Positions 1 to 59,616 of a stretch of 59,616 bases of DNA are shown piece by piece. The position numbers and the translations under genes are program-made. Each line of letters starts with the position of its first letter. Position 1 is the stretch's first letter. The notes under the pieces were generated by a model. The model was given only the letters and a program-made list of their open reading frames with translations. It had not been told where the DNA came from and made no database searches. Source of the DNA: Candidatus Undinarchaeota archaeon (GTDB taxonomy: Archaea > Undinarchaeota > Undinarchaeia > Undinarchaeales > UBA543); contig CAZMMZ010000006.1 in NCBI GenBank assembly GCA_964567575.1, positions 7,004 through 66,619 on the forward strand, read 5' to 3'.

Positions 1-286
1 TAAACTGTTCCATCTTTTCCAATAGAAACAGAATTAAACATATTTGTTCCTACACTAAAAACCATTTTTCAGTTCCATCTGAATTAATTGCATAAACTCC
101 AGGTTTTGGATTTGAAGAAGTCATGTAAATTGTCCCATCAGTATGGCTAGTATCATACGGACTGATACCAGTTCGTTGAGAATTACCATGAAACGTGGGC
201 CAAGGTGAATCTGCAAGCTGTGCATTAACAGAACTAAAAGATAGAAGAGTCATAAGAAATATTAGAAATATTATTTTTGTTTTCAT
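1..286 (-). pseudogene. Secreted PQQ-like beta-propeller repeat protein, frameshifted; continues past the window start
   Basis: Signal peptide, then ADSPWPTFHG..RTG and YAINSDGTEKW motifs. The ORF stops at 50, but the shifted frame after the T5 run (plus-strand A57-61) reads FSVGTNMFNSVSIGKDGTV, a typical next blade. Confidence 0.65.
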
Positions 287-357
287 AAAAAAGAATACTA
301 AATCTCAACTAATAAACATTACGAAACCTTATATATCCAAAATAGCTAGATAGAAAT

Positions 358-597
358 ATGGACAAAAAACTTGTTCTAGGATTATCAGCTTTAGTGGTTC
401 TAGGTATTTTGGGAGTTGCCCAATACGGAAGCCCAGAACTTGTAACTGGAATGGTTGGAGCTAAAATGGCAGGCACAGGTGGCTGTGGTTTTATATTAGG
501 TTGGATAATTATAAAACTCATATCACTTGCTGTTGTGACATTTATGGTTTCAGTAATATTTTGGTACGCCAAAAAGCTGGTACTAGGGAAGAAATAG
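358..597 (+). CDS. Small two-TM membrane protein, hypothetical
   Basis: 79 aa, two hydrophobic segments around a Gly-rich linker, basic C-terminus. Confidence 0.7.
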   Translation: MDKKLVLGLSALVVLGILGVAQYGSPELVTGMVGAKMAGTGGCGFILGWIIIKLISLAVVTFMVSVIFWYAKKLVLGKK

Positions 598-646
598 TAC
601 GTTTGTTAATAAAATAATTTGAAAGAAATTACATAGAGAATTTTAT

Positions 647-1294
647 TTATTCGTATTTTCCAACAATACACATATGATCTTTTTCAAATGGATCTAAATC
701 AATTCTTTCAATAACTTTAAAGTGAGTATACATCTGGTTTGCAACCTCATTGAAAATCTTTTGCGGGCTTCTGGTTACATCAATTGATCTGGCTTTAACC
801 ATTAAGAAAACATATCCGCCTTTTTTCAAAAACATATCTGCATTCTTTTTTAAAATATCAACTTGTGTTTTCTGAGCTACATCTTCGTAAATAATATCTA
901 CTTTTGGAACAAGATCTTTGTAAGCATCAACATGATTTGCACTTTCTAAAATTGGTGCAAGGTTTCTACGATTTAATGCAAGTTGATAAAAATCAGACAT
1001 TGGACGTGGAGCAAATTCAACACCAAAAACCATCCCGTTTGGACATAAATCTGAAATGTGTGAAGGGGTTGTCCCATTACCAGCTCCAAGATAAAGTACT
1101 AGTGAATCTTCTTTGAATGGGAATTCTTTTAATCCATTACGAAGTGCTGCTGAAAGTTTTGAACGATATGGGTCCCATATACGATACTCTACACCACCTT
1201 TCTTGTCTAAACGTTCATTGTATACACGCTTTCCTGGTTTTAAATTAAGAGTAGCATAATCTCGTCCAATCTTTTTTAAATATTCTGCATTCAT
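647..1294 (-). CDS. flpA: Fibrillarin-like rRNA/tRNA 2'-O-methyltransferase
   Basis: VYNERL, YRIWDPYRSKLSAA, VLYLGAGNGTTPSHISD, YEDVAQ and KARSIDVT motifs. Confidence 0.97.
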   Translation of the reverse strand: MNAEYLKKIGRDYATLNLKPGKRVYNERLDKKGGVEYRIWDPYRSKLSAALRNGLKEFPFKEDSLVLYLGAGNGTTPSHISDLCPNGMVFGVEFAPRPMSDFYQLALNRRNLAPILESANHVDAYKDLVPKVDIIYEDVAQKTQVDILKKNADMFLKKGGYVFLMVKARSIDVTRSPQKIFNEVANQMYTHFKVIERIDLDPFEKDHMCIVGKYE

Positions 1295-2181
1295 CGGTTC
1301 TTTCCTCCGTGTTTTGATTTATGTTGGAAATTTTTCTTTTTAAATTTAGAAGGAGTATTTCTGAATCGTGGTTTGTTATCATTTTGTGATGGTTTTCCAC
1401 TACTAGGTCCTTTCTTATTATCACGTTCTTGACGTCGTTTCATAACCATTAATTTCTTTTCAAGTTTATTTGTTAAGAAACTAATTTGATCGTCTTTACT
1501 AAATACATCAACTTTAACTGCTAAACTAATAACAGATGCAAGTGCGCGTGATACTTTTCCTCTTTGGTCTTTGTGTGCGTTTTGTAAAAGATTATGTGCT
1601 AAAATAATTCCATATTTAGGTGGCTTTGCACCAGTTTTCATATGACGGAATAATGCTTTTTCTGCACCAAGAACTTGAATAGTTGAAGAAGGAAGGTTTG
1701 CAAGTCTTGCAGCGTCTCCACAATGTGCAATTAATTTTGCACCAACAGCGCTTCCTGCAATTGCTTGTAAATTAGGAAAGTTATTTTTCATTAATTTCTC
1801 AAGATATTCTTCCATTTCTCCTTTTTGAGAATATACTTGAGAAAGGGATTTTGCAAAACTTCGAACAATATGGAGATCTTTTCCATTAAATTCTCCCCCA
1901 ATACTATCCTGAGTAATATCATTAAATTCTGATCTAAGTTTTTTTGTTGAAATAATTCGGACGAATGCTTCTTGTTTTTTAATTTTTGTTGTAGCTTCAG
2001 GATAATATAAAGAATACCATTCTTTTAATCGCTCAGTACTTACACACAATGCTTGTTCTAATTCATCTACTGCAGAAATTGTTTGAGCAATACGTCTATC
2101 TGGTAAAGCTAAAGCTTCTTTTATGTCTTTTTTTGTGCGTTTAAAGCACGCTTCTCTTAAAATAGACAGTTCATTAGTCAT
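1291..2181 (-). CDS. nop5: Nop5 (Nop56/58) C/D box RNP protein, N-terminally short
   Basis: ERLKEWY..YYPE and PSSTIQVLGAEKALFRH..GAKPPKYG motifs; overlaps flpA by 4 bp. Confidence 0.95.
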   Translation of the reverse strand: MTNELSILREACFKRTKKDIKEALALPDRRIAQTISAVDELEQALCVSTERLKEWYSLYYPEATTKIKKQEAFVRIISTKKLRSEFNDITQDSIGGEFNGKDLHIVRSFAKSLSQVYSQKGEMEEYLEKLMKNNFPNLQAIAGSAVGAKLIAHCGDAARLANLPSSTIQVLGAEKALFRHMKTGAKPPKYGIILAHNLLQNAHKDQRGKVSRALASVISLAVKVDVFSKDDQISFLTNKLEKKLMVMKRRQERDNKKGPSSGKPSQNDNKPRFRNTPSKFKKKNFQHKSKHGGKNR

Positions 2182-2237
2182 TTTATATCATTTATTTCAG
2201 TTGATTGGGTATTAAAAGCTTGCGTAAGCTAGTAAAA

Positions 2238-3293
2238 TTAGAACCATTTTTTCTTTTTGAAATAAATTACCATTCCAAGAGCAATAACGCCCATTAACCC
2301 TAAAATCGCAGGATAAGTCCACTTCATATATAGTTCTGGCATAAATTTGAAATTCATACCATATAATCCAGTTATAAATGTTAGTGGAATGAAAATCGTT
2401 GCTATAATTGTAAGAACATTCATAACTTCATTCATCCGATTGTTCACACTTGAAAGATAAATATCAAGCATTCCTGAAACCATTTCTCTAAATGTTTCAA
2501 TTGTATCAATAGCTTGCATTATATGCCCATAAACTTGTCTGAAATAAATTGCAGTTTCTGGTTTTATTAGTTTTATTTCTTCTCTTTGAATATTAGATAA
2601 TACTTCTCTTAAAGGCCAAACTGCTTTTCGTAAGAATAACATTTCACTTTCAAGTTTGTGAATTTTATTTGCTGTTTTTTGATTTGGGTTTCCCATAAGT
2701 TCTTTTTCTGTAGCTTCAATTAAATCCTCAATTTTTTCTAAAACCTTAAAATAGTTATCTACAATAGCATCAATCAATGCATATGCTAAATAATCACTAC
2801 CTTTTTTTCTCATAATGCTTGTAGGCGTTTCAATATATTCTCGCACCGAATCAAAAACATTACTAGCATTTTTTTGAAAAGATAAAACAAATTTTGGACC
2901 AAGAATTAAACTTATTGGTTCTGTTTTAATTGTTTGTTTTATTTCATCATAAGAAATTGTTTTTAATGTTAAAAACACATACTCGTCGTGGTATTCAATT
3001 TTAGGACGCTTGTTTGGAGATGTAATATCATCAAGAGTAAGATGATGTATTCCAAAACTTTTTTCAACTTTTTTCAAAACTTCTGAAGACGGGGTTCCAA
3101 TGAGATTTATCCACGTAACTGAAGCTTTATTTTTGAAAGGAACGGATTCTTTAATATCAGTCGCATTGATATTTTTCACAGATTTTTTTGTATAATCTAA
3201 AATTTTGACTTTTGTTTTAACTGATTTATTGATATGGATAAAGTTATCAGTAAAAGTTGATTTGTTTGCAATTGATTTTACCATAAAAAACAT
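2238..3293 (-). CDS. corA: Magnesium/cobalt transporter CorA
   Basis: FGIHHLTLDD, RPK.E, and the GMN signature (GLYGMNF) between two C-terminal TM helices. Confidence 0.95.
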   Translation of the reverse strand: MFFMVKSIANKSTFTDNFIHINKSVKTKVKILDYTKKSVKNINATDIKESVPFKNKASVTWINLIGTPSSEVLKKVEKSFGIHHLTLDDITSPNKRPKIEYHDEYVFLTLKTISYDEIKQTIKTEPISLILGPKFVLSFQKNASNVFDSVREYIETPTSIMRKKGSDYLAYALIDAIVDNYFKVLEKIEDLIEATEKELMGNPNQKTANKIHKLESEMLFLRKAVWPLREVLSNIQREEIKLIKPETAIYFRQVYGHIMQAIDTIETFREMVSGMLDIYLSSVNNRMNEVMNVLTIIATIFIPLTFITGLYGMNFKFMPELYMKWTYPAILGLMGVIALGMVIYFKKKKWF

Positions 3294-3368
3294 AGTTAGA
3301 GGGGATTTATAAGTTTATTTTTTGACTCCGAACATTTTATAAACCCCCTATCTAATTAAAAACACGCA

Positions 3369-3602
3369 ATGGGACGAATAAAACAAAAGTTCATCAAAAG
3401 AGTCGGGAAAGCTCTAATGGAAGAGAGTTCCGATAAATTCACACCTGAATTTGACCACAATAAAAAAGAGTTACAACAAATGATTGAAAACGGTATCTTG
3501 AACAGTCCAAGTAAGATGGTTAGGAATAAACTTGCAGGTTTTATGACTTGTAAAGTTAAAATTCAAAAGGGTTTGAATATCAAGAAAAAAACAGAATTAT
3601 AA
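3369..3602 (+). CDS. rps17e: 30S ribosomal protein S17e
   Basis: MGRIKQKFIKR, F..EFDHNK and RNKLAGF motifs. Confidence 0.95.
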   Translation: MGRIKQKFIKRVGKALMEESSDKFTPEFDHNKKELQQMIENGILNSPSKMVRNKLAGFMTCKVKIQKGLNIKKKTEL

Positions 3603-3615
3603 GAGGGGAAAGAAG

Positions 3616-4305
3616 CTGACAAAAGCAGTTCTTAAATTCGGCGGATCAATTTTTATGCCAAATAGTGGGGCTGATATTGAATTTATTAGGGAGTTTTCAA
3701 CATTTTTAATTACACAATCTCAAGATCATAAATTAGCAGTTGTTGTCGGGGCTGGAAAATATTCAAGAGAATTTGGGAAGCTCGGAAGAGAATTTACACC
3801 TGATGAAGATCGTTTAGATGTGATTGGTATAATGGTTGCACGAGTTAATGCATCTATATTGATTTGTGCTTTAGGAGATTATGCTTGCCCAGAAATACCT
3901 AGAAGCGAAGAAGAATTTTTACAATTAACAAAAAAATATCCAGATAAAATAATTGTAAGTGGTGGTTTCAGGCCAAGACAACGAACCGATGCAGTAGCTG
4001 TTGAAATTGCAAAAGAATGGGGTGCAGATTTGATTATCAAAGGAACCGATGTTGATTATGTTTATGATAAAGATCCTGGTAAATTTGATAATGCAAAACC
4101 GTTGAAAGAAGTTTCATTTGAAACACTTCAAAGTTTGGGGGATCACGATCATGTTGCTAATTCATCAACGATAATTGATTCAAAAGCATCTGAAATCCTT
4201 GTTAAAAATAATATTAAATTAGCTATTATTAATGGAAAGAATCTAGAAAATGTTGCAAAGATTCTTTCAGGTGATAATTTCAAAGGAACTAAAGTTGGAT
4301 TTTAG
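3616..4305 (+). CDS. pyrH: UMP kinase, archaeal type; probable CTG start at 3616
   Basis: In-frame extension upstream of ATG 3655 gives (L/M)TKAVLKFGGS; also VVVGAG, TDAVA and GTDVDYVYDKDP. SD-like GAGGGG at 3603-3608. Confidence 0.88.
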   Translation: MTKAVLKFGGSIFMPNSGADIEFIREFSTFLITQSQDHKLAVVVGAGKYSREFGKLGREFTPDEDRLDVIGIMVARVNASILICALGDYACPEIPRSEEEFLQLTKKYPDKIIVSGGFRPRQRTDAVAVEIAKEWGADLIIKGTDVDYVYDKDPGKFDNAKPLKEVSFETLQSLGDHDHVANSSTIIDSKASEILVKNNIKLAIINGKNLENVAKILSGDNFKGTKVGF

Positions 4306-5123
4306 TTTTTCTTTTTCTCCTTTTTTCCTGATCCATCACTTTTTTGTTTATTTATGAATTCAATACCCTTTTTAAAACCAAGATAAGGGAACGGTGCGAT
4401 GATACTTGATGCAATATTTTGTAAGTGTCCAGAAACTCTTCTGAAATATCTTACATAAAGTGCGTATACAACACCATAATGTCCTTCTAAATTTTTATCC
4501 TGTTCAAGATTTATTAACAAGTCCAAAGAGGTTTTGTGAAGGTTGCTATACATCTCCATAACTTCATTTGCTTTTCCTTTATCTTTAGTTTCAAATGCGT
4601 CTGTTGTTAATTCAAACATTTTCAATATATTGGTTCTGAGATTACATATCGCAGTGAAATATTTTCCTTTCATTTCAACAGGTTTGAATAAAGTTAATCG
4701 TGCAAGATCTTTTGTATAGTCACCTAAACGCTCTAAATCAATAATAATACTGGTTAAAATCAATGCAGAAGGGACATTTGGAGCAGAGTTTGCAGCAAGA
4801 TATTCCATTATCCTTGTTCTTAATTTTTGAGCATGTTCATTGATTTTAGTATCTTCCTCATTTATTATTTCAATAATATTCTTGTTGCTTTGATCTTTTC
4901 GAATTGCAATTCCAGAAATCAAAACATTACAAACTTCATTAAACATGAATTTGTCTCTTTGAAGCATGTAAAGTGCATCTTTATACGCTCGTACAAGAAT
5001 TGGTTTCTTCTGCCAAATATCTGCAACTTGTTCAAAAGTACTAGTTGGGCGCTTTCTCCAAATAGCGAACTTTTCATTGTATTCTTTTAATTTACTTCTA
5101 ATGATACTTTTCATTTTTTTCAC
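4302..5123 (-). CDS. PhoU-family phosphate uptake regulator (two PhoU repeats)
   Basis: DLERLGDY and RYFRRVSGHLQNIA PhoU-like motifs in a helical protein. Confidence 0.8.
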   Translation of the reverse strand: MKKMKSIIRSKLKEYNEKFAIWRKRPTSTFEQVADIWQKKPILVRAYKDALYMLQRDKFMFNEVCNVLISGIAIRKDQSNKNIIEIINEEDTKINEHAQKLRTRIMEYLAANSAPNVPSALILTSIIIDLERLGDYTKDLARLTLFKPVEMKGKYFTAICNLRTNILKMFELTTDAFETKDKGKANEVMEMYSNLHKTSLDLLINLEQDKNLEGHYGVVYALYVRYFRRVSGHLQNIASSIIAPFPYLGFKKGIEFINKQKSDGSGKKEKKKN

Positions 5124-5150
5124 CTTTGTAATTTATGAGTATGATTTTCA

Positions 5151-5753
5151 TCAGTCTGGAGCCACATAACCGATAAGAGTCATGAGTTTGAGTAAGTAGA
5201 ACATTATGAGATAGTAATTGAGGGCAGTATTGAAGAAGAATCGCATTGTAGTTTTTGCCATTGATAGTTTTCCATACATTGCAATGAATCTAACAAAGCT
5301 GTAAACAACAAGAAGAATTATCGATGCAGTAACAAAAATATCTGGAGAGAAATAACCAATTACTCCACTTATGATTCCTACTAAAGTTAGTAAAACGGAA
5401 CCTATGATAACATCAATAATCTGTAAGTCTGGTCTTACTTTATGCAAAACTAATCTTGGGAGAAGTCCAATTAATAAACCTGCAATAGGTCCGTAAACAA
5501 GACCAACTGCAACAATAATTGTGAAGTGATAACTAAACCCGAAATCAGAAAAACGACAAGTACGAGAGAAAAAAACCAGATAAAAAAGAAGAATGAAAAT
5601 AAAAAGAGTTCTGCTTGTTAAAGCAAAGATAAAAATTATGAATCCTGCTATCATCAGCCATAATAATCGTTTTTTATCTAAGAATCTATCAAAAAACAGT
5701 AGGATACCTTGCGCGATGTATACGAAAAGCAACATTATGAGTATTATATCCAT
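5151..5753 (-). CDS. Multi-pass membrane protein, ECF S-component-like
   Basis: About 6 hydrophobic segments; VGLVYGPIAGLLIG resembles the ECF S-component pattern. Confidence 0.55.
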   Translation of the reverse strand: MDIILIMLLFVYIAQGILLFFDRFLDKKRLLWLMIAGFIIFIFALTSRTLFIFILLFYLVFFSRTCRFSDFGFSYHFTIIVAVGLVYGPIAGLLIGLLPRLVLHKVRPDLQIIDVIIGSVLLTLVGIISGVIGYFSPDIFVTASIILLVVYSFVRFIAMYGKLSMAKTTMRFFFNTALNYYLIMFYLLKLMTLIGYVAPD

Positions 5754-5887
5754 ATAAGATCAATCTGCATAATGGGTTTTCTCTTTTAATAGTTTTGGAA
5801 TTGCCGGGTTAGAAAGACATATATATTTTCCCGGTCACGTCTGAAGGTAATGGGTGGCCGACCTACTCTTTGATGGGTGGGGGATAA

Positions 5888-8179
5888 ATGACAAAATGTA
5901 GTGATAGACGCACGGCTGCTTCATTAACAATAAAAATAATAATGGCAATTTTTTTGCTTATTATATCTGTTCCATCTGTTCAAGCAGAAGAACAAAAAAG
6001 TTTTGTGTTAAATTCTGATAATCCAAGTTTTACATTTTTTGAATCAAAAATAGTTGAAAATAACTTACCGATTACTATGGAATTCAATGAAGCAAATATT
6101 ATTCTAAAAACAATTAAAATTCCAAATAATGCTACTATCCTTTCTGCAACTATTTCTTTAACTACACTTAATAGATACCACCATATCTTTAATTGTTCAA
6201 ATTCTTGTGATGATTCTGAAAAGTGTGACGCACCGTCTCCTGAAAATTCTTCTAATTGGTCTTGTAATTATAATTCTTGGATGAGTATTCCTTTTACTGC
6301 AACTCGGGGTTGTAATACTCCTAATGCAATAAAAATCGGAGATTATTTTTATGGGGGAGTTGATGCTGGTGATTCTATTTGTAAAATAGATTCCGGGTGT
6401 ACTTGTGAATCATTTGGTCCAAAAAGCTGTATTGGAGAAAGAAAATCTTGTAATAAAGGAGATAATATTTCTGTTGATTGGTGGATAGAAACAATACCTG
6501 ATGGAAATCCATTTGGACCTCCAGATGACCCAGTTGATATCTATCGTATTCCTGCTATATATCGAGCAAGATGGAGAAACCGAGATGGGTGGAAATGTTT
6601 TGATTGGGGAACCCATAACCTTCCTATCGAAGAATTTTACATTATTGATTCTACTAAATCGGTTCAAATGAATTATTCTTATGATTTAGATGCTGGCATA
6701 GATAATCAACAAAATCTTGAATCAACGTGTCCTCAAAATTATCAAAGTGAAGATAAAACTAATTTAACATATCCAACTCCTGCTCTTGATATTGGTAATA
6801 ATGGTGCTGATTGGACCCCTGGACTACAAGAAAACGAGATAGAGTATAATATTAATATCGCAAGTGTTCTTCAAAATTATTTAAATGAAACTGAATGTGA
6901 AAATGATATTTGTGAAATTCCTTTTAACTTTACATCTGAAACAGCCGGAGCATTGCGAATCAATAACATTTCAATTTCATATTCTTATTCACCTGAAGGG
7001 GTGGATAAAAAAGCAGAACTTAATTCCAAAGATATTATGTTAGGAGATACGATTTACAAAGCAGATAGGATAACTTTTGCAAAAGGAAAGAATCAAGATA
7101 TTCTTTTAAAATATTATGACATTAGGAATAATTCTACAACATGCTGGCAAGATAATCAAAAAAAAGATATTGTTGAAATTAATGAAAACAGAGTTTGTGA
7201 TATAGAAGATATCAATTGGGATAAGAATAAAACCCCGGTTAGTATGCTTATTTGGTCTGATCAACACGAACTTGTTGAAGGTCCTTTTTATTCTTCAAAA
7301 GATGCGACAGTTACACCAGTAACAGCAACTTCTTACAAGTTTTCAGCTAGTGTAACGTTTCCAAATAATGAATTAGAAAATTCAACTGTTAATGTCACGT
7401 TAAATTTAGAAAATTTTTCTAATTGGAATAACAGTAATAATTTTACTCTTTATATAGAAGGAAATAAAACAAATTACTCTATTAATGATAAACAGTTAGG
7501 ATTTACTTTTCAATCCACTTTAAAGGGAAATTATTCAATACAAATAAGATATACGATTCCTCCATTAAAATCAATTATATCAAGTAATAGTGGGGTTCCA
7601 GAACCACCTCGTAGTCGTGGGGGTGGGGGGCGTTCATCTCCAAATCCAGAAAAAGAAACAGTAAAAGAATCTTTTGATATTCAATATGACGCTACAATTG
7701 GTCTTTTAGCTCCGGTTTCTAACGAAATCGATATACAAGAAGACCAAGTAACAACAAAAAGTACTCCTATATCCGGCTTTTTGACATTAGCTCAATTGAA
7801 AACTCCAACAAGTAAAATTATTACTGGATTAATTGCAGGAATCTTAATTGTTGTAACACTCGCAACAAGATTAGAATATAAAACTTCATTACCAAAACTT
7901 CCAAAAACAAAACCAAGCACCCCTGTTATTGAACCGCAACTTAACAAACATATGGAAACAATTTTGAAAGGTTTAAGTTTCCGTGAACAAGAAATTTTAA
8001 AAACAATAATGAAACAGGATGGCCATATGACTCAAGCTAGAGTATATCATAAAACTGGAATCCCAACAACTTCACTTTCTCGTTGGATGGATACTTTAGA
8101 ACGAAAAGGTCTTGTTGAATCCTCACGTCGTGGAAAACTAAGAGATTTAAAAGTGACAACGAAATTCACTGGAGATTAA
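5888..8179 (+). CDS. Large secreted Cys-rich protein with TM helix and C-terminal winged HTH (MarR-like)
   Basis: Signal peptide ending VQA, Cys-rich region, Gly/Ser/Pro linker, TM helix IITGLIAGILIVV, then LSFREQEILKTI...TQARVYHKTGIPTTSLSRWMDTLERKGLV wHTH. Confidence 0.8.
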   Translation: MTKCSDRRTAASLTIKIIMAIFLLIISVPSVQAEEQKSFVLNSDNPSFTFFESKIVENNLPITMEFNEANIILKTIKIPNNATILSATISLTTLNRYHHIFNCSNSCDDSEKCDAPSPENSSNWSCNYNSWMSIPFTATRGCNTPNAIKIGDYFYGGVDAGDSICKIDSGCTCESFGPKSCIGERKSCNKGDNISVDWWIETIPDGNPFGPPDDPVDIYRIPAIYRARWRNRDGWKCFDWGTHNLPIEEFYIIDSTKSVQMNYSYDLDAGIDNQQNLESTCPQNYQSEDKTNLTYPTPALDIGNNGADWTPGLQENEIEYNINIASVLQNYLNETECENDICEIPFNFTSETAGALRINNISISYSYSPEGVDKKAELNSKDIMLGDTIYKADRITFAKGKNQDILLKYYDIRNNSTTCWQDNQKKDIVEINENRVCDIEDINWDKNKTPVSMLIWSDQHELVEGPFYSSKDATVTPVTATSYKFSASVTFPNNELENSTVNVTLNLENFSNWNNSNNFTLYIEGNKTNYSINDKQLGFTFQSTLKGNYSIQIRYTIPPLKSIISSNSGVPEPPRSRGGGGRSSPNPEKETVKESFDIQYDATIGLLAPVSNEIDIQEDQVTTKSTPISGFLTLAQLKTPTSKIITGLIAGILIVVTLATRLEYKTSLPKLPKTKPSTPVIEPQLNKHMETILKGLSFREQEILKTIMKQDGHMTQARVYHKTGIPTTSLSRWMDTLERKGLVESSRRGKLRDLKVTTKFTGD

Positions 8180-8268
8180 TCTTATATAATATTATACCAA
8201 TTAACTAACTCATACCTAAAGAAAATAATCAAAAAAAGACATTTCGTGAAACATACCACTATCTTGGA

Positions 8269-8556
8269 ATGCATGAGATGTATGTTCAACAAAAAGAAGA
8301 AGAACAAAAAGAAAATGAACAACTTTTATCAGAACTTACTTTTTTAGAATCAACTAGATTTGTTGAATCTATGAAATATGTTTTTAGAATCATACAAGGT
8401 ATATCAGGTCAAGGGAGAGGAATTTGTCCGAATGAATTTTATAGTAATCTTGAACATCTTCTTTCAGCCAGGTATCTTTATTCTAAGAAATTAGATAAAT
8501 TTAATTTTGAACCAGAAAAAATTAAAACAGAACAAGGACTTCGACTTTTTTTATAA
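8269..8556 (+). CDS. Hypothetical protein
   Basis: 95-aa ORF in an otherwise empty AT-rich gap; no recognisable motif. Confidence 0.5.
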   Translation: MHEMYVQQKEEEQKENEQLLSELTFLESTRFVESMKYVFRIIQGISGQGRGICPNEFYSNLEHLLSARYLYSKKLDKFNFEPEKIKTEQGLRLFL

Positions 8557-8606
8557 ATTCAAAAATTTTAAGAAAAACAAAATTACATTTAAAAAATATA
8601 AAAGAT

Positions 8607-8867
8607 ATGTTTGATGAAACAAAAAATACAGTACGATGGGATAGAAAATTACTTTGGGGAGAATATCACCATTTGAAAATAGCATTACTTAAAATAACAA
8701 AACAATTATCATGGTTTAATTTTTCTATAAAACTTCATAAACTTACACGAGAAAAGGCATATGCACTTAACACTCTGACAAAATTGGAAGAAGATATGAA
8801 ACAAAAGAAAAATACAAAAGAACTTTTAGATAATTTAGATACAGATATACATAAATTGAAATACTAA
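8607..8867 (+). CDS. Hypothetical protein
   Basis: 86-aa helical, basic ORF; no recognisable motif. Confidence 0.5.
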   Translation: MFDETKNTVRWDRKLLWGEYHHLKIALLKITKQLSWFNFSIKLHKLTREKAYALNTLTKLEEDMKQKKNTKELLDNLDTDIHKLKY

Positions 8868-8880
8868 TTCTAAACGTAAA

Positions 8881-9048
8881 CTATATAAGGACAAAATTTC
8901 GTGTAATAGTCACCATTAGGGGAATAATTGCCCTCTGGCATAGCGTATAATTATAGGCCAAGGCATAGAACCAACTAGTTCTATGCGTTTTTGATTGTAC
9001 GTTGCCGCTTAATTGAGGTGATAGCGGACACAAATATAAACTACTACA
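8881..9048 (+). promoter_or_regulatory. Promoter and structured 5' leader of the rpl3 superoperon
   Basis: TATA-like CTATATAAG at 8881; perfect 9-bp stem 8963-8971/8978-8986 followed by GTTTTT; CCGCT/AGCGG hairpin at 9005-9027. Confidence 0.55.
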
Positions 9049-10017
9049 ATGCCCAGTACAAAATCTCCGCGACGCGGATCTATGGCATACAGTCCAAGGA
9101 AAAGGGCTCGTCGAATTTATCCTAGAGTACACTCTTGGCCTCAATTAAAAGAAACAAAGGTTCTCGGTTTTGCTGGTTATAAAGCAGGTATGACACATGC
9201 TTTTGTTAAGGATAACAGAAAAGACACTCCAACAGCCAATAAGGAAGTCTTTACACCTCTGACAATTATCGAGTGTCCACCGCTCATTGTTTATGGCCTT
9301 CGATCTTACAAAAAAACTCCATATGGGCTCAAAGTGATGGGCGAACAGCACATGTCAAATCCTTCAAAAAGTCTTTCTCGTAAAATCATACTTTCAAAAA
9401 AACCTTCTACTTCTTCAGATGATCTTTCTGGTGACGTTGTCACCCTCATTCTTCATTCTCAACCAAAAACTGCTGTTGGCAAAAAAACTCCTGAAATTTT
9501 TGAATGCCATATCGGCGGTGAAAATTTTGAACAGCAATATACTTATGCAAAAGAACTGCTCGGCAAAGAAATAAAAGTTTCAGATATTTTCAAAGTGGGT
9601 GACTTTATTGATGTTATTGCAGTTACAAAAGGAAAAGGTACACAAGGACCTGTAAAAAGATTCCACGTTAAAACACAACCTCGTGTTAAAAACAAAAAGA
9701 AACGACACATTGGTACTCTTGGTGGAAGAGGTACTGCAACTAGATGGACTGTACCACAAGCAGGACAACTTGGTTTTTTCACACGAACTGAATATAACAA
9801 ACGCATAATCAAACTTGGTGATAAAGGAGCAGAAGTTACTCCAAAGAGCGGTTTTGTAAATTACGGAAATGTGAATGGCGAATATATTGCTATAAAGGGA
9901 TCAGTTCCTGGTCCTAACAAGCGACTTATTCGATTCAGACCAGCTTTACGACACTTTGTAGATTTAGGTGATCCAAATGTCACTTACCTAAGTGTTGAAT
10001 CCAAGCAGAGACGATAA
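9049..10017 (+). CDS. rpl3: 50S ribosomal protein uL3
   Basis: SPRRGSMAYSPRKRA, GFAGYKAGMTH and TKGKGTQGPVKRF motifs. Confidence 0.98.
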   Translation: MPSTKSPRRGSMAYSPRKRARRIYPRVHSWPQLKETKVLGFAGYKAGMTHAFVKDNRKDTPTANKEVFTPLTIIECPPLIVYGLRSYKKTPYGLKVMGEQHMSNPSKSLSRKIILSKKPSTSSDDLSGDVVTLILHSQPKTAVGKKTPEIFECHIGGENFEQQYTYAKELLGKEIKVSDIFKVGDFIDVIAVTKGKGTQGPVKRFHVKTQPRVKNKKKRHIGTLGGRGTATRWTVPQAGQLGFFTRTEYNKRIIKLGDKGAEVTPKSGFVNYGNVNGEYIAIKGSVPGPNKRLIRFRPALRHFVDLGDPNVTYLSVESKQRR

Positions 10018-10019
10018 AC

Positions 10020-10862
10020 ATGAAAACTGATGTATTAGATATACAAGGGAAGAAAAAAGGCAGCATAGACTTGCCTAAAATGTTTAACGAAGTTTATCGC
10101 CCAATTATAATTAAAAAATCGTTCCTTTCATACACAAGTTGGAACTACCAGGCAAAAGGTGCCGATCCTTTAGCAGGTCAAAAAACAGCTGCTGTATCTT
10201 GGCAAACTGGTGCTGGAAAATCAATCATGCCACGAGTTAAACCTGGCCCACATAGAGGTGGAAGAAATGCAAAAGGACACAGATACAGAAGTAAAGGTCG
10301 CTGGTTCAGAATGGCTGGACGATATTTAATTGCGCCTGGAACTGTTGGTGGTCGACAAGCTCACCCTCCAAAGGCACAAAAAAACATAATCAAAAAAGTC
10401 AATAATAGAGAAATGGATCTTGCTCTCGCTTCAGCTATAACAGCAACTACAAGTAATGAAATGGTAAGATCTCGTGGTCACGCAATTGATGAAAAATTAG
10501 TATTGCCAATTGTTGTTGATACTGCACTTGAAGAAATAAAGACAACCAAAGAAGCAAAAACTGTGTTGACTGCACTTGGTTTAGATGCAGACATTTCAAG
10601 ATGTTCTAAAATTAAAGTTCGAAGCGGACGTGGAAAAACAAGAGGTCGAAAATACAAAACAAAAGTTGGTCCATTGTTTGTTGTCTCAGAAGAAAAAGGA
10701 TTAGATGTAGCTGCAAGAAATATCAAAGGCGTTGATATTGTAACAGTTGATGATCTTAATATTGAGCTCCTTGCACCTGGTGCAACTGCCGGTAGATTAA
10801 CTGTCTGGACAAAAGGAGCAATTGAACAAATATCAAAAAACGGAACAGAGGTTGAACAATGA
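10020..10862 (+). CDS. rpl4: 50S ribosomal protein uL4
   Basis: GADPLAG, PGTVGGRQAHPP and LLAPG...GRLTVWT motifs. Confidence 0.97.
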   Translation: MKTDVLDIQGKKKGSIDLPKMFNEVYRPIIIKKSFLSYTSWNYQAKGADPLAGQKTAAVSWQTGAGKSIMPRVKPGPHRGGRNAKGHRYRSKGRWFRMAGRYLIAPGTVGGRQAHPPKAQKNIIKKVNNREMDLALASAITATTSNEMVRSRGHAIDEKLVLPIVVDTALEEIKTTKEAKTVLTALGLDADISRCSKIKVRSGRGKTRGRKYKTKVGPLFVVSEEKGLDVAARNIKGVDIVTVDDLNIELLAPGATAGRLTVWTKGAIEQISKNGTEVEQ

Positions 10863-11116
10863 AAAGAAAAATAATTACGCATATACTCATGACAGAAAAG
10901 TGTATGGGTATTTCAGAAATGGAAAATAAACTTGTATTCCGTGTTGAAAGAAAAGCAAACAAACATCAAATAAAAGAAGCTGTTTCAAAAGAATACAAAG
11001 TCAAAGTTGAATCTGTTCAAACAGTTATCACACCAAAAGGAATTAAAAAAGCATTTGTCAAGCTGGCAAAAGAACACAACGCAGCTGACATTGTAGCTAA
11101 CATGGGGATATTATAA
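10859..11116 (+). CDS. rpl23: 50S ribosomal protein uL23
   Basis: TEK, NKLVF.V, ANKHQIK and KKAFVKL motifs; operon position. Confidence 0.96.
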   Translation: MKRKIITHILMTEKCMGISEMENKLVFRVERKANKHQIKEAVSKEYKVKVESVQTVITPKGIKKAFVKLAKEHNAADIVANMGIL

Positions 11117-11835
11117 TGGGAACAATAATTAGAGCACAAAGAATTGGAAAGTCCAAAAGAAGGATGTCGCTTAGACACCGCTATAAAGGAAAACCTGATC
11201 ATATTAGTCTTAAAAAAATGCAAGAAAAACTCATCAAAGGAAAAGTAACGGATATTGCACACGCACGAGGAAGAAATGCTCCAATTGCAAAAATCGAATT
11301 TGAAAATGGAGAAAAAACAACAGTCATCGCACCTCTTGGCCTTGCTGTTAATGATGAAGTAACATACGGTTCAAAATCAAAAATCAATTTAGCATCAAGT
11401 GTTTATATTTCCCAAATTCCAGAAGGAACACAGGTTTACAATGTTGAATCGCTACCAGGAGATGGTGGAAAATTCGGTAAAACATCTGGAAATTCAGTAC
11501 GTATAGTTTCTCATGATGAGAAAGGAACTGTAATCCAAATGCCGTCTGGAGCATTTAAGACTGTACATAACATGTGCAGAGCAAATATTGGTATTGTTTC
11601 TGGCGGTGGAAAACATGAAAAACCATTTGTCAAAGCAGGATCAAAACGATTTGCAAAATATGCAAAAGGAAAAATGCACTCAATTGTTTGTGGTGTTAAC
11701 ATGAACTCATGTGATCACCCATTCGGTGGTGGACGACACCCACACACTGGTAAATCACGATCTGTTTCAAGACATGCTCCTCCTGGAAGAAAAGTAGGGG
11801 CTATCGCATCAAAGAGGAGCGGTAAGAAGAGGTAA
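11116..11835 (+). CDS. rpl2: 50S ribosomal protein uL2
   Basis: DIAHARGRNAPIA and GVNMNSCDHPFGGG motifs. Confidence 0.97.
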   Translation: MGTIIRAQRIGKSKRRMSLRHRYKGKPDHISLKKMQEKLIKGKVTDIAHARGRNAPIAKIEFENGEKTTVIAPLGLAVNDEVTYGSKSKINLASSVYISQIPEGTQVYNVESLPGDGGKFGKTSGNSVRIVSHDEKGTVIQMPSGAFKTVHNMCRANIGIVSGGGKHEKPFVKAGSKRFAKYAKGKMHSIVCGVNMNSCDHPFGGGRHPHTGKSRSVSRHAPPGRKVGAIASKRSGKKR

Positions 11836-11840
11836 ACTAC

Positions 11841-12227
11841 ATGGTAAAAAAAGAATTCACATACAGAGGTTTCAAGCTTGAACAACTACAAAAAATGAGC
11901 AAAGAAGAATTTGCAAAGCTTGTAGATGCAAGAACAAGACGTAGTTTAACTCGTGGTTTCATTAAAACTCATGAAAAATTACTAGAACGATCACGAAAAA
12001 TTCAAGGAAAGGCAATAAGAACACATTGCCGCGACATGATCATACTTCCTGAATTCGTTGGAAAATTGTTTGCAATTTACAACGGAAAGGAATATGTTAG
12101 AACAGATATCACAGCTGAAATGATTGGCCACTGCCTTGGTGAGTTTGTATTAACTCGAAAAAGAACTACACACTCTGCACCAGGTGTTGGAGCAACACGA
12201 TCAAGTAAGTTTGTATCACTCAAGTAA
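11841..12227 (+). CDS. rps19: 30S ribosomal protein uS19
   Basis: IRTHCRDMIILPE, YNGKEY and MIGHCLGEF motifs. Confidence 0.97.
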   Translation: MVKKEFTYRGFKLEQLQKMSKEEFAKLVDARTRRSLTRGFIKTHEKLLERSRKIQGKAIRTHCRDMIILPEFVGKLFAIYNGKEYVRTDITAEMIGHCLGEFVLTRKRTTHSAPGVGATRSSKFVSLK

Positions 12228-12229
12228 AG

Positions 12230-12820
12230 ATGGCAAGTATAAAATACGCATATCAAGGTGAGAACGAAAATACAGCTCGAGCTTTGGCTCGAAATGTCAG
12301 AATCTCAAACAAAGAAGCGTATGAAGCCGCAAATGCAGCTCGGGGAAAGACAGTTACACGAGCAAAGAAATTCTTTGCAAATGTTATTGAAACTAAAGAA
12401 GCAATCCCATATAAACGATATAATAGTGGTGTTCCACATCGAGCTGGAATTGGCCCAGGAAGATATCCAAAAAACACTTCACAAGCTATGATCAAACTAT
12501 TGAATGAAGTTGAAGCAAATGCAGAAGCACGCGGCCTAAACACTGATGTTCTTAAAATAACACATCTTGCAGTTCATAAAGCAACCCAATTACGAGGAAG
12601 CTTCAAAGGATCTTCACAATATAGTCCAATGACACACATTGAAATTATTGTAAAAGAAATGGAAGAATCAAAAAAAGCTACAAAACCTGAAAAGAAAGAA
12701 GAACCAGTAGAAAAAAAAGAAACCAAAAAAGAAGAAAAACCTTCTGAGAAAAAGGAAGAGAAAAAAATTGAACCAAAAAAAGAAGAAAAAAAACCTGACA
12801 AAAAGGAGGATTCACAATAA
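12230..12820 (+). CDS. rpl22: 50S ribosomal protein uL22 with Lys/Glu-rich tail
   Basis: GRYPKN, NAEARGLN and THIEII motifs. Confidence 0.96.
   Translation: MASIKYAYQGENENTARALARNVRISNKEAYEAANAARGKTVTRAKKFFANVIETKEAIPYKRYNSGVPHRAGIGPGRYPKNTSQAMIKLLNEVEANAEARGLNTDVLKITHLAVHKATQLRGSFKGSSQYSPMTHIEIIVKEMEESKKATKPEKKEEPVEKKETKKEEKPSEKKEEKKIEPKKEEKKPDKKEDSQ
12770..12810 (+). repeat. Dispersed tail/SD repeat, copy 1 (end of rpl22)
   Basis: 39 of 41 nt identical to 15305-15345 (end of rpl24). Confidence 0.75.
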
Positions 12821-13602
12821 TGGCAATTGAAAGAAAATTCATCTTAGAACAACTCAAAAAACTTAAAATTCACCAATATATCCATGGAGAACTTGATAGA
12901 GTCGGTTGTGGAGACATTGAGGTAAAAAGAACACCTTTAGGAAATCGTGTTGTAATCCACTCTACTCGTCCTGGTCTTGTAATTGGAAGGAAAGGGAAAA
13001 ATATTGAGATGCTTACAAACGCTCTCAAAAATCGTTTCAAAATTGATAATCCACAAATCGAAGTTAAAGAAATCGCAAAACCAGAATATGACCCAACAAT
13101 AATGGCAACACAACTTGCGGGAACTCTTGAAAGAGGAATTCATTTCCGAAGATCTTCATACGGTCTTGTAAGACAAATCATGAAGTCAGGAGCACTTGGT
13201 TGTGAAATCACAATTTGCGGAAAAGTAAGTGGTGGACGAACAAGAACTGAAAAATTCAAAGCTGGATACATAAAACACTGTGGAGATACTGCAGATAAAT
13301 ATGTAAAAAATGCAGTTACTCAAGCAAAATTAAAAGCTGGTGTTCTTGGAATAAAAGTAAAAATCACCCCTCCAGTAACTGGAGCATCCCGATTCAATCA
13401 ATTAGAATTAATAAAAGCAAAACCTGAAGAACCAAAAGAAGAGAAAAAAGAAGAACCGATCGAAAAGAAAGAACAGGTGAAAGAAGAAAAACAAGAATCA
13501 AAAAAAGAAGAAAAGAAAGAAAAACCAAAAGCAAGCAAAAGCAAAACAGATAAAAAAGAAAAGAAAGAGAAAAAACCTGATAAAAAGGAGGAAAAGAAAT
13601 AA
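12820..13602 (+). CDS. rps3: 30S ribosomal protein uS3 with Lys/Glu-rich tail
   Basis: KH-domain RPGLVIGRKG; LERGIHFRR and GVLGIKVKI motifs. Confidence 0.97.
   Translation: MAIERKFILEQLKKLKIHQYIHGELDRVGCGDIEVKRTPLGNRVVIHSTRPGLVIGRKGKNIEMLTNALKNRFKIDNPQIEVKEIAKPEYDPTIMATQLAGTLERGIHFRRSSYGLVRQIMKSGALGCEITICGKVSGGRTRTEKFKAGYIKHCGDTADKYVKNAVTQAKLKAGVLGIKVKITPPVTGASRFNQLELIKAKPEEPKEEKKEEPIEKKEQVKEEKQESKKEEKKEKPKASKSKTDKKEKKEKKPDKKEEKK
13566..13600 (+). repeat. Dispersed tail/SD repeat, copy 2 (end of rps3)
   Basis: 34 of 35 nt identical to 15319-15353. Confidence 0.75.
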
Positions 13603-13811
13603 TGGCTGTAATAAGAACCAGTGAACTTCGGTCAATGACTGAAAAAGAACTAAGTGCTAAACTTACAGAAATTGAAAAAGAAATTACAAGCCAAAATGCA
13701 AAACTTGCTGCTGGTGGTATGGCTGATAATCCTGGCAAACTAGCTGAAATGAAAAAGATAGTTGCGAGAATAAAAACAATTTCAAAGGAGAAAAAAATAA
13801 GATATGAGTGA
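13602..13811 (+). CDS. rpl29: 50S ribosomal protein uL29
   Basis: ELRSM, NPGKL..MKK.VARIKT motifs. Confidence 0.96.
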
Positions 13812-14109
13812 AATCTGCAATAAATGTGGATTGCCCAAGGAACTTTGTGCCTGCGGCGATATAGCCAAAGAGACACAAAGTGCAATAAAACTCTACACTG
13901 ATAAAAGACGATACGGAAAATACGTAACAATCATTGAAGGTGTAGAACAAGACTCTGCGGATGGAGATCTTGGCGCATTTGCAAAAGAGCTAAAAAGTCA
14001 CTGTGCTTGCGGTGGAACTGTAAAAGATGGAAAAATCGAACTACAAGGAAACCACATAAAAAAAGTGAAAGAAAAGCTCGCAAATATGGGCTTCAGCATT
14101 GGAAAATAA
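13804..14109 (+). CDS. sui1: Translation initiation factor SUI1/aIF1 homolog
   Basis: N-terminal [11 protein letters not shown]; KRRYGK.VT and [10 protein letters not shown]...IELQG motifs. Confidence 0.96.
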
Positions 14110-14134
14110 TAATCAATCATAAACGGTGAAAAAA

Positions 14135-14437
14135 ATGACTAAGGAAGAATGTATTGACAAGAACTGCCCACAGCACGGGACAATAAGCAAGCGAGGCTTT
14201 AAACTAGAAGGTACTGTTGTCTCTGATAAAATGAAAAAAAGCGTAGTTGTTGAAATAAACCGCGTTAGAAAAATCCAAAAGTTCAAACGATATGAAAAAA
14301 GACGAACAAAAATTCATGCTCACAACTCATCTTGCATTAATGCAAAAAAAGGAGACATTGTTGTAATACGCGAATGCAAACCAATCAGCAAAACAAAATC
14401 CTTTGTTGTTGTAGAGAAAAAAGAGGATAAACAGTAA
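14135..14437 (+). CDS. rps17: 30S ribosomal protein uS17
   Basis: [15 protein letters not shown] and ECKPISKTK motifs. ATG 14135 chosen because GGTGA lies just upstream. Confidence 0.96.
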
Positions 14438-14439
14438 AA

Positions 14440-14868
14440 ATGGGAAAAGTAAGAAAGAAACTCAAAGCACACATAAAAGTGAAGGGCAATATAACCAAAT
14501 CTTTACCAGCTAAGGCTCGACTTGTGTGCGCTGATAATACTGGAGCAAAGATCCTTGAAATAATCACAGTTAAATTACATAAAGGCAGAAAACGACAACT
14601 TGCAAAAGCAGGAATCGGCGACATGGTTATTTGCTCTGTCAAAGAAGGTGGACCTGACATAAAAAAAACAGTTGTTCCTGCAATCGTAATCAGACAAAAG
14701 AAAGAAGTATTCCGTGCTGACGGCACTCGAATGAAATTCGAAGATAATGCAGCTGTTATAGTAACGCCTGAAGGAGAACCTAAAGGAAGTGAAATACGAG
14801 GACCGGTTGCAAGAGAAGCAATACAAAAATGGTCTGGTATTGCAAGCGCTGCAAAAATAGTGGTATAA
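14440..14868 (+). CDS. rpl14: 50S ribosomal protein uL14
   Basis: [13 protein letters not shown] and FEDNAAV motifs. Confidence 0.97.
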
Positions 14869-14869
14869 A

Positions 14870-15355
14870 ATGAAAACAAAATATGCAAACACATGGAAAT
14901 GCTCTGTACAACCAAGAAAACAGAGGAAATATCTAGCGAATGCTCCACTTCATGTTAAACAAAAATTAGTTTCAGTTCATTTAGATAAGAAATTAAGAGA
15001 AAAATTAGGACGACGCTCCTTATCGGTTAGAAAAGGAGATGAAGTAAAAATAATGCGCGGAAAAAGAAAAGGAAGTCAAGCAAAAGTTTCTGCAGTAGAT
15101 CTAAAAAAAGGCCGTGTTTATTTGGAAGGACAAACAAGAGATAACATCCGAGGAACTAAAGTAATTATCCCATTTGCACCTTCAAATTTGCTTATGATCA
15201 CTAGTGTTGATGACAAACGAAGAAACAGAAAAGGAACAAAAGTTGTTAAGAAAAAAATTGAACCAAAACCATCAACAAAAAAAGAAAAACCAGTGAAAAA
15301 AGTAGAACCAAAAAAAGAAGAGAAAAAACCTGAGAAAAAGGAGGAAAAGAAATGA
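14870..15355 (+). CDS. rpl24: 50S ribosomal protein uL24 with Lys/Glu-rich tail
   Basis: QPRKQRK...NAPLH and VRKGDEVKIMRG (KOW) motifs. Confidence 0.96.
   Translation: MKTKYANTWKCSVQPRKQRKYLANAPLHVKQKLVSVHLDKKLREKLGRRSLSVRKGDEVKIMRGKRKGSQAKVSAVDLKKGRVYLEGQTRDNIRGTKVIIPFAPSNLLMITSVDDKRRNRKGTKVVKKKIEPKPSTKKEKPVKKVEPKKEEKKPEKKEEKK
15305..15353 (+). repeat. Dispersed tail/SD repeat, copy 3 (end of rpl24)
   Basis: Matches both the rpl22 and rps3 3' ends; contains AAGGAGGA at 15338-15345. Confidence 0.75.
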
Positions 15356-16017
15356 GTCACTTAAAACGATTAGCAGCACCAAAGAGCTGGAACATTGCAA
15401 GAAAAGAAAGAAAATTCATAACAAAAAATAGCCCAGGTCCACATAAACAGGAGCAATCAATTCCTTTAGTTGTGCTTTTAAGAGATATGTTAAATGTAGT
15501 TAAAAATGCAAAAGAATCAAAGAAAATTCTTTATGAAGGATTAGTTCTTGTAAATGGAAAAAAGAGAAGAAAGAACGACTTTTCAGTTGGTTTAATGGAT
15601 ATTCTCGAACTCCCTCTTGCAAAGAAAATTTACAAAATTACAATCAGCAAAAAAGGAAAACTTTACGCAGAAGAAATAGAATCTGCAAAAGATCATTTAT
15701 GCAGAATTGAGGGGAAAACTATTCTTGAAAAAGGAAAAGTTCAACTTAATCTGTTTAGCGGAGAAAATGTCATTGTTGATAAAGACGAATACAAAGTTGG
15801 GGATGTAATAAAACTCAGCCTTAAAGATCATAAATTAACAGGAAACGTTGTTCTAAGTAATGGAACTTCAGCGTTAATCATTGGTGGAAGCCACGTTGGA
15901 CAAATTGTTACAATAAAAGGAATTGACAAGAGTATCACACCAACAGAAGTTCTACTTGAAGATGCTGAAAAGAAAGAAATCAGAACAAGATTGTATAATG
16001 TTTACCCAATAGAGTGA
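15352..16017 (+). CDS. rps4e: 30S ribosomal protein eS4
   Basis: HLKRLAAPKSW, PGPH, LLRD.L and GLMD motifs. Confidence 0.97.
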   Translation: MSHLKRLAAPKSWNIARKERKFITKNSPGPHKQEQSIPLVVLLRDMLNVVKNAKESKKILYEGLVLVNGKKRRKNDFSVGLMDILELPLAKKIYKITISKKGKLYAEEIESAKDHLCRIEGKTILEKGKVQLNLFSGENVIVDKDEYKVGDVIKLSLKDHKLTGNVVLSNGTSALIIGGSHVGQIVTIKGIDKSITPTEVLLEDAEKKEIRTRLYNVYPIE

Positions 16018-16022
16018 AAAAA

Positions 16023-16520
16023 ATGAAAGAAATAAAAATAAACAAAGTAGTAGCGAATATCGGTGTAGGAGAATCCGGTGAAAAGCTTCAGAAAGCAGAG
16101 AAGCTCTTACAGGATCTTACAGGTCAAAAACCAGCAAGAGGTATCTCAAAGGCTACACACCCAGAATTCGGCGTAAAGAAACACGCACCTATTGGTACAA
16201 AGGTTACACTTAGGAAAAAAATAGCAGTTGATTTCCTAAAAAAAGCATTTGAAGCTATTGAAAATAAAGTTGATCGTAAAAAATATGATCAATTTGGAAA
16301 TCTTTCATTTGGAATTCACGAATATATTGAAATGCCTGGAACACAATATGATCCAGATATTGGTATGTTTGGGATGGATGTATCAGTAAATTTAGAAAGA
16401 GCAGGATACAGGATTGCACGAAGAAAAAAATGCCAAAGAAAAATCCCATTATCTTCACGAATCACAAAAGAGGAAGCCATGGACTTCTTCAAGAAAAACT
16501 TTGGAGTAGAAACTGAATAA
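16023..16520 (+). CDS. rpl5: 50S ribosomal protein uL5
   Basis: VVANIGVGESG, IGTKVTLR and YDPDIGMFGMD motifs. Confidence 0.97.
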   Translation: MKEIKINKVVANIGVGESGEKLQKAEKLLQDLTGQKPARGISKATHPEFGVKKHAPIGTKVTLRKKIAVDFLKKAFEAIENKVDRKKYDQFGNLSFGIHEYIEMPGTQYDPDIGMFGMDVSVNLERAGYRIARRKKCQRKIPLSSRITKEEAMDFFKKNFGVETE

Positions 16521-16666
16521 TGACAAATAGAAAACACGGAAAAGCAACAAAAAAATGCAGGCTTTGCGGAGCACATGACCGAGTTATACGAAAGTATAAT
16601 CTGTATATTTGCGGTCGGTGTTTCAGAGAAGTTGCTCCACAAATGGGATTCAAGAAATATAGTTAG
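16520..16666 (+). CDS. rps14: 30S ribosomal protein uS14 (Zn type); absent from the ORF track
   Basis: Own translation: MTNRKHGKATKKCRLCGAHDRVIRKYNLYICGRCFREVAPQMGFKKYS (CxxC...CxxC). Confidence 0.96.
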   Translation: MTNRKHGKATKKCRLCGAHDRVIRKYNLYICGRCFREVAPQMGFKKYS

Positions 16667-16676
16667 GAGATAAAAG

Positions 16677-17063
16677 ATGTTACACGACCCACTTGCAAAC
16701 ACATTGAATAACTTGAAACTGTATGAAAAGACAGGAAAGAACGACTGTATAGTCTATCCAGCTTCAAGCCTAATCAAAGAAACATTACAAGTAATGAAAG
16801 ACAGCGGATATATTGGAAGCTTTGAACAAGTAGAAAATAACGAAGCTGCATTAAAAGTCAGGCTCATTGGTAAAATTAACAGTTGTGGAGTTATAAAACC
16901 ACGATATCCTGTTAAATTAAATGAAATTGAAGAATATGAGAAACAGTATCTACCAGCAAAGAACTTTGGAGTACTTTTAATTAGTACCCCACAAGGAATA
17001 ATGACGCATGATGCTGCTCGAGAAAAGAAAACAGGAGGAATATTACTCGCTTACGTTTACTAA
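16677..17063 (+). CDS. rps8: 30S ribosomal protein uS8
   Basis: DPLAN, GYIGSF, YLPAKNFG and STPQGIMTH motifs. Confidence 0.97.
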   Translation: MLHDPLANTLNNLKLYEKTGKNDCIVYPASSLIKETLQVMKDSGYIGSFEQVENNEAALKVRLIGKINSCGVIKPRYPVKLNEIEEYEKQYLPAKNFGVLLISTPQGIMTHDAAREKKTGGILLAYVY

Positions 17064-17064
17064 A

Positions 17065-17595
17065 ATGGCAAAGAAAAAAGAAAGAACAATTGAAATTCCT
17101 GAAGGAATTGCCACAACCATAGAAGGGACAATTGTTAAGATAAAAGGAGAGAAAGGAGAACTTCAGAAAGAGTTCTGCTATCCTGGAGTTTCTTTAAAAC
17201 AAGAAAGTAATAAAATAACAATCGCAGCAGAAACAGCTTGCAAAAAACACAGATCAGTTGTTGGAACATATGAATCACATTTAAAAAACATGTTCAAAGG
17301 AGTAACAGAAGGTTACACTGCAACAATGAAAGCAGTATACGCCCACTTCCCAATCACAATAAAACAAGCAGAAAATGTGATAGAAGTTCATAATTTCCTT
17401 GGAGAAAAAGTTCCTAGAAAAGGTAAAATACATGGAGATGCGCAAGTAAAAATCCAAAAAGACGATGTTACAATTGAAGGAATAAACAAAGAAGATGTTG
17501 GACAAACTGCAGCAAATATTGAACTTGCAACAAGAATCAAAAATAAGGATACACGTGTATTCCAAGATGGAGTGTATATAACACAGAAACCATGA
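17065..17595 (+). CDS. rpl6: 50S ribosomal protein uL6
   Basis: YAHFPI, NFLGEK and DTRVFQDGVYI motifs; start at MAKKKE. Confidence 0.97.
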   Translation: MAKKKERTIEIPEGIATTIEGTIVKIKGEKGELQKEFCYPGVSLKQESNKITIAAETACKKHRSVVGTYESHLKNMFKGVTEGYTATMKAVYAHFPITIKQAENVIEVHNFLGEKVPRKGKIHGDAQVKIQKDDVTIEGINKEDVGQTAANIELATRIKNKDTRVFQDGVYITQKP

Positions 17596-17981
17596 CCGAA
17601 GAAAAAAAAGACATAATCAAAGTGAGAAAAGGACTTTTAGCTAGTCAGAAAAAGAAAAAAGTAAAATTCAAGAGACAGAATTTCTGGCGATACAAAAGAC
17701 TAAAGGATGCTTGGAGAAAACCTAGAGGCCGAACTGGTAAAATGAGATTAAAACGTGGCGGAAAAATGCCATCACCGGGTCCTGGTTATGCAAATCCAGC
17801 AATAATCAAACACTTACACCCAAGTGGATACGAAGAGGTGTATGTATCATGTTCAAAAGATCTTGAAGGAATAAATCAAGAAACACAAGCAGTCAGATTT
17901 AGTGGAACACTTGGAAAGAAAAAGAAAGAAGTGTTACTTGAACAAGCTAACAAAGCAGGACTAAAGGTGCTGAACAAATGA
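17592..17981 (+). CDS. rpl32e: 50S ribosomal protein eL32
   Basis: KFKRQ, WRKPRG and LHPSGYEEV motifs. Confidence 0.96.
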   Translation: MTEEKKDIIKVRKGLLASQKKKKVKFKRQNFWRYKRLKDAWRKPRGRTGKMRLKRGGKMPSPGPGYANPAIIKHLHPSGYEEVYVSCSKDLEGINQETQAVRFSGTLGKKKKEVLLEQANKAGLKVLNK

Positions 17982-18418
17982 AAACACAAAAGAGACTTGC
18001 AGCAAAGATCCTTAAAATCGGAAAAACCAGTGTTTGGATTGATCCAGAACAAAAAGAAGAAGTATCTGGAGCTATGACTCGAGGAGATGTTCGAAAATAT
18101 ATTGGTCTTGGAATGATTAAAGCAAAACCAAAAGTTGGAAACTCCCGAGGAAGAATCAGAAAAAGACAAGCGCAAAAAGCAAAAGGACGACAATCTGGTC
18201 AAGGAAAAAGAAAAGGAACTGCAAATTCACGTTCAAATAAAAAACACGCTTGGATGAATAGAATCCGAGCACAACGTTCATTGCTTAAAAAACTCAGAGA
18301 TGAAGAAAAAATTAGCACAGCAATTTACAGAAAAACATATCGCCTTGCTAAAGCTGGAATATTCAAAAGTCGAGCATATGTTATTACATATTTAAAGGAG
18401 AACGCAGAGAAACAATGA
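17978..18418 (+). CDS. rpl19e: 50S ribosomal protein eL19
   Basis: QKRLAA, VWIDP, G.RKGT and WMNRIRAQR motifs. Confidence 0.97.
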   Translation: MKTQKRLAAKILKIGKTSVWIDPEQKEEVSGAMTRGDVRKYIGLGMIKAKPKVGNSRGRIRKRQAQKAKGRQSGQGKRKGTANSRSNKKHAWMNRIRAQRSLLKKLRDEEKISTAIYRKTYRLAKAGIFKSRAYVITYLKENAEKQ

Positions 18419-18930
18419 AAAAAATAAACAAGAGCAGATTATTCAAACGGAGGATAGAAGGTAAAACTGATTACCAAAAAAGGCTACGTTTGTTAAAATC
18501 GCGTAAAGCTCGATTAGTAGTTAGAAAGAGTTTGAAGAATACTCGCGTTCAACTTGTTGATTATTCACCAGACGGAGATGTAATTATAGCAAGTGCAATT
18601 TCTGGAGAATTAAAAAAACTAGGATGGAAATATAGCTGTTCAAACACTCCAGCAACTTATTTAACAGGACTTCTTTGTGGAAGTAAAGCAATAAAAGCTG
18701 ATAAAAAAGAAGCGGTGCTTGATATTGGTATTAACAGACCAATAAACGGTTGCAAACTTTACGCTGCACTTAAAGGTGCAATTGATGCAGGAATGGAAAT
18801 ACCGCACGGAGAAGAAGCATTACCAAAAGAAGAAAGAATATTCGGAGCTCACATTCAAAATCAAAAATCAGAAGAAATAAAGAAAGCTGTTGAAGATTTG
18901 AAAACAAAAATTCTTGGGGGTAAAAAATGA
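18415..18930 (+). CDS. rpl18: 50S ribosomal protein uL18
   Basis: RRIEGKTDYQKR, RLVVRKS and YLTGLLCG motifs. Confidence 0.96.
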   Translation: MKKINKSRLFKRRIEGKTDYQKRLRLLKSRKARLVVRKSLKNTRVQLVDYSPDGDVIIASAISGELKKLGWKYSCSNTPATYLTGLLCGSKAIKADKKEAVLDIGINRPINGCKLYAALKGAIDAGMEIPHGEEALPKEERIFGAHIQNQKSEEIKKAVEDLKTKILGGKK

Positions 18931-19709
18931 AACCAAAGAGAAGACAATTCAAAAAAAGACAAGAAAAAGAACCAAAAATATGGATTCCTTGTACTGAACT
19001 CGGAAAACTTGTAAAATCTGAAAAAATAGACAGCCTAGATACAATTTGGGAACGCGGTAAAACAATAAAAGAACCTGAAATTGTTGATTTCTTTTTATCT
19101 GGACTTGAAGAAAGAATCCTAAAAATCGGAAAAGGAAAACGTCCATTCAGATGGGTTCAAAGAATGACTGATTCAGGTCGAAGAAGCAAATATGTTGTTG
19201 CAGCTGCTACTGGTAATAAAGATGGATATGTTGGTGTAGGTGTTGGCCGAGCAAAAGAATACGGAACAGCAATTAGTAGTGCAATAAGAAAAGCAAAATT
19301 AAATACTATCAAAGTTGAGCGTGGATGTGGATCATGGGATTGCGGTTGTTCTGAAGAACACTCAATTCCAACAGAAGTTTCAGGAAAATGCGGAAGTGTT
19401 CAAATCAAACTTATACCAGCTCCACAAGGAACTGGATTAGCAGTCAGTGATATTTCAAGAGATGTTTTAGAACTTGCAGGTGTTAAAGATCTTTGGTCTG
19501 TTTCAAAAGGGCATACAGCAACACGAACAAACACTGCTCTTGCAACATTTGAAACTTTGAAAGAACTTTCAAAAATCAAACTCCTTAAACCACGAGTAAG
19601 AAAAAAAAGAGTAAAAGAACCAGTTAAAGAAGAAAAACCTGAAGAGAAAAAAGCAGAAGTAAAAAAGGAAGAAACAAAACCTGAAAAGAAAGAGGAAGAA
19701 AAGAAATGA
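18927..19709 (+). CDS. rps5: 30S ribosomal protein uS5 with Lys/Glu-rich tail
   Basis: VQRMTDSGRR, GCGSW.CGC and LIPAPQGTGL motifs. Confidence 0.97.
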   Translation: MKPKRRQFKKRQEKEPKIWIPCTELGKLVKSEKIDSLDTIWERGKTIKEPEIVDFFLSGLEERILKIGKGKRPFRWVQRMTDSGRRSKYVVAAATGNKDGYVGVGVGRAKEYGTAISSAIRKAKLNTIKVERGCGSWDCGCSEEHSIPTEVSGKCGSVQIKLIPAPQGTGLAVSDISRDVLELAGVKDLWSVSKGHTATRTNTALATFETLKELSKIKLLKPRVRKKRVKEPVKEEKPEEKKAEVKKEETKPEKKEEEKK

Positions 19710-20056
19710 AAATTGCAGTAATTAGAATAAGAGGCGAGGTTAGGAAAACCCCAGATACCGTAGCTACATTGAAGTATCTGAAACTCTTTCACAAAAATCA
19801 ATGTTCAATTTTTGAAGATTCCCCACAAACCCAAGGAATGTTAAGAAAAGTCGGTGGTTATGTAACATGGGGACCTGTTAATGACGCATTAATTAAAGAA
19901 CTACAAGAAAAAAGAGGAAAAGATCAAACTCATTTCAAATTAAGCCCACCAAGAAAAGGTTTTGGCCGTGGAGGAATTAGAAAATATATTAAAATGAATG
20001 GAGCTTGCGGAGGCCGGGGTGAAGCTATTGAGGAACTTTTACGGAGGATGATGTAA
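19706..20056 (+). CDS. rpl30: 50S ribosomal protein uL30
   Basis: AVIRIRG, V.GYVTWG and FKLSPPRKGF motifs. Confidence 0.94.
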   Translation: MKIAVIRIRGEVRKTPDTVATLKYLKLFHKNQCSIFEDSPQTQGMLRKVGGYVTWGPVNDALIKELQEKRGKDQTHFKLSPPRKGFGRGGIRKYIKMNGACGGRGEAIEELLRRMM

Positions 20057-20508
20057 TGGCATATTCAAAAATTAGACAGCACAGAGGAAGAAAGAATTGT
20101 GGAGGACACAAAAAGAAAAGACGTGGTGCTGGAAATCGTGGTGGACGTGGAAATGCTGGTTTAAGTAAGCACAAATTTACATGGGTTACAAAAAATAATC
20201 CAAAATATTTCTGCAAACCAAGTATGAAACCAAGCATGAACAAAACACCAACTATGAACTTAACTCAAATTGATAATATCGTATTAAAGGAAGGCAGAAA
20301 GGACTTTGATTTCAGTGATTACAAAATTTTAGGGAAGGGAAATATTTCCCAAGCAATAAAAATCAAAGCTCAAAGCTTTTCTCAGAAAGCTCTTGAAAAG
20401 ATTCAGAAAGCCGAGGGAACTGCGGAAGCTTTATATGCTGAAACAACTGAAACAAAACAAGAGACGAAAACCGAGTCTGAACCTTCAGACAAGGTCGAAA
20501 CTAAATAA
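20056..20508 (+). CDS. rpl15: 50S ribosomal protein uL15
   Basis: RGAGNRGGRGNAG, KILGKG and FSQKALEKI motifs. Confidence 0.96.
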   Translation: MAYSKIRQHRGRKNCGGHKKKRRGAGNRGGRGNAGLSKHKFTWVTKNNPKYFCKPSMKPSMNKTPTMNLTQIDNIVLKEGRKDFDFSDYKILGKGNISQAIKIKAQSFSQKALEKIQKAEGTAEALYAETTETKQETKTESEPSDKVETK

Positions 20509-20527
20509 ACCGATAAGGTGTTACTAA

Positions 20528-21937
20528 ATGTCATTTAAGACTCTACTTCAATCACTTCCAAGTGTCGTTCAACCAAAAGGACAACTTGGTTTTAAAGATA
20601 AGATTAAGTGGACTACAATAGTTCTTGTTACATTTTATATTCTCGGAGAAATTACACTGTTTGGACTTGAAGCAGGAGCAACAGGAGATATTTTTGGTGA
20701 ATTGCGTGTCATTATGGCAAGTAAATTCGGTACCATAATCACACTTGGTATTGGACCGATTGTTATGGCATCGATTATTCTTCAGCTTTTATCTGGAGCT
20801 GGTGTATTCAAATTTGATATGACGACAAAGGATGGAAAAGCAACATATCAAGGTGCTCAGAAACTTCTTGCAGTTGTGTTTACACTTTTTGAAGGAGGAA
20901 TTTTAGTATTTGCAGGACAAATCGTACCGTCTACTGCGCTTGTTGCATCTTATGGTGGGTTAATAGCGAATAGCATATTACTATTACAAATAATGATAGG
21001 AGGGTTGATTATATTATATCTAGACGAGATAATATCGAAATGGGGCTTTGGTTCAGGAATTGGACTTTTCATTGCAGCTGGAGTATCATATGAAATTATT
21101 CTCAGAGCAGTTGATCCAATGAGACTTGGTGCAGGACAGCCAATAAACGGTGCAATCCCCGCTTTCGTATCTTCATTTGCAAGCGGATCAATACAATTTA
21201 TCCGGCAGTATCCAAATGACATGCTAGCGTTATTTGCGACAATATTGGTGTTTGTGGTTACGATGTATGCTCAAAGTATTAAAGTTGAAGTGCCGATTTC
21301 GTACGGACGTATACGAGGACTTTCACGACGCTATCCATTACCATTTGTTTACGCTTCTAACATGCCAGTTATTTTCCTTGCAGCTTTAATTGCAAACTTC
21401 AGATTCTGGGTTGCAATCTTACAAAAAGCTGGTGTAAGAATATTTGGTTATTTTGACCCGAGTGGAGCTGCACACGGAGCAATATCTTACATCTTACCAT
21501 ATAATCGATTTGTAAAAGACATCTTTTTCCACACAGTTGGTTACAGCGAAGTGTTACATGCTGTCTGTTACATGTCTGTAATGATAATTGGTTCTATTCT
21601 TTTCTCAAAACTGTGGGTTAGTGTATCTGGAATGACATCAGCTGACTTATCTGAAAAATTATCAAACGCAGGAATGCAAATACCTGGATTTAGAAGTGAT
21701 AAACGAGTTATTGAAAAAGTTCTACAGCGATATGTCCCATATCTAACGGTTCTAGGTGGTGCATTTGTTGGTTTACTTGCAGCAGCAGCAGAGATGACTG
21801 GAGCGCTGGGTGGTGGTACTGGAGTACTGCTTACCGTAGGTATTATTTACCAACTCTATCAACAAATTGCTTCTGAACAACTTGCAGAAATGCATCCAGC
21901 AATTCGAAGCTTTATGGGCGAAGGAGGAATATTATAA
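20528..21937 (+). CDS. secY: Protein translocase subunit SecY
   Basis: LGIGPIV.ASII, KWGFGSGIGLFI, YASNMPVI and GTGVLL motifs; about 10 TM helices. Confidence 0.98.
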   Translation: MSFKTLLQSLPSVVQPKGQLGFKDKIKWTTIVLVTFYILGEITLFGLEAGATGDIFGELRVIMASKFGTIITLGIGPIVMASIILQLLSGAGVFKFDMTTKDGKATYQGAQKLLAVVFTLFEGGILVFAGQIVPSTALVASYGGLIANSILLLQIMIGGLIILYLDEIISKWGFGSGIGLFIAAGVSYEIILRAVDPMRLGAGQPINGAIPAFVSSFASGSIQFIRQYPNDMLALFATILVFVVTMYAQSIKVEVPISYGRIRGLSRRYPLPFVYASNMPVIFLAALIANFRFWVAILQKAGVRIFGYFDPSGAAHGAISYILPYNRFVKDIFFHTVGYSEVLHAVCYMSVMIIGSILFSKLWVSVSGMTSADLSEKLSNAGMQIPGFRSDKRVIEKVLQRYVPYLTVLGGAFVGLLAAAAEMTGALGGGTGVLLTVGIIYQLYQQIASEQLAEMHPAIRSFMGEGGIL

Positions 21938-22395
21938 TGATAAATTTACTAAATTATCCAATAGTGTTTATTGGAACAGTTTCAGTTGTTCTTTCACTGA
22001 TTTTAACACTTGTAAATAAAGTGATTGTAGATCAAGGGAGAATGAAAGAAATCCAGAAAAAAGTTTCAGTGTATAACAAGGAACTTATGAAAGCAACAAA
22101 ATCAAAAGATCAAGCAAAAGTTGCCGAAATGAACAAAGAAAAACCACAAATTATGCAAATGCAACAAGAAATGATGAAAATGCAAATGCCGATGTTCATG
22201 TCAATGGTTCCATTCATTCTGGTTTTCATGTTCCTTAAAAGACTGGCAGTATCAATGGATTGGGGCGTTATAATTCAACTCCCATTTAATTTGCCAGTAC
22301 TAGGGATAAATAATTCTTTCACATGGCTTGGATGGTACATCCTTTGTTCACTTCCATTCACAGCATTGTTCAGAAAGATTCTTGGCGTAAAATGA
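21937..22395 (+). CDS. DUF106 / EMC3-TMCO1-like (Oxa1 superfamily) membrane protein
   Basis: TM, coiled coil, Met-rich segment, TM; GWYILCS; conserved position after secY. Confidence 0.88.
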   Translation: MINLLNYPIVFIGTVSVVLSLILTLVNKVIVDQGRMKEIQKKVSVYNKELMKATKSKDQAKVAEMNKEKPQIMQMQQEMMKMQMPMFMSMVPFILVFMFLKRLAVSMDWGVIIQLPFNLPVLGINNSFTWLGWYILCSLPFTALFRKILGVK

Positions 22396-22964
22396 ATGAA
22401 GAATTTGTAGTAACAATTGGTGGACCGCACGGTTCTGGTAGAAGCACTATTGCAAAAGCAGTGGCGGAGCATTACGGTCTTGACAGATTTTCTACAGGAA
22501 ATGTTTTTAGACAATTTGCAAAAGAACGTGGAATTTCTGTAATGGAACTTAACAAAACTGCAGAAAAAGAAATTGACATTGAAGTAGATAAACAAAGTAA
22601 AGAAGCTGGCTTGAAAGGCAACGTTGTTTTTGAATCGGATTTGGCTGCATGGGTTAATTCAGAAGTTCCTGATAAAACTGTTATTAAAATTTGGCTTGAT
22701 GCAAGCCCAGAAAAAGCAGGAGAGCGCATATTCAATGACGAGAAAACCCGAACAAGTGAGAAATACAATACTCTTGAAGAAGCAATAGAAGCTGTAAGAA
22801 CACGATTTGCAGCAGATCAAGCTAGATACAAAAAGTATTATGATATTGATGTACTTACACTTCCTTATGATAAACGAATTAACACAGATCTTTTAGATGT
22901 TGAAGGTGTTAAGAAAGAAATTTTTGAATTTTTGGATGAGAAGGGTTTGAAACATATAGAATAA
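22392..22964 (+). CDS. cmk: Cytidylate kinase, archaeal type
   Basis: VTIGGPHGSGRST P-loop, STGNVFRQ.A and RF..D..RYKKYY.ID motifs. Confidence 0.92.
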   Translation: MNEEFVVTIGGPHGSGRSTIAKAVAEHYGLDRFSTGNVFRQFAKERGISVMELNKTAEKEIDIEVDKQSKEAGLKGNVVFESDLAAWVNSEVPDKTVIKIWLDASPEKAGERIFNDEKTRTSEKYNTLEEAIEAVRTRFAADQARYKKYYDIDVLTLPYDKRINTDLLDVEGVKKEIFEFLDEKGLKHIE

Positions 22965-22996
22965 ACTATTTAACCACTTAATTCGCTTTTTATGCT

Positions 22997-23986
22997 ATGG
23001 GAAAACTTCCTTTTGATAAAACACGTGAGACTATAACTCGGTTTGAAGAAAAAACTAACTCTAAACATGGTTGTATGCCTCACAAAAGGAAAATTGAATA
23101 CTTATTGAATGAAGGAATTGTTAATATTAACAAACCACCAGGACCAACATCAACACAAGTCTCAGACTGGGTTAAAACACTTTTAAAAGCGAATGCAGCC
23201 GGCCACACAGGAACATTAGATCCAAATGTAACTGGTTGTTTACCTGTTGCAATAAATGATGCAACAAAAGTTACTTCTGCGCTTTTACCAGCTGGAAAAG
23301 AATACATGACATTAATGCATTTGCACAATGAAGTTGATGAAAAAGAAATTAAAGAAGTTTTAAAGGAATTCGCAGGAAAAATTTACCAACGTCCGCCAAC
23401 AAAATCTGCAGTTCGAAAAGATCTTCGAATACGGACAATTTATTATAATGATATACTTGAAATTAATGGGAAAGATGTTTTGTTTAGTTGCGGTTGCCAA
23501 GGTGGCACTTACATAAGAAAACTTTGCCACGATGTTGGTTTAGCATTAGGTTGTGGCGCGCATATGCAACAATTACGAAGAACAAAAACAGGACCATTAA
23601 CAGAAAAAATTAGTGTAACTCTGCAAGAACTTTCTGATGCTTATTATTTCTGGACAGAAAAAAAAGATGAGAAACGTTTAAGAAAAGTCCTATTACCAAT
23701 GGAAAGCGCTTTAACGCACTTGCCAAAGATTTTCATTTCAGATACTTGTGTAGAAGCACTTTGTCACGGTGCGCAATTAATGCTTCCAGGAATTTCAAAA
23801 CTTGACAGTGGAATTTCAGTAGGAGAACTTGTTGCAGTTTATACCCTCAAAGGAGAAGGTGTACTTCTTGCAACAGCAATGATGACTTCAGAAGATATGA
23901 AAAAGAAAAAGAAAGGTCAATCTGTTAAAACAGAACGTGTTTTAATGAAAACAGGAGTTTATCCAAAATATGAACGAAAAAACTGA
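22997..23986 (+). CDS. cbf5: H/ACA-guided pseudouridine synthase Cbf5/TruB
   Basis: NKPPGPTS, GHTGTLDP (catalytic Asp), GGTYIRKLC; C-terminal PUA domain. Confidence 0.97.
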   Translation: MGKLPFDKTRETITRFEEKTNSKHGCMPHKRKIEYLLNEGIVNINKPPGPTSTQVSDWVKTLLKANAAGHTGTLDPNVTGCLPVAINDATKVTSALLPAGKEYMTLMHLHNEVDEKEIKEVLKEFAGKIYQRPPTKSAVRKDLRIRTIYYNDILEINGKDVLFSCGCQGGTYIRKLCHDVGLALGCGAHMQQLRRTKTGPLTEKISVTLQELSDAYYFWTEKKDEKRLRKVLLPMESALTHLPKIFISDTCVEALCHGAQLMLPGISKLDSGISVGELVAVYTLKGEGVLLATAMMTSEDMKKKKKGQSVKTERVLMKTGVYPKYERKN

Positions 23987-24608
23987 ACACTATTTTAATG
24001 AAGAAACCGATATCCCGCTACGCCTTGGATTCTTAAGCGGTTTAATTAAAGGAACGCTATTTGAATTTTATACGTCTCAACCAGTTTTTGCTTGGAGAAA
24101 ATTTGATACAGGTAGCATAAACCTAGCAGAAAATATGCAAATAAAAGCAACAGACAAAACTTTACTTGATTTGGGCTGTGGGTATGGAATGATTGGGATA
24201 GTTGCTGCATATTTTAATCCTAATTTAAATATTACATTAAGTGATATCAGTAATCGTGCAATTTTACTTGCATTAAAAAATGTAAAAAGACATCATATTG
24301 GAAAACGATCAAAAATTTTGCAAGGAAATTTGTATGAACCATTAAAACCAAAACCTCCACAAAATCAAAAGAAAACATTTGATGTTATTGTTTCAAATCC
24401 ACCATACTCTGCAGGAAAAAAAGTTGTTAATGAAATTATTGAAAAAGCACTAGAACATCTAAATACTGGTGGAAACTTACAAATTGTTGGACGCAAATCA
24501 AAAGGTGGAGAAATGTATAAACAAAAAATGATTGAAGTTTTCGGAAACTGTGAAGAGTTTGGGATAAATAGTGGATTTAGAATTTACAAGAGTGTGAAAA
24601 ATGACTGA
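23970..24608 (+). CDS. Class I SAM methyltransferase, RsmC/MTS-like
   Basis: LLDLGCGYG.IG motif I, NPPY motif IV and VF...KFDTGS motif. Confidence 0.88.
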   Translation: MNEKTEHYFNEETDIPLRLGFLSGLIKGTLFEFYTSQPVFAWRKFDTGSINLAENMQIKATDKTLLDLGCGYGMIGIVAAYFNPNLNITLSDISNRAILLALKNVKRHHIGKRSKILQGNLYEPLKPKPPQNQKKTFDVIVSNPPYSAGKKVVNEIIEKALEHLNTGGNLQIVGRKSKGGEMYKQKMIEVFGNCEEFGINSGFRIYKSVKND

Positions 24609-25503
24609 CAATTACATACCAGCAACTGGAGAAAAACTAAAGTTTCAATGCACACAATGCGGAGACTGTTGCAGAAATCATATTATTACAGTAACAATTC
24701 ACAAAGCAGTTGAAATTGCAGAAAAAACAAAACGCAGTTTGAATAATATTATATTTAATTTTAAAGAAGACATTGGAGCAGATGATCATTGCTATATGAG
24801 CATGCGAAGAAAAATAACAGATACTGGAATTGAATGTTTGTTTTTGAAAAATAATTTATGCACTTTACACACATTAGAACCGGGATTAAAACCTGAAAAC
24901 TGCAAGCATGTACCATATAATCTAATTACAGAAGAAGATACTGGGAAATGGAGTGATGAAAAAAAAGATGAATGTAGATACAAAGCAAAAGTTTATGATT
25001 TAGACAAAACAGTTTTTCTTTCAGTTTTGGAATCCTGCCCAGGTATTGGAAAAGGTAAAGAAATCAATAAAGAAACACTTCAAACAGAAATGGCAAAGGA
25101 TGAAGAAAACCTACTCAAAACATCAGTTGCTATAAAAGAGCGACTTATCCCAGTTACAACAAAAGATCAGGAAATGGTGCAATGGGGAAAAGCAATCCTC
25201 ACAGGTAAAGGAAAATTTGTTGAAGGTGATTTTTCATTTATTATTAACCCAGTTGAATATGCTGATAAAATTGATTCGAAAAAAATTGCAGATTGTATAA
25301 AAAAAGGAATTGACAAAAAACTTGTTAAAGAAGATTCTGTTTTTAGATTTTCTATTTTAGATGGTGAAGAAAAAGGAATGTTACTTGGATTATATGGAAA
25401 GAATTCTGAAAAGAAAATAAAAGAAAAAGTATCAGAAAAAGGACAGATGCATCAACACGGTTTTTATGATATTACTAATTCTGAGTGTTCTTGTTTAGTG
25501 TAA
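24601..25503 (+). CDS. YkgJ/UPF0153-family CxxCxxCC Cys-cluster protein with an extra C-terminal domain
   Basis: FQCTQCGDCC, CLFL..NLC.LH....KPENC..PY and CPGIGKG motifs. Confidence 0.82.
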   Translation: MTDNYIPATGEKLKFQCTQCGDCCRNHIITVTIHKAVEIAEKTKRSLNNIIFNFKEDIGADDHCYMSMRRKITDTGIECLFLKNNLCTLHTLEPGLKPENCKHVPYNLITEEDTGKWSDEKKDECRYKAKVYDLDKTVFLSVLESCPGIGKGKEINKETLQTEMAKDEENLLKTSVAIKERLIPVTTKDQEMVQWGKAILTGKGKFVEGDFSFIINPVEYADKIDSKKIADCIKKGIDKKLVKEDSVFRFSILDGEEKGMLLGLYGKNSEKKIKEKVSEKGQMHQHGFYDITNSECSCLV

Positions 25504-25507
25504 AGAG

Positions 25508-25591
25508 CGCCGAGGGCCGGATTTGAACCAGCATATCCTTGCGGAAACTACCTTTCCAGGGTAGCGCATTACCAGATTGTGCCACCTCGGC
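25508..25591 (-). tRNA. tRNA-Ser(GGA)
   Basis: GCCGAGG/CCTCGGC acceptor stem, CTACC-CTGGAAA-GGTAG anticodon arm, long variable arm, GGTTCAAATCC. Confidence 0.96.
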
Positions 25592-25629
25592 ATAGCTAAA
25601 ATAAGTAGCGAAGACCTTTAAAAAGATAT

Positions 25630-25779
25630 CTAATGTCCGCCAGCAGCACTAGCTGCTTCAGGAGCTGAAATTACACCAAAAACACCAAGTAAAACCAAAG
25701 CAATAACCACAACAACTGCAATTATTATTAGGTATTCAACCCAGGAGTCAGCTTTTCTATTAAGAAACGGTATATCCAT
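25630..25779 (-). CDS. Small class III signal-peptide (pilin-like) protein
   Basis: MDIPFLNRKA|DSWVEYLIIIAVVVVIALV: basic leader, Glu at +5, hydrophobic helix. Confidence 0.65.
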   Translation of the reverse strand: MDIPFLNRKADSWVEYLIIIAVVVVIALVLLGVFGVISAPEAASAAGGH

Positions 25780-25859
25780 ACTTTCGAAATAGGGAAAATA
25801 GCTTATAAACATTACCCATCGCCCAATAATTTAAATACTTCCAGCGCATATCGCCGACT

Positions 25860-27293
25860 ATGAGGAGAAAGTGGCTACCAATCATCAGTATTATTTTTAT
25901 TCTTGTACTTGCAGTCCAAGTAACTGCAGAGGATACAGAAGCACCAACTATTGAACTTATTTCACCAGAAACAGATACTACAGATTTTTATGGAGATGTA
26001 ATTTTCAAATATAAACCAAATGACAATGAAGAAGTTTACAGATGCAATCTTTATTTGAATGAAGATAAAGTGCGAACATCTTCAGAAGTTCCAAAAGATA
26101 GTGAAAACACATTCACTCACAATATAATGGTAGGCACTTACAAATGGTCAATAGAATGTTTAGATGGTGCAAATAATATTAGAAGAACTGATAACCGGAC
26201 TTTAACTTTAGTAGAAGATACAGAATCCCCAAATATTACAATACAAAATTTTATAGAAACTGTAAAATCAACAAATGTCGAATTCAATTATACAGTTGTT
26301 GATAATGCTTCTGGAATAGATAACTGCGAATTAATAGTTGATGATGAAATAAAAACTACAAGTACATCAATTAATGAAAATGTTACTCAACACTTTTCTT
26401 ATTCAATTGACGAAGGAGAATGGATGTGGAAAATAAAATGCACAGACAATGCAGGAAACTACAAAGTGTCAGATACTGCTCAAATAACAGTCATGCGCCC
26501 TCCTTCAATTGAAATAATATCACCAACAAATAATTTTGAAACAGATGCAGATACAATTATTTTCAACTACAAACCAAGCTCTACAAGAGATATCTCAAAA
26601 TGCAGTTTGTATATTGCTGGACAAAAAAATCAAACAACTTTTGGAATAGCTGAAAATGAAGAAAATAATTTTGAATTAACAAGACTCCCATCAATGAATG
26701 TGCTCTGGCAAATAGAATGCACAGATGAAGAAGAACTTGCAGAAAATTCAACAGAATATGAATTAAAAGTAACGTCAACAGAAATTCTTGAAAGCGGGCC
26801 ACCAAAAATCATGCTAGTGCACCCGGTTGATACAAGCATTGTAGATGGTGCAATATTCTCTTACAAAACAACAACTGAATTTTTAGATGTTACAATCTGT
26901 GAACTCTTTATAGATGATATATGGAATGAAACAGATGCAGACGTTGAAAGAGATGTACAGCAAGATTATGGATTCATTACAATTGAGGACGGAAGACACT
27001 CTTGGTATGTGAAATGTATGGATACACGCGGTCAAGAAACTTATTCTGATAATGCAACATTCATTATTGTTGACAAGCTTCCAGACCCAGTAAAAGAGAT
27101 ATCTCCAGATCTGGAACCAGAAGAAACAGAAGAAAAAATTACAAAAACTATTGCAGACACACTTGGAAAAACAAAAACTCAAAAAGCAATTAGGATATTG
27201 TTTTTCTTGCTTCTTCCGTTAATATTAGTTATAACAATTTTAAGAAAAGAACTTGCAAAAACTCAGTATAGCTCTTATTCTAGAAGATACTAG
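25860..27293 (+). CDS. Cell-surface protein with four Ig-like Cys-paired repeats and a C-terminal TM anchor
   Basis: Signal peptide; four units of about 95 aa with C.L.(I/L) ... W.(I/V).C.D; TM helix near the C-terminus. Confidence 0.8.
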   Translation: MRRKWLPIISIIFILVLAVQVTAEDTEAPTIELISPETDTTDFYGDVIFKYKPNDNEEVYRCNLYLNEDKVRTSSEVPKDSENTFTHNIMVGTYKWSIECLDGANNIRRTDNRTLTLVEDTESPNITIQNFIETVKSTNVEFNYTVVDNASGIDNCELIVDDEIKTTSTSINENVTQHFSYSIDEGEWMWKIKCTDNAGNYKVSDTAQITVMRPPSIEIISPTNNFETDADTIIFNYKPSSTRDISKCSLYIAGQKNQTTFGIAENEENNFELTRLPSMNVLWQIECTDEEELAENSTEYELKVTSTEILESGPPKIMLVHPVDTSIVDGAIFSYKTTTEFLDVTICELFIDDIWNETDADVERDVQQDYGFITIEDGRHSWYVKCMDTRGQETYSDNATFIIVDKLPDPVKEISPDLEPEETEEKITKTIADTLGKTKTQKAIRILFFLLLPLILVITILRKELAKTQYSSYSRRY

Positions 27294-28053
27294 GAAATAA
27301 TAAAATAAAAATACCGAGTGCCCAGCAATAATAAGCAAAGTAATGTAATTTATTATTTCTAACAATTTTTAATAATAGTTTAAGAAAAATAAAACCAATA
27401 CCAAGCGCCGTAATAAATCCAATAATGAATGGCGTATTAAACATTTGAATTGTGAAATTATTAAAATTCAAAACAATTGCTCCAATAAATGCAGGGATAG
27501 CCATTAAAAAAGAAAATCTTACAGCTTCTTCTTTTGAGATTCCCTGAATCATTGCACCACTTATTGTTGCACCACTTCTAGAAATCCCAGGGAAAATAGC
27601 AAGAGCTTGGAATACACCAGTAAGTAAAGCAGAACGAGCTTCTAATGGTTTTGAAATTCTACTCCAATTAGAAAAGAATAACAAAACACCAGTGAATAAT
27701 AATGAAAATGAAACAACAAAAATACTAGAAAACGCTGCTTGAATATATGATCTTAAAAAATAACCAAGAAGTACAATAGGAATATTTCCAATTAAAATAA
27801 AAATTCCGAGTTTGAATTCTTTGCTTTTGTAATCTCTTTTTAGAAAAGCTCGAATAATATCTAAAATATCTTTTCGGAACACACCAAAAATGACAACAAG
27901 CGTTGCAATATGAATAACCAAATCAAACAACATAGGAGATTCTAAATTGAATAATGTTTGTACAATAACTAAATGACCTGAACTGGAAATAGGAAGCCAC
28001 TCAGTAATACCTTGAACAATCCCTAAGATAATTGCTTGAAGAACATTTATCAT
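27280..28053 (-). CDS. uppP: Undecaprenyl/polyprenyl-diphosphate phosphatase (BacA/UppP)
   Basis: GIVQGITEWLPISSSGHL and Q.LA..PGISRSGATI motifs. Confidence 0.95.
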   Translation of the reverse strand: MINVLQAIILGIVQGITEWLPISSSGHLVIVQTLFNLESPMLFDLVIHIATLVVIFGVFRKDILDIIRAFLKRDYKSKEFKLGIFILIGNIPIVLLGYFLRSYIQAAFSSIFVVSFSLLFTGVLLFFSNWSRISKPLEARSALLTGVFQALAIFPGISRSGATISGAMIQGISKEEAVRFSFLMAIPAFIGAIVLNFNNFTIQMFNTPFIIGFITALGIGFIFLKLLLKIVRNNKLHYFAYYCWALGIFILLFPSIF

Positions 28054-28103
28054 TGAAGCCAGTTTAATAACCTTTAAATAAATAGTTTTTGTATCGCTTT
28101 ACT

Positions 28104-28316
28104 ATGAAAGCAAAGAAACCAGAATGGGAACAATTGATCCCTTCATTAATAATCGGGCTTTTGGGCGGAATAACATTATTTGTTGTTAATCTTTTCCTAA
28201 ACAAATTTGTCTTTCATGTGAAAAGCGACATCATAAGAACACTAATAACTGCTTTGGTTTTTGCAGGAATATTTATGATTGTTTCATATCAATGGGACAA
28301 AAAAACAAAAGGTTAA
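28104..28316 (+). CDS. Small two-TM membrane protein, hypothetical
   Basis: 70 aa with two hydrophobic helices. Confidence 0.55.
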   Translation: MKAKKPEWEQLIPSLIIGLLGGITLFVVNLFLNKFVFHVKSDIIRTLITALVFAGIFMIVSYQWDKKTKG

Positions 28317-29089
28317 AATTCCAAAAGTTTGGATTGATCTTTCACAATTCCTAGTTTACCCTCGTTAATTTTTTCGATACTAGGATCAAGTTTTGCAAAT
28401 TCTAATTTATGACGATTAAGCATTTCTTTTGCATTTGGACTAATTGAGGGTGCGCAAAGAATTCCGCGAACTTTTTCTTTTTTCCCTTTCTGTCGCTTGA
28501 TTTCCTTAACATAACGATTAAGTTGCATCACTTCATTGATTCCAGCTGTACGCCGCTTTAATTCAATAACAACGAAATTATCATTCTTATCTTTGCAATA
28601 GATATCAATTGCACCAGGAATAATATGCTTCTCTTTATCTTCCAATTTCAGCCCAGGTTCAATTAATTCTGGCTGAGCAAGAACAAGTTTTGAAAGATCT
28701 TTTTCTCTACCCATAACTTCAATATCATTCCCATCAACAAGATTAAATGATCCTAAAAAATTAATTTTAGAAAAATTTGCTTTCAAATGATCATTGTCTT
28801 TTTTCTTTAATGACTCAATAATAAGTTGTTTATTTTGATCAAGATACGCTTTGATCTCACATCCAGCAGTTTGATAATTCACAGGGGCGTGGCGATCTTT
28901 CTTATGAATTGTAAGAGAACGATCTTCTTTAATCATAAGCAAGCGCTCACCCTCACCCATCTTTGAACTTGCCCTTCCAATGTAATCAACAGTACAATTT
29001 CCAACAACTAAAAGAAATCGTTTGTTCTGAATTTCATTAGAAATTAACTTTACAGATTCTTTTAAGGTTGGGTTATTCAAAATATTCAT
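28313..29089 (-). CDS. nucS: Mismatch endonuclease NucS/EndoMS
   Basis: C.VDY.GRA.S, PVNYQ, E.DL....P..IE.G and ID...D....VVIELKRR..G...V.QL.RY motifs. Confidence 0.95.
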   Translation of the reverse strand: MNILNNPTLKESVKLISNEIQNKRFLLVVGNCTVDYIGRASSKMGEGERLLMIKEDRSLTIHKKDRHAPVNYQTAGCEIKAYLDQNKQLIIESLKKKDNDHLKANFSKINFLGSFNLVDGNDIEVMGREKDLSKLVLAQPELIEPGLKLEDKEKHIIPGAIDIYCKDKNDNFVVIELKRRTAGINEVMQLNRYVKEIKRQKGKKEKVRGILCAPSISPNAKEMLNRHKLEFAKLDPSIEKINEGKLGIVKDQSKLLEF

Positions 29090-29167
29090 TGATTTAACTA
29101 AAGCGTTTAATTTATATATAGGTAATGTTAAGATAAGCCCTCTATATTTGAGGAGGAGAACAAAAAA

Positions 29168-29494
29168 ATGATTACAGACGAAGACACTAATATTGAAGAA
29201 CAAAAAACAGAGGAAGTTGCTACTGAAGAAGCAGCTCCTGAAGAAACTACAGAGGAAGCCCCTGTAGAAGACGCACCAGCAGAAGAATCAGAAGAAGCTC
29301 CAGCTGAAGAAGCAACTGAAGAAGCTCCAGCAGAGGAAGAAGCCCCTGCAGAAGAAGCAACTGAAGAAGCTCCAGCAGAGGAAGAAGCCCCTGCAGAAGA
29401 GGAAGAAAAGAAAGAAGAAACCTCTGAAGAAGAAGCACCAGCTGAAGAAGAAAAGAAAGAAGAAGATTGCGCTGGTTGCAGTGGTTGCGACTAA
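29168..29494 (+). CDS. Acidic Glu/Ala/Pro repeat protein with C-terminal CxxCxxC
   Basis: 108 aa; GAGGAG upstream; codon pattern consistent with coding; ends in CAGCSGCD. Confidence 0.75.
   Translation: MITDEDTNIEEQKTEEVATEEAAPEETTEEAPVEDAPAEESEEAPAEEATEEAPAEEEAPAEEATEEAPAEEEAPAEEEEKKEETSEEEAPAEEEKKEEDCAGCSGCD
29306..29395 (+). repeat. Perfect 45-bp tandem duplication (EEATEEAPAEEEAPA x2)
   Basis: 29306-29350 is identical to 29351-29395. Confidence 0.9.
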
Positions 29495-29566
29495 AAATTA
29501 ATATTCATACCTGCGGCTAAATGTCGTGGGTAAAATTTCTTTTTTTAAAAAAATAAAATTTAAGCT

Positions 29567-30058
29567 TTAATCAGCTTGAGCTTCAGCAATAGGTTCAGCT
29601 TCTGCTTCAACCGCTTCCGGTTTTGGAGCTTCAGGAGCTTTTTGAATTTTTGGCTCGGGTGTTTTTGGAGTTGCATCTGCTGAAACTAGAATAGCATTAA
29701 TTGTTCCAGTTTGACCTGGACGACTTGTAACTTTAGCAGATCCTGCACTTGTTTCAATAATTGCACCCTTTGTTATAGTGTTTCTTCGAACAAAGTGGGG
29801 ATTTGCAGGATTTTCTTTAACTGTTTTGATTTCTGCTTTCTGATATTTTTTTGTTTTTGGATCAAGAACATTAGCTTCTTTCAAAAGAAGAGCTCGAGCT
29901 TTAAGATTTCCACCCTGACCTCGGACATTCTTTGTTTTCTTGTCACCGATTGTGACTTCTAGTAACTCGCTTCCGAGTTGAGCTTTTCTTTTGCCCTTTA
30001 GATGATGGTACTTTCCACCAGTGCTTTTTCTTTTTGAATACGCTTGTAGTTTAGCCAT
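29567..30058 (-). CDS. rps8e: 30S ribosomal protein eS8 with Pro/Glu/Ala tail
   Basis: RKSTGGK, VRGQGGN and RRN.ITKGAII.T..G.AKVTSRPGQ.G.INA motifs. Confidence 0.97.
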   Translation of the reverse strand: MAKLQAYSKRKSTGGKYHHLKGKRKAQLGSELLEVTIGDKKTKNVRGQGGNLKARALLLKEANVLDPKTKKYQKAEIKTVKENPANPHFVRRNTITKGAIIETSAGSAKVTSRPGQTGTINAILVSADATPKTPEPKIQKAPEAPKPEAVEAEAEPIAEAQAD

Positions 30059-30100
30059 AGAAGTGAAATAATACACATTGTTTGATGTATATAAAGTTAA

Positions 30101-30177
30101 TGGTGGGCCCGAAGGGATTTGAACCCTCAACCTAGTGATTAAGAGTCACTCGCTCTACCAGCTTGAGCCACGGGCCC
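30101..30177 (-). tRNA. tRNA-Lys(CTT), CCA encoded
   Basis: GGGCCCG acceptor stem; AGTGA-CTCTTAA-TCACT anticodon arm. Confidence 0.96.
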
Positions 30178-30244
30178 GATATTATTGTTAGCTGTTAGCT
30201 AACAGATTTTAAATCTTAAAAACTTAACGCCTATGCAAAGGCGA

Positions 30245-30499
30245 TCACTTCTTTGCCTTTCTTTGCTTAATCCGAGCTGCTACTTGTTTCTTAACACTAC
30301 CAAAGCGTTGTGTTATTGCCAAACGTTTTGACATCTTAACTGAACGACTCTGACTTTTCCTACGACGTGAGCTGTTTCCATAGCCGCAACTAGAGCAGAC
30401 TTTGTGTTTCTTGTGATATGAAATTTTACCGCAACGTCGGCACTTGATATGGGATTTTCCCTTATTGTGCTTTCCGAAACTTGGTGTTCCCTTACTCAT
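30245..30499 (-). CDS. rpl37e: 50S ribosomal protein eL37 with C-terminal extension
   Basis: [16 protein letters not shown]....CSSCGYG motifs. Confidence 0.96.
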
Positions 30500-30501
30500 T
30501 T

Positions 30502-30717
30502 TTATTTCTCTCTATTTGATATGAAAATGATGCTATCTCCTCTTACAAGAAGTTTTCCTATTGATTTATCTCCTTGCTTTGCATCTTCAATCACAAGATT
30601 CATGTGCGCATCAAAAGCATACAACACACCTGTGATTTCTTCGCCTTCTTTTAACTTAATAAGAATTGAGTTATCTAGCAATTCATTAAGCAAATCAAAG
30701 GGTCTTCGTTCACTCAT
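30502..30717 (-). CDS. Sm-like archaeal protein (Lsm/SmAP)
   Basis: RPFDLL, G.L.AFD.HMNLV and VRGDSI motifs; adjacent to rpl37e. Confidence 0.95.
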
Positions 30718-30756
30718 AGCTCTGATTTATTCGAGGATTGCTATATAAAGATTCCG

Positions 30757-31299
30757 TTACTTCCTTTTCTTACTTTTTTTTGATCCTTTACCCAAAAGCT
30801 GCTTAACATCCCTCTCAACAGTTCGAATAGATTTAGCTGAATGTTTATCTAATTCATAATCAGCACGAACTGTCTTAATAAGATCTTTAATAATTTCCAA
30901 ATCTTTTTGCATATCTGCAATTTCTTTTTCTGCTTTCCGATTAACAGCATAGTCATATTCAAAACGTTTTCGATCTTTCTCTGTCTGCCGGTTTTGACTC
31001 ATAAGAATAACTGGTGCTTGGAATGCAGCAAGACATGATAAAAATAAATTAAGTAAAATAAATGGATATGGATCAAAGGCCCCGAATTTCAAAAATTTCA
31101 CAAGGAAAAACGCATTAATTGCAACCCAAATAACAAGAAAAGAAAAAAAAGTAAATAGGAATCCCCAAGAACCCATTGCTCCTGTCATTTTATCTGATGC
31201 TCGTTGACCAAACGTGCGTTTTGGTTTAAAAGGACCTTTTGATTCACTTTGCATAATAACCAATTTATGTTCTTTTGCAGGAACTAATTTTTCAGTCAT
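30757..31299 (-). CDS. DUF1003-family membrane protein
   Basis: GSW.F, FDPYPFILLNLFLSCLAAFQAPVILMSQNRQ motifs. Confidence 0.9.
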   Translation of the reverse strand: MTEKLVPAKEHKLVIMQSESKGPFKPKRTFGQRASDKMTGAMGSWGFLFTFFSFLVIWVAINAFFLVKFLKFGAFDPYPFILLNLFLSCLAAFQAPVILMSQNRQTEKDRKRFEYDYAVNRKAEKEIADMQKDLEIIKDLIKTVRADYELDKHSAKSIRTVERDVKQLLGKGSKKSKKRK

Positions 31300-31344
31300 A
31301 AACGGAATAACAATTTCTGGTTTAAATAGTTTTAGAAAAAAGAG

Positions 31345-31417
31345 AGCCTCGAGGGAGAATTGAACTCCCGACCTTTCGCTTACAAGGCGAACGCTCTACC
31401 GACTGAGCTATCGAGGC
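31345..31417 (-). tRNA. tRNA-Thr(TGT)
   Basis: GCCTCGA acceptor stem; TTCGC-CTTGTAA-GCGAA anticodon arm. Confidence 0.95.
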
Positions 31418-31420
31418 AGA

Positions 31421-31549
31421 TGGTGCCGACGGCGTGGATTGAACACACGACCTCCAGATAACTTAGCACCGAATAAGTCATTTCCCCTACAGGGATCATA
31501 ACTCATAAAGGCTTATGAGTCTGGCGCTCTACCGCTGAGCTACGTCGGC
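31421..31549 (-). tRNA. Elongator tRNA-Met(CAT) with 54-nt intron at 37/38 (31460-31513); CCA encoded
   Basis: G1-C72 acceptor stem GCCGACG; CCAGA-CTCATA|intron|A-TCTGG. Confidence 0.92.
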
Positions 31550-31639
31550 ACGTTATGAGGCAACTCAGCAGGACTTTTGGATTGGTTTATTTGTTTATAA
31601 GTTTTTCATATCGCAACTTTAATAACCTGAAGTAAAGTA

Positions 31640-32530
31640 ATGATTTTTATGAAGGCCTTAATAATTCAAAACCCAATGTCTGGTAGAAGCGATGAATTTA
31701 ATGATTCAGTAAAAGATATTTTCAAAAAAGCTAATATTAACATTGAAATAAAAGAAACAACAGCAATTGGGGAAGGTATAAAACTTGCAAAAAGCGCTAT
31801 CGGTAGATATGATATTGTAATTGCTGCTGGAGGAGATGGGACTGTTAATGAAGTAATCAACGGAATTATTGGGAAGAAAATAAAACTGGGAATATTACCT
31901 CTTGGAACTGAGAATTCTGTTTCTAAAGAACTAGGAATTCCTGAAAACTGCAAAAAAGCAGCTAAGATTATTGCACAAGGAAAATCAATTAAATTTGACA
32001 TTGGTTCACTTGAAAATTCAAAAGGAAAACGGTATTTTGCTTTGGTCGCTGGTGTTGGTTTTGATGCTGCAATTGCTGCTGATTTAACACCACATCTTAA
32101 GAAAATGCTGCACGGAGCTGCATATCTTTTAGAAGGATTGAAAGAACTTGTAGAATACAAGAAACACAAAATGATTGTTAAAATTGATGATAAAGAAGAG
32201 CTGGAAGGATATTTTGCAATTATTGGAAATGTAAAATATTATGGAATGGGTTTAGAAATGACACCAGAAGCAGATCCAACAAGTGGAAAATTGGATTTAA
32301 TTTTATTTAAGAAAGAAAATATTTTTGAAATGTTGAAATATGGAGTTCATGCACTTTTACACAATATTGACAAATACAAAGATGTTGAATATAGAAAATT
32401 TAAAAAAGCTGTTATTGATTCTGAAGGAGATGTGCTTGTACATGCTGATTCCGAGCTTGCTGGAGGAACACCAGTAACTTTCCAAGTTCATAAAAATGCA
32501 GTTGAAGTATTTTACAAAGAAATGCAGTAA
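31640..32530 (+). CDS. Diacylglycerol/lipid kinase, YegS/DgkB family
   Basis: NPMSG, AAGGDGTVNEV.NG, LPLGT.N and G.GFDA motifs. Confidence 0.93.
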   Translation: MIFMKALIIQNPMSGRSDEFNDSVKDIFKKANINIEIKETTAIGEGIKLAKSAIGRYDIVIAAGGDGTVNEVINGIIGKKIKLGILPLGTENSVSKELGIPENCKKAAKIIAQGKSIKFDIGSLENSKGKRYFALVAGVGFDAAIAADLTPHLKKMLHGAAYLLEGLKELVEYKKHKMIVKIDDKEELEGYFAIIGNVKYYGMGLEMTPEADPTSGKLDLILFKKENIFEMLKYGVHALLHNIDKYKDVEYRKFKKAVIDSEGDVLVHADSELAGGTPVTFQVHKNAVEVFYKEMQ

Positions 32531-32566
32531 ACTAACCTTTTTAAACTTTATTTGATTAACACAAGT

Positions 32567-33628
32567 ATGCGAAAAAAGAATATCTTAATATTTGGTGTTG
32601 GACTTTTAGTGCTTTTCTTATTTTTTAAATTTTTAAGAGGAAGTGGATTTAGTGTAGTTTTAAAAAATGCAAACTTTTGGTTAGTAGGACTTGCATTTTC
32701 ACTTAATTTTGTAATGATAGGTTTGTGGACCTGGCGATGGGATGTTGTTCTCAAAGAAATGAAATACAAACTAAAATTTGTTTGGCTTTATTTAGCAACA
32801 CTTGTTGGTAATTTTGGAGATACAATAAGTCCGGGAGCAAGAATGGGAGGAGAACCATTCAGAGCGTATATTGTTGAGAAAAAACATAAAGATACTAGAA
32901 TTGATGACCTGGCAGCATCACTTGTTCTTGAACGAATTTACAATACAAGTGTCTTTTTTGCAATAGCAACAATCTCAATAATATTTATTTTATTTAGTTT
33001 TGCATTTTCATTTAAATTACATGGACTACTGATACTGATTTTAGTACTTTCAGGTGGTTTGATGGTTTTAATTTTCTATGGAATTTTTAAAACAAAAAAA
33101 GGAATTATTCTTCTTGAAAAAATTGCTGATTTTGTAATGAGACTTCTTGAACATACGCACTTTTTTAGATATTTTGAAAAGAAACACGGGGGCAAAAAAA
33201 GAATTCAAAGAATTTTTGATGTGCATGTTAGAAAATTCTTTAAAGATCTTTCAAGCTTTGGGAAAGAGAAAGGATTATGGACAAAAGGTGCGGCAATTTC
33301 CTTGCTTTATTGGTTTGTAATATTTTTACAAGCATATCTTTGCTTTATGGCAGTTGGAGTAAAAATTTCATTTTTAGGAGTTATTGCAATTATATCAATT
33401 TCTAGCATGGCAGGAATTGTTACATTACTGCCTAGCGGAATTGGAGTAACTGAAATTATACAAACATCTCTTGCACTTTTATTTGGAATAAATCTAGGAG
33501 AAGCTGGGGCAGCAATTCTTTTAGTTCGTGGTAATTATTATTTATTTGGAATATTTGTTGGATATATTACATTATTAATTATAACAAAAGGTAAAGGACA
33601 CAAAGTAGTGCATAAACATTTAAAATAA
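32567..33628 (+). CDS. UPF0104 / LPG-synthase-TM flippase-like membrane protein
   Basis: RW..VL, PGARMGGEP.RAY, ER and PSGIG.TE motifs; multi-TM. Confidence 0.88.
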   Translation: MRKKNILIFGVGLLVLFLFFKFLRGSGFSVVLKNANFWLVGLAFSLNFVMIGLWTWRWDVVLKEMKYKLKFVWLYLATLVGNFGDTISPGARMGGEPFRAYIVEKKHKDTRIDDLAASLVLERIYNTSVFFAIATISIIFILFSFAFSFKLHGLLILILVLSGGLMVLIFYGIFKTKKGIILLEKIADFVMRLLEHTHFFRYFEKKHGGKKRIQRIFDVHVRKFFKDLSSFGKEKGLWTKGAAISLLYWFVIFLQAYLCFMAVGVKISFLGVIAIISISSMAGIVTLLPSGIGVTEIIQTSLALLFGINLGEAGAAILLVRGNYYLFGIFVGYITLLIITKGKGHKVVHKHLK

Positions 33629-33632
33629 AAAG

Positions 33633-33740
33633 TGGTCCCCTCTGCGGGATTTGAACCTGCAGCCTGTCGGTTTCCATACACAAGTGAAATCACTTGTATC
33701 CGTTCTACAGCCGACCGCTCTACCGTTGAGCTAAGAGGGG
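33633..33740 (-). tRNA. tRNA-Tyr(GTA) with 33-nt intron at 37/38 (33672-33704); CCA encoded
   Basis: C1-G72 archaeal Tyr identity pair; GTCGG-CTGTAG|intron|A-CCGAC; intron folds into a bulge-helix-bulge with an ACAAGTGA/TCACTTGT hairpin. Confidence 0.95.
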
Positions 33741-33838
33741 TAACAAATACAGGTTTGTAATTAAACTACCAGTATATAAAAATAATCATTTGAGCGAAAA
33801 GAACAACATATAAAAACAAGAGAAGATTATGCTCGATT

Positions 33839-35557
33839 ATGTTTGAAAATGTCTTTGTAGAACTTAGTATCTTGATCCTTATTGTTGTTGGTGTTTCGGG
33901 ACTAATGCGATTATTGAAACAGCCACTCATCATAGGTTATATTTTTTCAGGGCTTCTTGTAAGTCCATCAATCTTTAACATTGTAGGTTCAGCAGATGCT
34001 ATAACAACATTTGCAGAAATCGGCGTAGCATTCCTATTATTTATGGTTGGACTTAATCTAAATTTAAAAGTAATAAAAGATGTTGGAAAAGTTGCTTTAG
34101 TAACGGGACTGGGACAAGTTGCATTTACTTCATCAATAAGTTTTGGACTTTGTCTCTTGTTTGGATTCGCAAAGATGACGGCGCTTTATGTTGCAATTGG
34201 AGTAACATTTAGTAGTACAATTATCGTGATGAAGCTTTTGGGAGATAAAAAAGAAACTGATTCGCTTTTTGGAAGGATAGCTATTGGATTCTTAATAGTT
34301 CAAGATATCTTTGCAATTTTCTTACTTATTTTCCTTTCATCATTTACTGGACAAGTTGATACAACTGGTTTTATTTTAAAAACACTATTAGGCGGCGTAG
34401 GATTGCTTGTTTCTCTTTACTTCCTTGCAGCATATGTTCTACCCCCAGTAACAAAAGCAATTGCAAAATCACAAGAATTCCTATTACTATTTTCAATTGG
34501 ATGGTGCATGGTGCTTGCAACAACATTCCACTACCTTAACTTTTCACTAGAAGCTGGAGCATTGCTTGCAGGAATAACACTTTCGATGTCTCCATATAGA
34601 TATGAAATAAGTTCAAGAATGAAACCACTTCGTGATTTCTTCTTAGTCATGTTTTTCGTTTTACTTGGAACAAGAATTGATTTATCCGCAATGTCTTCAT
34701 ACATCATTCCAATAATTGTTTTTTCAGCTTTTGTTTTAATTGGTGGCCCAATAATTATGATGTCAATAATGGGCTTTATGAATTATACAAAACGTAATAG
34801 TTTCTTAGTAGGAATTACAACCGCTCAGATAAGCGAATTCTCATTAATCTTAATTGCCCTTGGAGTAAAATTAGGACACTTGCCTGATGGCGTTTTATCA
34901 TTTATGACCATCATTGGTTTAATTACAATTGCAGGTTCATCATATTACATAATGTATTCAAAACCACTCTATGCAAAATTATCAAAATATTTGAAAATCT
35001 TTGAACGGCCAGGAAAGAAAATTGATGAACATAAATATCACAAAGAGAACAAGTATGATATTTACTTATTTGGTTATAATAGAATTGGATATGATATTTT
35101 GAATTCAATAAAGAAAACAGGAAAGAATTCGCTTGTTATCGATTACAACCCTGAAATAATAATTGATCTTGCAAAAAAAGGATATGAATGTAGATATGGT
35201 GATGCAAGCGATGCAGAACTTTTAGAAGAATTAAATTTCTGTGATGCAAAAATGGTAATCTCCACAATTCCAGATATTGATATTAATTTACTTTTACTTA
35301 GAGAATGTAAACAGAATAATAAAAATGCAATAATGATATTTGTCTCGCATGATATTGAAGAAGCAATGAAATTGTATGATGAAGGAGCTTCTTATGTTGT
35401 AATGCCTCACTTCTTAGGTGGACACCATGCTTCTGTAATGATTGAAGAACACGGCCTTAGCTTAAACAAATTCCTAAAAGAAAAAGTCAAACATATGCAA
35501 GATTTGAAACAACGAAAACATATACAACAAGATCATCCAACACATGTAGAGGATTAG
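33839..35557 (+). CDS. CPA2 cation:proton antiporter with TrkA-N/RCK domain (Kef-like)
   Basis: LLFMVGL, FSST.IV.K, QDI and QISEFS motifs; C-terminal FGYNRIG...YGDA. Confidence 0.92.
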   Translation: MFENVFVELSILILIVVGVSGLMRLLKQPLIIGYIFSGLLVSPSIFNIVGSADAITTFAEIGVAFLLFMVGLNLNLKVIKDVGKVALVTGLGQVAFTSSISFGLCLLFGFAKMTALYVAIGVTFSSTIIVMKLLGDKKETDSLFGRIAIGFLIVQDIFAIFLLIFLSSFTGQVDTTGFILKTLLGGVGLLVSLYFLAAYVLPPVTKAIAKSQEFLLLFSIGWCMVLATTFHYLNFSLEAGALLAGITLSMSPYRYEISSRMKPLRDFFLVMFFVLLGTRIDLSAMSSYIIPIIVFSAFVLIGGPIIMMSIMGFMNYTKRNSFLVGITTAQISEFSLILIALGVKLGHLPDGVLSFMTIIGLITIAGSSYYIMYSKPLYAKLSKYLKIFERPGKKIDEHKYHKENKYDIYLFGYNRIGYDILNSIKKTGKNSLVIDYNPEIIIDLAKKGYECRYGDASDAELLEELNFCDAKMVISTIPDIDINLLLLRECKQNNKNAIMIFVSHDIEEAMKLYDEGASYVVMPHFLGGHHASVMIEEHGLSLNKFLKEKVKHMQDLKQRKHIQQDHPTHVED

Positions 35558-36288
35558 ATTTTTCTAGCGAATATTAAGAATGCTGTATGGCCGATAGGTG
35601 CTGTTTTTGGCCTTGAACGATCATCTCCAGCTTCCCAAATTCTTTCAATTATTTCGCGAACCCAAATATCACTGAATTTTGTTAATGATTTTTTGAATTT
35701 AACAACTTGTTCAACAGTTGGACAATAACCAACAATAAATCCACCAGGTTTCAATGCTTTGTATGCACCAGGAACTGCTTGCGCAGGTGCACCCATATCT
35801 AGCATAACAATATCAACATCAGTTTCTTTGATTCCTTTTGTAACATCAGCATTTTTCAAATCAACATTAGTTACTTTACACCTTTCCAAATTTTTCTTTA
35901 CAATATTATGGAAATCTGTTCTAATTTCATAGGTGTGTACTTTCTTAACAATTGATGCCATAAAAATAGTCATTGCACCACTGCCGCCACCGGCTTCTAC
36001 AACAACATCAGTTTTACACATACCAGTATGCGCTGCGATAATTCCAGCATCCTTGAATGTAATTATTTGCGGTGCGCGCTTAATTTTCTTTAATTGATCA
36101 GGTAAACGTGGGAGAACAACTGTAAATTTCTCACCTTTATGAGTAGCTACTGAATCACCTGGCTTTAATTTGCGTATTGCTTTAAGGTCAAACATACCAT
36201 ACTCAGTACTGAATTGATCTTCATCAAGTTTGATAAGATATGTTCGTTTTCCTAATAATAAGACCTGATCTGTTTTCTTGAAAGTCAT
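35554..36288 (-). CDS. trmI: tRNA (adenine-N1)-methyltransferase TrmI
   Basis: KRAPQII..KDAG.I, VVEAGGGSGAMT and RP.....HTAFL motifs. Confidence 0.93.
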   Translation of the reverse strand: MTFKKTDQVLLLGKRTYLIKLDEDQFSTEYGMFDLKAIRKLKPGDSVATHKGEKFTVVLPRLPDQLKKIKRAPQIITFKDAGIIAAHTGMCKTDVVVEAGGGSGAMTIFMASIVKKVHTYEIRTDFHNIVKKNLERCKVTNVDLKNADVTKGIKETDVDIVMLDMGAPAQAVPGAYKALKPGGFIVGYCPTVEQVVKFKKSLTKFSDIWVREIIERIWEAGDDRSRPKTAPIGHTAFLIFARKI

Positions 36289-36563
36289 AGATTTAATTAT
36301 AGTTGTTAGTGTTTAAAAGGGTTTGTCTAAGGCAACTAAGAGTACTTCTTATAAACGTACTAGCCACCAACACCAATAATCAACACAAGCATCAATAGAC
36401 GAGATACTTATTATCCATAGTTAAATAATAAGTAAATTACTATAAAAACATTAGTTTTTCTAAAACTTTCTGATTTTCTCTAAAAACACACTAAAACATA
36501 TATTTTACAGTATAGGTATGACAAATGGAAAAGCTTAAATATGTAGATTTTCTCTAAAACAGA

Positions 36564-36681
36564 GTCTGACGGTCACAGCGGAGAGGTTCCACCCGATCCC
36601 ATTCCGAACTCGGAAGTTAAGCTCTCAAGCGATCTGTTGAGTACTGCGTTTTGACGTGGAAAAAATAGGACGCTGTCAGGC
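36564..36681 (+). rRNA. rrf: 5S rRNA, unlinked from 16S/23S
   Basis: Conserved CACCCGATCCCATTCCGAACTCGGAAGTTAAG core; terminal helix GTCTGAC/GTCAGGC. Confidence 0.95.
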
Positions 36682-36817
36682 ACTTTCATATCATGATTCC
36701 GGGAATCGCATTGGTGAGGTTTAAATTGTCATTTCTATCTAAAACTGATTAAATTTTTGAAACGTAGAAACAGCGTATGCTATAGACCACCTTCGCGATT
36801 TTTCAGAACCATATGAT

Positions 36818-36889
36818 GCCCCGGTAGTGTAGCGGTTATCATACGGCCCTGTCACGGCCGTGACGCGGGTTCGATTCCCGTCTGGGGCG
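36818..36889 (+). tRNA. tRNA-Asp(GTC)
   Basis: GCCCCGG acceptor stem; CGGCC-CTGTCAC-GGCCG anticodon arm. Confidence 0.96.
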
Positions 36890-36902
36890 CTCATCAAAAA
36901 AT

Positions 36903-36976
36903 GGACCCGTAGCTCAGGCTGGGAGAGCACTTGGCTTTTAACCAAGGGGTCGAGGGTTCAAATCCCTTCGGGTCCG
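36903..36976 (+). tRNA. tRNA-Lys(TTT)
   Basis: GGACCCG acceptor stem; CTTGG-CTTTTAA-CCAAG anticodon arm. Confidence 0.96.
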
Positions 36977-37000
36977 CTCATAATAACGAGGAAAACAAAA

Positions 37001-37267
37001 ATGGCAGCAGCAAAAAAGAAAGTAGAACCAAAAAAAGAAAAACCAAAAGAACTGGAACATGACCTTGTGCCAAAGCACGAACTCATGAAAGAAGAAGGTA
37101 TCGAAGTTCTTTTGAAAGAATATGGAATACAAAGATTTCATCTTCCCAAAATTTCTAAAAATGACCCAGCAATTGCAAGTTTAGAAGCTGTGCGTGGAGA
37201 CGTTATAAAAATTACAAGAAACAGTCCAACTGCTATTATTTCCCCATACTATCGAGTTATTATTTGA
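37001..37267 (+). CDS. rpoH: RNA polymerase subunit Rpo5 (H)
   Basis: HDLVPKHE, LPKI...DP and GDVIKITR.S motifs. Confidence 0.96.
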   Translation: MAAAKKKVEPKKEKPKELEHDLVPKHELMKEEGIEVLLKEYGIQRFHLPKISKNDPAIASLEAVRGDVIKITRNSPTAIISPYYRVII

Positions 37268-37274
37268 GGTTCAA

Positions 37275-38756
37275 ATGAAATATACACCACTTATCAAATC
37301 ATTCATACAAGAAAACGGCCTGGTCAATCACCAGATTAGTTCGTTTAATGATTTTATTGACAATGGATTACAAAAAATTGTTACTGAAATCGGCACCATC
37401 AACCCGGAAATTGAGAATTATGAAATTCGTCTTGACAAGATAAGTGTTGGTGTCCCATGTGTTAAAGAAGCTAATGGTACAATACGAAAAGTTTTTCCAA
37501 ATGAAACACGCCTTAGAGATTTAACATATTCAGCTCCATTGCTTTTGTCAATGACTCCGATTAAAAACGGAACCGAGCTGGAACAAATAGAAACTCCAAT
37601 TGGAGATTTCCCAATTATGCTTCGTTCAAATAAATGTCTTTTAGATGGTTTAACTTATGAAGAAATTGTCAAAGCTGGAGAAGATCCAGAAGATCCTGGT
37701 GGATATTTTGTTGTTAATGGAACAGAACGTGTTCTTGTTCTTGTTGAAGATCTTTCAGCAAACAGAATGAATGTAGACAAAGTAAAACTTGGAACAACAA
37801 CAGAATCAGCAAGAATTTTTTCAGAAAAGAATTGGTACAGACGTAGAAACAGTGTTGACAGAAGAAAAGATGGCGGACTTAATGTTAATATGCCACCATT
37901 TTCAAAACCACTAGACTTCATTGTAGTTATGAGAGCGCTTGGAATGGATAGTGATGAATTAATTGTAAAATCAATTTCATCTAATCCACACGTTACAGGT
38001 GAACTTTATGTCAGTTTTGAAGATGCTGCAGAAACCATATCAAAAAGAGATGCTCTTGACTGTTTAGGAAAGAAAATTGCATTTGGTCAATTGCGTAAAG
38101 AAAGAATTGAAAGAGCAGAGCGAATCTTAGACACTTTCCTTTTACCACATATGGGATTAACCCCAGGAGACAGAATCGCAAAAGCAAACTATCTTGCAAA
38201 AATGGCTGAGCGCGTCATAGAACTTCATTTAGATATTACAGATATTGACGACAAAGATCACTATGAAAATAAACGACTGCGTCTTGCAGGAAGTTTGTTT
38301 AATGATCTTTTCCGCGTAGCTTTCCGCGCAATGATCAACAACACAGTTTATACTCTTGAAAAAGCGTATAAACGAAATCGAAAATTCTCAGTTCATACCG
38401 CTATCCGTTCTAACTTTTTAACAGAAAGAATTCAACATGCTATTGCAACTGGATCTTGGATCGGTAGCCGCCAAGGTATTTCACAACACCTTGACAGAAT
38501 GAATGCAATTTCTGCTATGTCACACAGACGACGTGTTCGTTCATTATTGAGCACAACACAACCCCATTTCGAGGCTCGTGATTTACACGCAACTCATTGG
38601 GGAAGACTTTGCCCAAGTGAAACACCTGAAGGTTCAAACATTGGTCTTGTAAAGAACTTATCAATTATGTCAAAAATTTCAACAAAGAAAGATGATGTAC
38701 TAATTGAAGAAACACTTCAGAAAATGAATGTGATTATGGAGGGGAAGAAAAAATGA
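37275..38756 (+). CDS. rpoB2: RNA polymerase subunit Rpo2N (B'')
   Basis: P.ETRLRDLTY, DPGGYFVVNGTERV and RDLHATHWGRLCPSETPEG motifs. Confidence 0.97.
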   Translation: MKYTPLIKSFIQENGLVNHQISSFNDFIDNGLQKIVTEIGTINPEIENYEIRLDKISVGVPCVKEANGTIRKVFPNETRLRDLTYSAPLLLSMTPIKNGTELEQIETPIGDFPIMLRSNKCLLDGLTYEEIVKAGEDPEDPGGYFVVNGTERVLVLVEDLSANRMNVDKVKLGTTTESARIFSEKNWYRRRNSVDRRKDGGLNVNMPPFSKPLDFIVVMRALGMDSDELIVKSISSNPHVTGELYVSFEDAAETISKRDALDCLGKKIAFGQLRKERIERAERILDTFLLPHMGLTPGDRIAKANYLAKMAERVIELHLDITDIDDKDHYENKRLRLAGSLFNDLFRVAFRAMINNTVYTLEKAYKRNRKFSVHTAIRSNFLTERIQHAIATGSWIGSRQGISQHLDRMNAISAMSHRRRVRSLLSTTQPHFEARDLHATHWGRLCPSETPEGSNIGLVKNLSIMSKISTKKDDVLIEETLQKMNVIMEGKKK

Positions 38757-40588
38757 GTGCAAAAATAGTTGAAACCGGACAGAAGTATGATGTTTATCTA
38801 AATGGAAAATTCATTGGAATACATAAAAAACCAGAAGATCTCATTAAAGAATTGAAAAAACTACGAAATCAAAATATTATATCACCTGAGGTTAGTATAA
38901 CATTTGATGGTAAAAGAGAAGTAAGAATTGTTTCTGATGCTGGCCGAGTACTTAGACCACTTATTAAATTAGAAAATGGAAACATTATGCTAACCGATGA
39001 CCATCTACAAAAAATCAAAAACGGAGAATTAACCTGGGCTGATGCTGTAAGTCGTGGTTTACTTGAATATATTGATGCAGCTGAAGAAGAAAATGCACTT
39101 ATTGCACTTAATGAAGAAGAGATCACACCAGATCATACCCATATGGAAATTGATTCGTGTACCATTTTTGGAATTTGCGCTGGACTTGTTCCATTCTTGA
39201 ACCATAACATGGCAACTCGTGTTACACTCGGTGCAAACATGGCAAAACAAGGAATTGGAACATACTGTTCTAATTTTGGAATAAGAACCGACACACAGCG
39301 ACACATTATGACTTATGTTCAAAAACCGCTTGTTAAAACACTTGGTTCAGAAATTATTAATTATGAGAAAAGACCATCTGGACAAAATTTTGTTGTTGCA
39401 GTTATTTCACACGGTGGTTATAACATGCAAGATGCTCTTGTGATAAACAAAGCATCAATTGAACGTGGTCTTGGAAGATCTGTTTTCTTCAGATCTTACA
39501 AAGCAGAAGAAAGAAAATACCCAGGTGGACAAGTTGATATTATTGAATCCCCAGACAAAGAAGTCAGAGGATATCTTTCTGAAGATTGTTATTCTGATCT
39601 CGGCGATGACGGAATTATAGAACCAGAAAGTAATGTTAAAAAAGATAAAGTCTTGATTGGAAAAACATCACCACCAAGATTCCTTGAGGTTATTGAAGAA
39701 TTTGGAATGTCAGTTAAACACCGAAGAGAAAGTTCAGTAAATGTTAGAACTGGAGAAGGCGGAATTGTTGACAAAGTTCTTCTTTCAGAATCACTTGATG
39801 GAGATAAACTTGTAAAAGTAAAACTCAGAGATCCAAGAATCCCAACTGTTGGTGACAAATTCGCATCACGACACGGACAGAAAGGAGTTATTGGAATGAT
39901 TGTTCCGCAAGAAGATGTTCCATTCTCAGCAACAGGAACATCACCTGATTTAATGCTAAATCCGCACGCAATCCCATCCCGTATGACTGTTGGACAGCTC
40001 CTTGAAACTATTGGTGGAAAAGTTGGTTCAATGGGTGGAAGATTTGTTGATGGAACTGCATTTTCAGGGGAACCAGAAGAAGTAATGAGAAAAGAACTAG
40101 AAGCTTACGGTTTCAAGAGCGATGGAAAGGAAGTTCTATACAATGGAATAACTGGTGAAAGATTAGAAGCAGAAATTTTCATTGGTGTTGTTTATTATCA
40201 AAAATTAAAACACATGGTAGTTGATAAGATAAGAGCAAGATCAAGAGGTCCTGTCCAAATTCTTACAAGACAACCAACCGCAGGAAAAGCAAGAGAAGGT
40301 GGATTGCGTCTTGGAGAGATGGAAAAAGATTGTTTAGTTGGTCATGGAGCTGCGTTATTGCTGAAAGAAAGACTACTTGATGAATCAGATAAATGTACTG
40401 CCCCAATTTGCAGTCAATGTGGACTTGTAGCTGTCTATGATAAATTCAGAGATTACAGCTACTGCACAATTTGTGGTGAAAATGTTGACATAACTTTTGT
40501 AGAAATGTCTTACGCATTCAAACTGCTTCTGGATGAAATGAAATCTATGTGTCTTTATCCAAAGCTTGTGCTTGGGGAGAAGGGGTGA
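38753..40588 (+). CDS. rpoB1: RNA polymerase subunit Rpo2C (B')
   Basis: GYNMQDA, GDKFASRHGQKG and EGGLRLGEMEKD motifs; C-terminal Zn ribbon. Confidence 0.97.
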   Translation: MSAKIVETGQKYDVYLNGKFIGIHKKPEDLIKELKKLRNQNIISPEVSITFDGKREVRIVSDAGRVLRPLIKLENGNIMLTDDHLQKIKNGELTWADAVSRGLLEYIDAAEEENALIALNEEEITPDHTHMEIDSCTIFGICAGLVPFLNHNMATRVTLGANMAKQGIGTYCSNFGIRTDTQRHIMTYVQKPLVKTLGSEIINYEKRPSGQNFVVAVISHGGYNMQDALVINKASIERGLGRSVFFRSYKAEERKYPGGQVDIIESPDKEVRGYLSEDCYSDLGDDGIIEPESNVKKDKVLIGKTSPPRFLEVIEEFGMSVKHRRESSVNVRTGEGGIVDKVLLSESLDGDKLVKVKLRDPRIPTVGDKFASRHGQKGVIGMIVPQEDVPFSATGTSPDLMLNPHAIPSRMTVGQLLETIGGKVGSMGGRFVDGTAFSGEPEEVMRKELEAYGFKSDGKEVLYNGITGERLEAEIFIGVVYYQKLKHMVVDKIRARSRGPVQILTRQPTAGKAREGGLRLGEMEKDCLVGHGAALLLKERLLDESDKCTAPICSQCGLVAVYDKFRDYSYCTICGENVDITFVEMSYAFKLLLDEMKSMCLYPKLVLGEKG

Positions 40589-40593
40589 TTATA

Positions 40594-43164
40594 ATGGCAA
40601 ACGACTTTATTAACAAAAAAATCAACAGTATCAAATTTGGAATTTTATCACCAAGTATGATAAAGAAGATGGCAGTAGTTAAAATCATAACACCAGATAC
40701 TCACGACACAGATGGTTATCCAATAAAAAGTGGTTTAATGGATCCACGGATGGGAGTTATTGACCCAGGTCTTCGATGTAGAACTTGTAAAAGTAAAATG
40801 GGAGATTGTCCGGGACACTTTGGATATATTGAATTAGCAAGACCAGTTATACACTCAGGTTATGCGAAAATGGTTTACAATATTCTGCGTGCAACATGCA
40901 AAGATTGTGGAAGAATTTTATTGCCTCAAAAAAAGATTGATGAATATAATGATCGATTAAAAGATACTCTAAGAAGTGGTGAATTTGAAGAAATTGTTGC
41001 AGATGCCATGAAAGAAGCAAAAAAAAGAAAGAAATGCCCACACTGTGAAGCAATAAAACACAAAGTAAAACTTGACAAACCAACAACATTCTTAGAAAGT
41101 AATCAGCGAATAATGCCAACAGAAGTTAGAGAACGGCTTGAAGCAATCCCTGATGACGACATTATTATTTTCGGGTTAAACCCAGAATGGTCACGACCAG
41201 AATGGATGGTTTTAACATTAGTACCAGTACCACCAGTAACAACAAGACCATCAATTACACTTGAAACTGGAGAAAGATCTGAAGATGATTTAACTCACAA
41301 ACTTGTGGATATTATCAGATTAAATCAAAGACTTAGAGAAAATATTGAAGCAGGTGCACCTCACCTTATTATTGAGGATCAATGGGAACTTGTTCAATAC
41401 CACGTAACAACTTATCTTGATAACGAAGTTACAGGTGTTCCAACAGCAAGACACAGATCAGGACGACCACTAAAAACTTTGAAACAAAGATTAAAAGGAA
41501 AAGAAGGACGTTTCAGAAGTTCTCTTGCAGGAAAACGTGTTGATTTCTCAGCGCGTACTGTTGTTTCGCCAGATCCAAATATCAGTATTGATGAAGTTGG
41601 TATTCCGTATGAAATTGCAAAAGAAATGACAATCCCAGAAAGAATTATACCAACAAATAAAGAAACATTAACAAAACTCGTTTTAACTGGTTCAAAAGAT
41701 TATCCAGGTGCAAATTACATTATCCGACCAGATGGGAAAAGAAAAAGAGTAACTGAAGAAAACAGAGAAGAACTTGCAGAAGAATTAGATATTGGATATG
41801 TTGTTGAACGACATCTTAAAGATAATGATATTGTTTTATTCAACAGGCAACCATCTCTACACAGGATGAGTATAATGGCACACCGCGTTGTTGTTTTGCC
41901 TTATAAAACATTCAGACTTAACTTGTCAGTTTGTGCACCATACAATGCCGATTTCGATGGAGATGAAATGAACTTACACGTTCCTCAAACTGAGGAAGCT
42001 CGAACAGAGGCTCGTTTATTGATGAGTGTTCAGACACAAATTCGTTCACCAAGATTTGCAGGACCAATTATTGGAGCAATCCACGATCACATTACAGGTC
42101 TTTATTTCTTGACAATAAATGAATTTACAGAAAGACAAGCAGCGGATATTCTTGCAAGAGCTGGTTACAACGGAGAACCAATTAAAGGAACTGCAGGAAA
42201 AGTTCATGGACGAGATATCTTTAGTGCATTTATACCAAAAGGTATTTTCCTTAAATTCAAAACAAAAACAGGCGATCAAGTTATTATTAAAGATGGAAAA
42301 ATGATACAAGGTTTTGTTGATGACAAAACAATTGGTGCAATGAGTGGGAAACTCCTTGATGAAGTTTTAAGAAAACAAGGACCATCTGCATTCCGTAACT
42401 TTTTAGATGGAGTAACAAAACTTGGAATAGCTTATCTTGACTTGCTTGGATTCACAACAGGTATTGATGACGAAGACTTGCCTGAAGCTGTGAAAAAAGA
42501 AATAGAAGATACTATTAAAAAATCTGAGAAAAAAATAGAAACTCTTGTTGGTGAATATAGAAACGGACAATTAAAACCAACAAAAGGAAAAACTGTTGAA
42601 GATACATTAGAAGAACTTGTAATGCTTGAACTTAACAAAGCAAGAAATGGCGCTGGAGAACTTGCAGAGAAATACTTGAAGAAAAATAACTTTGCTCTTG
42701 CCATGGCAAAAACAGGTGCAAGAGGAAGTTTATTGAACATAACTCAGATGAGTGCTTGTATTGGTCAACAGGTTGTTCGAGGTCAAAGAATAAATCGTGG
42801 TTATAGTGAAAGAACATTACCACACTTTAAAGCAGGAGATCTTGGAGCAAGATCACATGGTTTTGTTAAAACAAATTATAAAAACGGAATGGGACCAATT
42901 GAATTTTTCTTCCACGCAATGGGAGGAAGAGAATCCTTAACTGATACTGCTATGCGTACACCAAAATCTGGTTACTTGCAGCGCAGACTTGTTAATGCAA
43001 TGCAAGACATTGTTGTTGATTACAATGAAACTGTAAGAGATGGTCGAGGAGTTATTATCCAATTCAAATATGGTGAAGATGGGGTTGACCCAAGTAAGAG
43101 TGACCACGGAAGATCAGTGAATGTAACGAAAGTAATCAAAGATGTTGTGGGGGTACAAAAATGA
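40594..43164 (+). CDS. rpoA1: RNA polymerase subunit Rpo1N (A')
   Basis: [15 protein letters not shown] and the catalytic [11 protein letters not shown] motif. Confidence 0.98.
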
Positions 43165-44315
43165 TCAGCGATGTAGAAAAACTACTTCAAGAAAAAGACG
43201 TTGAACTACCTTTGATTGTTATCAAAAAACTTGAGAAAAAACTTGAAAATGGAAAGTTAAAGAAAAAAGACCTTCCACGAGTTTTAGATAAAGTTATTGA
43301 TGTTTATATAAAAGCAAAGATTGAACCGGGAGAAGGTGTTGGTGTTTTAGCTGCTCAATCAATTGGAGAACCAGGAACACAGATGATGATGAGAACAAAG
43401 CACTACGCAGGAACTGCTATGGACGTTACTCGTGGTTTGCCAAGATTAATTGAGATTTTTGATGCACGAAGAACCCCAAAAACTCCAATGATGACAGTTC
43501 ATCTTACAAAAGATTATAATACGGCAGAAAAAGCAGAAGCCCTTGCACACTCAATTAAAGAAACAACAATAAAACATATTACTAAAACAATAAAACTTGA
43601 CTTCTTAAAATACAGAATAATTATTGAGCTTAATAAAGAAGAAGTAAAACTACGTGGTTTAACTTCAAAGAAAATTGAAGATATTCTATCTGAAAAATTC
43701 CCAAAACGATTTGCAATTGAGAAAAACACACTTACAATAAAAGCTCCAAAGAAAGTTGCTTCGGCAATTCAGAAATTAAGAGGTGAGGTTCTAAGTACTC
43801 ACATTTCAGGAGTTAAAGGAGTAAGTTATGTGGTTATACAAAAAGAAGATAGGAATTATGTTATTTACACACAAGGAACAAATCTTCCAGACATTCTAAA
43901 AGTAAAAGGAATCGAGACAAAGAAAACAAAAACAAATGATATCATGGAAACAGAACGTGTTTTTGGGATTGAAGCAACTCGAAACCTTCTTGTTGAAGAA
44001 ACTAGAGAAACACTAAAAGAAGCTGGATTAGTTGTTGATTCTCGCCATGCAAGTCTTGTCGCAGATACAATGTGCGCTGATGGAAAAATAAAAGCAATTG
44101 GTAGGCACGGAATTTCTGGAGGCAAAGCATCTGTTCTTGCACGAGCAAGTTTTGAAGAAACAGTAAAACACTTACTAAAAGCAGGAGCATTTGGTGAAGA
44201 AGACAAACTAAAAGGAGTTGTTGAAAATATCATTGTTGGACAAGTCATTGCTTTGGGAACTGGTATCCCAGAGTTAATTATGAAGACCACAGAGCCTGCA
44301 AAAAAGAAAAAATAA
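43161..44315 (+). CDS. rpoA2: RNA polymerase subunit Rpo1C (A'')
   Basis: [18 protein letters not shown] and RASFEET motifs. Confidence 0.97.
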
Positions 44316-44316
44316 A

Positions 44317-44739
44317 ATGATAAAACTTGACAAAGACACTCTTTTGTGTATACGTGCATTGGAAAACATTAGCAAAGTACGAGCAAAAGATTGTATTGTC
44401 ACTGAAAACGAAATAATTTACATAGTAGCAGAAGACAAAGTTGGTCAAGCAGTTGGAAAAGGTGGAATACATACAAAGAAAATACAAATAATTCATAAGA
44501 AAAATGTTAAGATCATCGGATTTAGCGAAGAACCAGTAGAATTTGCTAAGAAAATCATTGGGGACCGTATTGAGATAAAAGCGATAACACTCGAAACAGA
44601 AGCCACCGAAAAGCATATAATAGTAGAGGCTGATTACAAATCTCACGAAGCCATCCGTGGAAAACACAGTAAAAAGCTTAAAATACTAAAAGATTTACTC
44701 AAACGGCACCACAACGTGGCAGATGTCATATTAAAATAA
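44317..44739 (+). CDS. nusA: Archaeal NusA (KH domains)
   Basis: [11 protein letters not shown] motif; canonical position after rpoA2. Confidence 0.85.
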
Positions 44740-44755
44740 TCAATTAGAGGAAATA

Positions 44756-45193
44756 ATGGCAAATAAACCAAGAGGACTATATACAGCAAGAACTCTGAAG
44801 AAGCGAAGAAAGCACTTCAGATGGAAAGATTCGGACTACAAGAGAAAAGCTCTTAGCCTGAATGTAAAAGCATCACCTTTAGGTGGGGCTCCACAAGCAC
44901 GTGGAATTGTTCTAGAGAAAGTAGGACTTGAAGCAAAACAGCCAAACTCTGCTATTCGAAAATGTGTAAAAGTTCAGTTAATACGAAACGGTAAAACTGT
45001 TACTGCTTTTGCACCAGGAAATAATGCTATTGGATTCATCGATGAACACGACGAAGTTGAAATCACAGGAATTCATGGACCAAAAGGAAAATCCATGGGA
45101 GATATCCCTGGTGTTCGATACAAAGTTACCAAAGTAAGTAACATGAGTCTTAACCAACTTGTACGTGGTAAGAAGGAGAAACCAGTGAGATAA
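44756..45193 (+). CDS. rps12: 30S ribosomal protein uS12
   Basis: [12 protein letters not shown] and [10 protein letters not shown] motifs. Confidence 0.98.
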
Positions 45194-45194
45194 A

Positions 45195-45800
45195 ATGGCT
45201 GAACTATTACTTTTTAATAAATGGAATACTGCTGAAGCAGTGGTTACTGATCTCGGTTTGAAAAGATATATCAAATTAGATTCAACAATTGTTCCAAACA
45301 GTTTTGGTAAAAAAGCAAACAAATGGTTTGGAAAAGAAGATTATCACATTGTAGAAAGACTTGCAAATAAGATAACAGTTACTGGTCACTTGAAAGATTC
45401 CCGTGTCCACAAAAGAATTTCTGGAAGAGACACTGGAAAAAAACAAACTACTTACAAACTTATTAAAAAGGCATTTGAAATTATAGAGAAAAAAACAAAC
45501 ACTAACCCTGTTCAAGTTTTAGTGAATGCAATTGAAAATGCTGCACCACGAGAAGAAACAACAAGAATTCGACAGGGGGGTATTATTGCTCACAGAGCAG
45601 TTGATGTTTCTCCTGCAAGACGATTAGATGTTGCCCTTAGTTTGATTTCACACGGAGCAGGACAAAGAGCATTTAATAAAAAACAATCATTGCCTGCAGC
45701 TATAGCTGAAGAGCTAATCAGTGCAATGAATTATGACACAAAAGCATATTCAATTTCAAAAAGAGAGGAGCTTGAGCGTGTTGCTCAAAGTGCAAGGTGA
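45195..45800 (+). CDS. rps7: 30S ribosomal protein uS7
   Basis: NPVQVLV.AIENAAPREE and VDVSP.RR.D motifs. Confidence 0.97.
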   Translation: MAELLLFNKWNTAEAVVTDLGLKRYIKLDSTIVPNSFGKKANKWFGKEDYHIVERLANKITVTGHLKDSRVHKRISGRDTGKKQTTYKLIKKAFEIIEKKTNTNPVQVLVNAIENAAPREETTRIRQGGIIAHRAVDVSPARRLDVALSLISHGAGQRAFNKKQSLPAAIAEELISAMNYDTKAYSISKREELERVAQSAR

Positions 45801-45805
45801 TTTAA

Positions 45806-48004
45806 ATGGCACGTAAAGAAGATATTGTTGCAAAAGTTTCAGAATTAATGTGGAAACCAGAACGGATTAGAAATATTGGTATTGTCGCCCACATCGATCA
45901 CGGAAAGACAACTCTTTCTGATAATCTGCTTGCTGGTTCAGGTATGCTTTCAGAAGAAATCGCAGGAAAAGCATGCGCTCTGGATTTTGATGACCAGGAA
46001 CAAGCACGAGGAATTACAATTAATGCAGCTAATGTTTCTTTACTTCATAAAGACGGAGATGACGACATCCTCATTAACTTAATTGACACACCAGGTCACG
46101 TCGATTTTGGTGGAGATGTTATTCGAGCTATGCGAGCTGTTGACGGCGCTGTTGTAGTTGTTTGCGCTGTTGAAGGTGCAATGCCACAGACAGAAACCGT
46201 ATTACGTCAAGCTATTCGAGAGCGTGTTAAACCTGTTTTATTCATTAACAAAGTTGATCGAATGATTCGTGAATTGAAACTTGCACCAGAACAAATGCAA
46301 GAGAGATTCATTAAGTCTATTGCTAAAGTCAACACCCTGATTAAAAGAAATTTACCAGAGGAATTAAAAGATGACCCAACCTGGCAAGTAAAGGTTGAAG
46401 ACGGAAGCGTCATGTTCGGTTCAGCATATCACAATTGGGCACTATCTTTCCCACACATGCAAAAACTAGGACTTACATTCAAAGATATTATTGAAGCATA
46501 TGCAACTGAAGATTCATGGAAACAATTGAGTAAGAAAGCTCCACTTAATGATATTTTATTAGATATGGTTGTTAAGCATCTTCCAACACCAGTTGAAGCA
46601 CAAAAATACAGAATCCCAACAATCTGGCCTGGAGATGATGAAGAACTTGAAACAAAAATGGCAGAATGTAAAGCAGATGGTCCACTAGCATTTATGGTTA
46701 CAAAAATGGTTTCAGATCCACATGCAGGAGATATTGCAACAGGACGTTTATTCTCAGGTACACTTGAAACTGGAAAAGAAATTTATCTTGTAAACCATGC
46801 TCAAAAAATTAGAGTTCAGCAAGTTGGGATTTACATGGGCGCTGAGCGTTCAAAAATTGAGAAAATTCCAGCAGGAAATATTGTAGCCCTTGTTGGTGCA
46901 AAAATTGCAACATCTGGAGAAACAATTTGTGATCCAGAGAATATAATTGTCCCATTCGAAGCTATTCACGAAGCAGAACCAGTAGTCACTGAGGCAATTG
47001 AAGCAAAGAATACTTCGGATTTACCAAAACTTATTGAGGTTTTAAGAAGTATTGAAAAAGAAGATCCATCCATCCATATTCAAATTGATGAAGAAACTGG
47101 AGAACATAAAATTTCAGGTATGGGAGAACTTCACTTAGAAATTTGGAAATACAGAATTGAAAAAGAAAAGAATGTTCCAATAACTTCTTCTGACCCAATT
47201 GTTGTTTACAGAGAAACTATTGATAGAGTATCACCAGAAGTTGAAGGAAAATCACCAAACAAACACAACAAATTCTACATGATTGCTGAACCATTAGAAC
47301 AACCAATTCGTGATGCAATTAAAGAAGGTAAAATCCGCCAAGGATCGGTGAAAAAGAAAGAATACAATGAACTTCTTACTGAAATTGGACTGGATAAAAA
47401 GCAAGTTAAAGGATTCACACATGTTTATGGAAATAATGTGTTGATTAACATGGTTAAAGGAGAAGTCCACATTGGAGAAATCATGGAACTTGTGAAAGAA
47501 GGATTTGATTCAGTTATGAAAAAAGGACCAATTTCTGATGAAAAATGCTCAGGTATTAAAATAAAACTTATGGATACAAAACTTCACGAAGATGCTATTC
47601 ACAGAGGACCAGCACAAGTATTACCAGCAGTTAGAAGCGGTATCAAAGCTGCAATGCTTATGTCAGGCATATATTTACTTGAACCTAAACAAAATATTTA
47701 TATACGGGTTCCAGAAGACTATATGGGTGCAGTTAACCGTGAAATGCAAAGCAGGCGTGGCCAAATTCTGGACATGCAACCTGAGGGAGATCAAATGGCA
47801 ATAACTGCAAAAGCACCAGTATCCGAGCTCTTTGGATTTGCTGGAGAAATTCGTTCTGCAACAGAAGGACGTGTTCTTTGGAGTACAGAAAACGCTGGCT
47901 TCGAGAAACTACCAACAGAAATACAGGCGAAAATTATAAAAGAGATAAGACAAAGGAAAGGTTTAAAAGAAGAGCTTCCAACACCACAAGAACTGTTGGG
48001 ATAA
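45806..48004 (+). CDS. fusA: Elongation factor aEF-2
   Basis: [17 protein letters not shown] and NKVD motifs; diphthamide loop [12 protein letters not shown]. Confidence 0.98.
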
Positions 48005-48041
48005 TCATAATCATCCAATATATTGGAAGGATAAAAACAAA

Positions 48042-49322
48042 ATGGCAAATACAAAACCACACATGAATGTCGTCTTCGTCGGACACGTTGATCACGGTAA
48101 GTCAACATCTGTAGGACGACTCCTGTTTGATACTGGAAACATACCAGAACAGGAAATGAAGAAAATCCAAGAAGAAGCAAAGAAGCTCGGAAAGGAAACT
48201 TTCGGACTCGCTTTCGTAATGGATCGTATGAAAGAGGAGCGAGAGCGTGGTCTAACAATAGACGTTGCTCACAAGAAATTTGAAACAGATAAATTCTATT
48301 TCACGGTTATTGATGCTCCTGGTCACCGTGATTTTGTTAAGAACATGATCACAGGTACCTCACAAGCAGATGCGGCAGTACTTATTGTCTCAGCTAGTGA
48401 TGGAATTCAACCACAAACAAAAGAACATGCATGGTTGACAAAAACACTAGGCGTTAAACAAATTATTGTTGACATTAACAAGATGGATGAAGTAAAATAT
48501 GACGAAAAGAAATATGAAACAGTTAAGAAACAAGTCATTGAACTTTTAAAACCAATCGGTGTTAAAACTGATGAAGTTGAATTCATTCCAACAGCTGCTT
48601 TTGTAAGTGGAGAAAATATGTCTAAAAAAGCTGGAGAAAACATGGCATGGTACAAAGGCCCAACACTTGTTGATGCTTTGAATGCTCTAAAACCACCAGA
48701 GAAACTTACAGACAAACCTCTTCGTGTCCCTATTCAGGATGCTTACACCATTACTGGTGTTGGTACTGTTCCTGTTGGACGTGTAGAAACTGGAGTTCTT
48801 AAACCAAACATGAAAGTTGTTTTCGAACCTTCTGGATCCGCTGGAGAAGTTAAATCTGTTGAGATGCACCACGAACAGCTTGAAAAAGCAGAACCTGGTG
48901 ACAATGTCGGATTTAATGTCCGAGGTCTTGGAAAGAACGATGTAAAACGCGGAGATGTTTGCGGTACACCTGAGAGTCCACCAACTGTTGCAGAAGAGTT
49001 TACAGCACAAATCGTTGTGCTTCAGCACCCAACTGCAATCACTGTTGGTTACACACCTGTGTTCCACTGCCACACAACTCAAGTTGCGTGCACTTTCACA
49101 GAGCTTGTAAAGAAAATTAACCCAGCAAGCGGTGAAGTTATTGCAGAGAACCCAGACATGTTGAAGACTGGTGACGCAGCAATCGTTAAGTTAAAACCAA
49201 CACGCCCACTCGTTATCGAGAAGGCAGCTGATTTCCCACCACTCGGAAGATTTGCAATTCGAGATATGGGAGCTACAGTCGGCGCTGGTATTGTAATTGA
49301 CGTTGTTCCAAAAAAGAAATAA
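48042..49322 (+). CDS. tuf: Elongation factor aEF-1alpha
   Basis: [18 protein letters not shown] and [15 protein letters not shown] motifs. Confidence 0.98.
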
Positions 49323-49381
49323 ACCGAATCTTGAGAAGAACATAAGACACTCTTCTCTCCCTTTATATTCATTAAAATAAA

Positions 49382-49693
49382 ATGGCACCAAAAGCAAGAA
49401 TACGACTCAGCGGCCCAGAGATAGGGTTAGTTAATGGAGTTACTAAACAAATAAAAGATATTGCTGAGCAGAGCAAAGCTGGATATGCAGGTCCTATTTC
49501 ACTTCCAACAAAAACTCTTAAAATTACTACAAGAAAAAGTCCAGATGGAGAAGGAAAAGCAAGTTGGGAACGCTGGGAAATGCGAATCCACAAACGAGTT
49601 ATTGATCTTGAACCAAATGAACGTGTCATGAGACAGGTTATGCGACTACAAGTCCCGGACAGTGTCAATATTGAGATCGAAGTTAAGAACTAA
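49382..49693 (+). CDS. rps10: 30S ribosomal protein uS10
   Basis: GPISLPT, RKSPDGEG...WE..EMRIHKR motifs. Confidence 0.97.
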   Translation: MAPKARIRLSGPEIGLVNGVTKQIKDIAEQSKAGYAGPISLPTKTLKITTRKSPDGEGKASWERWEMRIHKRVIDLEPNERVMRQVMRLQVPDSVNIEIEVKN

Positions 49694-49750
49694 TTGTCCA
49701 ATAGTAATCTTTTTATCTAAGTAATTTTATTCATTTAGAGTCATAACTAT

Positions 49751-49837
49751 GCCGAGGTGGCAGAATCCGGTAACGCGCTCGCCTTGAGAGCGAGTTCTCG
49801 TAAGGGAATGTAGGTTCAAATCCTGCCCTCGGCGCCA
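49751..49837 (+). tRNA. tRNA-Ser(TGA), CCA encoded
   Basis: GCCGAGG acceptor stem; CTCGC-CTTGAGA-GCGAG anticodon arm; long variable arm. Confidence 0.96.
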
Positions 49838-49890
49838 TTATCTTTTAAAAATCACATTAATACATAGAATAAACAAACATAAAAAAAAAA

Positions 49891-50418
49891 TTATTCTTCA
49901 ATCTTATCAAATTCATTCAGAATTACATTACTTGTATCTTTTGCAATTCCATCATGCTGGAATAACTGTGCCACAGTGTTACGGTATTCAAGTTCGATTT
50001 CCATTTCTTCAGGTGTTCTTTGTTCTTGCAAATTATGACGAAGATCTAAAAACGCACCTTCTTTCATTGCAAGATGTAAAAGATCTGTTATCATTTTTCC
50101 ACGATTCCCCATAGTTTTCCGACCAAGTCCGTTTTTTTCAAAACTTGTAATAATTTGTTCGGCTAATGAACGAACCTTTTCATCTTTAACTTTAGGAGAT
50201 TGTTCATTCTGATGAAGATGAGAACGATATTTCAAAATCGCAGAATTGAGATGAATCTTTGCACTTTCACTTGATTTGTTAACTAACCCTGCAATTTGCT
50301 CAGATTGCAAAGGATGATGTTTCCAATGATTATGACGTTTCACTGCTTCCTTATATTGACTAAGATAATATTTTAATTCTTTTTTCTTATTGTTCGATTT
50401 TAGAAACGAAAAGTCCAT
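49891..50418 (-). CDS. Hypothetical protein
   Basis: 175-aa ORF filling the gap; no recognisable motif. Confidence 0.65.
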   Translation of the reverse strand: MDFSFLKSNNKKKELKYYLSQYKEAVKRHNHWKHHPLQSEQIAGLVNKSSESAKIHLNSAILKYRSHLHQNEQSPKVKDEKVRSLAEQIITSFEKNGLGRKTMGNRGKMITDLLHLAMKEGAFLDLRHNLQEQRTPEEMEIELEYRNTVAQLFQHDGIAKDTSNVILNEFDKIEE

Positions 50419-50478
50419 TGATTCACTAAAAATGTAGGATGTTAAGGAATAAATAGTTTATTGTTGTTCTCAGTACTG

Positions 50479-51219
50479 ATGCATACGATAAAACTATCAA
50501 AAGAACATCTTACTCTGCCTTTAGCAGAATTAAAAGCAGTAATAGAAACTGCGTACCCAGATGAAAGTATAACAATTAAAATTCAGGATGAAGAAATACA
50601 ATTAAGTGGAATTAACAGTACAAATTTGCTTGAGCAAAGACTTGCATATGCAATGGAAATAAATGATAACGGATTAGAGCAAGGATTTGATTCGCGTTAT
50701 CCAAGAAACCGTCCCTTTTCTTATCCAACAACACTTGATCCAAAACTGGCGCGATGCATGGTGAATTTAGCAAGACCAAAACAAGATGATATTATTTTCG
50801 ATCCTTTTTGTGGAACTGGAGGAATTTTAATTGAAGCTGGATTAATGAGTTTTAAAACAATTGGAATTGATATTGATGAAAAAATGATTGAAGGTTGTAA
50901 ACAAAATTTAGAACATTACAATGTGCAGAATTTTGATATTTCACCTGGGGATTTTTTCAAAACAAAAAAGAAAGGAATTATTGTTACAGATCCCCCATAT
51001 GGTAAAAGCACTAGTTTATCAAACAAAAGTATTGAAGAATTTTACAATTTAATTTTAGAAAGATTGCAAAAAATTGCAACTGAAATAATTTGCATTGGTA
51101 GTCCAAGTACAATAAATCTTGCAGAAATGGCAAGCAACCAAGGTTTTAAAATACGTGAAGAACACATTGTTTATGTTAATAAAGATTTGAGTAAAAGAAT
51201 TTTGGTGCTTGAGAAATAA
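50479..51219 (+). CDS. tRNA m2G10 methyltransferase-like (Trm11/TrmG10 family)
   Basis: RPFSYPTTLDPKLARCMVNL, DPFCGTGG.LIEA and TDPPYG motifs. Confidence 0.88.
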   Translation: MHTIKLSKEHLTLPLAELKAVIETAYPDESITIKIQDEEIQLSGINSTNLLEQRLAYAMEINDNGLEQGFDSRYPRNRPFSYPTTLDPKLARCMVNLARPKQDDIIFDPFCGTGGILIEAGLMSFKTIGIDIDEKMIEGCKQNLEHYNVQNFDISPGDFFKTKKKGIIVTDPPYGKSTSLSNKSIEEFYNLILERLQKIATEIICIGSPSTINLAEMASNQGFKIREEHIVYVNKDLSKRILVLEK

Positions 51220-51255
51220 CTAACTTTTATAAACCATTACTACACAGTTTCACTT

Positions 51256-52155
51256 ATGATAGAACTAATCTTCTTGGGGACAACTGGAGGAATGCCTACA
51301 AAAGAAAGATCGCACCCAGCAATTGCTTTACGTTACGGAGGTGAAGTTTTACTTTTTGATTGTGGAGAAAATACACAACGACAATTCATGTACACTACTT
51401 TTTCGCCAATGAAGATTGACAAGATTTTCATAAGCCATTGGCATGCTGATCACTTTGCAGGACTTCCAGGACTTATTCAAAGCATGTCATTGCAAAGAAG
51501 AAAACGAGACTTACATATTTACGGTCCAAAAGAAACAAAGAAATTTGTAAAGAAAATAATGGAAACCGGTCATTTCAAATCAAACTTTGATGTTATTGCA
51601 CATGATGTAACAAGCAAATCAATGGTATGCGCTGAAAGGAAATACACTGTTTATGCCCTTCCAACAAGCCATTCTATACAAACTCTTGCTTTCAAATTTG
51701 AAGAAATGCCAAAACCAGGAAAATTTGATGTGAAAAAAGCAAAGAAACTTGGAGTGCAAGAAAAAGATTTTTCAAAATTACAAAAAGGAAAAACATTGAA
51801 AATAGGAAAAATCAAAGTAAAACAGAAACAAGTCATTGGTCCAGAACGTCCAGGAAAAGCAATTGTTTTCAGTGGTGATACTGGATACAGCAAATCTTTA
51901 ATTGAGTTTTCAGGAAAAGTAGATTTACTTATTCATGAAGCAACTTATGGTGATGAAATGAGAGAATGGGCAAAAAAAGTTAAGCATTGTACAAATGTAC
52001 AAGCTGCTGAAGTTGCAAAAAAAGCAAAAGTAAAACAACTTGTATTAAATCATATTAGTCCACGATATAAAGAAACATCAAACTTAGAGAAACAAGCGAA
52101 AAAAGTTTTTAAAAATACAAAAATTGCTATTGACTTCCTTGAAGTGAAAATATAA
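51256..52155 (+). CDS. rnz: Ribonuclease Z
   Basis: FLGT.G..P, DCGE.TQ, SHWHADH, SGDT and HEATY motifs. Confidence 0.96.
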   Translation: MIELIFLGTTGGMPTKERSHPAIALRYGGEVLLFDCGENTQRQFMYTTFSPMKIDKIFISHWHADHFAGLPGLIQSMSLQRRKRDLHIYGPKETKKFVKKIMETGHFKSNFDVIAHDVTSKSMVCAERKYTVYALPTSHSIQTLAFKFEEMPKPGKFDVKKAKKLGVQEKDFSKLQKGKTLKIGKIKVKQKQVIGPERPGKAIVFSGDTGYSKSLIEFSGKVDLLIHEATYGDEMREWAKKVKHCTNVQAAEVAKKAKVKQLVLNHISPRYKETSNLEKQAKKVFKNTKIAIDFLEVKI

Positions 52156-53066
52156 TGATTCCGCAAAACCTACGCGATCTTCTTGAAAAACAACAGTATA
52201 GAATTGTTGGCAATCACAGTGCTGTTAAAATTTGTCATTGGACAAAAGAATCACTTCGTGAAAAAGGATTTTGTTACAAACAAAAATTTTATGGGATTCA
52301 AACGCATCGATGCTTGCAAATGACCCCAACTGTTGCTTGGTGTAATCAATCTTGTGTTTATTGCTGGAGACCAATTGAAAAAACAATTGGTGTTAATATG
52401 GATAATGTTGAACTTGATGAACCTGCAGATATTATTGACGGTTGCATTGAAGCACAGAGAGCATTGTTAATGGGTTTCAAAGGCCGTGAAGGGATTAATA
52501 TGAAATTATTTGAAGAAGCTATGGAACCAACTCAAGCTGCAATTTCCCTTTCTGGTGAACCTGCTTTATATCCAAAACTTCCTGGCTTAATTGAGGAGTT
52601 TCACAAGAGAAATTTCACAACATTCTTAGTTACTAATGGAACTGTACCTGAAATGCTTGAAAAAATACCAGAACCAACTAATCTTTACATTTCAATAGAC
52701 TCTCCAGTGAAAGCAGATTACCTAAAAATTGATAGACCAATGATAAAAGGGACTTGGGAAGATTTGAATAAGAGTTTGAGTCTACTTCAGAGTTTCAGAT
52801 GCAATACTGTTGCTAGAGTTACCCTGATGCGAGACACAATGAAGAACCCAATTGAAATGGGAAAATTCCTTGAAAAGTACAAACCAACTTTCATAGAATG
52901 CAAAGCATACATGCATGTGGGCTGTTCAAAGAATAGAGTAAAACGCGAGCAAATGCCTGAACATAATGAAATAATGGTATATGCCACGGAAATAGAAAAC
53001 AATACAGAATATACACTAAAAGATTCAAAACAGGAATCAAGAGTAGCACTTTTGTCATTAAAATAA
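52155..53066 (+). CDS. tyw1: 4-demethylwyosine synthase TYW1/Taw1 (radical SAM)
   Basis: HSAVKICHW, CYK..FYGI..HRC, CNQSCVYCWR and ISLSGEP motifs. Confidence 0.96.
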   Translation: MIPQNLRDLLEKQQYRIVGNHSAVKICHWTKESLREKGFCYKQKFYGIQTHRCLQMTPTVAWCNQSCVYCWRPIEKTIGVNMDNVELDEPADIIDGCIEAQRALLMGFKGREGINMKLFEEAMEPTQAAISLSGEPALYPKLPGLIEEFHKRNFTTFLVTNGTVPEMLEKIPEPTNLYISIDSPVKADYLKIDRPMIKGTWEDLNKSLSLLQSFRCNTVARVTLMRDTMKNPIEMGKFLEKYKPTFIECKAYMHVGCSKNRVKREQMPEHNEIMVYATEIENNTEYTLKDSKQESRVALLSLK

Positions 53067-53069
53067 ACC

Positions 53070-53155
53070 TGTATTGTCGTAATATTGCAAATTTATTGAA
53101 AATAACAAGTTATTTAAAAGGTTCTTGACAAGATTTTTTGTCTCACGACAATACA
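53070..53155. promoter_or_regulatory. 11-bp perfect inverted repeat flanking a 64-bp AT-rich core that contains a TATA-like element
   Basis: TGTATTGTCGT at 53070-53080 and ACGACAATACA at 53145-53155. Confidence 0.6.
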
Positions 53156-53171
53156 AAAAGGTGAATTAGAT

Positions 53172-54326
53172 ATGCAAGAAAACCCTTTCGCGGACACTGT
53201 TCCGACTCACTTTGCAATAGCAGCAACAGTTTATACAAATCCGTTGCAACAATTGCAAAAAGAAACCAAAACCAAGCGTTCAAAATTAATGTTCGCAGTT
53301 GGTGATTATGGTAACGGAAAGTCTCACGCATTAGAACGATTGAAAAATGATATTAATATTGCAGAATCTACAAAACTCGCAATTTATTCTTCAGCTTTTG
53401 CAACAAAAACTTTACGTGGTGTTTATGAACAAATAGCCTCAGAGTTAATGTCGGGAAAATATGACAAGCTTGATAATTCTTCAGACAACCGAACTGCAAT
53501 GGAAACAAAAGGAATTCCAGAAAAGATTGTCAATTTATTTTATAGAGATAATTTATTCCGAAGCAAAGAAGACGTTAGACCAGATTTGCAATTTGGAAAA
53601 ATAGTTTCATCCTCAGTTGATGTTATTAATTTCATTTGCGCGCTTTCGGTTTTAGTAGATCAATTCATTCTAATGATTGATGATATTGAAGAAGCTGCAA
53701 CACTAGATAGAAACGAGCGAAAAGTTTTCTTTGGTTATTTACGAGGACTTTATGATCAAGCAGTTCGTGGCGATCACAACATTCTTGTTTTACTTACATT
53801 CACACCAAATAAATTAAAACTCTTACAAGCAGATAGATTGGATTTCTATGAACGTATGGATATAGAAATCGATTTTAAAAAACCAACAATAAAAGAAATT
53901 ATAGACATTGTTGAAAAAAGACTTGAAATCAGTGGACTTGAAAAATATAAATTTACAGACAAAGTTTTGAAAGAAACATATGAAAATACCAATAGCATCC
54001 GCGACATGTTCAATAACCTTCGAAAAGCACTTGATATTGCAGAAGCAAAAGGAGAAAAGAAAATAAACGAAATTGAAATTAAAAAACAAAAAGTAACAAG
54101 ACCATTAGAAATAAGAGGATCAAAACCAGCAGACGACGCCATATTAGCAGTATTGAAAAAACAAGAAGGGCTTCTTGCTGGAGATATTGTAAAAAGTACA
54201 GGTAAAAGCAATCCATGGATAAGACACAGGCTTGCTGATCTTGTTAAAGAAGGAATAATTACAAAACAACAAATCGCACGAAATAAACCAGCTAGATATT
54301 ATTTAGCAAAAGAGAAAAAAGAATGA
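53172..54326 (+). CDS. AAA+ ATPase (DUF2791/BrxD- or ORC/Cdc6-like) with C-terminal winged HTH
   Basis: Walker A GDYGNGKS, Walker B LMIDDIEE, YLRGLYD and TP motifs; C-terminal GLLAGDIVKSTGKSNPWIRHRLADLVKEGII. Confidence 0.75.
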   Translation: MQENPFADTVPTHFAIAATVYTNPLQQLQKETKTKRSKLMFAVGDYGNGKSHALERLKNDINIAESTKLAIYSSAFATKTLRGVYEQIASELMSGKYDKLDNSSDNRTAMETKGIPEKIVNLFYRDNLFRSKEDVRPDLQFGKIVSSSVDVINFICALSVLVDQFILMIDDIEEAATLDRNERKVFFGYLRGLYDQAVRGDHNILVLLTFTPNKLKLLQADRLDFYERMDIEIDFKKPTIKEIIDIVEKRLEISGLEKYKFTDKVLKETYENTNSIRDMFNNLRKALDIAEAKGEKKINEIEIKKQKVTRPLEIRGSKPADDAILAVLKKQEGLLAGDIVKSTGKSNPWIRHRLADLVKEGIITKQQIARNKPARYYLAKEKKE

Positions 54327-54991
54327 GAGAGATACTAAGTATTGACGGAAAACCACTGGACAATGAAAGGTTCTGTAAACTGGTTGAGGAACTAACAAAA
54401 AAGAAATACAGACCAATTATTGATCCCCGAAATTTTGACAATCCAGTAACAATTAACGCACGATTTAAAACAAAAGAAACAAAAATAAGATTTCTTGAAA
54501 TATCCCCAAAATTAGATGTTATTATAGAACATACTGGAAATAAAGTAGATGGGAAAAAACTAGTTAGTGAAATCAGAACCCATGTTCAAGAAAGTTTGCC
54601 AAGAGAAGTTGTTCAACCAAAAGACTTTGAACTTGCAACCTTGCAAATGATTTCAAGAAAAGAACCAGTCATAATTCCAAAAAATACTGCAGAAAGAAAA
54701 ATGTTTATGAGTTTAGTTGAAAAGAATATTTTCACAATAGCACATATGATTGAATGTCCAGACTGTAACAGCTCATTCATGTTTCCAAAAGAAAGCTTTA
54801 ATTTAGGTGGAAATGTTTTCTGTAAAGACTGTGAAAAATGGTTTGAAATAAAACGGGCAAAAGAAGCTTTTGTAATGCAAGAAGATTACATGAAAGCAAT
54901 GAATGGTATGTGGGGCAAAATGCAAAAAATGATTAAGGCAAGCTGGAGAGAAGTTGTAAAGAAAGGCGTGCCAATGATTCCAAAGGTTTGA
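54323..54991 (+). CDS. Hypothetical Zn-ribbon protein
   Basis: CPDC...CKDC; 4-bp overlap with the ATPase gene. Confidence 0.7.
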   Translation: MREILSIDGKPLDNERFCKLVEELTKKKYRPIIDPRNFDNPVTINARFKTKETKIRFLEISPKLDVIIEHTGNKVDGKKLVSEIRTHVQESLPREVVQPKDFELATLQMISRKEPVIIPKNTAERKMFMSLVEKNIFTIAHMIECPDCNSSFMFPKESFNLGGNVFCKDCEKWFEIKRAKEAFVMQEDYMKAMNGMWGKMQKMIKASWREVVKKGVPMIPKV

Positions 54992-54996
54992 GGAGA

Positions 54997-55572
54997 ATGG
55001 TTCAACAACAAAAACAAATATTGAGAGAACAGGTAATTGCAAAGCGCAATTCACTTGATTTAGATGATATTATGGAAAAAAGCGCTATTATTAAAGAAAA
55101 ACTTTTTGCATTAAAAGAATTTCAGGACGCAGAAACAATTATGTTTTATTCATCTTTCAAATCAGAAGTAAGAACCATGGAAATGGTTGAAGAAGCATTA
55201 GCACTTGGGAAAAAGATTGTTATGCCAATAACTTTGTTTAAGGAAAATAAATTAAAACTTGTTAAGATCACAAGTTCAGCTGGATTAAAACAGAATAAAG
55301 CAGGAATACCTGAACCAATATCAGAAAACAATGAAGAAGTGAATCCATCTCAACTTGATTTAATCGTTGCACCAGGAACTGCGTTTACTGAAGATTGCAA
55401 ACGTCTTGGACAAGGATGGGGATTTTTTGATACATTATTTTCACAAACAACTGCAAACCGACTTGGTTTAGCTTTTGAGATCCAAATGGTTGAAGATATA
55501 CCAATGGAAGAACATGATCAACAATTAGACATTATTGTTTCGGAAAACGATATTTTTAGAAAAAACATTTGA
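54997..55572 (+). CDS. 5-formyltetrahydrofolate cyclo-ligase
   Basis: FYSSF.SEV.T, EP and DLIVAPG.AF...C.RLGQG.GFFD motifs. Confidence 0.93.
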   Translation: MVQQQKQILREQVIAKRNSLDLDDIMEKSAIIKEKLFALKEFQDAETIMFYSSFKSEVRTMEMVEEALALGKKIVMPITLFKENKLKLVKITSSAGLKQNKAGIPEPISENNEEVNPSQLDLIVAPGTAFTEDCKRLGQGWGFFDTLFSQTTANRLGLAFEIQMVEDIPMEEHDQQLDIIVSENDIFRKNI

Positions 55573-55629
55573 TGAAGAAGAGTTTATCACTAATTATTTA
55601 AATCGATTAGCGAAAGCTGATTTAGTAAA

Positions 55630-56925
55630 ATGGAAAATCTAATACGAGAATCATTACAAAACTCAGATTCAGAAATTGATAAACTAGTACAAGCTGAGGC
55701 AGAGCGTCAGCAATTTGGACTGGAGCTTATACCATCTGAGAACTTTTCAAGTCAAGCTGTACGAGAAGCAATGGCTTCACCAATGAATGACAAGTATGCA
55801 GAAGGTTATCCACAAAAGAGATATTATGGCGGTTGTGAAATTGTTGATAGTGTTGAAGAACTTGCAATAAAACGCGCGAAAAAACTTTTTGGCTGTGAGC
55901 ATGTTAATGTTCAACCTTATTCAGGAAGCCCAGCAAATGCTGCTGTTTATTTAGGATTACTAGAACCAAATGATACAATAATGGGACTCTCACTTTCACA
56001 TGGTGGGCATTTAACGCATGGTCACAAAGTTAGTTTTTCAGGTAAATTTTTCAAACCAGCACAATATACACTAAATAAAAAAACTGGAAGATTTGATTAT
56101 GATGAAATAAGAAAACTTGCAAAAGAACATAAACCAAAAATTATTGTTTCAGGAGCTACTGCTTATCCAAGAGAAATTGATTTTAAACAATTCCATGAAA
56201 TTGCAGAAGAAGTTAATGCATATTCAATGGCAGATATTGCACATATTGCAGGACTAATTATAGGAGGCGTGCATCAAAGACCGTTCCCAATGACAGATGT
56301 TGTTACAACTACTACGCACAAAACACTAAGAGGACCACGCGGTGGAATGATAATGTGCAAAGAGGAAGATCGTCTTAAAGAAAAATATCACGCTGAAGAT
56401 AAATGGAATCTTGCACAAAGAATTGATCGTGCAATTTTCCCAGGATTACAAGGTGGCCCACACGAACATCAAATTGCAGCGAAGGCAGTTGCTTTTGGAG
56501 AAGCATTACAACCAGAATTTAAGAAATACGCAGCACAAGTGGTAAAGAATGCTAAAGTCATGTCTGAAGTTTTACTTGACAAAGATTTTAATCTTGTAAC
56601 AGGTGGAACAGATAATCACCTTATGTTAATTGATTTAACAAACAAAAATTTAACTGGAGCAGAAGCAGAAACTGCACTTGATAAAGCAGGAATTACAGTT
56701 AATAAAAACGCAGTACCTTATGATCCACGTTCTCCATTTGATCCATCAGGAATTAGATTAGGAACACCAGCAATTACAACACGCGGTTTGAAAGAAAGTG
56801 AATGCAAACATGTTGCTGAATTAATTAGTAATGTTATTGATAATTTCAAAGATGAAGAGAAATTAAAAGAGATACGAGGAGAAGTTAAAGAACTTTGCGA
56901 GAAGTTTCTGTTGTATAATTTATAG
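55630..56925 (+). CDS. glyA: Serine hydroxymethyltransferase, bacterial-like THF type
   Basis: LIPSENF, KYAEGYP..RYYGG, HVNVQP.SG and [13 protein letters not shown] motifs. Confidence 0.97.
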
Positions 56926-57399
56926 TTCAGTAGATTTTCTCTTATACTCTACAAATTCAAACTCTTCATGATCCTCTCTCTTAACTTCTTCCCACTCTAA
57001 TTCACTGAATTCAGGGAAATAAACATCCCCTTCATATTCTTTCTTAACATAGGACAAATACATTTTATCAGCAAACGGAAGGCACTGTTTGTAAATACTT
57101 GCACCACCACCAATGAAAATCTCTTCGCCAAATTCTCGTGCTTTGTCCAATGCTTCAGGAATAGAAGTACACACTGTAACACCTGGAATATCCAGCTTTT
57201 GAAAACTTAGTACAATATTATTTCTGTCAGGAAAAGGTTTACTCCCAATTGATTCAAAAGTTTTCAAACCCATAATAACTGAATTGCCTTGTGTAAGTCT
57301 TTTAAAATTTTGCAAATCTTCAGAAATGTGCCACAACAACTTATTATCCTTACCAAGCACGCGGTTTTTCGTGAGTGCTGCGATTATTATCACACTCAT
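56920..57399 (-). CDS. folA: Dihydrofolate reductase
   Basis: IIAA....VLG.DN.L.W, EDL..FK..T, MG..TFESIG..P..DR.N and GGASIY motifs. Confidence 0.96.
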
Positions 57400-58259
57400 A
57401 CAGCTACCTCGAATTTAATATTAGGATAAGGATCGTAATTCTCCAAAGTAATATCCTCAAAACAATATTTATTGAAAGGCTTGTCTGCAATTTTTAATTG
57501 CGGAAGTGGTTTTGGCTCACGCGTGAGCTGTTCTTTCAAACCTTCAATATGATTTTCATAAATATGTGCATCAACCAAAGTGTGTGCAAATTCTCCAACT
57601 TCAAAATCAGTTTCTTTAGCAATCAACATTGTAAGAAGCGAATAGCAAGCAAGATTGAATGGAACTCCAAGTGCAATATCACAGGAACGCTGAGTCAAAT
57701 GACAGTTCAACTTGTTATTAATTATAGAAAAAACATAGGTGTAATGACATGGAGGAAGCCGACTCTCTGCAGCATTAGCAGGGTGCCATGCTGAAACAAC
57801 CATGCGTCGCCGATTACTAGACATTGGATTTTGTTTTAATTCATTAAGAGTATCAATAACATATTGGATTTGATCAAAAACTTTTTGACCATTAGAAGGA
57901 TCAGTATGTACCCATTTTGTACCCCACTTCTCACCTTCAACACTTTTCTCAGGAACAGGATAGCGCCTCCAAAACCGACTGTAGGCGGTGTCAAGTCTTC
58001 CTTCTTCATCTGCCCAAGCATCCCAAATCTTTGTGTGCTTTCGCAAATTCCGAATGTGCTCCTCACCACTCAAATACCAAAAAAGCTCACGAAGCATTGA
58101 ATTAAAAAACATTTTTTTTGTAGTTAGTAACGGATATCCTTTTGCCAAATCAACTTTGTAAAAGTATCCAAAACAACTGAGAGTGTCCACTCCAGTTCTG
58201 TTTTTAGTTCTTGTGCCATTTTCAAGCACATATTTTACCATGTCAAGATATTCTTTCAT
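57396..58259 (-). CDS. thyA: Thymidylate synthase ThyA
   Basis: NRTGVDT, ELFWYLSG, LPPCH and QRSCD..LGVPFN motifs. Confidence 0.97.
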   Translation of the reverse strand: MKEYLDMVKYVLENGTRTKNRTGVDTLSCFGYFYKVDLAKGYPLLTTKKMFFNSMLRELFWYLSGEEHIRNLRKHTKIWDAWADEEGRLDTAYSRFWRRYPVPEKSVEGEKWGTKWVHTDPSNGQKVFDQIQYVIDTLNELKQNPMSSNRRRMVVSAWHPANAAESRLPPCHYTYVFSIINNKLNCHLTQRSCDIALGVPFNLACYSLLTMLIAKETDFEVGEFAHTLVDAHIYENHIEGLKEQLTREPKPLPQLKIADKPFNKYCFEDITLENYDPYPNIKFEVAV

Positions 58260-58462
58260 TAATTTCCACCATTATCTGCTATGAATTTTTCAAAAGACCT
58301 GTTATATGTTGCCTCAGCTTCTGTTGAAAAACAGCAAGCAGGAAGCTCTTTTCTGTCAAGATGAAACTTCAAACATTCACAACATTTACCTTTCCGAGAA
58401 CAACCAGAATAAGTACAATTACAATTTTGTAGATTAGTTTCTGTGTTCAAACATTGCGTCAT
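58259..58462 (-). CDS. Small Cys-rich protein, DUF6485-like
   Basis: N..NCNC.Y.GC.RKGKCCEC..FH....ELPACCF pattern. Confidence 0.75.
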   Translation of the reverse strand: MTQCLNTETNLQNCNCTYSGCSRKGKCCECLKFHLDRKELPACCFSTEAEATYNRSFEKFIADNGGN

Positions 58463-58566
58463 TAAATCTCCCCTGCGTTCAACTAAGAACCACTTCTTTA
58501 TAAATTTTTAGTCACTTGAGACACAAAATTACTTTTATAAAGCCCGAATACATATCATTACCACGA

Positions 58567-59616
58567 ATGAACATATTCATAACATTAGCAATTGTGTTAT
58601 TCTTTGCAAAAGTAGGCGGGTATATCTCTAAGCGTTTTTTGAAGATAAGTGATGTAGGCGAAGTTATTGTAGGAATGATTATTGGACCAGGAGTTCTTGC
58701 GTTAATTGCCCCAACAGAATTCTTACACCACCTTGCTGATATTGGAATTGTTTTAATGATGTTCCTTATGGGTTTAGAATTTGACGTAAAAGCTTTCGAA
58801 AAGTTCATGAAAGGCGGAATTATGACTGCGGTTTTCGGTGCTTTTGTTCCATTTTTTGGTGGACTTATTCTAGCATCGTCAATTTTCAAATGGCCAGTAC
58901 CAGCGAGTTTTATCTTTGCTACAATTTTAATGGCAACAAGTGTTAGTGTTACTATAACTGTTTTGAACGATATGAAAAGATTACACACCCCATTAGGTTA
59001 TATTTTAATGGACGCAGCAGTTGTTGATGATGTTCTTGGTGTAGGTATGCTTACTCTTGTTTTAGGATTAGTTGGAATGGAAACACCATCACTAGTTAGT
59101 TTTGGAATAATTGGACTAGAAATTATTATTTTCTTTGCTGCAATTTTAATTATTGGTCCAAAACTTTCAAAAATTGCTTTGGATTTTGGAAACAAGTTGG
59201 ACTTTAGAATAAAAGAAGGGCACTTGTCTATGCTTTTGATAACACTTTTTGTAATGACATTTATAGCACATTCAATTGGGCTTTCAATCATAATCGGCGC
59301 ATTCTTAACAGGTGTTATTTTTGATAAAACACATATTAAAAAAATTCAGCACGAAATCTACAGTATGACTTATGGGTTATTTATTCCAATCTTTTTTGTA
59401 TATGTAGGTAGCTTCTTAACACCAGCAACACTTATCGCAAACTGGTATCTTGTTTTATTAATTGTTTTAGTTGCAAGTGCTGGAAAATTTGTAGGATCCT
59501 TTTTAGGATCAAGTATGTCAGGAACTAAATTAAAAGATTCAGCTATTATAGGAATCGGGATGATGGGACGATGTGAAGTAGCGCTTATCATAGCTGTTTC
59601 TGCTAGAAAACTTGGA
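58567..59616 (+). CDS. CPA2 cation:proton antiporter, partial (runs off the window end); absent from the ORF track
   Basis: Own translation: MNIFITLAIVLFFAK..., GE...G.IIGP, LMFLMGLE, ATSVSVT, AAVVDDV and GMMGRCEV motifs. Confidence 0.9.
   Translation, partial: MNIFITLAIVLFFAKVGGYISKRFLKISDVGEVIVGMIIGPGVLALIAPTEFLHHLADIGIVLMMFLMGLEFDVKAFEKFMKGGIMTAVFGAFVPFFGGLILASSIFKWPVPASFIFATILMATSVSVTITVLNDMKRLHTPLGYILMDAAVVDDVLGVGMLTLVLGLVGMETPSLVSFGIIGLEIIIFFAAILIIGPKLSKIALDFGNKLDFRIKEGHLSMLLITLFVMTFIAHSIGLSIIIGAFLTGVIFDKTHIKKIQHEIYSMTYGLFIPIFFVYVGSFLTPATLIANWYLVLLIVLVASAGKFVGSFLGSSMSGTKLKDSAIIGIGMMGRCEVALIIAVSARKLG

Follow-up and report, generated by a model that had tools for sequence, protein, structure and literature searches.

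Does the stretch of about 140 nt upstream of rpl3 in an Undinarchaeales-like DPANN archaeon act as a regulatory RNA, and if so, of what kind and for which ligand? DPANN lineages have tiny genomes with few recognisable regulators, and we know of no cis-regulatory RNA in any of them. Very few such RNAs are known in archaea as a whole (PMC7247131). The DNA considered here, referred to as the window, is a stretch of 59,616 nt that forms part of contig 6 of an archaeal assembly (G000; 745 kb, 18 contigs, 35% GC), and all features described below are on its + strand. An earlier note on the window had pointed to a long, structured 5' leader of the rpl3 operon, and comparison to 11 relatives supports both the leader and its evolutionary conservation. 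The best reading of the evidence is a new lineage-specific ribosomal-protein leader that matches no Rfam family; that the element is indeed a structured cis-regulatory RNA of this kind, serving the uL3-uL4 operon, has in our estimate slightly better than even chances.

Locus, promoter and start of rpl3

In the window, uL3 is encoded by the ORF at 9049-10017 and uL4 by the ORF at 10020-10862 (Pfam), with the usual long ribosomal-protein cluster downstream. Positions 8909-9048 are the 5' UTR of the uL3-uL4-uL23-uL2... operon mRNA. A TATA-like box had been noted at 8881 and is present (CTATATAA, 8881-8888); it belongs to a BRE/TATA-type archaeal promoter read in the sequence as AAACTATATAA (8876-8888), from which the usual spacing of about 26 nt places the predicted TSS at about 8909-8912. 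Each of the 12 leaders that we compared has an equivalent AAC(C/T)TTTATAWA box ahead of the element. No second TATA-like box was found at a workable distance from the rpl3 ATG, and no second promoter near it. Judged by these sequence features, a strong archaeal promoter stands about 140 nt upstream of rpl3. Just upstream of this promoter, the window has two AT-rich ORFs (8269-8867; 95 and 86 aa) that match no Pfam family, the second of which ends at 8867, 9 nt before the BRE/TATA box.

The leader ends in an A-rich spacer without SD and the rpl3 start codon (together 9028-9051, ATG at 9049-9051; from the sequence and the operon map). We consider the ATG at 9049 to be the true start because the coding sequence for the PRRGS segment, which lies upstream of the second Met, is conserved; this N-terminal region of uL3 is conserved in relatives. 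Public gene calls for uL3 of G000 and of several relatives begin at the second Met (window 9049-9084), which gives proteins of 311, 310 or 309 aa (P0001, P0003-P0006) that have lost the PRRGS segment. Further into the cluster, many genes have an SD of AAGGAGG type 6-10 nt ahead of their start (window 12770-22000, several junctions), unlike rpl3, rpl4 and others, which have none.

The leader is a local GC island, with a GC content of 0.38-0.40 versus 0.17-0.28 immediately upstream. Its MFE is -43.2 kcal/mol versus -33.5 +/- 3.7 for dinucleotide shuffles, which corresponds to z = -2.6 with 4 of 200 shuffles as good. Folding z-scores in relatives were -3.5, -3.1, -3.3 and -2.9, and three weaker leaders had -1.5, -1.3 and -1.1.

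Conservation across the order

Leaders were taken upstream of the uL3 genes located in relatives, which include each of the 10 genomes of the order in which this upstream DNA could be read. A metagenome scan with the uL3 alignment gave 80 loci, and the motif described below was present in one of them only (L040). The leader set consists of G000 and 11 relatives (10 genomes and the metagenome contig L040), which makes 12 leaders in four families, all of a single order. A protein search gave about 12 more uL3 proteins at the level of the order (P0002, P0003, P0005-P0009, P0011-P0013, P0015, P0017, P0018), and their leaders were left out of the comparison. One relative's uL3, with 59% identity, carries the public name Candidatus Undinarchaeales. 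The phylum is represented by 17 genomes in the collections searched.

All 12 leaders have the strong promoter box, a length of 110-210 nt, the sequence GCCCUCU and a downstream G-rich motif, which is of the type RRGGKGRUU and is kept in all families. GCCCUCU is the identical part of a near-invariant motif, GCCCUCUGG (8930-8938), the final GG of which is AC in L040. This 9-mer occurs once in the 745-kb genome and stays near-invariant between families with just 55-60% identity in uL3. Nine leaders (families f1, f4 and f2) also carry CYA-N-GGC(A/G)U with a hairpin after it. In family f5, the three leaders are a short form that keeps GCCCUCUGG and the G-rich motif and has neither the 3' half of fold A nor the hairpin P4 (both described below).

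A covariance model built on the 40-nt core (R1) found a single significant copy in each genome, in every case ahead of rpl3, with E-values between 1e-9 and 5e-5; the next-best matches had E >= 0.13 and were inside coding sequence. Second copies of the motif, as in a regulon, were sought by these genome searches and none was found. The motif was not detected in the phylum's other four genomes or in the 79 other metagenomic uL3 loci, and no homologue outside the order was found by R1 or by the helix 96 model R2 introduced below.

One could suppose that this is a GC-richer intergenic stretch with chance or unselected inherited hairpins and no function. The sequences are few, close kin share features by descent and three z-scores are weak, which would all fit. 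However, GCCCUCUGG has stayed near-invariant while uL3 has diverged, three helices show compensatory changes, and flanks and loops vary freely. We disfavour a lack of function and regard it as very improbable.

The distance between the conserved core and the rpl3 AUG varies, with 70-107 nt of unrelated sequence in G010 and L040, and this brings up another explanation, namely that the element is a small non-coding RNA gene in its own right, about 80-115 nt long and either co-transcribed with rpl3 or processed from its transcript. In two leaders (G000, G002) the T5 run that follows P4 could release a product of about 80 nt folding as fold A plus P4. On the other hand, the element is a single copy always located before rpl3, it has no conserved terminator and no Rfam match, and there is no promoter-like box between element and rpl3, so that rpl3 depends on the same promoter. 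Such an RNA gene seems unlikely to us.

Two of these leaders have features of their own between the core and rpl3. In G010 (locus L026) about 107 nt separate the G-rich motif from the rpl3 AUG, and the insert is an extra long hairpin of repeated GUAGCU-like units. In L040 a UUG-initiated frame of about 22 codons starts 6 nt past the AAGGG motif, and its UAA abuts the rpl3 AUG. This frame could provide translational coupling to rpl3; no such UUG reading frame was seen in the other leaders.

The stable fold

The predicted thermodynamic fold of the leader, denoted as fold B, consists of P1, P2, a long P3 and P4, and in the energy model it is far more stable than the alternative fold A. P1 is formed by UCACC (8910-8914) with GGUGA (9017-9021), in the MFE structure and in RNAalifold on three sequences of the genus. 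The earlier note had remarked that TCACC and GGTGA at these positions are complementary and that mutually exclusive folds may follow. The two segments are present, and the comparison among leaders supports mutually exclusive folds. Since CACC/GGUG is invariant in the genus, P1 itself shows no covariation; in G011 the closing helix is ACCUC/GAGGU in place of CACC/GGUG.

P2 is the hairpin AGGG(G)AA-UAA-UU(G)CCCU (8918-8934; MFE and RNAalifold). It contains the AGGG/CCCT hairpin of the earlier note, which exists but had been misplaced by 10 nt (8918-8921 with 8931-8934, not 8928-8944). Family f5 has an equivalent of P2 that likewise ends in CCCU. P3 with the enclosed P4 spans 8936-9007 (MFE and RNAalifold) and is an interrupted helix with pairings 8936-8940/9003-9007, 8943-8945/9000-9002 and 8947-8957/8988-8998. 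RNAalifold on the three genus sequences gave 38 pairs, 5 of which have compensatory changes, all five in P3, and family f4 has a helix analogous to P3. The apical hairpin P4 (8963-8986) was identified from the sequence, the MFE structure and a terminator scan. As had been noted, it is a perfect 9-bp stem (8963-8971/8978-8986) with a 6-nt loop, CAACUA, and GTTTTT comes next (8987-8992). Nine leaders retain P4, with a variable stem length and loop. Its pairs show compensatory changes among them, as in G008 and G005, where G-C replaces A-U.

The early hairpin

The alternative, fold A, is a hairpin at 8929-8965 with a small helix, a CUC bulge and a 4-bp helix. Its outer helix pairs UGCC (8929-8932) with GGCA (8962-8965), its inner helix pairs UGGC (8936-8939) with GCCA (8957-8960), and between the two are the CUC bulge (8933-8935) and a one-nt bulge (A, 8961). 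When only the nascent prefix of the leader is folded, without the 3' strand of P4 that is transcribed later, eight of nine leaders have fold A as their MFE structure; the exception is G000, whose own prefix has a different MFE structure. In family f2 it is also the unguided RNAalifold consensus.

The inner helix is paired in all nine leaders and has compensatory changes at three of its four pairs, the variants being UGGC/GCCA, UGGG/CUCA, UGGG/CCUA and UACG/CGUA. Its covariation score was reached by none of 500 shuffles, and slid controls collapse. The outer helix showed no compensatory change among the nine leaders and is not proven, because it never varies on both sides. Forcing fold A in full-length leaders costs 9-15 kcal/mol over the MFE (3.4 in L040), and kinetic trapping or a tight binder would be needed to hold it.

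Folds A and B share bases and are mutually exclusive, both have comparative support, and GCCCUCUGG is at their hinge. This suggests a switch. The simplest reading of the modelled energies is a kinetic two-state element, in which A would form first and B would replace it unless A is held. The element has two properties of a ribosomal-protein leader: it is located in the 5' UTR directly before a ribosomal-protein operon in 12 of 12 leaders (TSS inferred), and its structure covaries. Covariation in rpl3 upstream regions of relatives was a check that the earlier note had proposed, and it was found in P3, P4 and the inner helix of fold A. With only 12 leaders from four families, this covariation rests on few independent events.

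The T-run and the G-rich motif

The earlier note read P4 and the following T-run as a terminator or attenuator, and a scan for bacterial-type terminators did flag 8963-8986 with its T-run (3 sites in 800 nt versus 0.3 expected). The T5 run (8988-8992) is inside the 3' strand of P3, and its position is not conserved. It directly follows P4 in G000 and G002 only, and there is none in G001, which is of the same genus, in G011 or in f5. A T-run is found in the P4 loop in G008 and G005, and just before the G-rich motif in f2. A conserved hairpin-plus-U terminator is thus not supported: the combination is absent or displaced in the ten other leaders. A T5 run is, in addition, a weak archaeal terminator. 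The explanation to be weighed here is a transcription attenuator, in which P4 with GUUUUU is an intrinsic terminator governed by alternative pairings. Apart from the flagged site, it is favoured by the ability of archaeal RNA polymerase to terminate at oligo-T (cited in PMC7247131) and by the two folds, as the U-run is paired in B and free in A, so that they could gate a terminator. Given where the runs are located in relatives, we think such an attenuator quite unlikely as the general function of the leader; the U-run could be a genus-specific attenuation step.

Further downstream, a genus-specific hairpin (9005-9027) is formed by CCGCU (9005-9009) and AGCGG (9023-9027) as an alternative to P1, with the G-rich, SD-like GAGGUGAU in its loop (9015-9022). 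The earlier note described CCGCT/AGCGG enclosing GAGGTGAT (9015-9022), which is present as described, and called the latter SD-type; as the SD of rpl3 it is not supported, at 26 nt from the ATG. The hairpin is invariant within the genus, and outside the genus nothing corresponds to it. Every base of GAGGUGAU is complementary to the 3' end of 16S rRNA, GAUCACCUCCU, as read in 16S genes of three relatives and a 16S fragment from the same genus. SD-like motifs of G000 peak 5-10 nt from starts, and the homologous G-rich motif in relatives is 20-107 nt from the AUG; with these distances GAGGUGAU is not an ordinary SD, and the spacers do not fit an SD-sequestering leader either. No upstream ORF follows the motif in G000, which has no start codon at SD distance from it. 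The G-rich motif is a closing-helix strand in nearly every predicted fold, and in these models GAGGUGAU behaves as a structural strand rather than as the SD of rpl3. It is possibly a masked ribosome-loading site.

The last point belongs to a further explanation, in which the leader is a structured 5' UTR without protein feedback that protects the long mRNA from 5' decay, or in which GAGGUGAU is a distal stand-by or loading site. In its favour, stable fold B begins near the predicted 5' end, a G-rich motif is kept in all families, GAGGUGAU is a perfect complement of the 16S 3' end, and rpl3, unlike many downstream genes with AAGGAGG at 6-10 nt, has no SD within 20 nt. The pairing of the motif in nearly every predicted fold and its distance from the AUG argue against a stand-by site, and passive stabilisers rarely keep a near-invariant 9-mer or a second, exclusive and covarying fold. 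We regard a leader of this kind as possible but clearly a minority view, and retain the ribosomal-protein leader as the preferred reading.

Comparison to helix 96 of 23S rRNA

In G000 the 23S gene is not assembled and the 16S gene is a 5' fragment at a contig end (C2:1-693), so the comparison to 23S was made with rRNA of relatives. Their helix 96, just past the sarcin-ricin loop, reads GUGGC / CUC / UGG ... CUA / C / GCCAU, and the Rfam archaeal LSU consensus agrees in its helix of 5 bp, bulge of 3 nt, helix of 3 bp and bulge of 1 nt. In the leaders the sequence is UGCC / CUC / UGGN ... NCCA / N / GGCA. Fold A and helix 96 share their layout, and their letters are identical at the C-G closing pair, CUC, UGG and, in G010, CUA.

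A plain local alignment of leader and 23S was at null level, not above shuffles. A covariance model trained on six rRNA helix 96 sequences only (R2) aligns the leaders of G010, G002 and G011 as proposed, with 13.7, 11.5 and 10.3 bits compared to 9-14.5 bits for unrelated matches, and with E-values of 0.44, 1.8 and 4.2 in 95 kb. With a search limited to leaders these E-values would become small, but helix 96 was picked post hoc among about 150 rRNA helices, which cancels most of the gain. As the matches are at noise level (E 0.4-4), mimicry of helix 96 is a lead and not a result. R2 gave no match in the rpl3 loci of 90 other archaeal lineages, and the missing 3' half of fold A in family f5 was counted against mimicry. 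We treat imitation of helix 96 by fold A as a hypothesis, and a rather improbable one.

In L136 (G014; same phylum, other order) and in G019 the bulge of helix 96 is CAC, not CUC. G014 is also without the leader motif, and these are too few data to call co-variation between rRNA and leader. A separate candidate was the likeness between GAGGUGAUAG and GAGGGUGAUAG, a segment of 23S domain I close to the classical L4/L24 region. It was rejected because GGG in the rRNA is paired with CCC across a loop of 7 nt, a context that the leader does not have, and because the match is limited to family f1.

In the human 80S ribosome, the internal loop of H96 and the H94-H97 junction adjoin eL31 and uL3 (preprint, bioRxiv 10.64898/2026.10.06.757013). 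Contacts to H96, H101 and uL14 have been described for eL24 or bL19 (PMC11354259), and the globular domain of uL3 organises domain VI (PMC9935924; PMC8536713). With uL3 located near helix 96 and domain VI in this literature, the first product of the operon is an attractive candidate ligand.

Comparison to known leaders and RNA families

We compared the leader to known RNA classes, starting with Rfam, a comparison that the earlier note had also called for. No family matches the leader or the relatives' loci: cmscan gave noise only for window 8000-9600 (E <= 10) and for eight relatives' loci (E <= 1). No tRNA or tmRNA was detected near the element, and Rfam models and tRNA detection gave no match to the C/D, H/ACA, SRP, RNase P and tRNA-like classes. 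By inspection, the defining features of a bulge-helix-bulge, a k-turn (GA after the bulge), an H/ACA pocket and C/D boxes are absent, and these candidates were rejected.

Ribosomal-protein leaders are lineage-specific and often imitate rRNA. In archaea, the L1 mRNA site of Methanococcus is a leader with such imitation. Imitation of rRNA has also been proposed for the eL15 leader and for the S15 leader of Halobacteria and Methanomicrobia (PMC7247131). Fold A is like these three in being a proposed mRNA copy of an rRNA helix-bulge motif that binds surplus protein. It is unlike them in the proteins and motifs, and in that imitation of helix 96 is below statistical significance and contact of a ligand with the bulge is putative.

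The nearest described system is a borderline candidate L4 leader upstream of rplC-rplD-rplW-rplB in Archaeoglobi (Eckert & Weinberg 2020, PMC7247131). Both are structured archaeal 5' UTR motifs predicted by comparative genomics, with a guessed ligand. The Archaeoglobi candidate is from a different phylum, and neither rRNA mimicry nor a two-state fold was reported there (PMC7247131). Our leader had no match to any ribosomal-protein leader among 4227 Rfam families, which may not include the Archaeoglobi motif.

In the S10-operon leader of Escherichia coli, L4 regulates by attenuation and translational repression. That leader also precedes an operon with L3 and L4 and has a hairpin by a U-run and a structure stabilised by protein, which for our leader is proposed. 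The differences are that S10 is the first gene there, that the organism is a bacterium with NusA-dependent termination, and that the U-run here is not conserved. No similarity in sequence or model between the two leaders was found. The S10-operon/L4 leader is named as a precedent in PMC7247131.

Proposed regulation

Under the preferred reading of a ribosomal-protein leader, fold A would form first as the transcript emerges, and fold B would replace it when transcription has passed through the 3' strands of P4 and P3. A surplus of a free ribosomal protein encoded by the operon would then bind the leader, the likely site being around GCCCUCUGG, be it within fold A or where P1, P2 and P3 meet. 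Binding may shift the balance between A and B and lower expression of the operon; candidate outputs are blocked initiation of translation, decay and partial termination at the U-run. Feedback by a ribosomal protein, with control of the whole 16-kb cluster, is what we infer from this arrangement.

No expression platform is evident, and the spacer to the AUG ranges from 20 to 107 nt among leaders. In many MFE folds the invariant motif pairs with the rpl3 start region (CUGGCAU versus AUGCC(C)AG), with duplex energies in the top 4-24% only of 724 background start regions. Pairing of the motif with the first rpl3 codons as a readout is, on these models, a weak possibility.

As for the ligand, the likeness of fold A to the base of helix 96, in domain VI of 23S rRNA, makes uL3 a first guess. 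A guess of uL4 would follow the bacterial precedent, as the autoregulator at the equivalent operon in bacteria is L4. The most specific version is a co-transcriptional two-state switch in which fold A copies helix 96 and free uL3, as the primary binder of domain VI and the operon's first product, captures it before P3 and P4 form, shutting the operon; we find this version doubtful.

Conclusions

Were the uL3 switch to be true, no leader that senses uL3 would have been known before it in any domain of life, and DPANN archaea would have their first characterised riboregulator. If the resemblance to helix 96 is real, uL3 would join the autoregulatory ribosomal proteins. At about 115 nt the element is small and well suited to study in vitro with recombinant proteins, an advantage for an organism that is uncultured (MAG). 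A conserved, apparently bistable leader before the largest ribosomal-protein cluster would offer a testable handle on the balance between ribosomal proteins and rRNA in DPANN archaea.

Follow-up and report, generated by a model that had tools for sequence, protein, structure and literature searches.

Repeated genes of prokaryotes are known to evolve in concert through ectopic gene conversion, tufA and tufB being an example. The locus described here resembles that system in two respects: copies within one genome are more alike than orthologues are, and short mosaic boundaries can be recognized. Unlike tufA and tufB, however, the partners are not paralogues but unrelated essential genes, whose common DNA is limited to the purine-rich tails. 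Moreover, the tracts are very short (~35-55 nt) and show no excess of synonymous identity.

Overlapping genes that are translationally coupled are known to carry a Shine-Dalgarno (SD) motif within the final codons of the first gene (PMC6728339). Huber et al. (2019) described intragenic SD motifs at overlapping gene pairs, with coupling by termination-reinitiation, and also tested pairs of ribosomal protein genes, in Haloferax (PMC6728339). Our locus has the same co-directional genes, the same 1- or 4-nt overlap of stop and start, and a strong SD in the last codons upstream. The difference is that the SD, which is predicted from sequence in our case, lies in the codons of a low-complexity lysine/glutamate (K/E) tail, and several non-homologous proteins therefore end in a common peptide, K-E-E/D/V-K-K.

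Low-complexity K/E/A regions have been documented in prokaryotic ribosomal proteins, including archaeal S3 (PMC6821194), and the mosquito proteins RpL23a and RpS6 carry histone H1-like, lysine-rich extensions (Hernandez and Fallon, 2007, cited through PMC11764897). Such extensions are, like ours, charged, lineage-specific and located on ribosomal proteins; the reports deal with their composition and independent origin, and not with sharing from tail to tail or SD coding at the ends. A further parallel is provided by palindromic repeats that lie in frame within genes, such as the Rickettsia palindromic elements, since two congeners of our organism (G001 and G002) have an in-frame two-hairpin element in ribosomal protein tails. 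The stretch studied here differs in that it has neither a hairpin nor dispersed copies, and it is thus not a palindromic element. Our literature search found no paper on tail sharing between ribosomal protein genes. The point added by this locus is that the start signal of the next gene fixes the end of the shared stretch.

The operon and its charged tails

The window, that is, the whole stretch of 59,616 nt that was analysed, contains the main ribosomal protein operon of the archaeon, which reaches from L3 to L15 and SecY (Table 1). The genome comprises 745 kb in 18 contigs, with 36% GC. The source organism is a tiny marine DPANN archaeon of the Undinarchaeota group.

K/E/P-rich segments were found in 16 proteins of the genome, 12 of them ribosomal, so that at least 12 ribosomal proteins bear such tails. 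The ribosomal tails are punctuated by prolines and are not conserved, and the Pfam domains end before them. In the structure prediction, residues 120-161 of L24 have a pLDDT of 40-56 and no secondary structure, and the lysine/glutamate-rich extensions of the ribosomal proteins are probably disordered. The tails turn over rapidly and their length varies even between near-identical strains, one of which lacks 17 residues through an indel between repeats. The uL22 extension consists of three degenerate 54-nt units at 54-nt spacing. Tails also change by slippage.

Table 1. Genes, copies of the shared stretch and Shine-Dalgarno motifs at the tail ends (positions in the window).
Feature	Position	Strand	Remarks
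uL22 gene	12230..12820	+	Identified by ORF and neighbours; K/E/P-rich C-terminal extension ~12656-12817
L22 copy of the shared stretch	12757..12810	+	49/54 vs L24 15292-15345; core 12770-12810, 39/41 vs L24 15305-15345; 12784-12810, 25/27 vs S3 13566-13592
SD at L22/S3 junction, AAGGAGGA	12803-12810	+	Codons K-E-D; 9 nt before S3 ATG 12820; TAATG
uS3 gene	12820..13602	+	K/E/P-rich extension ~13421-13599
S3 copy of the shared stretch	13566..13600	+	34/35 vs L24 15319-15353; last 18 nt kept in S3 orthologues
SD at S3/L29 junction, AAGGAGGA	13585-13592	+	9 nt before L29 ATG 13602; TAATG
uL24 gene	14870..15355	+	Tail ~15230-15352, predicted disordered
L24 copy, hub of the similarity	15292..15353	+	5' part like L22, 3' part like S3
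SD at L24/S4e junction, AAGGAGGA	15338-15345	+	6 nt before S4e ATG 15352; ATGA
uS5 end, looser copy	19674..19709	+	In-register comparison; 26-27/33 vs L24/L22
SD at S5/L30 junction, weaker (GAGG)		+	10 nt before L30 ATG 19706; ATGA

The Shine-Dalgarno end of the tails

The initial annotation had described a tail plus SD cassette that ends three ribosomal protein genes, with a looser version at the end of S5. The identities that it gave for L22-L24 (39/41) and S3-L24 (34/35) were reproduced exactly, and so was the looser version in S5, where GAGG replaces the stronger motif. We found that the cassette of the L22, S3, L24 and S5 ends is two layers, an SD end and a stretch upstream of it.

The last ~18 nt comprise an in-frame SD followed by two spacer codons and the stop codon, which overlaps the ATG of the next gene. 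The spacing of 6-9 nt noted earlier for AAGGAGGA was also observed (9, 9 and 6 nt). The 3' end of the 16S rRNA reads GAUCACCUCCU in the congeners G001 and G002 and in G005 and G006, which belong to the same order, and the in-frame AGGAGG is complementary to the CCUCCU of these four; the 16S of the organism itself is truncated by the end of a contig. Genome-wide, GGAGG peaks 7-10 nt before starts, and the spacing of the tail-end motifs fits this peak. In addition, the RNA of the junctions is unstructured (MFE -2 to -3 kcal/mol, z ~0).

Codon choice at the junctions is position-specific. As already remarked from the sequence, the tails otherwise mostly use AAA (65/79) and GAA (44/55), which makes an AAG-GAG pair unusual there. 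Among 13 K/E tails, the E codon after K is GAG in 4 of 4 cases at the junction versus 5 of 62 elsewhere (Fisher P = 2e-4), and the sole other AAG-GAG in these tails also lies 10 nt before a start.

For the majority of the internal operon genes, an SD-like motif lies within the preceding gene. An SD inside the end of the upstream gene is not special to K/E tails, because L30, L32e, L18 and SecY carry one with quite different peptides (R-R-M, K-V, G-G and E-G-G, respectively). Moreover, the motif is kept across the order while the peptides vary. Together with the codon choice at the junctions, this indicates selection on the SD motif itself and not on the peptide.

The ending K-E-(E/D/V)-K-K-stop recurs in the genus orthologues of L22, S3, L24, S5 and L4, and in S3 and L24 it is found order-wide. 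For each gene, the orthologues of the genus and order preserve the SD part on their own. The layer formed by SD, spacer and overlapping stop and start is old, and its identity between genes therefore represents parallel constraint. Accordingly, ~16-18 nt of the match between S3 and L24 reflect old parallel constraint and not a spread module. Altogether, the SD reading invokes an ordinary mechanism and is well supported in silico. We infer that the tail-end SD motifs are functional and that the adjoining genes are translationally coupled.

The initial annotation had proposed a dual-coding module that serves as a charged disordered tail and as a coupling signal. Its dual use stands, as indicated by the in-frame SD (16S match, spacing, unstructured RNA and codon choice) and by the predicted disorder of the L24 tail. 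The idea of a single spreading unit does not, given that the SD part is old and kept gene by gene.

The stretch upstream of the motif

Of all long matches in 105 pairs of real tails, the 49/54 of L22 and L24 shows the highest identity, and it takes in an I/V-E-P landmark. A 23-nt core of the shared stretch has exactly three copies in the 745-kb genome (with up to three mismatches), each at the end of a gene and none between genes. A fourth look-alike of this core, without the SD, lies inside the S3Ae tail.

Two null models were used to assess this likeness, a codon shuffle of the four tails and a first-order codon Markov chain trained on the same tails. None of 1000 codon shuffles attained the best ungapped scores, 39 for L22-L24 and 32 for S3-L24, the shuffle maximum being 31. 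Upstream of the SD, L22 and L24 agree at 31 of 33 positions in register, a value attained in 0 of 20,000 replicates of the codon shuffle and in 0 of 20,000 of the Markov model. All six pairs among L22, S3, L24 and S5 fall in the upper 2% of the nulls. The likeness is greater than chance would give.

We then anchored the comparison on the SD and considered the 33 nt upstream, in register, in three genus genomes. The L22, S3, L24 and S5 ends of this genome are alike at 24-31 of 33 positions pairwise, whereas orthologues agree at only 11-21 of 33, with only two congeners contributing to the latter range. All six within-genome pairs lie above every orthologous comparison, a pattern that fits concerted evolution by copying between tails. 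Upstream of the SD, the congener orthologues of L22, L24 and S5 differ and have T-P-T, P-A-P or element-derived sequence. The 33-nt layer is lineage-specific and would be young.

The landmark, as K-K-I-E-P-K, is native to the L24 orthologues, where it marks the start of the tail, and is absent from the L22 orthologues, which suggests copying in the direction from L24 to L22. L22 retains its own last 10 nt, and this defines a mosaic boundary. In this lineage, only the 33-46 nt upstream of the SD look copied or homogenised; we infer copying and do not regard it as proven, because the synonymous test (see below) was not significant. The initial annotation had left open whether the stretch spread by gene conversion or slippage or converged under SD selection. 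Our results suggest spread for the upstream 33-46 nt and separate parallel constraint for the SD end.

Longer shared stretches are present in relatives. The L22, S3 and L24 tails of G005 share 90-120 nt at 96-97% (120 nt at 97%), and the L22 and S3 tails of G006 share 96 nt at 92%. In both genomes the stretches are restricted to those tails and absent from the sister species, and they represent unambiguous local copying between tails. In G005, a scaffold gap and an unusual order of genes are found where the repeats lie, and the operon was probably mis-ordered by such repeats in this assembly. A long stretch that is not of low complexity and is shared by L24, S5 and L15 of G002 was considered as proof of gene conversion and rejected, as it is the mobile two-hairpin element. 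This element is dispersed and lies in frame in K/E tails, with six copies in G002 and two in G001, in L24, S5, L15 and other tails; a genome search found no copy in our organism. The order is represented by 13 species genomes. A survey of 52 further archaeal operon loci, each 4 kb or longer and most of them without such tails, gave no case of tail sharing, and a search of metagenome contigs returned no relative above 70% L14 identity.

Explanations of the likeness and their implications

The main rival to copying is convergence of a repeated word. According to this explanation, there would be no DNA transfer at all: a K-P-E-K-K-E-E-like word would expand by slippage in each tail, and the SD would fix its register at the gene end. 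Synonymous-codon shuffling, which had been put forward together with the original observation as a check of the identity, bears directly on this point. With the peptide fixed and the codons redrawn from tail usage, codon identity was not significant (P = 0.08, 0.34 and 0.40). The signal therefore resides in which residues stand in which register and not in synonymous sites, and, since the codons agree no more often than expected from codon bias, it carries no direct mark of recent DNA transfer. In agreement with convergence, the K-P-E-K-K-E-E word is also found in the tails of S3Ae, L7Ae and S19e and in distant L24 orthologues, each of the three tandem units of L22 ends in it, and the 17-residue indel between repeats occurred in a close strain. 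Unlinked tails are alike too, at lower identity, such as S6e-L10 (score 41 over 77 nt) and L10-S5 (score 37 over 76 nt). Part of the likeness may come from a common tail grammar or from genome-wide exchange, and a shared grammar could produce much of it.

However, the first-order Markov chain, although trained on the tails in question, never reached 31/33. Convergence also has to contend with the position of all six pairs above every orthologous comparison, with the I/V-E-P landmark, which is shared and lies outside the K/E word, and with the relatives, in which long tail stretches have really been copied. On balance, we consider pure convergence unlikely, yet worth keeping in mind.

Selection on the peptide is less probable still. 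A short linear motif, K-K-P-D/E-K-K-E-E, might be selected in the four proteins to bind a common partner or an rRNA feature on the ribosome surface. The location of the signal at the level of peptide and register, and not at synonymous sites, would agree with such a motif, as would its presence at the S3 end in two of the three genus members. Such a motif is difficult to reconcile with the congener orthologues of L22, L24 and S5, which end otherwise upstream of the SD, with tails that vary in length even between near-identical strains, and with a predicted tail that is featureless and of low confidence. We therefore regard a selected peptide motif as improbable.

Finally, a small mobile element inserted in frame or an assembly artefact, as might be imagined from the two-hairpin element in congener tails and from the scaffold gap and odd gene order of G005, is very improbable and was rejected, because the stretch forms no hairpin (at the folding energies given above), its three copies all lie at gene ends with none intergenic, the two-hairpin element itself is missing from this genome, the copies are not identical (1-2 sites differ) and do not attain the length of the usual assembly k-mers, and identical L24 and L22 ends are encoded in independent assemblies.

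The best explanation overall, which we hold to be somewhat probable, combines an ancient SD layer with tail ends made alike by copying between tails. At the L22/S3, S3/L29, L24/S4e and S5/L30 junctions, the last five codons would be used doubly, to encode K-E-(E/D)-x-x and to provide AGGAGG with a spacer of 6-10 nt. This SD would pair with the 3' end of the 16S rRNA and help a terminating or a new ribosome to start the downstream gene. The layer would be ancient, with selection on synonymous sites keeping that of each gene independently. In addition to tandem slippage in the individual tails, the four ends would have been made alike by DNA copying between purine-rich tails. This copying, by template switching or ectopic gene conversion, would be clearest for L24 and L22. 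As the repeats are separated by essential genes, we propose that only non-crossover copying survives.

The SD layer is a clear natural case in which the start signal of one gene dictates the C-terminal peptide and the codon choice of the preceding gene. For annotation purposes, the K-E-x-K-K ends seen here do not represent a protein motif. If the copy layer is real, low-complexity tails allow essential genes that are unrelated to undergo concerted evolution. It would then be advisable to trim tails in phylogenies built from concatenated ribosomal proteins. It would also matter for the assembly of metagenome-assembled genomes (MAGs), where such repeats can mis-order operons, and it would bear on the origin of disordered extensions of ribosomal proteins.

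A broader proposal, whose chances we see as evenly balanced, is that the Undinarchaeales have a single evolving pool made up of the K/E-rich tails of numerous non-homologous ribosomal protein genes. Within this pool, stretches would be copied from tail to tail by microhomology-driven gene conversion, the tails would also be landing sites for in-frame hairpin elements, and only the SD-coding last codons would be pinned by the overlapping downstream gene. If true, this would amount to concerted evolution among unrelated essential genes.

Tail ends and tail length

The octamer AAGGAGGA is also present at the end of the SecY gene (window 21905-21940), 9 nt 5' of the next ATG. There it encodes E-G-G, and therefore the identical SD octamer is spelled with a different peptide.

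Tail length varies even between near-identical strains. Seventeen residues of the L22 tail (window 12743-12793), corresponding to the stretch between two K-E-E-K repeats, are absent from the L22 protein of such a strain (P0121), making the tail polymorphic in length at the level of strains. In addition, the tail of an L24 orthologue (P0004) carries the 8-residue unit E-S-A-K-A-G-K-P three times in exact tandem, which indicates recent slippage.

Charged extensions elsewhere in the genome

Extensions rich in K/E/P(A) are also found in this genome on S19e, S24e, S6e, S27ae, L10/P0, L7Ae and S3Ae, as well as at the N-terminus of L31e. Ribosomal proteins host 12 of the 16 such segments in the genome; RpoE and FtsY are non-ribosomal carriers.

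Repeats in related genomes

In the congeners G001 and G002, an element of 75-95 nt comprising two hairpins lies in frame in K/E-rich tails. Its hosts are the tails of L24, S5 and L15, together with other ORF ends or starts, and the L22 protein P0125 carries a further example in its tail. All copies share a single orientation, and one shows a compensatory change in the second stem. The window's own genome holds no copy of this element.

Locations of repeats and further charged extensions
Feature	Genome or locus	Positions
Two-hairpin element	G002 operon locus L032	6343-6437, 1944-2038, 1038-1078
Two-hairpin element	G002, elsewhere	C12:23285-23367; C2:10441-10511; C8:54254-54325
Two-hairpin element	G001	C10:6192-6265; C14:3809-3886
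Intergenic repeats	L037	2575-2685/3497-3594/9160-9265
Intergenic repeats	L039	5109-5276/11027-11204 and 3606-3726/6149-6268
Intergenic repeats	L042	2294-2350/6927-6983
Intergenic repeats	L046	5919-5999/8623-8703
Further K/E/P(A)-rich extensions	G000 contigs C2, C3, C4, C9 (loci L131-L141)	

In G005, another member of the order, the S3 gene follows L24 instead of L22 (L034, G005:C3:3000-16300). The L22, S3 and L24 tails are marked here by three repeats of 90-120 nt with 96-97% identity, and the L22 tail is interrupted by an N gap. Either the repeats have mediated a relocation, or the assembly was mis-scaffolded across them.

Finally, in other Undinarchaeales and on one metagenome contig, the ribosomal protein operons contain intergenic repeats of 57-178 nt with 80-97% identity, which are possibly small mobile elements.
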